A DNA stretch of 26,063 nt from Nitrospira sp. (GCA_040079895.1 JBEBJM010000001.1:1-26063), one strand, 5' to 3'; shown: positions 1 through 26,063, numbered from the stretch's first letter. The notes: generated by a model not told the origin, from the letters alone. Program-made: numbers and translations.

Positions 1-694
1 GAACCAAAAGAACTACAGAAGGTATAGCCACCAACACAGAACTAACGAAAAAATGCCAGATCAGTATTCCTGCAACTCCACCGACAACGCCACCGCCCCA
101 CCAAGATTTTGATCTAGCCAAAGCAGAAAGAACTACTTGAAAAGCCACAATAACAAACCAGAAGACGAACTCCCAGTTGGTGTTACTTTTTGTTTGTGAA
201 CCATTTTCTGGAACCACGTTTTGCCCACCTAGCGCCTGTATCATTTTATCTACCGCACTGTTTATACCGCCATAATAATCTCCCGAACGAAAAGCTGGAG
301 TAATAACATCGCTCTGTATATATGATGTCGCTATATCAGTTAGGTCACCCTCTACACCGTAGCCTGTATGTATTCTGGTTTTTCTGTCTGATAGAGATAC
401 AAGAAGTAAAACACCGTTATTTTTACCTGCTTTTCCTATTCCCCACTTTGTAAAAATATCTTGAGCGACATTTTCGACAGTATCACCATCAAGCGATGGC
501 ACGGTCACAACAGCGATCTCATTCGTACTATTTTTTTCAAAAGCTTCAAGTTTTGTCTCCAGTTGGTTTATTTGTGCTGGAGAAAGCATACCGGCATAGT
601 CCTGAACAAAACCTGTTGGTTTTGCTGGTACAACAAAAGCTAAAACAAGAGCAGGAAAAAATAGAAAACTAAATAATGCAAAAAGTTTTTGCAT
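1..694 (-). CDS. TPM (YgcG-like) domain membrane protein, truncated by the window edge
   Basis: Not in the ORF track; translated by hand from ATG at 694: MQKLFALFSFLFFPALVLAFVVPAKPTGFVQDYAGML...IAVVTVPSLDGDTVE...KWGIGKAGKNNGVLLLVSLSDRKTRIHTGYGVEGDLTD. This is a typical TPM motif set, and the gene lies directly downstream of lemA. Confidence 0.88.
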   Translation of the reverse strand, partial: MQKLFALFSFLFFPALVLAFVVPAKPTGFVQDYAGMLSPAQINQLETKLEAFEKNSTNEIAVVTVPSLDGDTVENVAQDIFTKWGIGKAGKNNGVLLLVSLSDRKTRIHTGYGVEGDLTDIATSYIQSDVITPAFRSGDYYGGINSAVDKMIQALGGQNVVPENGSQTKSNTNWEFVFWFVIVAFQVVLSALARSKSWWGGGVVGGVAGILIWHFFVSSVLVAIPSVVLLV

Positions 695-702
695 AAAAAG
701 TT

Positions 703-1290
703 CTAGTTAGTGAAATCAACTTTTGGAGTAGCCTTTGCTGTCTCTGGTACGTTAAAGTATTCACGAGCTTCTACACCGAAAATCTTTGCGACTAGAGAAG
801 TTGGAAATGTTTTGACGTTTGTATCAAACACACGAACCAGGTCGTTGTATTTCATTCTCTCAACAGCCAAGCGGTTTTCTGTTCCCTCTAGTGACACGAT
901 CAAATCCCTATATGCACCAGAAGACTGCAATACTGGGTAGTTCTCCGCAATAACCAAAAGGCGTCCGAGAGCACCCTCAACTTGTGTTGCAGCTTTTGCT
1001 TTTTCATCAGGAGTTAGAGCTCCAGAGTATCTTGTGCGAGCTTCTGCTATCGCTCCGAACACGTCTTGTTCTTGTTTTGCTACACCTTTTACTGTTTCAA
1101 CAACATTTGGTATCAAATCAAAACGTCGTTGTAGTTGGTTATCTACTTGTGCCCATTGAGCTGTTATAGCTTCACCCTGTTTTACAAAAGTGTTGTATTT
1201 TGAAACACCCCAAAGTACAACTAGTACGATAACACCCAAAACAACTAGCATTTTTATATTTCTCTGGAAAAAGTTTTTTTCTTCTAACAT
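703..1290 (-). CDS. lemA: LemA family protein
   Basis: N-terminal TM helix; WAQVDNQLQRRFDLIPNVVETVKG, ENYPVL and EGTENRLAVERMKYND motifs. Confidence 0.95.
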   Translation of the reverse strand: MLEEKNFFQRNIKMLVVLGVIVLVVLWGVSKYNTFVKQGEAITAQWAQVDNQLQRRFDLIPNVVETVKGVAKQEQDVFGAIAEARTRYSGALTPDEKAKAATQVEGALGRLLVIAENYPVLQSSGAYRDLIVSLEGTENRLAVERMKYNDLVRVFDTNVKTFPTSLVAKIFGVEAREYFNVPETAKATPKVDFTN

Positions 1291-1296
1291 TTTTAT

Positions 1297-1331
1297 AATG
1301 AATTAAGAATAATGAATATTGAATAATGAAC
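1297..1331. repeat. Degenerate 7-bp tandem repeat x5 (consensus AATGAAT)
   Basis: aatgaat-taagaat-aatgaat-attgaat-aatgaac read directly in the lemA-groEL spacer. Confidence 0.6.
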
Positions 1332-1345
1332 GAATTATATCACAA

Positions 1346-2989
<1,644 letters not shown>

Positions 2990-3013
2990 TTATAAAATTT
3001 GTAAAGTTGAAAG

Positions 3014-3137
3014 TAAATCTCGTCGAGTCATATTTTTTTCTAGTATCTGCGGAACCTGTGAAAAGGTGAGCGGAAAGAAAATTTTGAGCACAAAATTATT
3101 CTGTTACTAGAAAAAATTATGAGGAGAAAGAGATTTA
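3014..3137. repeat. 124-bp imperfect intergenic palindrome between groES and groEL
   Basis: Outer arms TAAATCTC (3014-3021) / GAGATTTA (3130-3137); inner arms 3028-3045 / 3105-3122 pair at 17 of 18 positions. Confidence 0.75.
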
Positions 3138-3143
3138 AACATA

Positions 3144-3533
3144 TTATCTTAAAATTGCTAAAATATTTTCTTCTTTTATCAGGAAAAGCTCTTGGCCATC
3201 TATATTTATATCCTCATAACCATACTTTGAGAAAGCGACTCTGTCGCCAACTTTTACAGAAACAGGAACTAGCTTACCGTCACGACACTCTCCAGAACCA
3301 ACAGCTAAAACCATACCCTGCTCTGACTTTTCTTTCCCAGAATCAGGCAATATGATACCGAAAGAGTTTTTTGGTGTAAGCTCCTCTTTTGTAAAAGGTT
3401 TTATGAGAACTCTGTTACCCAAAGGTTGTATCTTTGAATCCGAAACGGTTGTGACTTTTTTAGCCACCACAGTATTCTTCTTTTTTGGTGACTTCGTTAC
3501 TTTTTTTGTAGGTTTTTTATTGGTCTTTTTCAT
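3144..3533 (-). CDS. groES: Co-chaperonin GroES with Lys-rich N-terminal extension
   Basis: KIQPLGNRVLIKP...GIILPDSGKEKSEQGMVLAVGSG...VKVGDRVAFSKYG...LIKEENILAIL; adjacent to groEL. Confidence 0.97.
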   Translation of the reverse strand: MKKTNKKPTKKVTKSPKKKNTVVAKKVTTVSDSKIQPLGNRVLIKPFTKEELTPKNSFGIILPDSGKEKSEQGMVLAVGSGECRDGKLVPVSVKVGDRVAFSKYGYEDINIDGQELFLIKEENILAILR

Positions 3534-3578
3534 ATGCGTATACTACATTAAACTAATAAAAAATACTTGGATGGCGAT

Positions 3579-3607
3579 ATTATAGTTACGTATCGGTAAA
3601 CCGTCAA
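3579..3607 (-). promoter_or_regulatory. Sigma70-type promoter for groES-groEL
   Basis: Minus strand TTGACG (3607-3602), 17-nt spacer, TATAAT (3584-3579). Confidence 0.75.
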
Positions 3608-3644
3608 CAATACGTGGGTTGCTATTTATCTGGTTTCTGGTAAT

Positions 3645-3887
3645 ATGGACACCATCATGAGTATTACTGAAAGTATCCCATATATTCAGATTGTATTGTC
3701 TATACTCCTTATTTTAGGCGTACTACTACAGCAATCCGAGGCAGGTTTGGGTGGAGCATTTGGAGGCGGTGACGCTTTCTCATCTGGCTACCACACAAAA
3801 CGAGGTGCGGAAAAAACAATTTTTATTGCTACTATTATAATAGCAGTATTGTTTGCCGTGACCTCTTTCAGTCTACTCCTAATATAA
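3645..3887 (+). CDS. secG: Preprotein translocase subunit SecG (true start may be the ATG at 3657)
   Basis: Two TM helices flanking LLQQSEAGLGGAFGG...HTKRGAEKTIF. Confidence 0.92.
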   Translation: MDTIMSITESIPYIQIVLSILLILGVLLQQSEAGLGGAFGGGDAFSSGYHTKRGAEKTIFIATIIIAVLFAVTSFSLLLI

Positions 3888-4010
3888 AACTTCCAAATAT
3901 AGCGCATTTCTTTGTCGCTTCAATTTTTTGGCTCCACGCGCAGTACTCTTGTACAGCTTGGTCACCAAAAAATCTTGCTCCGCGAACTGCATCTATATTT
4001 GAAACTTTTA
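3885..4010. repeat. 126-bp imperfect palindrome with central GTACTCTTGTAC (REP/MITE-like, copy A)
   Basis: Arms 3885-3902 / 3993-4010 pair at 16 of 18; inner ATTTTTTGG (3923-3931) / CCAAAAAAT (3965-3973); core at 3943-3954. Confidence 0.75.
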
Positions 4011-4055
4011 AAAGTTTTCATAATTTTTCATTAAAAATAAACATATTTTATTCCT

Positions 4056-5798
4056 GTGAACCAAGAACAAATAAATCAAAAAATCAAAAAATGGAGAGTT
4101 CCGTATTCGGATAAGCTTATAAAAATAATAGACGCTTTCTCTCTGACCGAAAAAGTACTATTTTTCTCTTTTGTAACAATCTTCGCTTTGAGTGGAGTTA
4201 CTTTGTTGTACCAACTAAACAAAGCTTTTATGGTAGAGGTGCCGGATTATGGAGGAACTTTGACTGAAGGTGTTATAGGTTCTCCTCGTTTTATAAACCC
4301 GATATTGGCATCCAGTGATACAGACAAAGATTTATCTTCGCTTGTATACTCTGGTCTCCTAAAAGAAAACCGTGATGGAGAGCTGGTAACAGATCTCGCA
4401 GAATCTTATTTCATATCAGGAGACAACTTAACATATACTTTTGTACTAAAAGATAAAATATATTTTCACGATGGAACAAAAATAACAGCTGACGATATTG
4501 TGTTCACAATAGAAAAAGCTCAAGACCCGGATCTAAAAAGTCCACGTAAAGCGAACTGGGACGGAGTAAAAGTTGAGAGGATAGATGAAAGAAGAGTTTC
4601 TTTTACACTAAAGCAACCATACTCACCTTTTATACAAAATATGACTCTCGGCATACTACCTAAACACATCTGGAAATCAGCTAGTATCGAAGAGTTCCCT
4701 TTTAGCCAGTACAACACAAAACCTGTTGGCTCTGGAGAATACAAAGTGGACAACATATCATACACAGGAAGTGGTCTGCCTTCACAATACACCCTAAAAG
4801 CATACAACAAATATGCCCTCGGAGAACCGTACATCACAAACCTGATCATAAAAACATATCAAAACGAAAAAGACCTAACTGATGCTTACAAAAAAGGAGA
4901 TGTAGAAAGTCTGCATAGTATTTCACCAAAACAGTTACCAGAACTCAAAATAAAAGATGACCAAATAATCCTTTCGCCTCTACCTAGAATATTCGGGGTA
5001 TTTTTCAACCAAAACGTAGCCCCATCACTAGTATACAAAGAGGTTCGCCAAGCTCTGGATATGGCAACTGATAAGCAAGCAATAATAGATAACGTTATCG
5101 GCGGAATGGGACAAATAATAGATAGTCCAGTTCCAAAAGAAACTGTTCTAGAAAACAAATCTGTAAAGACTAGTCGCCTAGAAGAAGCAAAGGCTCTACT
5201 ATCTAAAAACGGATGGAAAGCAAACGCTGATGGTGTACTACAAAAGAAAGATAAAAAGAGCACTGCCACACTGGCGTTCTCCATCTCGACCGGAGACGCC
5301 CCAGAGTTAAAAGAAGCCGCTATGCTTTTGAAAAAACAATGGGAAGCTTTAGGGGCAAGGGTTGATGTGAAAATATTTGAGATCGGAGATTTAAACCAAA
5401 ACATTATACGCCCAAGAAAATACGATGCCCTACTGTTTGGAGAGGTTGTCGGAAAAGATCTAGACTTGTATCCATTCTGGCATTCATCTCAAAGAAACAC
5501 TCCCGGACTAAACATAGCTATGTACACAAACATAAAAGTAGACAGGATTCTAGAAAACATAAGAAAGACAACAGACAAAGATGAGCAGAAGAAATACATT
5601 GAAAACTTTGATAAAGAAATAAAAAACGATACTCCAGCGGTGTTCACATACTCACCATACTTTATATATATCGTTCCTAAAAAAGTTCACAATGTAAATC
5701 TAGGAGTACTGACGACACCCGGTGAAAGGTTCAATGATGTAAAGGATTGGTATATAGAAACAAATAACGTATGGAAAATATTTAAAGGAAAAAATTAA
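4056..5798 (+). CDS. Peptide/nickel ABC transporter substrate-binding protein (SBP family 5, OppA/DppA-like), membrane anchored
   Basis: N-terminal TM; GGTLTEGVIGSPRFINPIL, LVYSGLLK, DLAESY, TYTFVLKDKIYFHDGTKITADDIVFT, PVGSGEYK. GTG start. Confidence 0.9.
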   Translation: MNQEQINQKIKKWRVPYSDKLIKIIDAFSLTEKVLFFSFVTIFALSGVTLLYQLNKAFMVEVPDYGGTLTEGVIGSPRFINPILASSDTDKDLSSLVYSGLLKENRDGELVTDLAESYFISGDNLTYTFVLKDKIYFHDGTKITADDIVFTIEKAQDPDLKSPRKANWDGVKVERIDERRVSFTLKQPYSPFIQNMTLGILPKHIWKSASIEEFPFSQYNTKPVGSGEYKVDNISYTGSGLPSQYTLKAYNKYALGEPYITNLIIKTYQNEKDLTDAYKKGDVESLHSISPKQLPELKIKDDQIILSPLPRIFGVFFNQNVAPSLVYKEVRQALDMATDKQAIIDNVIGGMGQIIDSPVPKETVLENKSVKTSRLEEAKALLSKNGWKANADGVLQKKDKKSTATLAFSISTGDAPELKEAAMLLKKQWEALGARVDVKIFEIGDLNQNIIRPRKYDALLFGEVVGKDLDLYPFWHSSQRNTPGLNIAMYTNIKVDRILENIRKTTDKDEQKKYIENFDKEIKNDTPAVFTYSPYFIYIVPKKVHNVNLGVLTTPGERFNDVKDWYIETNNVWKIFKGKN

Positions 5799-5815
5799 AC
5801 ATTAAAATTAAAAAC

Positions 5816-7645
5816 ATGGAAGAATCAACTAAACAAACAACAGAACACGCAAATACAACTGGCAGAGATCACGTGTCTCACTCAAGACGCCAGTTCCCAA
5901 AGAGACCATTCTCACACAGAGAAGCCCCTCTTCGTACTGTCAAAAAACATGACGTTATACCACCTGTTGGAGACAACATCCGCATCATACCTTTGGGTGG
6001 AGTTGAGGAGGTTGGAAGAAATATGACAATGATAGAGTACAAAGACGATATCATCGTTATAGATATGGGTTTCATGTTTAAAGATGACGATACACCTGGA
6101 ATCGACTATATTCTTCCGAACACAAAATACCTAGAAGATAGAAAAGACAAAGTCAGAGGTGTAATAATAACCCACGGACACTTGGACCACATAGGAGGCA
6201 TACCTTATATTATGGATCGTATTGGTAACCCACCTCTATACACAAGAGCTCTTTCGTCTGTAATGGTTAAGAAGAGACAAGAGGAGTTCCCTCATATGCC
6301 AGCTCTCGACATAAAAGTTATAGAAAAAGAAGACACGATAACTCTAGGAAAACTCCGAGTGAGATTCTTTAATGTTACACACACTATACCTGATTCTATG
6401 GGGGTTATTATCGATACACCTTATGGATCTATAGTTACACCGGGAGATATAAAACTTGATCACATAGACGAGATACCTACAGAAGCGGAGGAAAAAGAGT
6501 TTGATAAGTTTAAAAATGAAAATGTCCTTTGTCTACTTATGGACTCAACGAACGTAGATAACCCTGGCTTTTCTACACCAGAAAGAGTCGTGCACGAAAA
6601 CCTCGATAACATAATCAAAAACACAAAAGGAAGACTTGTTATAGGAACTTTCGCTTCTCAACTAGAACGTGTGATGAAAATCATAATGATTGCAGAAAAA
6701 TACGGTAAAAAAATCGTAGTGGAAGGACGTAGTATGAAAACCAATATTGATATCGTTCTCAATATGGGAATGTTAAAGGTAAAACCTGAAACAATCATCA
6801 CAACAGCCGAGATGGAAAACTATGCCCCAGATAGAATCATTGTTATCGCAACGGGTGCCCAAGGAGATGCTTTTGCAGCTCTTATGAGAATGTCTAACAA
6901 GACACATAAATACTTCAAAATAACACCTAGAGATACAATACTACTCTCTGCGTCTATCGTTCCTGGAAACGAAAGAGCTGTTCAAAAACTAAAAGATAAC
7001 ATCGCTAGACAAGGAGCAAAAATAATCCACTACCGAACATCTGACGTTTACATCCACTCAACAGGTCACGGAAACCGCGGAGAGTTGGAGTGGCTACATA
7101 AAAAAATAGGTGCAAAGTTCTTTGTGCCAATACACGGAACCCACTATATGCTCCGTGTTCATGAAGACCTAGCTCTATCTTTGGGTATGCCAAAAGAGAA
7201 CATAATCGTTCCAGACAACGGCTCTATTTTGGAAATACAAGATGAAGGTAAAAAATTTGTTCGACTAAAAGAAGAAGCTCCTAGTAACATAATGATGGTA
7301 GACGGTTTCTCTGTCGGTGACGTTCAAGAGATGGTTATAAGAGACAGAAAAATGCTAGCTCAAGACGGTATTTTCGTTATCGTAGTTAGTGTGAACGCAA
7401 AAACTGGTAAGCTAAAAAAATCCCCAGACATTATTGCTCGAGGATTCGTCTACGTTCGAGAATCACAAGACCTACTAACACAAGCCAGAATGGTTATAAA
7501 GAAAACTGTAGAAGATACTACTCACGGTATGAACCCTATCAACTTTGATTTCGTAAAAGCAAACCTCTCTGACAACGTTGGAAGATTCTTGTTCCAAAAA
7601 ACAGCAAAAAAACCAATGGTTATTCCTGTAATCTTGGGAGTGTAA
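5816..7645 (+). CDS. rnj: Ribonuclease J
   Basis: RIIPLGGVEEVGRNM, THGHLDHIGG (MBL HxHxDH), HTIPDS, HSTGHG, FVPIHG, PMVIPVIL. Confidence 0.97.
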   Translation: MEESTKQTTEHANTTGRDHVSHSRRQFPKRPFSHREAPLRTVKKHDVIPPVGDNIRIIPLGGVEEVGRNMTMIEYKDDIIVIDMGFMFKDDDTPGIDYILPNTKYLEDRKDKVRGVIITHGHLDHIGGIPYIMDRIGNPPLYTRALSSVMVKKRQEEFPHMPALDIKVIEKEDTITLGKLRVRFFNVTHTIPDSMGVIIDTPYGSIVTPGDIKLDHIDEIPTEAEEKEFDKFKNENVLCLLMDSTNVDNPGFSTPERVVHENLDNIIKNTKGRLVIGTFASQLERVMKIIMIAEKYGKKIVVEGRSMKTNIDIVLNMGMLKVKPETIITTAEMENYAPDRIIVIATGAQGDAFAALMRMSNKTHKYFKITPRDTILLSASIVPGNERAVQKLKDNIARQGAKIIHYRTSDVYIHSTGHGNRGELEWLHKKIGAKFFVPIHGTHYMLRVHEDLALSLGMPKENIIVPDNGSILEIQDEGKKFVRLKEEAPSNIMMVDGFSVGDVQEMVIRDRKMLAQDGIFVIVVSVNAKTGKLKKSPDIIARGFVYVRESQDLLTQARMVIKKTVEDTTHGMNPINFDFVKANLSDNVGRFLFQKTAKKPMVIPVILGV

Positions 7646-7716
7646 ATATTCGCGACACAAAGTCTAATCTCCTCATATATTTTAGGAAAAGATTTCGTTC
7701 TATTTTATTTTTGCGC

Positions 7717-7722
7717 TACAAT
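7717..7722 (+). promoter_or_regulatory. -10 element of a probable leaderless promoter
   Basis: TACAAT 7 nt upstream of the ATG at 7730. Confidence 0.5.
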
Positions 7723-7729
7723 ATAGTGC

Positions 7730-8905
7730 ATGGATCGAATACTATTCCCTTTCAAGCAAAGTAAACTTCTAAACACTCTTTTCCTATCTAACGTCTTTAT
7801 ATCTTTTCACTATGCTTTAGTGATCTATATTAACTCTTCTTTTTTGAATGGTTTCTTCACTGAAACACAGGTCTCGGCGCTATATATTATTGGATCTATT
7901 ATAGACACAGTACTACTCCTAAACGCCTCAAAAATACTAGAAAAAATAGGTAGTTTTAACTTTGCCCTTTCTGTTATTTTGTTAGAGTTTGTTTCTACAG
8001 TTGGAATGGCGTTAGCCTACTCATCTTTTCTAGCTGGTCTATATTTTCTAATACACCTAATATCCATATCTCTTGTCCTTTTCAATATGGACGTCTTTAT
8101 AGAAAACGTCTCTGCGGATACGTCGACAACCGGGAGCGTGCGAGCGACTTATCTGACAATAACAAATATGACTATAGTTTTGGCACCAGTACTACTGTCG
8201 TTTATACTCACCGACAGTCACTACTACTATATCTACATAGCATCAGCTTTGTTTATGCTTCCTTTATGGAACCTAGTAAAAAAGTTCCGTTTTATAGAAA
8301 CAGCAAAAATACACCACATAAAAGTCAAAGAAACTTTATCAGAATATGTTAGAAATAAAGATCTCTACAACATATTTGTCTCGCAGTTTTTGCTCCAGCT
8401 TTTCTACGCATATATGGTTATATACACACCTATATATTTGGAAAAATACATAGGCTTTTCATGGCACGAGATAGGACTGATTTTCACTATAATGCTTTTG
8501 CCTTTTGTATTCTTTGAAGTACCTGTCGGAGAGTTGGCTGATATGAAATACGGAGAAAAGGAGTTTCTAACAATAGGTTTTATTATTATGGGAATATCTA
8601 CTCTTATTATCAGTTTTATCACCACAAAGGACTTCTGGCTCTGGGCAGTGATTCTTTTTGTAACTCGTATAGGTGCGAGTGTCGTCGAGGTTTCAAACGA
8701 AAGTTATTTTTTCAAACAAGTAAACAAAGAGAAAACCGACGTTATTAGTTTTTTCAGAGTAAGCCGTCCAGTGTCGTTTATCGTGGCACCTCTTTTGGCT
8801 ACACTAACTTTTCAATTCATCCCCTTCCAATATATTTTCATCATAATAGGATCTATTATGATTCTCGGCACACATTTTAGTTTAGCTTTGAAAGATACAA
8901 AATAA
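7730..8905 (+). CDS. MFS transporter
   Basis: 391 aa with about 12 hydrophobic segments; ASKILEKIGS and VPVGELADMKYGEK resemble MFS motif A loops. Confidence 0.88.
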   Translation: MDRILFPFKQSKLLNTLFLSNVFISFHYALVIYINSSFLNGFFTETQVSALYIIGSIIDTVLLLNASKILEKIGSFNFALSVILLEFVSTVGMALAYSSFLAGLYFLIHLISISLVLFNMDVFIENVSADTSTTGSVRATYLTITNMTIVLAPVLLSFILTDSHYYYIYIASALFMLPLWNLVKKFRFIETAKIHHIKVKETLSEYVRNKDLYNIFVSQFLLQLFYAYMVIYTPIYLEKYIGFSWHEIGLIFTIMLLPFVFFEVPVGELADMKYGEKEFLTIGFIIMGISTLIISFITTKDFWLWAVILFVTRIGASVVEVSNESYFFKQVNKEKTDVISFFRVSRPVSFIVAPLLATLTFQFIPFQYIFIIIGSIMILGTHFSLALKDTK

Positions 8906-8910
8906 ATATA

Positions 8911-10815
8911 CTATTTTAGAGCACCCAAAAGATCTTTGAGGTTTATGTAAGCCACATCTATAACATCGTCTCCGCCACCGTAGTACATATATATTTTGTC
9001 TCCCCTAACCACCGCACCACAAGGAAAAACGACACAGTTGAATATACCTTTTGTTTCGTATGGTAAAAGTGGCTCAAATATGTAATCTGTTGTTCGAGAT
9101 AAAACATTTGTTGGGTCTTTCAAATCAAGTAAAACTGCTCCAACTCTATAAACTGCGTCATCAGAAACACCATGATACAAAAGTAACCAGCCTTTAGATG
9201 TTTTGATAGGTGGAGAAGAAATACCTACTTTTTTTGAATCCCACATACCATGACGAGGAGAAAGTAAAACTATATTTCTAAAATTATTCCTCTCTTTGAA
9301 ACTCGGTGTATCGCCAAAATCAACACAGATTTTGTTGTCCACTCTATGAAACAACATATACTTTCCATTTACTTTTTCTGGATGAAGACAGGCGTCTTTA
9401 TCATCAACTCCATCCCTCGTAACCAAAACCGGTTTTTTCCAATTCCATTTTCTTGCTAGAAAATCTTTCTCCGAGATGGACGTCATCGCAGCCGATGGCG
9501 GGGTCATGCCGTTATATGCCACATAACACATATATATAGTGTTACCTATTTGGGTCAGGCGAGGATCCTCGCAACCAGAGTTACCGTTTGGTATTCTTTT
9601 TTCTTCAAAAGATTCTTTGGGTGTAAAAATTGGTTTTGGAGATTGATATGTTATGGTTGTTCCATCTTTGCTCTCTGCGTATCCTATGACAGAAGTATTG
9701 TCCTGTCCCATCGCCCTGTATAAAATATGAGTTTTGCCACCCAAAAAAATAGCTGCTGGGTTGAAAATGGCTTTTGACTCCCACGGTATAGCTGGCTGTG
9801 CTACCAGTAAAGGCCCCTCTGTCAGTCGTTTAAAACCATCCTCAATGGGTGGGATTTTCATGCTCAACAACAGCGGTTTTAAAGGAACCTCTGCAACTGC
9901 TGTTGTTGTATCTGTCGCTCCGTAGTATATAACTAGTTTATCTTTTCTTATTAAAGCCCCGCTTGGAAAAATAGTGTTTGTAACCTGACCGTATTTCTCG
10001 TATGACTCCTCTGGGATGAGCAGAGAGCCTCGGGTCTTCCCTGCTATTTTTCTTGGGTCTTTCAAATCCAAAAGAAGCGCACGAATACCGAAGACTTTGT
10101 TATTTGTAAAATAATCACGGATGTGTGAGTAGACGAAAAGCCAACCTTCTTTTGTTTTTATAGGAACAGCACCGACTTCTACCTGATCCTGCTCCAACCT
10201 AGGAATATGCAGAGTGTGTTTATCTATTTCTTTGTACCATTTTTCCCAATACTTTAGACTCCACATATCCTCTATTTTTTTGAACTCGGCTATGCCGATT
10301 TTGGCCAAATGACCATCGTCTGTATCAACAGCGAGCATAGCGACGTATTTACCATCTATTTTTTCTGGAAAAAGCATCATGGCTTTCGCATTGAAAGGGG
10401 TGATGAGGTGCTTTTCGGATATTGTTTTCATATCGCGACTTATAGCCAGACCTACTTTTATACCACTTCCGCCAAAAGGAAAAACTGAAAGTGCTGTATA
10501 AAAAATAAAATACTTACCATCGATTTTTGTTACTCTGGGATCCTCTAGTCCAAACCTCTCCCAAATATGTTCTGGCTTTATGAAAACTTCACGTTTTTTA
10601 AAGTTTATACCGTCCGAACTAACAGCCTGACCTATAACAGAAAGAGAAAAGTGGTTATTTTCAAAAGTCTCTGGTAGTGACTGTGCGCGATATAGTAGAT
10701 GTATATTTTTCCCAACGACTATTGGATTTGCATTGAAAGTAGAAAAGTTTTCGAACGAATGTTCTTTGATTGGAGAAAGTATCGGATTACTTTTTGAGCG
10801 TTTTACGACGAACAT
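8911..10815 (-). CDS. Tandem two-domain GH130 (beta-mannoside phosphorylase-like) protein
   Basis: Two repeats, each with FN[A/P], LYRA, EDPR, [F/H]PEK[I/V][D/N]GKY, PIKTxxGWL, LLDLKDP, FPxGA and YYGxxD. Confidence 0.9.
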   Translation of the reverse strand: MFVVKRSKSNPILSPIKEHSFENFSTFNANPIVVGKNIHLLYRAQSLPETFENNHFSLSVIGQAVSSDGINFKKREVFIKPEHIWERFGLEDPRVTKIDGKYFIFYTALSVFPFGGSGIKVGLAISRDMKTISEKHLITPFNAKAMMLFPEKIDGKYVAMLAVDTDDGHLAKIGIAEFKKIEDMWSLKYWEKWYKEIDKHTLHIPRLEQDQVEVGAVPIKTKEGWLFVYSHIRDYFTNNKVFGIRALLLDLKDPRKIAGKTRGSLLIPEESYEKYGQVTNTIFPSGALIRKDKLVIYYGATDTTTAVAEVPLKPLLLSMKIPPIEDGFKRLTEGPLLVAQPAIPWESKAIFNPAAIFLGGKTHILYRAMGQDNTSVIGYAESKDGTTITYQSPKPIFTPKESFEEKRIPNGNSGCEDPRLTQIGNTIYMCYVAYNGMTPPSAAMTSISEKDFLARKWNWKKPVLVTRDGVDDKDACLHPEKVNGKYMLFHRVDNKICVDFGDTPSFKERNNFRNIVLLSPRHGMWDSKKVGISSPPIKTSKGWLLLYHGVSDDAVYRVGAVLLDLKDPTNVLSRTTDYIFEPLLPYETKGIFNCVVFPCGAVVRGDKIYMYYGGGDDVIDVAYINLKDLLGALK

Positions 10816-10827
10816 AGTTTTATTTTA

Positions 10828-11868
10828 TCATAAATCTAGAAAAGCTTTTATATCTTCCGCTATTAAAGTATACGCTCGGACAAATGAATCATCTATGTGA
10901 GCATATAAAATACCCATACCTTTTCCAGTTTCGACGAACTGACTTGCAAATGTAATTGCTCGTCCACCATCTTTTCCTGCTTCACTATCTTGTATAAAAG
11001 GTTCTGGAGAAACCCAATTAATTTTACCCTTTTCATAATCGTATATATAAAGTCCTATAGAAAAATCTCCATACTTTGTTTTATCGTCACTTTTATGATT
11101 AGCTTCACAACCATTTATTACACCCAATAATTTTCCTTCACCAACATCAATAAAGTTTTTAGAAAAAAGCGGGCCAGGGGATGCATGTCCTGCTATCCAA
11201 GGTAAATCATGATCTGCTGGATGAAAAGCTATTTCTCCATACTCCCAATTACTACCCATATCTTTAACAACAGCAACTTTAATAACAGAATATGTTGTAT
11301 CAGTTTTTCTATCTCTAGACTCAATCAAATTATAACGAAAACCTTTACTATTTAATGGGGCGATCGAAACCTCTTTGGCACTATTACTATAACTACCAAT
11401 CAACACTGGTTCTGTCATTTCTAGAGAATCAATATCCTTTCCCACAGCGTGACCCAGATGCACCATAGTTTTACCAACTTTATTCATATCTTTACCAAAA
11501 TGTATTACTGGAATTGTAAAATACAGATGCAATAAACCTGTTATATCATCTATCCAAATGTCAGGGTCTTCTAACCCTAATATTTCCCCATTTTCTCCAA
11601 TAAGTCTGCTAATTATATCCTCTTCATTTTTTATTTTTAATCTCTCTCCTATTTTAAAATCATCTAATGATTCACCTGTAATTTTATGAAGTTCACTCCT
11701 GTCAATATTACCTTTTATTGATATATCTCCTGAACGACTTGTTATACAACGAACTACTCCATCTCTATAATTTGTCCTAGGGTCTAAGGTAATCGCCATT
11801 ACATGTGCGAAATTATTATCTTTCTCAATTACTTTTCCTGAATGCTGAATATATTTATTTTTTTTCAT
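10828..11868 (-). CDS. Divergent five-bladed beta-propeller glycoside hydrolase/phosphorylase-like protein
   Basis: GLEDPDIW, HASPGP, FSIGLYIYD, ITFASQF and ILYAHIDD occur in the same order as GH130 motifs but are divergent; embedded in the GH130 operon. Confidence 0.55.
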   Translation of the reverse strand: MKKNKYIQHSGKVIEKDNNFAHVMAITLDPRTNYRDGVVRCITSRSGDISIKGNIDRSELHKITGESLDDFKIGERLKIKNEEDIISRLIGENGEILGLEDPDIWIDDITGLLHLYFTIPVIHFGKDMNKVGKTMVHLGHAVGKDIDSLEMTEPVLIGSYSNSAKEVSIAPLNSKGFRYNLIESRDRKTDTTYSVIKVAVVKDMGSNWEYGEIAFHPADHDLPWIAGHASPGPLFSKNFIDVGEGKLLGVINGCEANHKSDDKTKYGDFSIGLYIYDYEKGKINWVSPEPFIQDSEAGKDGGRAITFASQFVETGKGMGILYAHIDDSFVRAYTLIAEDIKAFLDL

Positions 11869-11882
11869 ATTATTTATTTAGT

Positions 11883-13043
11883 TTAGACGGTTACTGGTGA
11901 GGGTGCAAGCTTACCTAAATCTAAAAACCAAAAGTATATAAACAGAAGCGCAGAGAGCAGAAATACAAACGGTAAATGCGTGTAAAGAAGTGCCACAACA
12001 ACATACAGAATCAACCGACCAGAGACATTTGGTATCTCCCGAAGTACTAGAAACTGAGCATCATCATAGCGACCGCTATTAAAAAGAGCTGATTGGTAAG
12101 GAACAAGAAAGATTTTTACTGATAAAGTCAGTAATACTATGGCTAGGTAAAACAACCACGGGCTAGACATAAACTGACCAACATAAAAAGAGTAAACCCA
12201 CACCATACTCACAGCCACAGCTCCAATTCTCATTAATTTCTGCCAATTCCACTTGTCCGTCAGTTTACCCAAAGTTAACGTGAAAAAAATACCCGTAACA
12301 GCAATCAGAGACCCTATTATTCCTATTTGAGCAACACTTAATAAGTTTATGTAGATAAAAATAACTAAGATTCCCCCGCCACCTTCAGCAAAACTACTAA
12401 TAATCTCCGGTAGAAAAAAACTCTTTGATCTGCGCCAGACTGTTAACATTGAATCCTTGGTAAAAATAAAATTTGTTTTTTCTGACCTTAGTGGCCACAA
12501 AGGAACTGAAGCCAAAAAAACTAGGAACATGGACATAATGAACAAGGTCGGGAATCCGAGTTTGCTTATGATAAAAGCCCCAATAACTGGGCAAAGTATT
12601 GTAAGTAATTTGGGATAGCTAGACAGCTTACTAAAAGATCTCCCCATACTATTTTTATCTGTATTCCTTAAAAATAGGATGTTTCGAGGAATAAAATAAA
12701 ATGCTGCATCCGAACCCATAAGCACTGGAATTATAAAAAATAAGAAATGGTGCGTTGGAAGAATAGTCATCAACCAAAGATTTGAGATTAGTAATATAAA
12801 CCTAATTTGTAAACAGTGAACCAATCCTATTCTATTTGAACAATAAATAGTGACGAACATCACCAATAAAAATGACAAATCTAGTATAAAAGACCACAGC
12901 ATTACCATGGGTACCGAATATCCAAGTTTAAGTAAAAAAACCGGAATAAATATATTAACAAAACCAAGACCAAAGTCGTTCAGGATAACCATCTGAAAAA
13001 TTCTGTGCAACTGAGATTTCTGGACGTCTATATTTTCTGACAT
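11883..13043 (-). CDS. MFS transporter
   Basis: 386 aa, about 12 TM segments; SNRIGLVHCL and LGKLTDKWNWQKLM motif A-like loops. Confidence 0.88.
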   Translation of the reverse strand: MSENIDVQKSQLHRIFQMVILNDFGLGFVNIFIPVFLLKLGYSVPMVMLWSFILDLSFLLVMFVTIYCSNRIGLVHCLQIRFILLISNLWLMTILPTHHFLFFIIPVLMGSDAAFYFIPRNILFLRNTDKNSMGRSFSKLSSYPKLLTILCPVIGAFIISKLGFPTLFIMSMFLVFLASVPLWPLRSEKTNFIFTKDSMLTVWRRSKSFFLPEIISSFAEGGGGILVIFIYINLLSVAQIGIIGSLIAVTGIFFTLTLGKLTDKWNWQKLMRIGAVAVSMVWVYSFYVGQFMSSPWLFYLAIVLLTLSVKIFLVPYQSALFNSGRYDDAQFLVLREIPNVSGRLILYVVVALLYTHLPFVFLLSALLFIYFWFLDLGKLAPSPVTV

Positions 13044-13061
13044 AAAATCACCGTGGTTTTA

Positions 13062-14981
13062 TTACACCTCCTTTAACTGATACTCCTTTAAATCACCAGT
13101 TTTTAGATATTTTAATAATTGTTTTATTGGTGTTTTTGCGACACATACCACCTTATCACCACCTCCATAGTATACATATAAATCATCACCGCGTATTATT
13201 GCGCCAGAAGCATAAACGACGCCTGGTTTTCCATCGTTTTCATAATGCATATCAGGAGAAAGTATAGGGTGAGCAGAACGATGCAGGACTTTTGTTGGAT
13301 CGTTTTTATCTAGAACCATCGCTCCAAGCCTGTATTTACCTGTATCAGATTTTTCCAAAGCGTGATACAAAAGGAGCCAGCCCATTTCTGTCTTTACTGG
13401 TGGAGGGCCAGAACCTTTAAGTAAAAAGTCCCAACTGTTTTTCCTGCCCGGTTGTGGACCCTCTGGTCTAGGACTATAAATAATATCGTCAAATGTATCT
13501 ATGTCGTCAACATAATCCACTAAAACTTTTGGACTAATGCTGTGAAGTATAGCGTATTTGCCGTTTATCTTTTCCGGAAAAAGAAGCCAGTTTTTTGATC
13601 TATTTTCTGGAGATGATATGAGTCTAGGTCTTTTCCAGAGCCATCTACCGGCTTTAAAGTCGTCCAGACTTATGGATGTAATAGCGATGCGCATTGACCA
13701 CCATCCCTCGAAAGCTGTGTACATCATATAGACTGTATTTTCTATCAAAACTATTCGAGGATCTTCTGCCCCACCCCATCCACCCCCTGATACGTAGATA
13801 TAAGGGTTATAAGCCTCTGGACCCATTGTTTTTCCCGCCTCCGGCATACCATAACCTCTGGCTGGTTCATATATAGGGTACGGAGATCTGTCTGTGAAAT
13901 GCGTGCCGTTTTTACTTTTTGCATAGCCTACTCGAGAAACACCATCGCCCCCTATGGCTCTATAAACTAGATGTATAGTGCCCTCATCGTCCTCTACAAC
14001 AGACGGGTTAAATGCGCCTTCATTTTCCCAATGGTTATGTTTCAAAGGCTCCAGAATAGGGTTATGCTCTGATCTCTCTAGTATTTTCGGATGAAAACGC
14101 GCGTCCTCCACCTCTCTAAACAAAATTGGGATTTTAGCAACAACCAAGTTAAAATCTGCTGTCATCCAGTATATAAGAAAACTTTTTCCCAAAGTCACAA
14201 AACCTATGGACTTTATAGGCATAGATTTTTCTTTTGCCTCCACCACCCCCTGCCATATAGGCATACCACTACGCCAGAGAATATGTTTTGGATTTTTCAC
14301 ATCGACTATCACAGCCCCCACCTGAAGCAAACTTTTTGATTCGTGTTGAACACTTGCGTCGTATATTAAAACCATACCCTCGTTTGTGACTGTTCCACCA
14401 ACTATAGATATTTTTTCCATATCAAACTGACCGTTTCGTGAAGTAAAAAGTAATGTTGGTTTTTCTTTCCACAAAGAAAGTGATGTTGATGACTGATGTT
14501 TTATAAACAAACCATCACGATATAGCTCGAACTTATCTTTTACTCTGTCATACAAAACAGTTGAGTGGGTAGAGTCGTCGGCTTTTATTTCGGACATAAC
14601 TCTCCACTCCAGTAAATCTTTTGAGCGAGCGACTACTAGGACAGCGCCAGACTTTGCGTTTAGATATTTATAATAAGTCAAAACGTAACCGTTTGGAGTA
14701 CGAGAAATAGAAAAATTGGAACAATTTTTTAGATTTTCTTTTCGACCCTTTAAGTCAACTAGAGAAACGGATGATGGAACTGGTGTAAAATCCAAACCAT
14801 CTCCACTGGCAAGTAAAACCAAAGAACTGGTTGTCTTTTTATCTACCCTAGAGAGCATACAAACGCCACCTTCTACACCTATAACAGAAAGAGGAATACT
14901 AGGAACTTTTTTCTGTACCGCACTCTTTTTTGCGACTTTTTTCTTGACTGTTTTTGTTTTTACAACTTTTTTCTTTTTCAT
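13062..14981 (-). CDS. GH130 family protein with degenerate N-terminal propeller and Lys/Val-rich N-terminus
   Basis: C-terminal domain has AFNPSVV, LVYRAIG, AEDPRIV, KNWLLFPEKINGKY, GSGPPP, LYHAL, YRLGA and YYGGGD; the N-terminal half keeps only LQVGAVIVDVKNPKHILWRS-type remnants. Confidence 0.88.
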   Translation of the reverse strand: MKKKKVVKTKTVKKKVAKKSAVQKKVPSIPLSVIGVEGGVCMLSRVDKKTTSSLVLLASGDGLDFTPVPSSVSLVDLKGRKENLKNCSNFSISRTPNGYVLTYYKYLNAKSGAVLVVARSKDLLEWRVMSEIKADDSTHSTVLYDRVKDKFELYRDGLFIKHQSSTSLSLWKEKPTLLFTSRNGQFDMEKISIVGGTVTNEGMVLIYDASVQHESKSLLQVGAVIVDVKNPKHILWRSGMPIWQGVVEAKEKSMPIKSIGFVTLGKSFLIYWMTADFNLVVAKIPILFREVEDARFHPKILERSEHNPILEPLKHNHWENEGAFNPSVVEDDEGTIHLVYRAIGGDGVSRVGYAKSKNGTHFTDRSPYPIYEPARGYGMPEAGKTMGPEAYNPYIYVSGGGWGGAEDPRIVLIENTVYMMYTAFEGWWSMRIAITSISLDDFKAGRWLWKRPRLISSPENRSKNWLLFPEKINGKYAILHSISPKVLVDYVDDIDTFDDIIYSPRPEGPQPGRKNSWDFLLKGSGPPPVKTEMGWLLLYHALEKSDTGKYRLGAMVLDKNDPTKVLHRSAHPILSPDMHYENDGKPGVVYASGAIIRGDDLYVYYGGGDKVVCVAKTPIKQLLKYLKTGDLKEYQLKEV

Positions 14982-15322
14982 TAGACTCTGTTGTATTTAT
15001 CCTCTATTCGGACAATATCATCTTCATCAAACAGACCTGTGGATATTTCAAGAACCATAACGTCATCTACCGGTGCAGAAATCCTATGTTTTGTATTTGG
15101 CGCTATTGTAAACTCATCTCCCTCTTTTGGGTTCTCAGTTTTGTCCCCCACTACAATTTCCGGATTACCTTTTATTATTCTCCAGAACTCCTGTCTGTGT
15201 GTGTGATACTGCAAACTAAACTCCTCACCCTTGTTAATATTTAAAATCTTCACTGTGGAAGGTTCATTGTTTGTAAAACGAATAAAAGACCCCCATGGTT
15301 TTTTAATGGTAGTAGGATTCAT
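14981..15322 (-). CDS. Stand-alone cupin, mannose-6-phosphate isomerase type II C-terminal-like
   Basis: KKPWGSF...VKILNINKGEEFSLQYHTHRQEFW...HRI...LEISTGLFDEDDIVRIEDKYNR. Stop overlaps the next start (TAATG). Confidence 0.88.
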   Translation of the reverse strand: MNPTTIKKPWGSFIRFTNNEPSTVKILNINKGEEFSLQYHTHRQEFWRIIKGNPEIVVGDKTENPKEGDEFTIAPNTKHRISAPVDDVMVLEISTGLFDEDDIVRIEDKYNRV

Positions 15323-15328
15323 AAGATA

Positions 15329-15337
15329 ATTATATCA
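15329..15337 (-). promoter_or_regulatory. Extended -10 leaderless promoter
   Basis: TGaTATAAT, then 6 nt, then the ATG at 15322. Confidence 0.65.
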
Positions 15338-15365
15338 TATGAATCAAAATACAAGCGAGCAATAA

Positions 15366-16124
15366 TCACAGATATTGTCTCAAAAAATCGATTGTTTGAT
15401 CTGGGCCATCCTCCTGAATATAATCAACGTCTGTTTTCTTTACTGGAGCATCATTTCCACCAGCATAAAGAGCGTCCCCAACGAAAATAATATCATCGTC
15501 TGTAACCTCTAAAATCTTTTTTATTTTGCCTATGGCATAGGCCTTATCTAGACCTTTGCGAGTTATGTCGATAGAAGTCATACCTCCAAAACTAATATCA
15601 AACTGTGGTATTTTGTCTTTTAGATACCCTGCGATTTTCTGTCTTTTACTTTTATCAGGATCCCAAGATTCTTTAATTTGTATAGGAGCTTCTTGGCCAC
15701 GTCCAGAGAAAGTTATTTGACTACCACGGTCCTCGATAAGACTTCCGTAAATGTCTTTTGGATTAAAGTCCAACCCTGACTGCACTACAGCTTCTTTTAA
15801 AGCATATGTTATGTTTTCTCTTTCTTGTGCATCCAAACTCTCGTTGTATAACTGTTTCCATTCTTTACCTATACTGTCATAAACAAAACAAGTTGTGCCC
15901 ATAGTTGGGAAAAGATACAAGTTTTTCAAGACTTCTGGTCCACAGTGAAGCTGGGACAGAAACTGTTTCTCGAACTGTGAAAATGCACCCCCAGAAACAA
16001 CCACTAAAATATGTTTTAAAAGTAGACTACATATAACCTCCGCCATCTCTGGAGAAAGTTTGGATTTACTAGGAGCTAGAGTCCCGTCCAAGTCACAAAC
16101 GATTACCTTTTTAGCATTAACCAT
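15366..16124 (-). CDS. HAD-IIB hydrolase, eukaryote-type phosphomannomutase-like
   Basis: CDLDGTLAPSK, VVSGG, IEDRGSQITFSGRGQEAP, GGMTSIDIT, DKAYA and FVGDALYAGGND. Confidence 0.85.
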   Translation of the reverse strand: MVNAKKVIVCDLDGTLAPSKSKLSPEMAEVICSLLLKHILVVVSGGAFSQFEKQFLSQLHCGPEVLKNLYLFPTMGTTCFVYDSIGKEWKQLYNESLDAQERENITYALKEAVVQSGLDFNPKDIYGSLIEDRGSQITFSGRGQEAPIQIKESWDPDKSKRQKIAGYLKDKIPQFDISFGGMTSIDITRKGLDKAYAIGKIKKILEVTDDDIIFVGDALYAGGNDAPVKKTDVDYIQEDGPDQTIDFLRQYL

Positions 16125-16183
16125 AATATATGCTAATATTATAACATTAAATTAAAGAATGTTAGTAAAATATAAAACAGACA

Positions 16184-16573
16184 ATGATAAAGAAAACGGT
16201 ATACTTTTTTGATCGATTAGAAGACAGGGTAAGATCTAGACTTAGCCGATCCCCTATTTTATACGCCTTTTTAGGAGGAGTTGGGGTGGTTTTGTTCTGG
16301 AGAGGTATATGGCATTTGGCTGATAACGTAAACATGGGAGCTATAGTTTCTGTTATATTGGGTTCAATAATATTACTTATAACTGGTATTTTTGTTTCTG
16401 CTTTTGTTGGTAACAGACTTATTATTTCAGGACTCTCTGGTGATAAAAAACTAGCAGAAAAAACTGTCGGTGAGATAGAGACCGAAGAAGATCAGTTACA
16501 AAGAATGCAAAAAACTCTAAACCGAGTAGAAAACAAAATAGATGAGATAGAAAACGAGCTTGATAAAAAATAA
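16184..16573 (+). CDS. Hypothetical membrane protein with C-terminal coiled coil
   Basis: Two hydrophobic segments followed by a charged heptad-like tail. Confidence 0.75.
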   Translation: MIKKTVYFFDRLEDRVRSRLSRSPILYAFLGGVGVVLFWRGIWHLADNVNMGAIVSVILGSIILLITGIFVSAFVGNRLIISGLSGDKKLAEKTVGEIETEEDQLQRMQKTLNRVENKIDEIENELDKK

Positions 16574-16580
16574 CTAGTTT

Positions 16581-17030
16581 CTACTTTTTATCTATTTTTT
16601 GTAGCATCTCAACCATCATTTCGTTTTGGTTTTCTAGGTGAATCAAGATAGTTTCAATCTCCTGCTCGGCTTTTGTGTTAACCTCAAAATCAGCCTCTGC
16701 TCTAGCTTCAGCGTATTTGCCTTGTAGGTTCTGACCTATCATAAGGAGTGGCATTAGGAATATCTGAATCATGTTGGATATGAAAAGCCAAAAAACAAAA
16801 GCCGGATAAGGGTCAAACTGGAGCTCTGCTGGACCAAGTACGTTCCATCCAAGCCAAAAGACTGTCCAAGTCAAAATCACAAAGAAAAAACCCATAGTTC
16901 CTATGCGACTAGTAATCCACAAAGCAAAACGGTTTAGTTTTGTTAAGTTTTCCTTATGCTCAAGATTTACATTTCTAATAGGCTTTCTAGATTTTCTTAT
17001 TTCTTCAATAGATAAAGGTACTGGTTTCAT
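16581..17030 (-). CDS. DUF1003 family membrane protein
   Basis: RIGTMGFF, QFDPYPAFVFWLFISNMIQIFLMPLLMIGQN and ADFEVNTKAEQEI. Confidence 0.88.
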   Translation of the reverse strand: MKPVPLSIEEIRKSRKPIRNVNLEHKENLTKLNRFALWITSRIGTMGFFFVILTWTVFWLGWNVLGPAELQFDPYPAFVFWLFISNMIQIFLMPLLMIGQNLQGKYAEARAEADFEVNTKAEQEIETILIHLENQNEMMVEMLQKIDKK

Positions 17031-17050
17031 ATAAAAATAATTATAACAGA

Positions 17051-17623
17051 TTATATTGCTCTAGCTACTATCCCTATCAAAACAATACCGACAAAGTTAA
17101 AGAAAAAAGATATTGGGATAAACACAGACATTTTCATTTTCGAAAAACCAAGCAACCCAATACCCAACTCATCAGGAAGCGGAGAAGATATAATAAAACC
17201 ACCTAAAAGAAAAGTGAACCATCGAAAATATTTTAGTTTAAACAGCGCTCTCACCCTCTTCCACCAGCTCTCGTGTTTTACGAGCTCAACCAAATGCTCC
17301 GACAGCCTGTCTTCTATAAACCTAAAAATAATAACATCACCAACCACTGCACCGAGAGCTCCAAAAAAGGCTGTTAAAATAAGAGAGTTGGAATGAGCTA
17401 TCTCTCCCAAAGTCACTATAGCAGGAGCTGTTGTAAATACAGATGTAAAAAACATACCAGCAATAAAGCTTCCTGCAAACTTTAGACTGGCGGTAGAAGA
17501 GAGGAGGCTTTCTAGGGCACCTGTTTTAGAAAGCATAATAGCCACAAGAACACTCATTGCTATGATAGCAATATCTTGACGCACAAAACTGGATTGTGAG
17601 TGTAGTCTCATTTTAAAAAACAA
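17051..17623 (-). CDS. Hypothetical membrane protein, DedA/VTT-like
   Basis: Multi-TM; GALGAVVGDVIIFRF and SPLPDELGIGLLG resemble DedA/VTT folds. Confidence 0.6.
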   Translation of the reverse strand: MFFKMRLHSQSSFVRQDIAIIAMSVLVAIMLSKTGALESLLSSTASLKFAGSFIAGMFFTSVFTTAPAIVTLGEIAHSNSLILTAFFGALGAVVGDVIIFRFIEDRLSEHLVELVKHESWWKRVRALFKLKYFRWFTFLLGGFIISSPLPDELGIGLLGFSKMKMSVFIPISFFFNFVGIVLIGIVARAI

Positions 17624-17640
17624 AAATATAAAAAATCTAA

Positions 17641-17697
17641 CTATCTAACTTTTTTTGGTTTCTTTTTTTCTTTTTTGTGTGTTTCTCCTTTTGACAT
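17641..17697 (-). CDS. Small basic peptide MSKGETHKKEKKKPKKVR (18 aa)
   Basis: ATG at 17697 to TAG at 17641, preceded by TGaTACAAT-N6, the same architecture as at murI, ftsX and the cupin gene. Confidence 0.55.
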   Translation of the reverse strand: MSKGETHKKEKKKPKKVR

Positions 17698-17703
17698 AGA
17701 TAT

Positions 17704-17712
17704 ATTGTATCA
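17704..17712 (-). promoter_or_regulatory. Extended -10 leaderless promoter for the sORF
   Basis: TGaTACAAT, then 6 nt, then the ATG at 17697. Confidence 0.55.
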
Positions 17713-17732
17713 TTTATTTTATTTTTTGAGTA

Positions 17733-17846
17733 AAGAAAAAAGCCTAACGACGGCGACGACGACGATATACGACGACGAGCGACGAACGAAAGGCTTTCCC
17801 CAACTGGGGACTAATAGAAACTATTGATGCCGTGCTGGGACACGGC
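17733..17846 (-). ncRNA. Candidate structured RNA / complex 3' UTR-terminator downstream of the TraR-like gene
   Basis: Four consecutive hairpins: 17829-17846, 17813-17825, 17797-17810 and 17739-17797. The last contains a symmetric CG ladder and is followed by a U-rich run on the minus strand. Confidence 0.5.
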
Positions 17847-24660: not shown

Positions 24661-25590
24661 TTATACCTTGAGATACTTTCTTACAGCAAGGAAACTGGAT
24701 ACTGCGCCTATAGCGACACCGGACCCGACAATAATAAGGAAGATTTGTCCAAAATTTGAAGTATAGTAATGGAAAATGTTAAGCCCGACAAAGAAGTTTT
24801 CAGTCGTGCCACCAAGCCATATTGTTAGAGGGTAAAACAGTATGAGAGTAAATACAGCTGATACAGCCCCATACATAGCCCCAGCGATGAAAAATGGCCC
24901 TCTGATGTAGTTCGTCGAAGCCCCGACCAGTCGCATAACAGATATTTCGTCTCGTGACATAAATATAACCAGTCGGAGTGTGTTGAAAGTAATAAGTATA
25001 GATATGATGATTAGGAAAATAGTCAGTATAAAACCGAGCCTGCTAGCGGAACTGATGATTTTTGTCAGCCTGTCTATGGCGTCTTTGTTCTGATAATAAT
25101 TTACTTTGTCTATGATACTACTACCGTCTATCGAGACTGTATTTTTTGTCTGCAAAAAATGCGCGATACCCTCGTACTGTGCTGGATCTTTGGCTTTTAT
25201 GTTTAGTGTGGCTCCAAGCGGATTCTCTCCCAGCTCGTCTAGTGCCTGCAAAGTTATCTCGTCGTTCTGATGTCTGGATTTAAAGTTTGCCAAAGCCTCT
25301 TCTTTGGAAATATAAACAATAGGAGGAGCGACTTCTGGTAGAGCTTCCAGACTCTTCTTTAGAGACAGTATACTGTCCTCACTAGCATCCCTAACAAAGT
25401 AGACGTTTATATCTACTTTGCTTCTGATTTGGTCCAAAGTTGTTTTTAAAATAGCTCCAGAAAAAATAATAGAACCTATAACAAAAAGAGTTACTGTCAA
25501 CACAAAAACTGAAGATAGCGAAACAAAGCGGTTTCGCCAAAAACTATAGAAACCAGAACGAGCGACTCTTTTTATTTTAATCCAGATCAT
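24661..25590 (-). CDS. ftsX: Cell division permease FtsX
   Basis: FWRNRFVSL, LGENPLGATL, FNTLRL, EISVMRLVGAS and IRGPF; downstream of ftsE. Confidence 0.95.
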   Translation of the reverse strand: MIWIKIKRVARSGFYSFWRNRFVSLSSVFVLTVTLFVIGSIIFSGAILKTTLDQIRSKVDINVYFVRDASEDSILSLKKSLEALPEVAPPIVYISKEEALANFKSRHQNDEITLQALDELGENPLGATLNIKAKDPAQYEGIAHFLQTKNTVSIDGSSIIDKVNYYQNKDAIDRLTKIISSASRLGFILTIFLIIISILITFNTLRLVIFMSRDEISVMRLVGASTNYIRGPFFIAGAMYGAVSAVFTLILFYPLTIWLGGTTENFFVGLNIFHYYTSNFGQIFLIIVGSGVAIGAVSSFLAVRKYLKV

Positions 25591-25596
25591 ATTTAT

Positions 25597-25605
25597 ATTA
25601 TATCA
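25597..25605 (-). promoter_or_regulatory. Extended -10 leaderless promoter for ftsX
   Basis: TGaTATAAT, then 6 nt, then the ATG at 25590. Confidence 0.6.
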
Positions 25606-25612
25606 TTATTTT

Positions 25613-25738
25613 TATAACTTTCAGATTTGAGACAAGGTCGCGTATAAAATTTGGAAAATCATCTGAGGCGTACTCGTTGTACGGTGAAGATGTTTTTAAA
25701 ATTTTAGACAGAGAGACTCGCCAAATCTGGAAGTTATA
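25613..25738. repeat. 126-bp imperfect palindrome with central GTACTCGTTGTAC (REP/MITE-like, copy B)
   Basis: Arms 25613-25629 / 25722-25738 pair over 17 bp with one G-T; inner arms 25644-25663 / 25688-25706; core at 25670-25682. Confidence 0.78.
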
Positions 25739-26063
25739 TCACGTACTTACCTTCCTTATCATCGCGGATAATCCTCCCCTTTTCCATCGTTATAACGCGT
25801 TTTTTCAGTGAGTCTATAACGCCTTTGTTGTGAGTGGTTAGAATAACAGTTGTACCTAAATCATTTATTTTTTTCAAAATCTGCACAATATCAAAAGTGT
25901 TGAGTGGGTCTAGGTTACCTGTAGGCTCGTCAGCAATAACCACGTCTGGTTGGTTTACTATAGCCCGAGCGATCGAAACACGCTGTTTCTCCCCGCCAGA
26001 CAACTCTCCGGGAAAGTTCCAGATCTTGCTACTCAAATCAACCAAGTCGAGAACGTGGGGCAC
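25734..26063 (-). CDS. ftsE: Cell division ATP-binding protein FtsE, C-terminal part (N-terminus outside the window)
   Basis: [37 protein letters not shown]...ILTTHN; upstream of ftsX. Confidence 0.95.

What the first reader, a model, noticed from the sequence alone, without database searches (positions are those of the whole stretch)
7730..16124. Candidate uncharacterised mannoside phosphorolysis system: PMM + PMI-cupin + multiple GH130 domains + two MFS
Seen: a co-oriented, tightly spaced run (TAATG overlap; 18, 14 and 12 nt gaps) of HAD-IIB mutase-like, cupin, propeller-GH130, MFS, divergent propeller and GH130-GH130, closed by a convergent second MFS 5 nt away. That is five propeller domains in three proteins, none with an obvious signal peptide. 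Established: GH130 phosphorylases release mannose-1-P from beta-mannosides, PMM converts it to mannose-6-P and PMI to fructose-6-P, as in Bacteroides/Ruminococcus mannan pathways. Inference: an ATP-sparing route for a small-genome symbiont to import and ferment host or environmental manno-oligosaccharides. Alternatively it runs in reverse to build a beta-mannan reserve, loosely analogous to Leishmania mannogen. No GDP-mannose pyrophosphorylase or glycosyltransferase is in the window, which argues against ordinary envelope synthesis. Activity of the isolated cupin is unproven.
Basis: partly seen in the sequence, partly recalled or inferred. Interest (0 to 1): 0.72.

Follow-up and report, generated by a model that had tools for sequence, protein, structure and literature searches.

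The report
Beta-mannoside phosphorylase operon in Patescibacteria
A tiny drinking-water bacterium carries a conserved operon that most likely splits beta-1,2-linked mannose sugars with phosphate and converts them to fructose-6-phosphate; the pathway is a known kind, but four of its five enzyme-like domains lack the normal phosphate-binding or catalytic residues.

Summary
Six co-oriented genes lie at 8911-16124 on the minus strand, with a convergent MFS gene at 7730-8905. They encode a PMM/alpha-PGM-type HAD-IIB mutase, a type-II-PMI cupin, a two-domain GH130, an MFS, a GH130-like propeller and a tandem GH130.

The core is HAD, cupin, GH130 and tandem GH130. It is present in 37 of 41 genomes of the genus, and cupin and tandem GH130 are missing from the same four. 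It recurs in other Patescibacteria lineages. MFS_B and the 346-aa propeller are accessory (5 of 41). They sit in a variable slot that in relatives holds GH125 alpha-mannosidase, an extra GH130 or DUF5672.

The GH130 domains are nearest to beta-1,2-mannoside phosphorylases (Teth514_1788/1789). Only one of the five domains keeps the full phosphorylase signature. Two lack the phosphate-binding Arg, one has lost the catalytic Asp, and one carries invariant Glu residues at or next to that site.

The genome has no hit to NTP_transferase (the GDP-mannose pyrophosphorylase family), PGI, PFK or transaldolase. A PfkB kinase next to a class II aldolase could take up fructose-6-P.

Best reading is cytoplasmic mannoside catabolism (0.55). 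A self-made beta-mannan cycle is not excluded. This is a new variant of a known kind. Two other first-reader notes on this window cover sub-parts of it.

The parts
16138..16165 (-). Promoter-like site (CTAACA, 16 nt, TG-extended TATAAT) 14 nt upstream of the HAD start; likely operon promoter
   Evidence: Best-scoring minus-strand site in the scan (10 of 12, TG present). The scan as a whole found no more sites than shuffles, so this is only a consensus match.
15366..16124 (-). HAD-IIB phosphohexomutase of the eukaryotic-PMM / L. lactis alpha-PGM clade (252 aa, P0005)
   Evidence: PF03332 44.7 bits (cut-off 22.4) and TIGR01484 67.5 bits. All 17 PDB hits are mutases: 4BND alpha-phosphoglucomutase at 4.5e-35, then PMMs at 1e-14 to 1e-6. 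Found in 32 of 41 genus genomes, always next to the cupin.
14981..15322 (-). Stand-alone type-II PMI-like cupin (113 aa, P0004)
   Evidence: PF01050 64.1 bits (cut-off 23.6). It matches the C-terminal PMI part of TIGR01479 GMP/PMI, positions 359-467. The HxH...E and downstream His metal motif is present. Found in 37 of 41 genus genomes, the same set as the tandem GH130.
14097..14894 (-). N-terminal degenerate GH130-like domain of the 639-aa protein (residues about 30-295); catalytic motif lost
   Evidence: NF052550 62 bits. hhalign gives 98.1% probability against the tandem-GH130 C-domain profile, with EDPR aligned to SNFS.
13062..14096 (-). C-terminal GH130 domain of the 639-aa protein ('partner' type); keeps the proton donor and the E/K pair but lacks the phosphate-binding Arg (HS for HR)
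   Evidence: PF04041 140 bits and NF052550 209 bits. PDB 9FJ8 at 3e-49 with HR aligned to HS. The Arg-less state forms one clade of 29 of 30 tips.
11883..13043 (-). MFS_B transporter (386 aa), accessory gene in the variable slot
   Evidence: PF07690 42.9 bits. Generic MFS by Atlas. An MFS occupies this slot in only one other genome fetched (L049, 27% identity). GC is 0.33-0.35 against 0.38-0.41 in the flanks.
10828..11868 (-). 346-aa GH130-like five-bladed propeller of an unnamed family (P0002), accessory gene in the variable slot; hydrolase-like active site predicted
   Evidence: No Pfam or NCBIfam hit. 109 representatives among 1.84 billion proteins. AlphaFold pLDDT 93.4. Foldseek top hits are all GH130, TM 0.6-0.7. 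Invariant E100, D101, K165, E166 and E183. hhalign places K165/E166 at the K/D site and E183/S184 at the HR site. Found in 5 of 41 genus genomes, always in the slot.
9850..10815 (-). N-terminal GH130 domain of the tandem protein (residues 1-322); keeps YRA and EDPR but lacks the HR arginine
   Evidence: PF04041 149 bits. Alignment to 7FIP and 9FJ8. The same state occurs in all 37 distinct N-domains of the motif table, which form one clade with support 1.0.
8911..9849 (-). C-terminal GH130 domain of the tandem protein (residues 323-634); complete beta-1,2-mannoside phosphorylase signature
   Evidence: PF04041 195 bits and NF052550 255 bits. 9FJ8 Teth514_1788 at 1.5e-57 and 7FIP at 2.7e-55. YRA, EDPR, K-D, HR, YHG and GGxD are near-invariant across 35 orthologues.
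7730..8905 (+). MFS_A transporter (391 aa), convergent neighbour; link to the operon unproven
   Evidence: PF07690 89.9 bits. It belongs to a Patescibacteria-specific MFS cluster with no substrate call. It is adjacent in the genus loci and in L018, but not in other families of the order or in other phyla.

Best explanation
This is a cytoplasmic operon for breaking down beta-1,2-linked mannosides.

Proposed route:
1. The C-terminal domain of the tandem GH130 phosphorolyses beta-1,2-mannosides to alpha-mannose-1-phosphate.
2. The HAD-IIB mutase converts that to mannose-6-phosphate.
3. The small PMI-type cupin converts that to fructose-6-phosphate.
4. An unlinked PfkB-family kinase and the class II aldolase beside it could pass fructose-6-phosphate into lower glycolysis.

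The other GH130-type domains lack the phosphate-binding Arg or the catalytic Asp. I read them as partners of altered mechanism: weak phosphorylase, hydrolase, or substrate-holding subunit of a covalent pseudo-dimer. They may widen chain-length range, much as the Teth514_1788/1789 pair does.

A variable slot between the two GH130 genes takes up accessory mannoside genes. Here these are an MFS transporter and a hydrolase-like GH130 relative.

Shown: gene order, family membership, residue states, co-occurrence, and which pathway families are found or not found. Inferred: substrate, direction of flux, every enzymatic activity, and any role of the MFS transporters.
For: GH130 identity and beta-1,2 signature. 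The criteria come from PMC7660257, PMC4599007 and PMC12814180.

The C-domain signature is conserved in 35 orthologues.

The core order HAD-cupin-GH130-tandem GH130 occurs across the genus, in other families of the order, and in Saccharibacteria, Nomurabacteria and other Patescibacteria loci.

Cupin and tandem GH130 are each present in 37 of 41 genus genomes and absent from the same four.

The HAD enzyme is of mutase type.

PF00483 was not found in this MAG and was found in only 18 of 41 genus genomes. That makes GDP-mannose salvage or GDP-mannose-dependent synthesis unlikely.

In relatives, the slot holds GH125 alpha-mannosidase and extra GH130 genes, which is a catabolic flavour.

A PfkB kinase sits next to a class II aldolase in 5 of 5 genomes checked.

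The GH130, PMM, PMI logic is established for Bacteroides and Ruminococcus (PMC4264767 introduction).
Against: No natural source of beta-1,2-mannosides is known for this habitat (drinking water).

No secreted glycanase or oligosaccharide-type transporter is present. Both MFS proteins are generic. In Chloroflexi and other distant lineages the GH130 pair sits among housekeeping genes with no transporter.

Only one of the five domains has a full phosphate site.

The nearest solved relative of the mutase is a phosphoglucomutase. From memory of Neves et al. 2006, which I could not retrieve, it is glucose-specific.

In five genus genomes the mutase is replaced by an unrelated Cof-like HAD-IIB protein.

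PFK, PGI and transaldolase were not found, and the PfkB kinase is unassigned.

Some slot genes in relatives look glycosyltransferase-associated (DUF5672).
Confidence: 0.55

Rival explanations
1. The operon runs a self-made beta-1,2-mannan or manno-oligosaccharide cycle, like a bacterial mannogen. Fructose-6-P is converted by the cupin and the mutase to mannose-1-P. Mannose-1-P is polymerised by reverse phosphorolysis, or by the Arg-less GH130 domains acting as transferases. The canonical phosphorylase domain later mobilises the polymer.
For: In distant lineages the cupin-GH130-tandem GH130 core has no adjacent transporter or secreted enzyme.

The Arg-less states of the N-domain and of the partner domain are each conserved as a single clade. 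They echo the Leishmania GT108 enzymes MTP1 and MTP2, which lack this Arg and are transferases only (PMC12814180).

Beta-1,2 GH130 phosphorylases have a weak glycosyltransferase side activity.

The module is retained in 600-700 kb genomes.

A ribosome hibernation factor gene lies next to the module in three loci.

Relatives of the 346-aa family sit beside GT4 genes, and a GT4-GH130 fusion exists.

A small nucleotidyltransferase lies directly upstream of the cupin in L020, L040 and L041.
Against: No PF00483 sugar-nucleotide pyrophosphorylase was found in this MAG or in several 98-100% complete relatives that carry the module.

The own-genome homologue of the small nucleotidyltransferase lies near NAD-salvage genes and may be an NMN adenylyltransferase.

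Phosphorylases normally run degradatively in cells (general knowledge).

GH125 alpha-mannosidase in the slot of relatives points to exogenous mannans.

GlpX-type FBPase was not found, so no gluconeogenic supply of fructose-6-P was identified. Other FBPase classes were not searched.

The authors of PMC12814180 themselves regard the glycosyltransferase side activity as possibly without physiological role.
Confidence: 0.2
2. The module scavenges host or prey surface glycans, such as mannosylated glycolipids, glycoproteins or capsule fragments obtained from the episymbiotic host. It does not use free environmental oligosaccharides. The main product is fructose-6-P or pentose precursors for biosynthesis rather than energy.
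For: Distribution in Patescibacteria is patchy and lineage-specific: 12 full-length tandem copies in a sample of 400 genomes, against 37 of 41 in this genus.

The slot has variable accessory content (GH125, extra GH130, MFS), as expected if the substrate varies.

Transketolase is present while transaldolase, PFK and PGI were not found.
Against: The host is unknown. No uptake system can be assigned. This reading is hard to separate from the main one with sequence data alone.
Confidence: 0.15
3. The sugar handled is not mannose. The GH130 domains act on another beta-glycoside, the HAD enzyme is an alpha-phosphoglucomutase, and the cupin has a different isomerase or non-catalytic role.
For: The best solved relative of the HAD enzyme is a phosphoglucomutase. 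The NCBIfam equivalog cut-offs for beta-1,2-mannobiose phosphorylase are not reached. GH130 specificities keep widening (PMC7660257).
Against: The proton donor, the -1 site motifs and the E/K pair match mannoside enzymes. The cupin carries the type-II PMI signature. PGI was not found in any of 41 genus genomes, so glucose-6-P would have no isomerase.
Confidence: 0.07

Closest known systems
Thermoanaerobacter sp. X-514 Teth514_1788/1789 beta-1,2-mannoside phosphorylase pair (GH130_6; PDB 9FJ8, 7FIP)
   Same: These are the nearest solved relatives of the three catalytic-looking domains (E 1e-42 to 1e-57). Both have two adjacent GH130 genes, cytoplasmic location, the E/K beta-1,2 signature, and an unknown natural substrate source.
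   Different: There, both enzymes are single-domain canonical phosphorylases. They lie in a cluster with an ABC importer, GH5, mannose-1-P guanylyltransferase and a GT4, read as GDP-mannose salvage (PMC4264767). Here the proteins have two domains each, and only one of the four domains is canonical. The neighbours are a mutase and a PMI cupin, and no guanylyltransferase family member was found.
Bacteroides / Ruminococcus GH130 mannoside catabolism (BfMGP, RaMP1/2, BT1033, UhgbMP) feeding PMM and PMI
   Same: The pathway logic is the same: phosphorolysis to mannose-1-P, then PMM and PMI to fructose-6-P, which saves ATP.
   Different: Those act on beta-1,4 linkages (Y/R pair). They use alpha-D-phosphohexomutase-type PMM and type I PMI encoded elsewhere, and depend on secreted mannanases and dedicated importers.
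Bacteroides GH130 beta-1,2-mannosidases BT3780 / BACOVA_03624 (GH130_3)
   Same: They are the model for GH130 members that lost phosphate ligands. The 346-aa family likewise has invariant Glu residues at or next to the phosphate site and keeps the Lys of the beta-1,2 pair.
   Different: The Bacteroides enzymes are secreted and encoded in yeast-mannan PULs. The 346-aa protein is cytoplasmic by inspection, shares only 13-17% identity with any GH130, and has no Pfam match. The Arg-less N and partner domains here carry A, L, S or G, not Glu, at the lost site.
Leishmania mannogen MTPs (GT108), dual glycosyltransferase-phosphorylases
   Same: Same fold, beta-1,2-mannan chemistry, and family members that differ by presence of the phosphate-binding Arg. 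MTP structures appear among the fold matches.
   Different: MTPs use GDP-mannose, and no PF00483 enzyme was found here. No polymer has been shown. Sequence similarity is far lower than to bacterial GH130_6.
Lactococcus lactis alpha-phosphoglucomutase PgmH (PDB 4BND) and eukaryotic PMM1/2
   Same: Same HAD-IIB mutase clade, same DxDGT core, similar length.
   Different: PgmH acts on glucose phosphates (from memory, not checked here). The enzyme here sits between a PMI cupin and GH130 genes, in a genus where PGI was not found.

Membership tests
GH130 (Pfam PF04041) | Sequence match above the gathering score | tested here: met
   Met for both halves of P0001 (149 and 195 bits) and for the C-half of P0003 (140 bits). 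Not met for the P0003 N-half or for P0002, which have no Pfam hit. Those two are related only by NCBIfam at 62 bits and hhalign at 98%, or by fold.
GH130 beta-1,2-mannoside phosphorylase (criteria of PMC7660257 and PMC4599007) | Proton-donor Asp present and no carboxylate base | tested here: met
   EDPR is conserved in P0001-N, P0001-C and P0003-C, and no Glu replaces the basic residues. Not met in P0003-N (SNFS). P0002 has the Asp plus invariant Glu residues.
GH130 beta-1,2-mannoside phosphorylase (criteria of PMC7660257 and PMC4599007) | Phosphate-binding Arg/His pair | tested here: not met
   Met only by P0001-C (HR, YHG). P0001-N has no Arg at that column. P0003-C has HS. Both states are conserved in orthologues. 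So P0001-C can be filed as a predicted phosphorylase, and the other domains cannot.
GH130 beta-1,2-mannoside phosphorylase (criteria of PMC7660257 and PMC4599007) | E/K pair at the +1 subsite (beta-1,2 linkage) | tested here: met
   The Glu before the catalytic Asp, and the Lys, are present in P0001-C and P0003-C. In P0001-N the Lys is shifted by one column.
GH130 beta-1,2-mannoside phosphorylase (criteria of PMC7660257 and PMC4599007) | No signal peptide | tested here: met
   Judged by inspection of the N-termini only. No predictor was available.
NCBIfam NF052550 beta-1,2-mannobiose phosphorylase (equivalog) | Score at or above the curated cut-off of 450 bits | tested here: not met
   432.7 bits for the whole two-domain P0001, 255 bits for its C-domain alone, and 209 bits for P0003-C.
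Phosphomannomutase, HAD-IIB type (PF03332) | Family match and mutase-clade relatives rather than Cof-type phosphatases | tested here: met
   44.7 bits against a cut-off of 22.4. All 17 PDB hits are PMM or alpha-PGM.
Phosphomannomutase, HAD-IIB type (PF03332) | Activity on mannose-1-P and mannose-6-P rather than glucose phosphates | not testable with these tools
   The nearest solved relative is a phosphoglucomutase. Only the gene context argues for mannose.
Type II mannose-6-phosphate isomerase cupin (PF01050) | Family match and metal-binding cupin motifs | tested here: met
   64.1 bits against a cut-off of 23.6. It aligns to the PMI part of TIGR01479, and the HxH...E...H motif is present. Activity of a stand-alone 113-aa cupin has not been tested.
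Mannogen-type GDP-mannose-dependent cycle (GT108-like) | A source of GDP-mannose (mannose-1-P guanylyltransferase) | tested here: not met
   PF00483 was not found in this 91%-complete MAG, and was found in only 18 of 41 genus genomes. Caveats: the MAG is incomplete, and a small CTP_transf_like enzyme of unknown substrate exists.
Thermoanaerobacter-type GDP-mannose salvage cluster | Guanylyltransferase, GT4 and ABC importer next to the GH130 pair | tested here: not met
   None of these is in the window or in the genus loci.

The most novel reading that the evidence does not exclude
Patescibacteria, and the Chloroflexi and DPANN-labelled genomes that share the module, make and recycle an internal beta-1,2-mannan or manno-oligosaccharide. 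That would be a bacterial counterpart of Leishmania mannogen. The conserved Arg-less GH130 domains would act as synthases or transglycosylases, and the canonical domain as the mobilising phosphorylase. The cupin and mutase would link the polymer to fructose-6-phosphate in cells where the classical upper-glycolysis enzymes PGI and PFK were not found.
Probability: 0.15. Interest if true: 0.85.

Novelty: new variant of a known kind. Interest (0 to 1): 0.55.

Why it matters
How ultra-small Patescibacteria obtain and route hexoses is poorly understood. In this genus PGI, PFK and transaldolase were not found. This operon would then be one of very few visible entries of a hexose phosphate into metabolism, and it costs no ATP for the first phosphorylation.

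For carbohydrate enzymology the locus offers three untested GH130 types:
- a tandem protein whose N-domain has lacked the phosphate-binding arginine since before the Patescibacteria and Chloroflexi copies diverged;
- a partner clade that lost the same arginine once;
- a Pfam-invisible, GH130-like family with invariant Glu residues at or next to the phosphate site.

Each bears on what separates phosphorylase, hydrolase and transferase activity on one fold. Recent structural work raises that question (PMC12814180). It also bears on the still unknown natural source of beta-1,2-mannosides for bacterial GH130_6 enzymes.

Tried and rejected
Transporter substrates: Pfam, NCBIfam and the protein atlas gave only generic MFS_1 for both transporters. 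The import role is left as inference.

Expression: 14 runs from four studies, mostly labelled drinking-water metagenome, hold the stretch. None is RNA.

Literature: no paper links GH130 with CPR beyond a passing count of two GH130 genes in a Microgenomates genome. I could not retrieve Neves 2006 or Nogly 2013 on the L. lactis mutase, so its glucose specificity is quoted from memory.

Fructose-6-P as a peptidoglycan precursor: GlmS was not found in 5 of 5 genomes. Only amidotransferase-domain hits below the cut-off appeared. Idea dropped.

Gluconeogenic supply: GlpX was not found. Other FBPase classes were not searched.

Small nucleotidyltransferase as a mannose-1-P activating enzyme: it lies directly upstream of the cupin in three distant loci. 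In this genome its homologue lies near NAMPT, NUDIX, NrtR and NAD kinase genes. It is kept as a lead only.

DUF5672 and a 302-aa slot ORF in relatives: no PDB sequence match. The atlas shows DUF5672 fused to GT2 and GT9 in phages and bacteria. Function is open.

The supplement of PMC12814180, with the residue table, is not held. I mapped residues from the printed PDB alignments instead. The R242-equivalent position is only approximately placed.

My first HMM for the cupin was contaminated by stop-to-stop ORFs running into GH130 and was discarded. Cupin counts rest on BLAST and on the genome search.

No structure was predicted for the two-domain proteins and no complex job was run. No binding claim is made.

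Full report
OBSERVATION

The window is contig 1 of a 605-kb, 91%-complete metagenome-assembled genome. Its nearest named relative is a Candidatus Zambryskibacteria MAG. Runs that hold the stretch are mostly labelled drinking-water metagenomes.

On the minus strand the gaps are:
- 43 nt from the HAD gene to the cupin;
- a TAATG stop/start overlap from the cupin to the 639-aa gene, read directly;
- 18, 14 and 12 nt between the next genes;
- 5 nt to the convergent MFS gene.

The best promoter-like site on the minus strand lies just upstream of the HAD gene. It has an extended -10 element at 16138-16165. The scan as a whole found no more sites than shuffled sequence, so this is only a consensus match.

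Housekeeping genes flank the cluster: groES/groEL, an SBP_bac_5 protein and RNase J on one side; murI, CTP synthase and ftsX on the other.

WHAT THE PROTEINS ARE

The 634-aa protein P0001 is two GH130 modules, with PF04041 scores of 149 and 195 bits.

The 639-aa protein P0003 has a C-terminal GH130 module (140 bits). Pfam misses its N-terminal domain, but that domain matches NF052550 at 62 bits. A profile of 14 orthologues aligns to GH130 at 98% hhalign probability.

The 346-aa protein P0002 has no family hit at all. An exhaustive search of 1.84 billion representatives found only 109 relatives. A model built on 24 of them has pLDDT 93.4 and is a five-bladed propeller. Its best 36 PDB matches are all GH130 enzymes or the related Leishmania MTPs, at TM 0.5-0.7 and 10-17% identity.

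So the count of five propeller domains in three proteins is correct. I saw no signal peptide in any of them, by inspection only.

The best family for every catalytic-looking domain is beta-1,2-mannobiose phosphorylase. The best solved relatives are Teth514_1788 and Teth514_1789 of CAZy subfamily GH130_6.

The HAD protein hits only mutases in the PDB. The L. lactis alpha-phosphoglucomutase 4BND scores 4.5e-35, and PMMs score 1e-14 and weaker.

The cupin matches the PMI domain of bifunctional GMP/PMI enzymes at 64 bits and keeps the metal ligands.

RESIDUE STATES

Published criteria separate GH130 phosphorylases from hydrolases and predict the linkage:
- a proton-donor Asp;
- absence of a carboxylate base;
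- an Arg/His phosphate pair, within three basic phosphate ligands;
- an E/K pair for beta-1,2 linkages.

These come from PMC7660257, PMC4599007 and PMC12814180. I aligned every GH130 domain from the window and 59 related loci to one profile and read those columns.

| Domain type | State of the key columns |
|---|---|
| P0001 C-domain | YRA, EDPR, K-D, HR, YHG and GGxD present; near-invariant across all orthologues |
| P0001 N-domain | Keeps YRA and EDPR; conserved AKAM for DKDA; no Arg at the HR column. Same in all 37 distinct sequences, from Patescibacteria to Chloroflexi |
| P0003 C-domain ('partner') | Keeps Asp, Glu, Lys and His. Reads HS, HG or HN in Patescibacteria, but HR in Chloroflexi, Gottesmanbacteria and an archaeal-labelled contig |
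| P0003 N-domain | EDPR replaced by SNFS, so catalytically dead |
| P0002 family | Invariant E100/D101 (EDPD), K165/E166 and E183. hhalign places these at the E-D, K-D and H-R sites |

Replacement of the basic phosphate ligands by carboxylates is what marks the Bacteroides beta-1,2-mannosidases. P0002 shows part of that pattern, with E183 at the HR site and E166 beside the retained Lys. The hhalign probability for the P0002 alignment is only 64%, so that mapping is tentative.

A FastTree of 120 distinct domains gave these clades:
- the N-type is one clade (support 1.0), with two single-domain slot GH130s of relatives as sister;
- the C-type is one clade (support 0.90);
- the Arg-less partners are one clade (29 of 30 tips, support 0.999).

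I defined the groups by 8 of the 312 columns used for the tree, so the test is not fully independent.

The asymmetry is therefore old and maintained, not decay. In Uhgb_MS, removing this Arg (R202A) lowers phosphorolysis 16-fold, and the Leishmania enzymes that lack it are transferases only. What the Arg-less domains do here cannot be told from sequence.

SYNTENY AND CO-OCCURRENCE

Across the genus the order is: orf190, (DUF1003), orf129, HAD, cupin, two-domain GH130, a variable slot, tandem GH130, then convergent MFS_A, RNase J and SBP5.

| Gene | Present in genus genomes (of 41) | Genomes lacking it |
|---|---|---|
| Tandem GH130 | 37 | G015, G016, G019, G023 |
| Cupin | 37 | the same four |
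| PMM-type HAD | 32 | those four plus G005, G010, G011, G012, G022 |

In four of the five extra genomes (G005, G010, G011, G012) I fetched the locus. There a different HAD-IIB protein of about 250 aa, whose weak PDB matches are Cof-type phosphatases, occupies the same position. Kin are not independent, so these counts show retention as a unit rather than a statistical association.

Independent support comes from other lineages:
- Other families of the order keep HAD-cupin-GH130-tandem, or HAD plus the GH130 pair (L055-L057).
- Saccharibacteria, Nomurabacteria, other Patescibacteria and a Nanoarchaeota-labelled contig keep cupin-GH130-tandem, with or without the HAD gene (L019, L020, L024, L025, L040, L041).
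- Chloroflexi keep only the GH130 pair, among housekeeping genes.

In an even sample of 400 Patescibacteria genomes, the full tandem protein occurs in 12 and any close GH130 in 33. The module is patchy in the phylum but nearly fixed in this genus.

That supports the finding.

WHAT IS NOT CORE

MFS_B and P0002 lie in a slot between the two GH130 genes that is empty in most relatives.

P0002 homologues occur in 5 of 41 genus genomes, always in that slot. An MFS is there in one other genome, at only 27% identity. GC drops to 0.33 across these genes.

In other relatives the slot holds a GH125 exo-alpha-mannosidase, an extra GH130, DUF5672, or an unassigned 302-aa ORF. The atlas shows DUF5672 fused to GT2 or GT9 domains in phages and bacteria.

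MFS_A is adjacent only among close kin. Neither MFS can be given a substrate.

METABOLIC CONTEXT

| Family | Result |
|---|---|
| PF00483 (includes mannose-1-P guanylyltransferase) | not found in this MAG; found in 18 of 41 genus genomes, and missing from several 98-100% complete genomes that carry the module |
| PGI | 0 of 41 |
| Transaldolase | 2 of 41 |
| PFK | not found in this MAG or in five near-complete relatives |
| GlpX-type FBPase | not found (0 of 5) |
| GlmS | not found (0 of 5) |
| Transketolase, GAPDH | present in this MAG |
| Class II aldolase | present, 5 of 5 |

In all five genomes the aldolase has an adjacent, divergently placed PfkB-family kinase. That kinase falls below every NCBIfam cut-off. 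It is the only visible candidate for phosphorylating fructose-6-P.

INTERPRETATION

The simplest reading is the established GH130 logic applied to beta-1,2-mannosides in the cytoplasm:
1. Phosphorolysis to mannose-1-P by the one canonical domain.
2. Conversion to mannose-6-P by the mutase.
3. Conversion to fructose-6-P by the cupin.
4. Entry to triose phosphates through the PfkB kinase and aldolase, or use by transketolase.

The missing guanylyltransferase family argues against the GDP-mannose salvage role proposed for the Thermoanaerobacter cluster. It also argues against a GDP-mannose-driven mannogen cycle. GH125 and extra GH130 genes in the slot of relatives give the locus a catabolic character.

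Several points weigh against full confidence:
- No substrate source or importer is identified.
- The distant versions of the module have no transport genes at all.
- Two conserved domain types have lost a phosphate ligand in the way transferase-only relatives have.
- Relatives of P0002 sit beside GT4 genes, and a GT4-GH130 fusion exists.
- The mutase's specificity is unproven, and the mutase is replaceable.

I put catabolism at 0.55, an internal beta-mannan cycle at 0.20, host-glycan scavenging for biosynthesis at 0.15, and a non-mannose substrate at 0.07.

COMPARISON AND NOVELTY

The pathway type is known. What differs from every described GH130 system:
- the host, an ultra-small genome where no match to the usual upper-glycolysis enzyme families was found;
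- both GH130 proteins being covalent two-domain proteins with a single canonical site between them. GH130-GH130 proteins were rare in CAZy: only 6 of 1592 family entries were multi-modular at all (GH130-GT81 or GH130-GH130). I found no functional study of them in my searches;
- a single-origin Arg-less partner clade;
- a Pfam-invisible GH130-like family;
- direct operonic coupling to a HAD-type mutase and a stand-alone PMI cupin.

I rate it a new variant of a known kind.

Two other first-reader notes on this window cover sub-parts: the asymmetric tandem GH130 and the divergent low-GC propeller. My tests agree with both.

Noticed in passing
G000 contig 8 (L066) 1583-2566(-) and 2789-3655(+): A PfkB-family sugar kinase of unassigned specificity lies divergently next to a class II ketose-bisphosphate aldolase. 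The same pair is adjacent in all five genus genomes checked. No PF00365 (PFK-family) match was found in this MAG or in five near-complete relatives. It may be the missing fructose-6-P kinase.
   Followed up: partly
L071 6146-6895(-), L072 6873-7625(-), L073 6595-7350(-), L074 6550-7302(+): These four genus genomes (G012, G005, G011, G010) lack the PMM-type HAD. A different HAD-IIB protein of about 250 aa, with only weak Cof-phosphatase-like PDB matches, occupies exactly the same position upstream of the cupin. G022 also lacks the PMM-type HAD, but its locus was not fetched.
   Followed up: partly
L050 5437-6810(-), L052 7197-8570(+); L048 5966-7024(-), L052 6131-7177(+); L048/L049/L054 DUF5672 ORFs; L053 6014-6922(+): The slot between the two GH130 genes is a hot spot. 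Relatives carry GH125 alpha-mannosidase (524-544 bits), an extra single-domain GH130 sister to the N-type, DUF5672 proteins, or an unassigned 302-aa ORF.
   Followed up: partly
L020 7977-8447(+), L041 7917-8444(+), L040 2155-2628(+); own genome L067 4034-4519(-): A small CTP_transf_like nucleotidyltransferase lies directly upstream of the cupin in three distant Patescibacteria loci. Its best model is heptose-1-P adenylyltransferase domain II, at 77-89 bits and below the cut-off. The homologue in this genome lies elsewhere, near NAD-salvage genes.
   Followed up: partly
window 14903-14978 (residues 2-27 of the 639-aa protein): The two-domain GH130 starts with a tail of about 26 residues that is very rich in lysine. 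It is not a signal peptide and is poorly conserved in length among orthologues. Purpose unknown.
   Followed up: no
L025 8361-8759(+), L041 11963-12361(+), L020 11960-12343(+): In L025 and L041 a ribosome hibernation factor (S30AE/HPF) gene directly follows the tandem GH130. A similar-sized ORF sits in the same place in L020 but was not scanned.
   Followed up: no
L077 12906-12974 (797-aa gene running off the locus); L076 1096-8862: A GT4-GH130 fusion protein, and a locus where a P0002-family member overlaps the end of a GT4 gene and lies near another GH130, a PIG-L deacetylase and a GHMP kinase. Another P0002 relative sits beside a glycerate kinase.
   Followed up: no
window 4056-5798(+): An SBP_bac_5 solute-binding protein (oligopeptide/nickel type, below all equivalog cut-offs) is conserved next to RNase J and MFS_A across the genus. 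No ABC permease genes lie in the window.
   Followed up: no
window 16184-16573(+) and 17051-17623(-): Two conserved ORFs without any family hit (129 aa and 190 aa) accompany the operon's upstream end throughout the genus. The 129-aa gene is divergent from the HAD gene.
   Followed up: no
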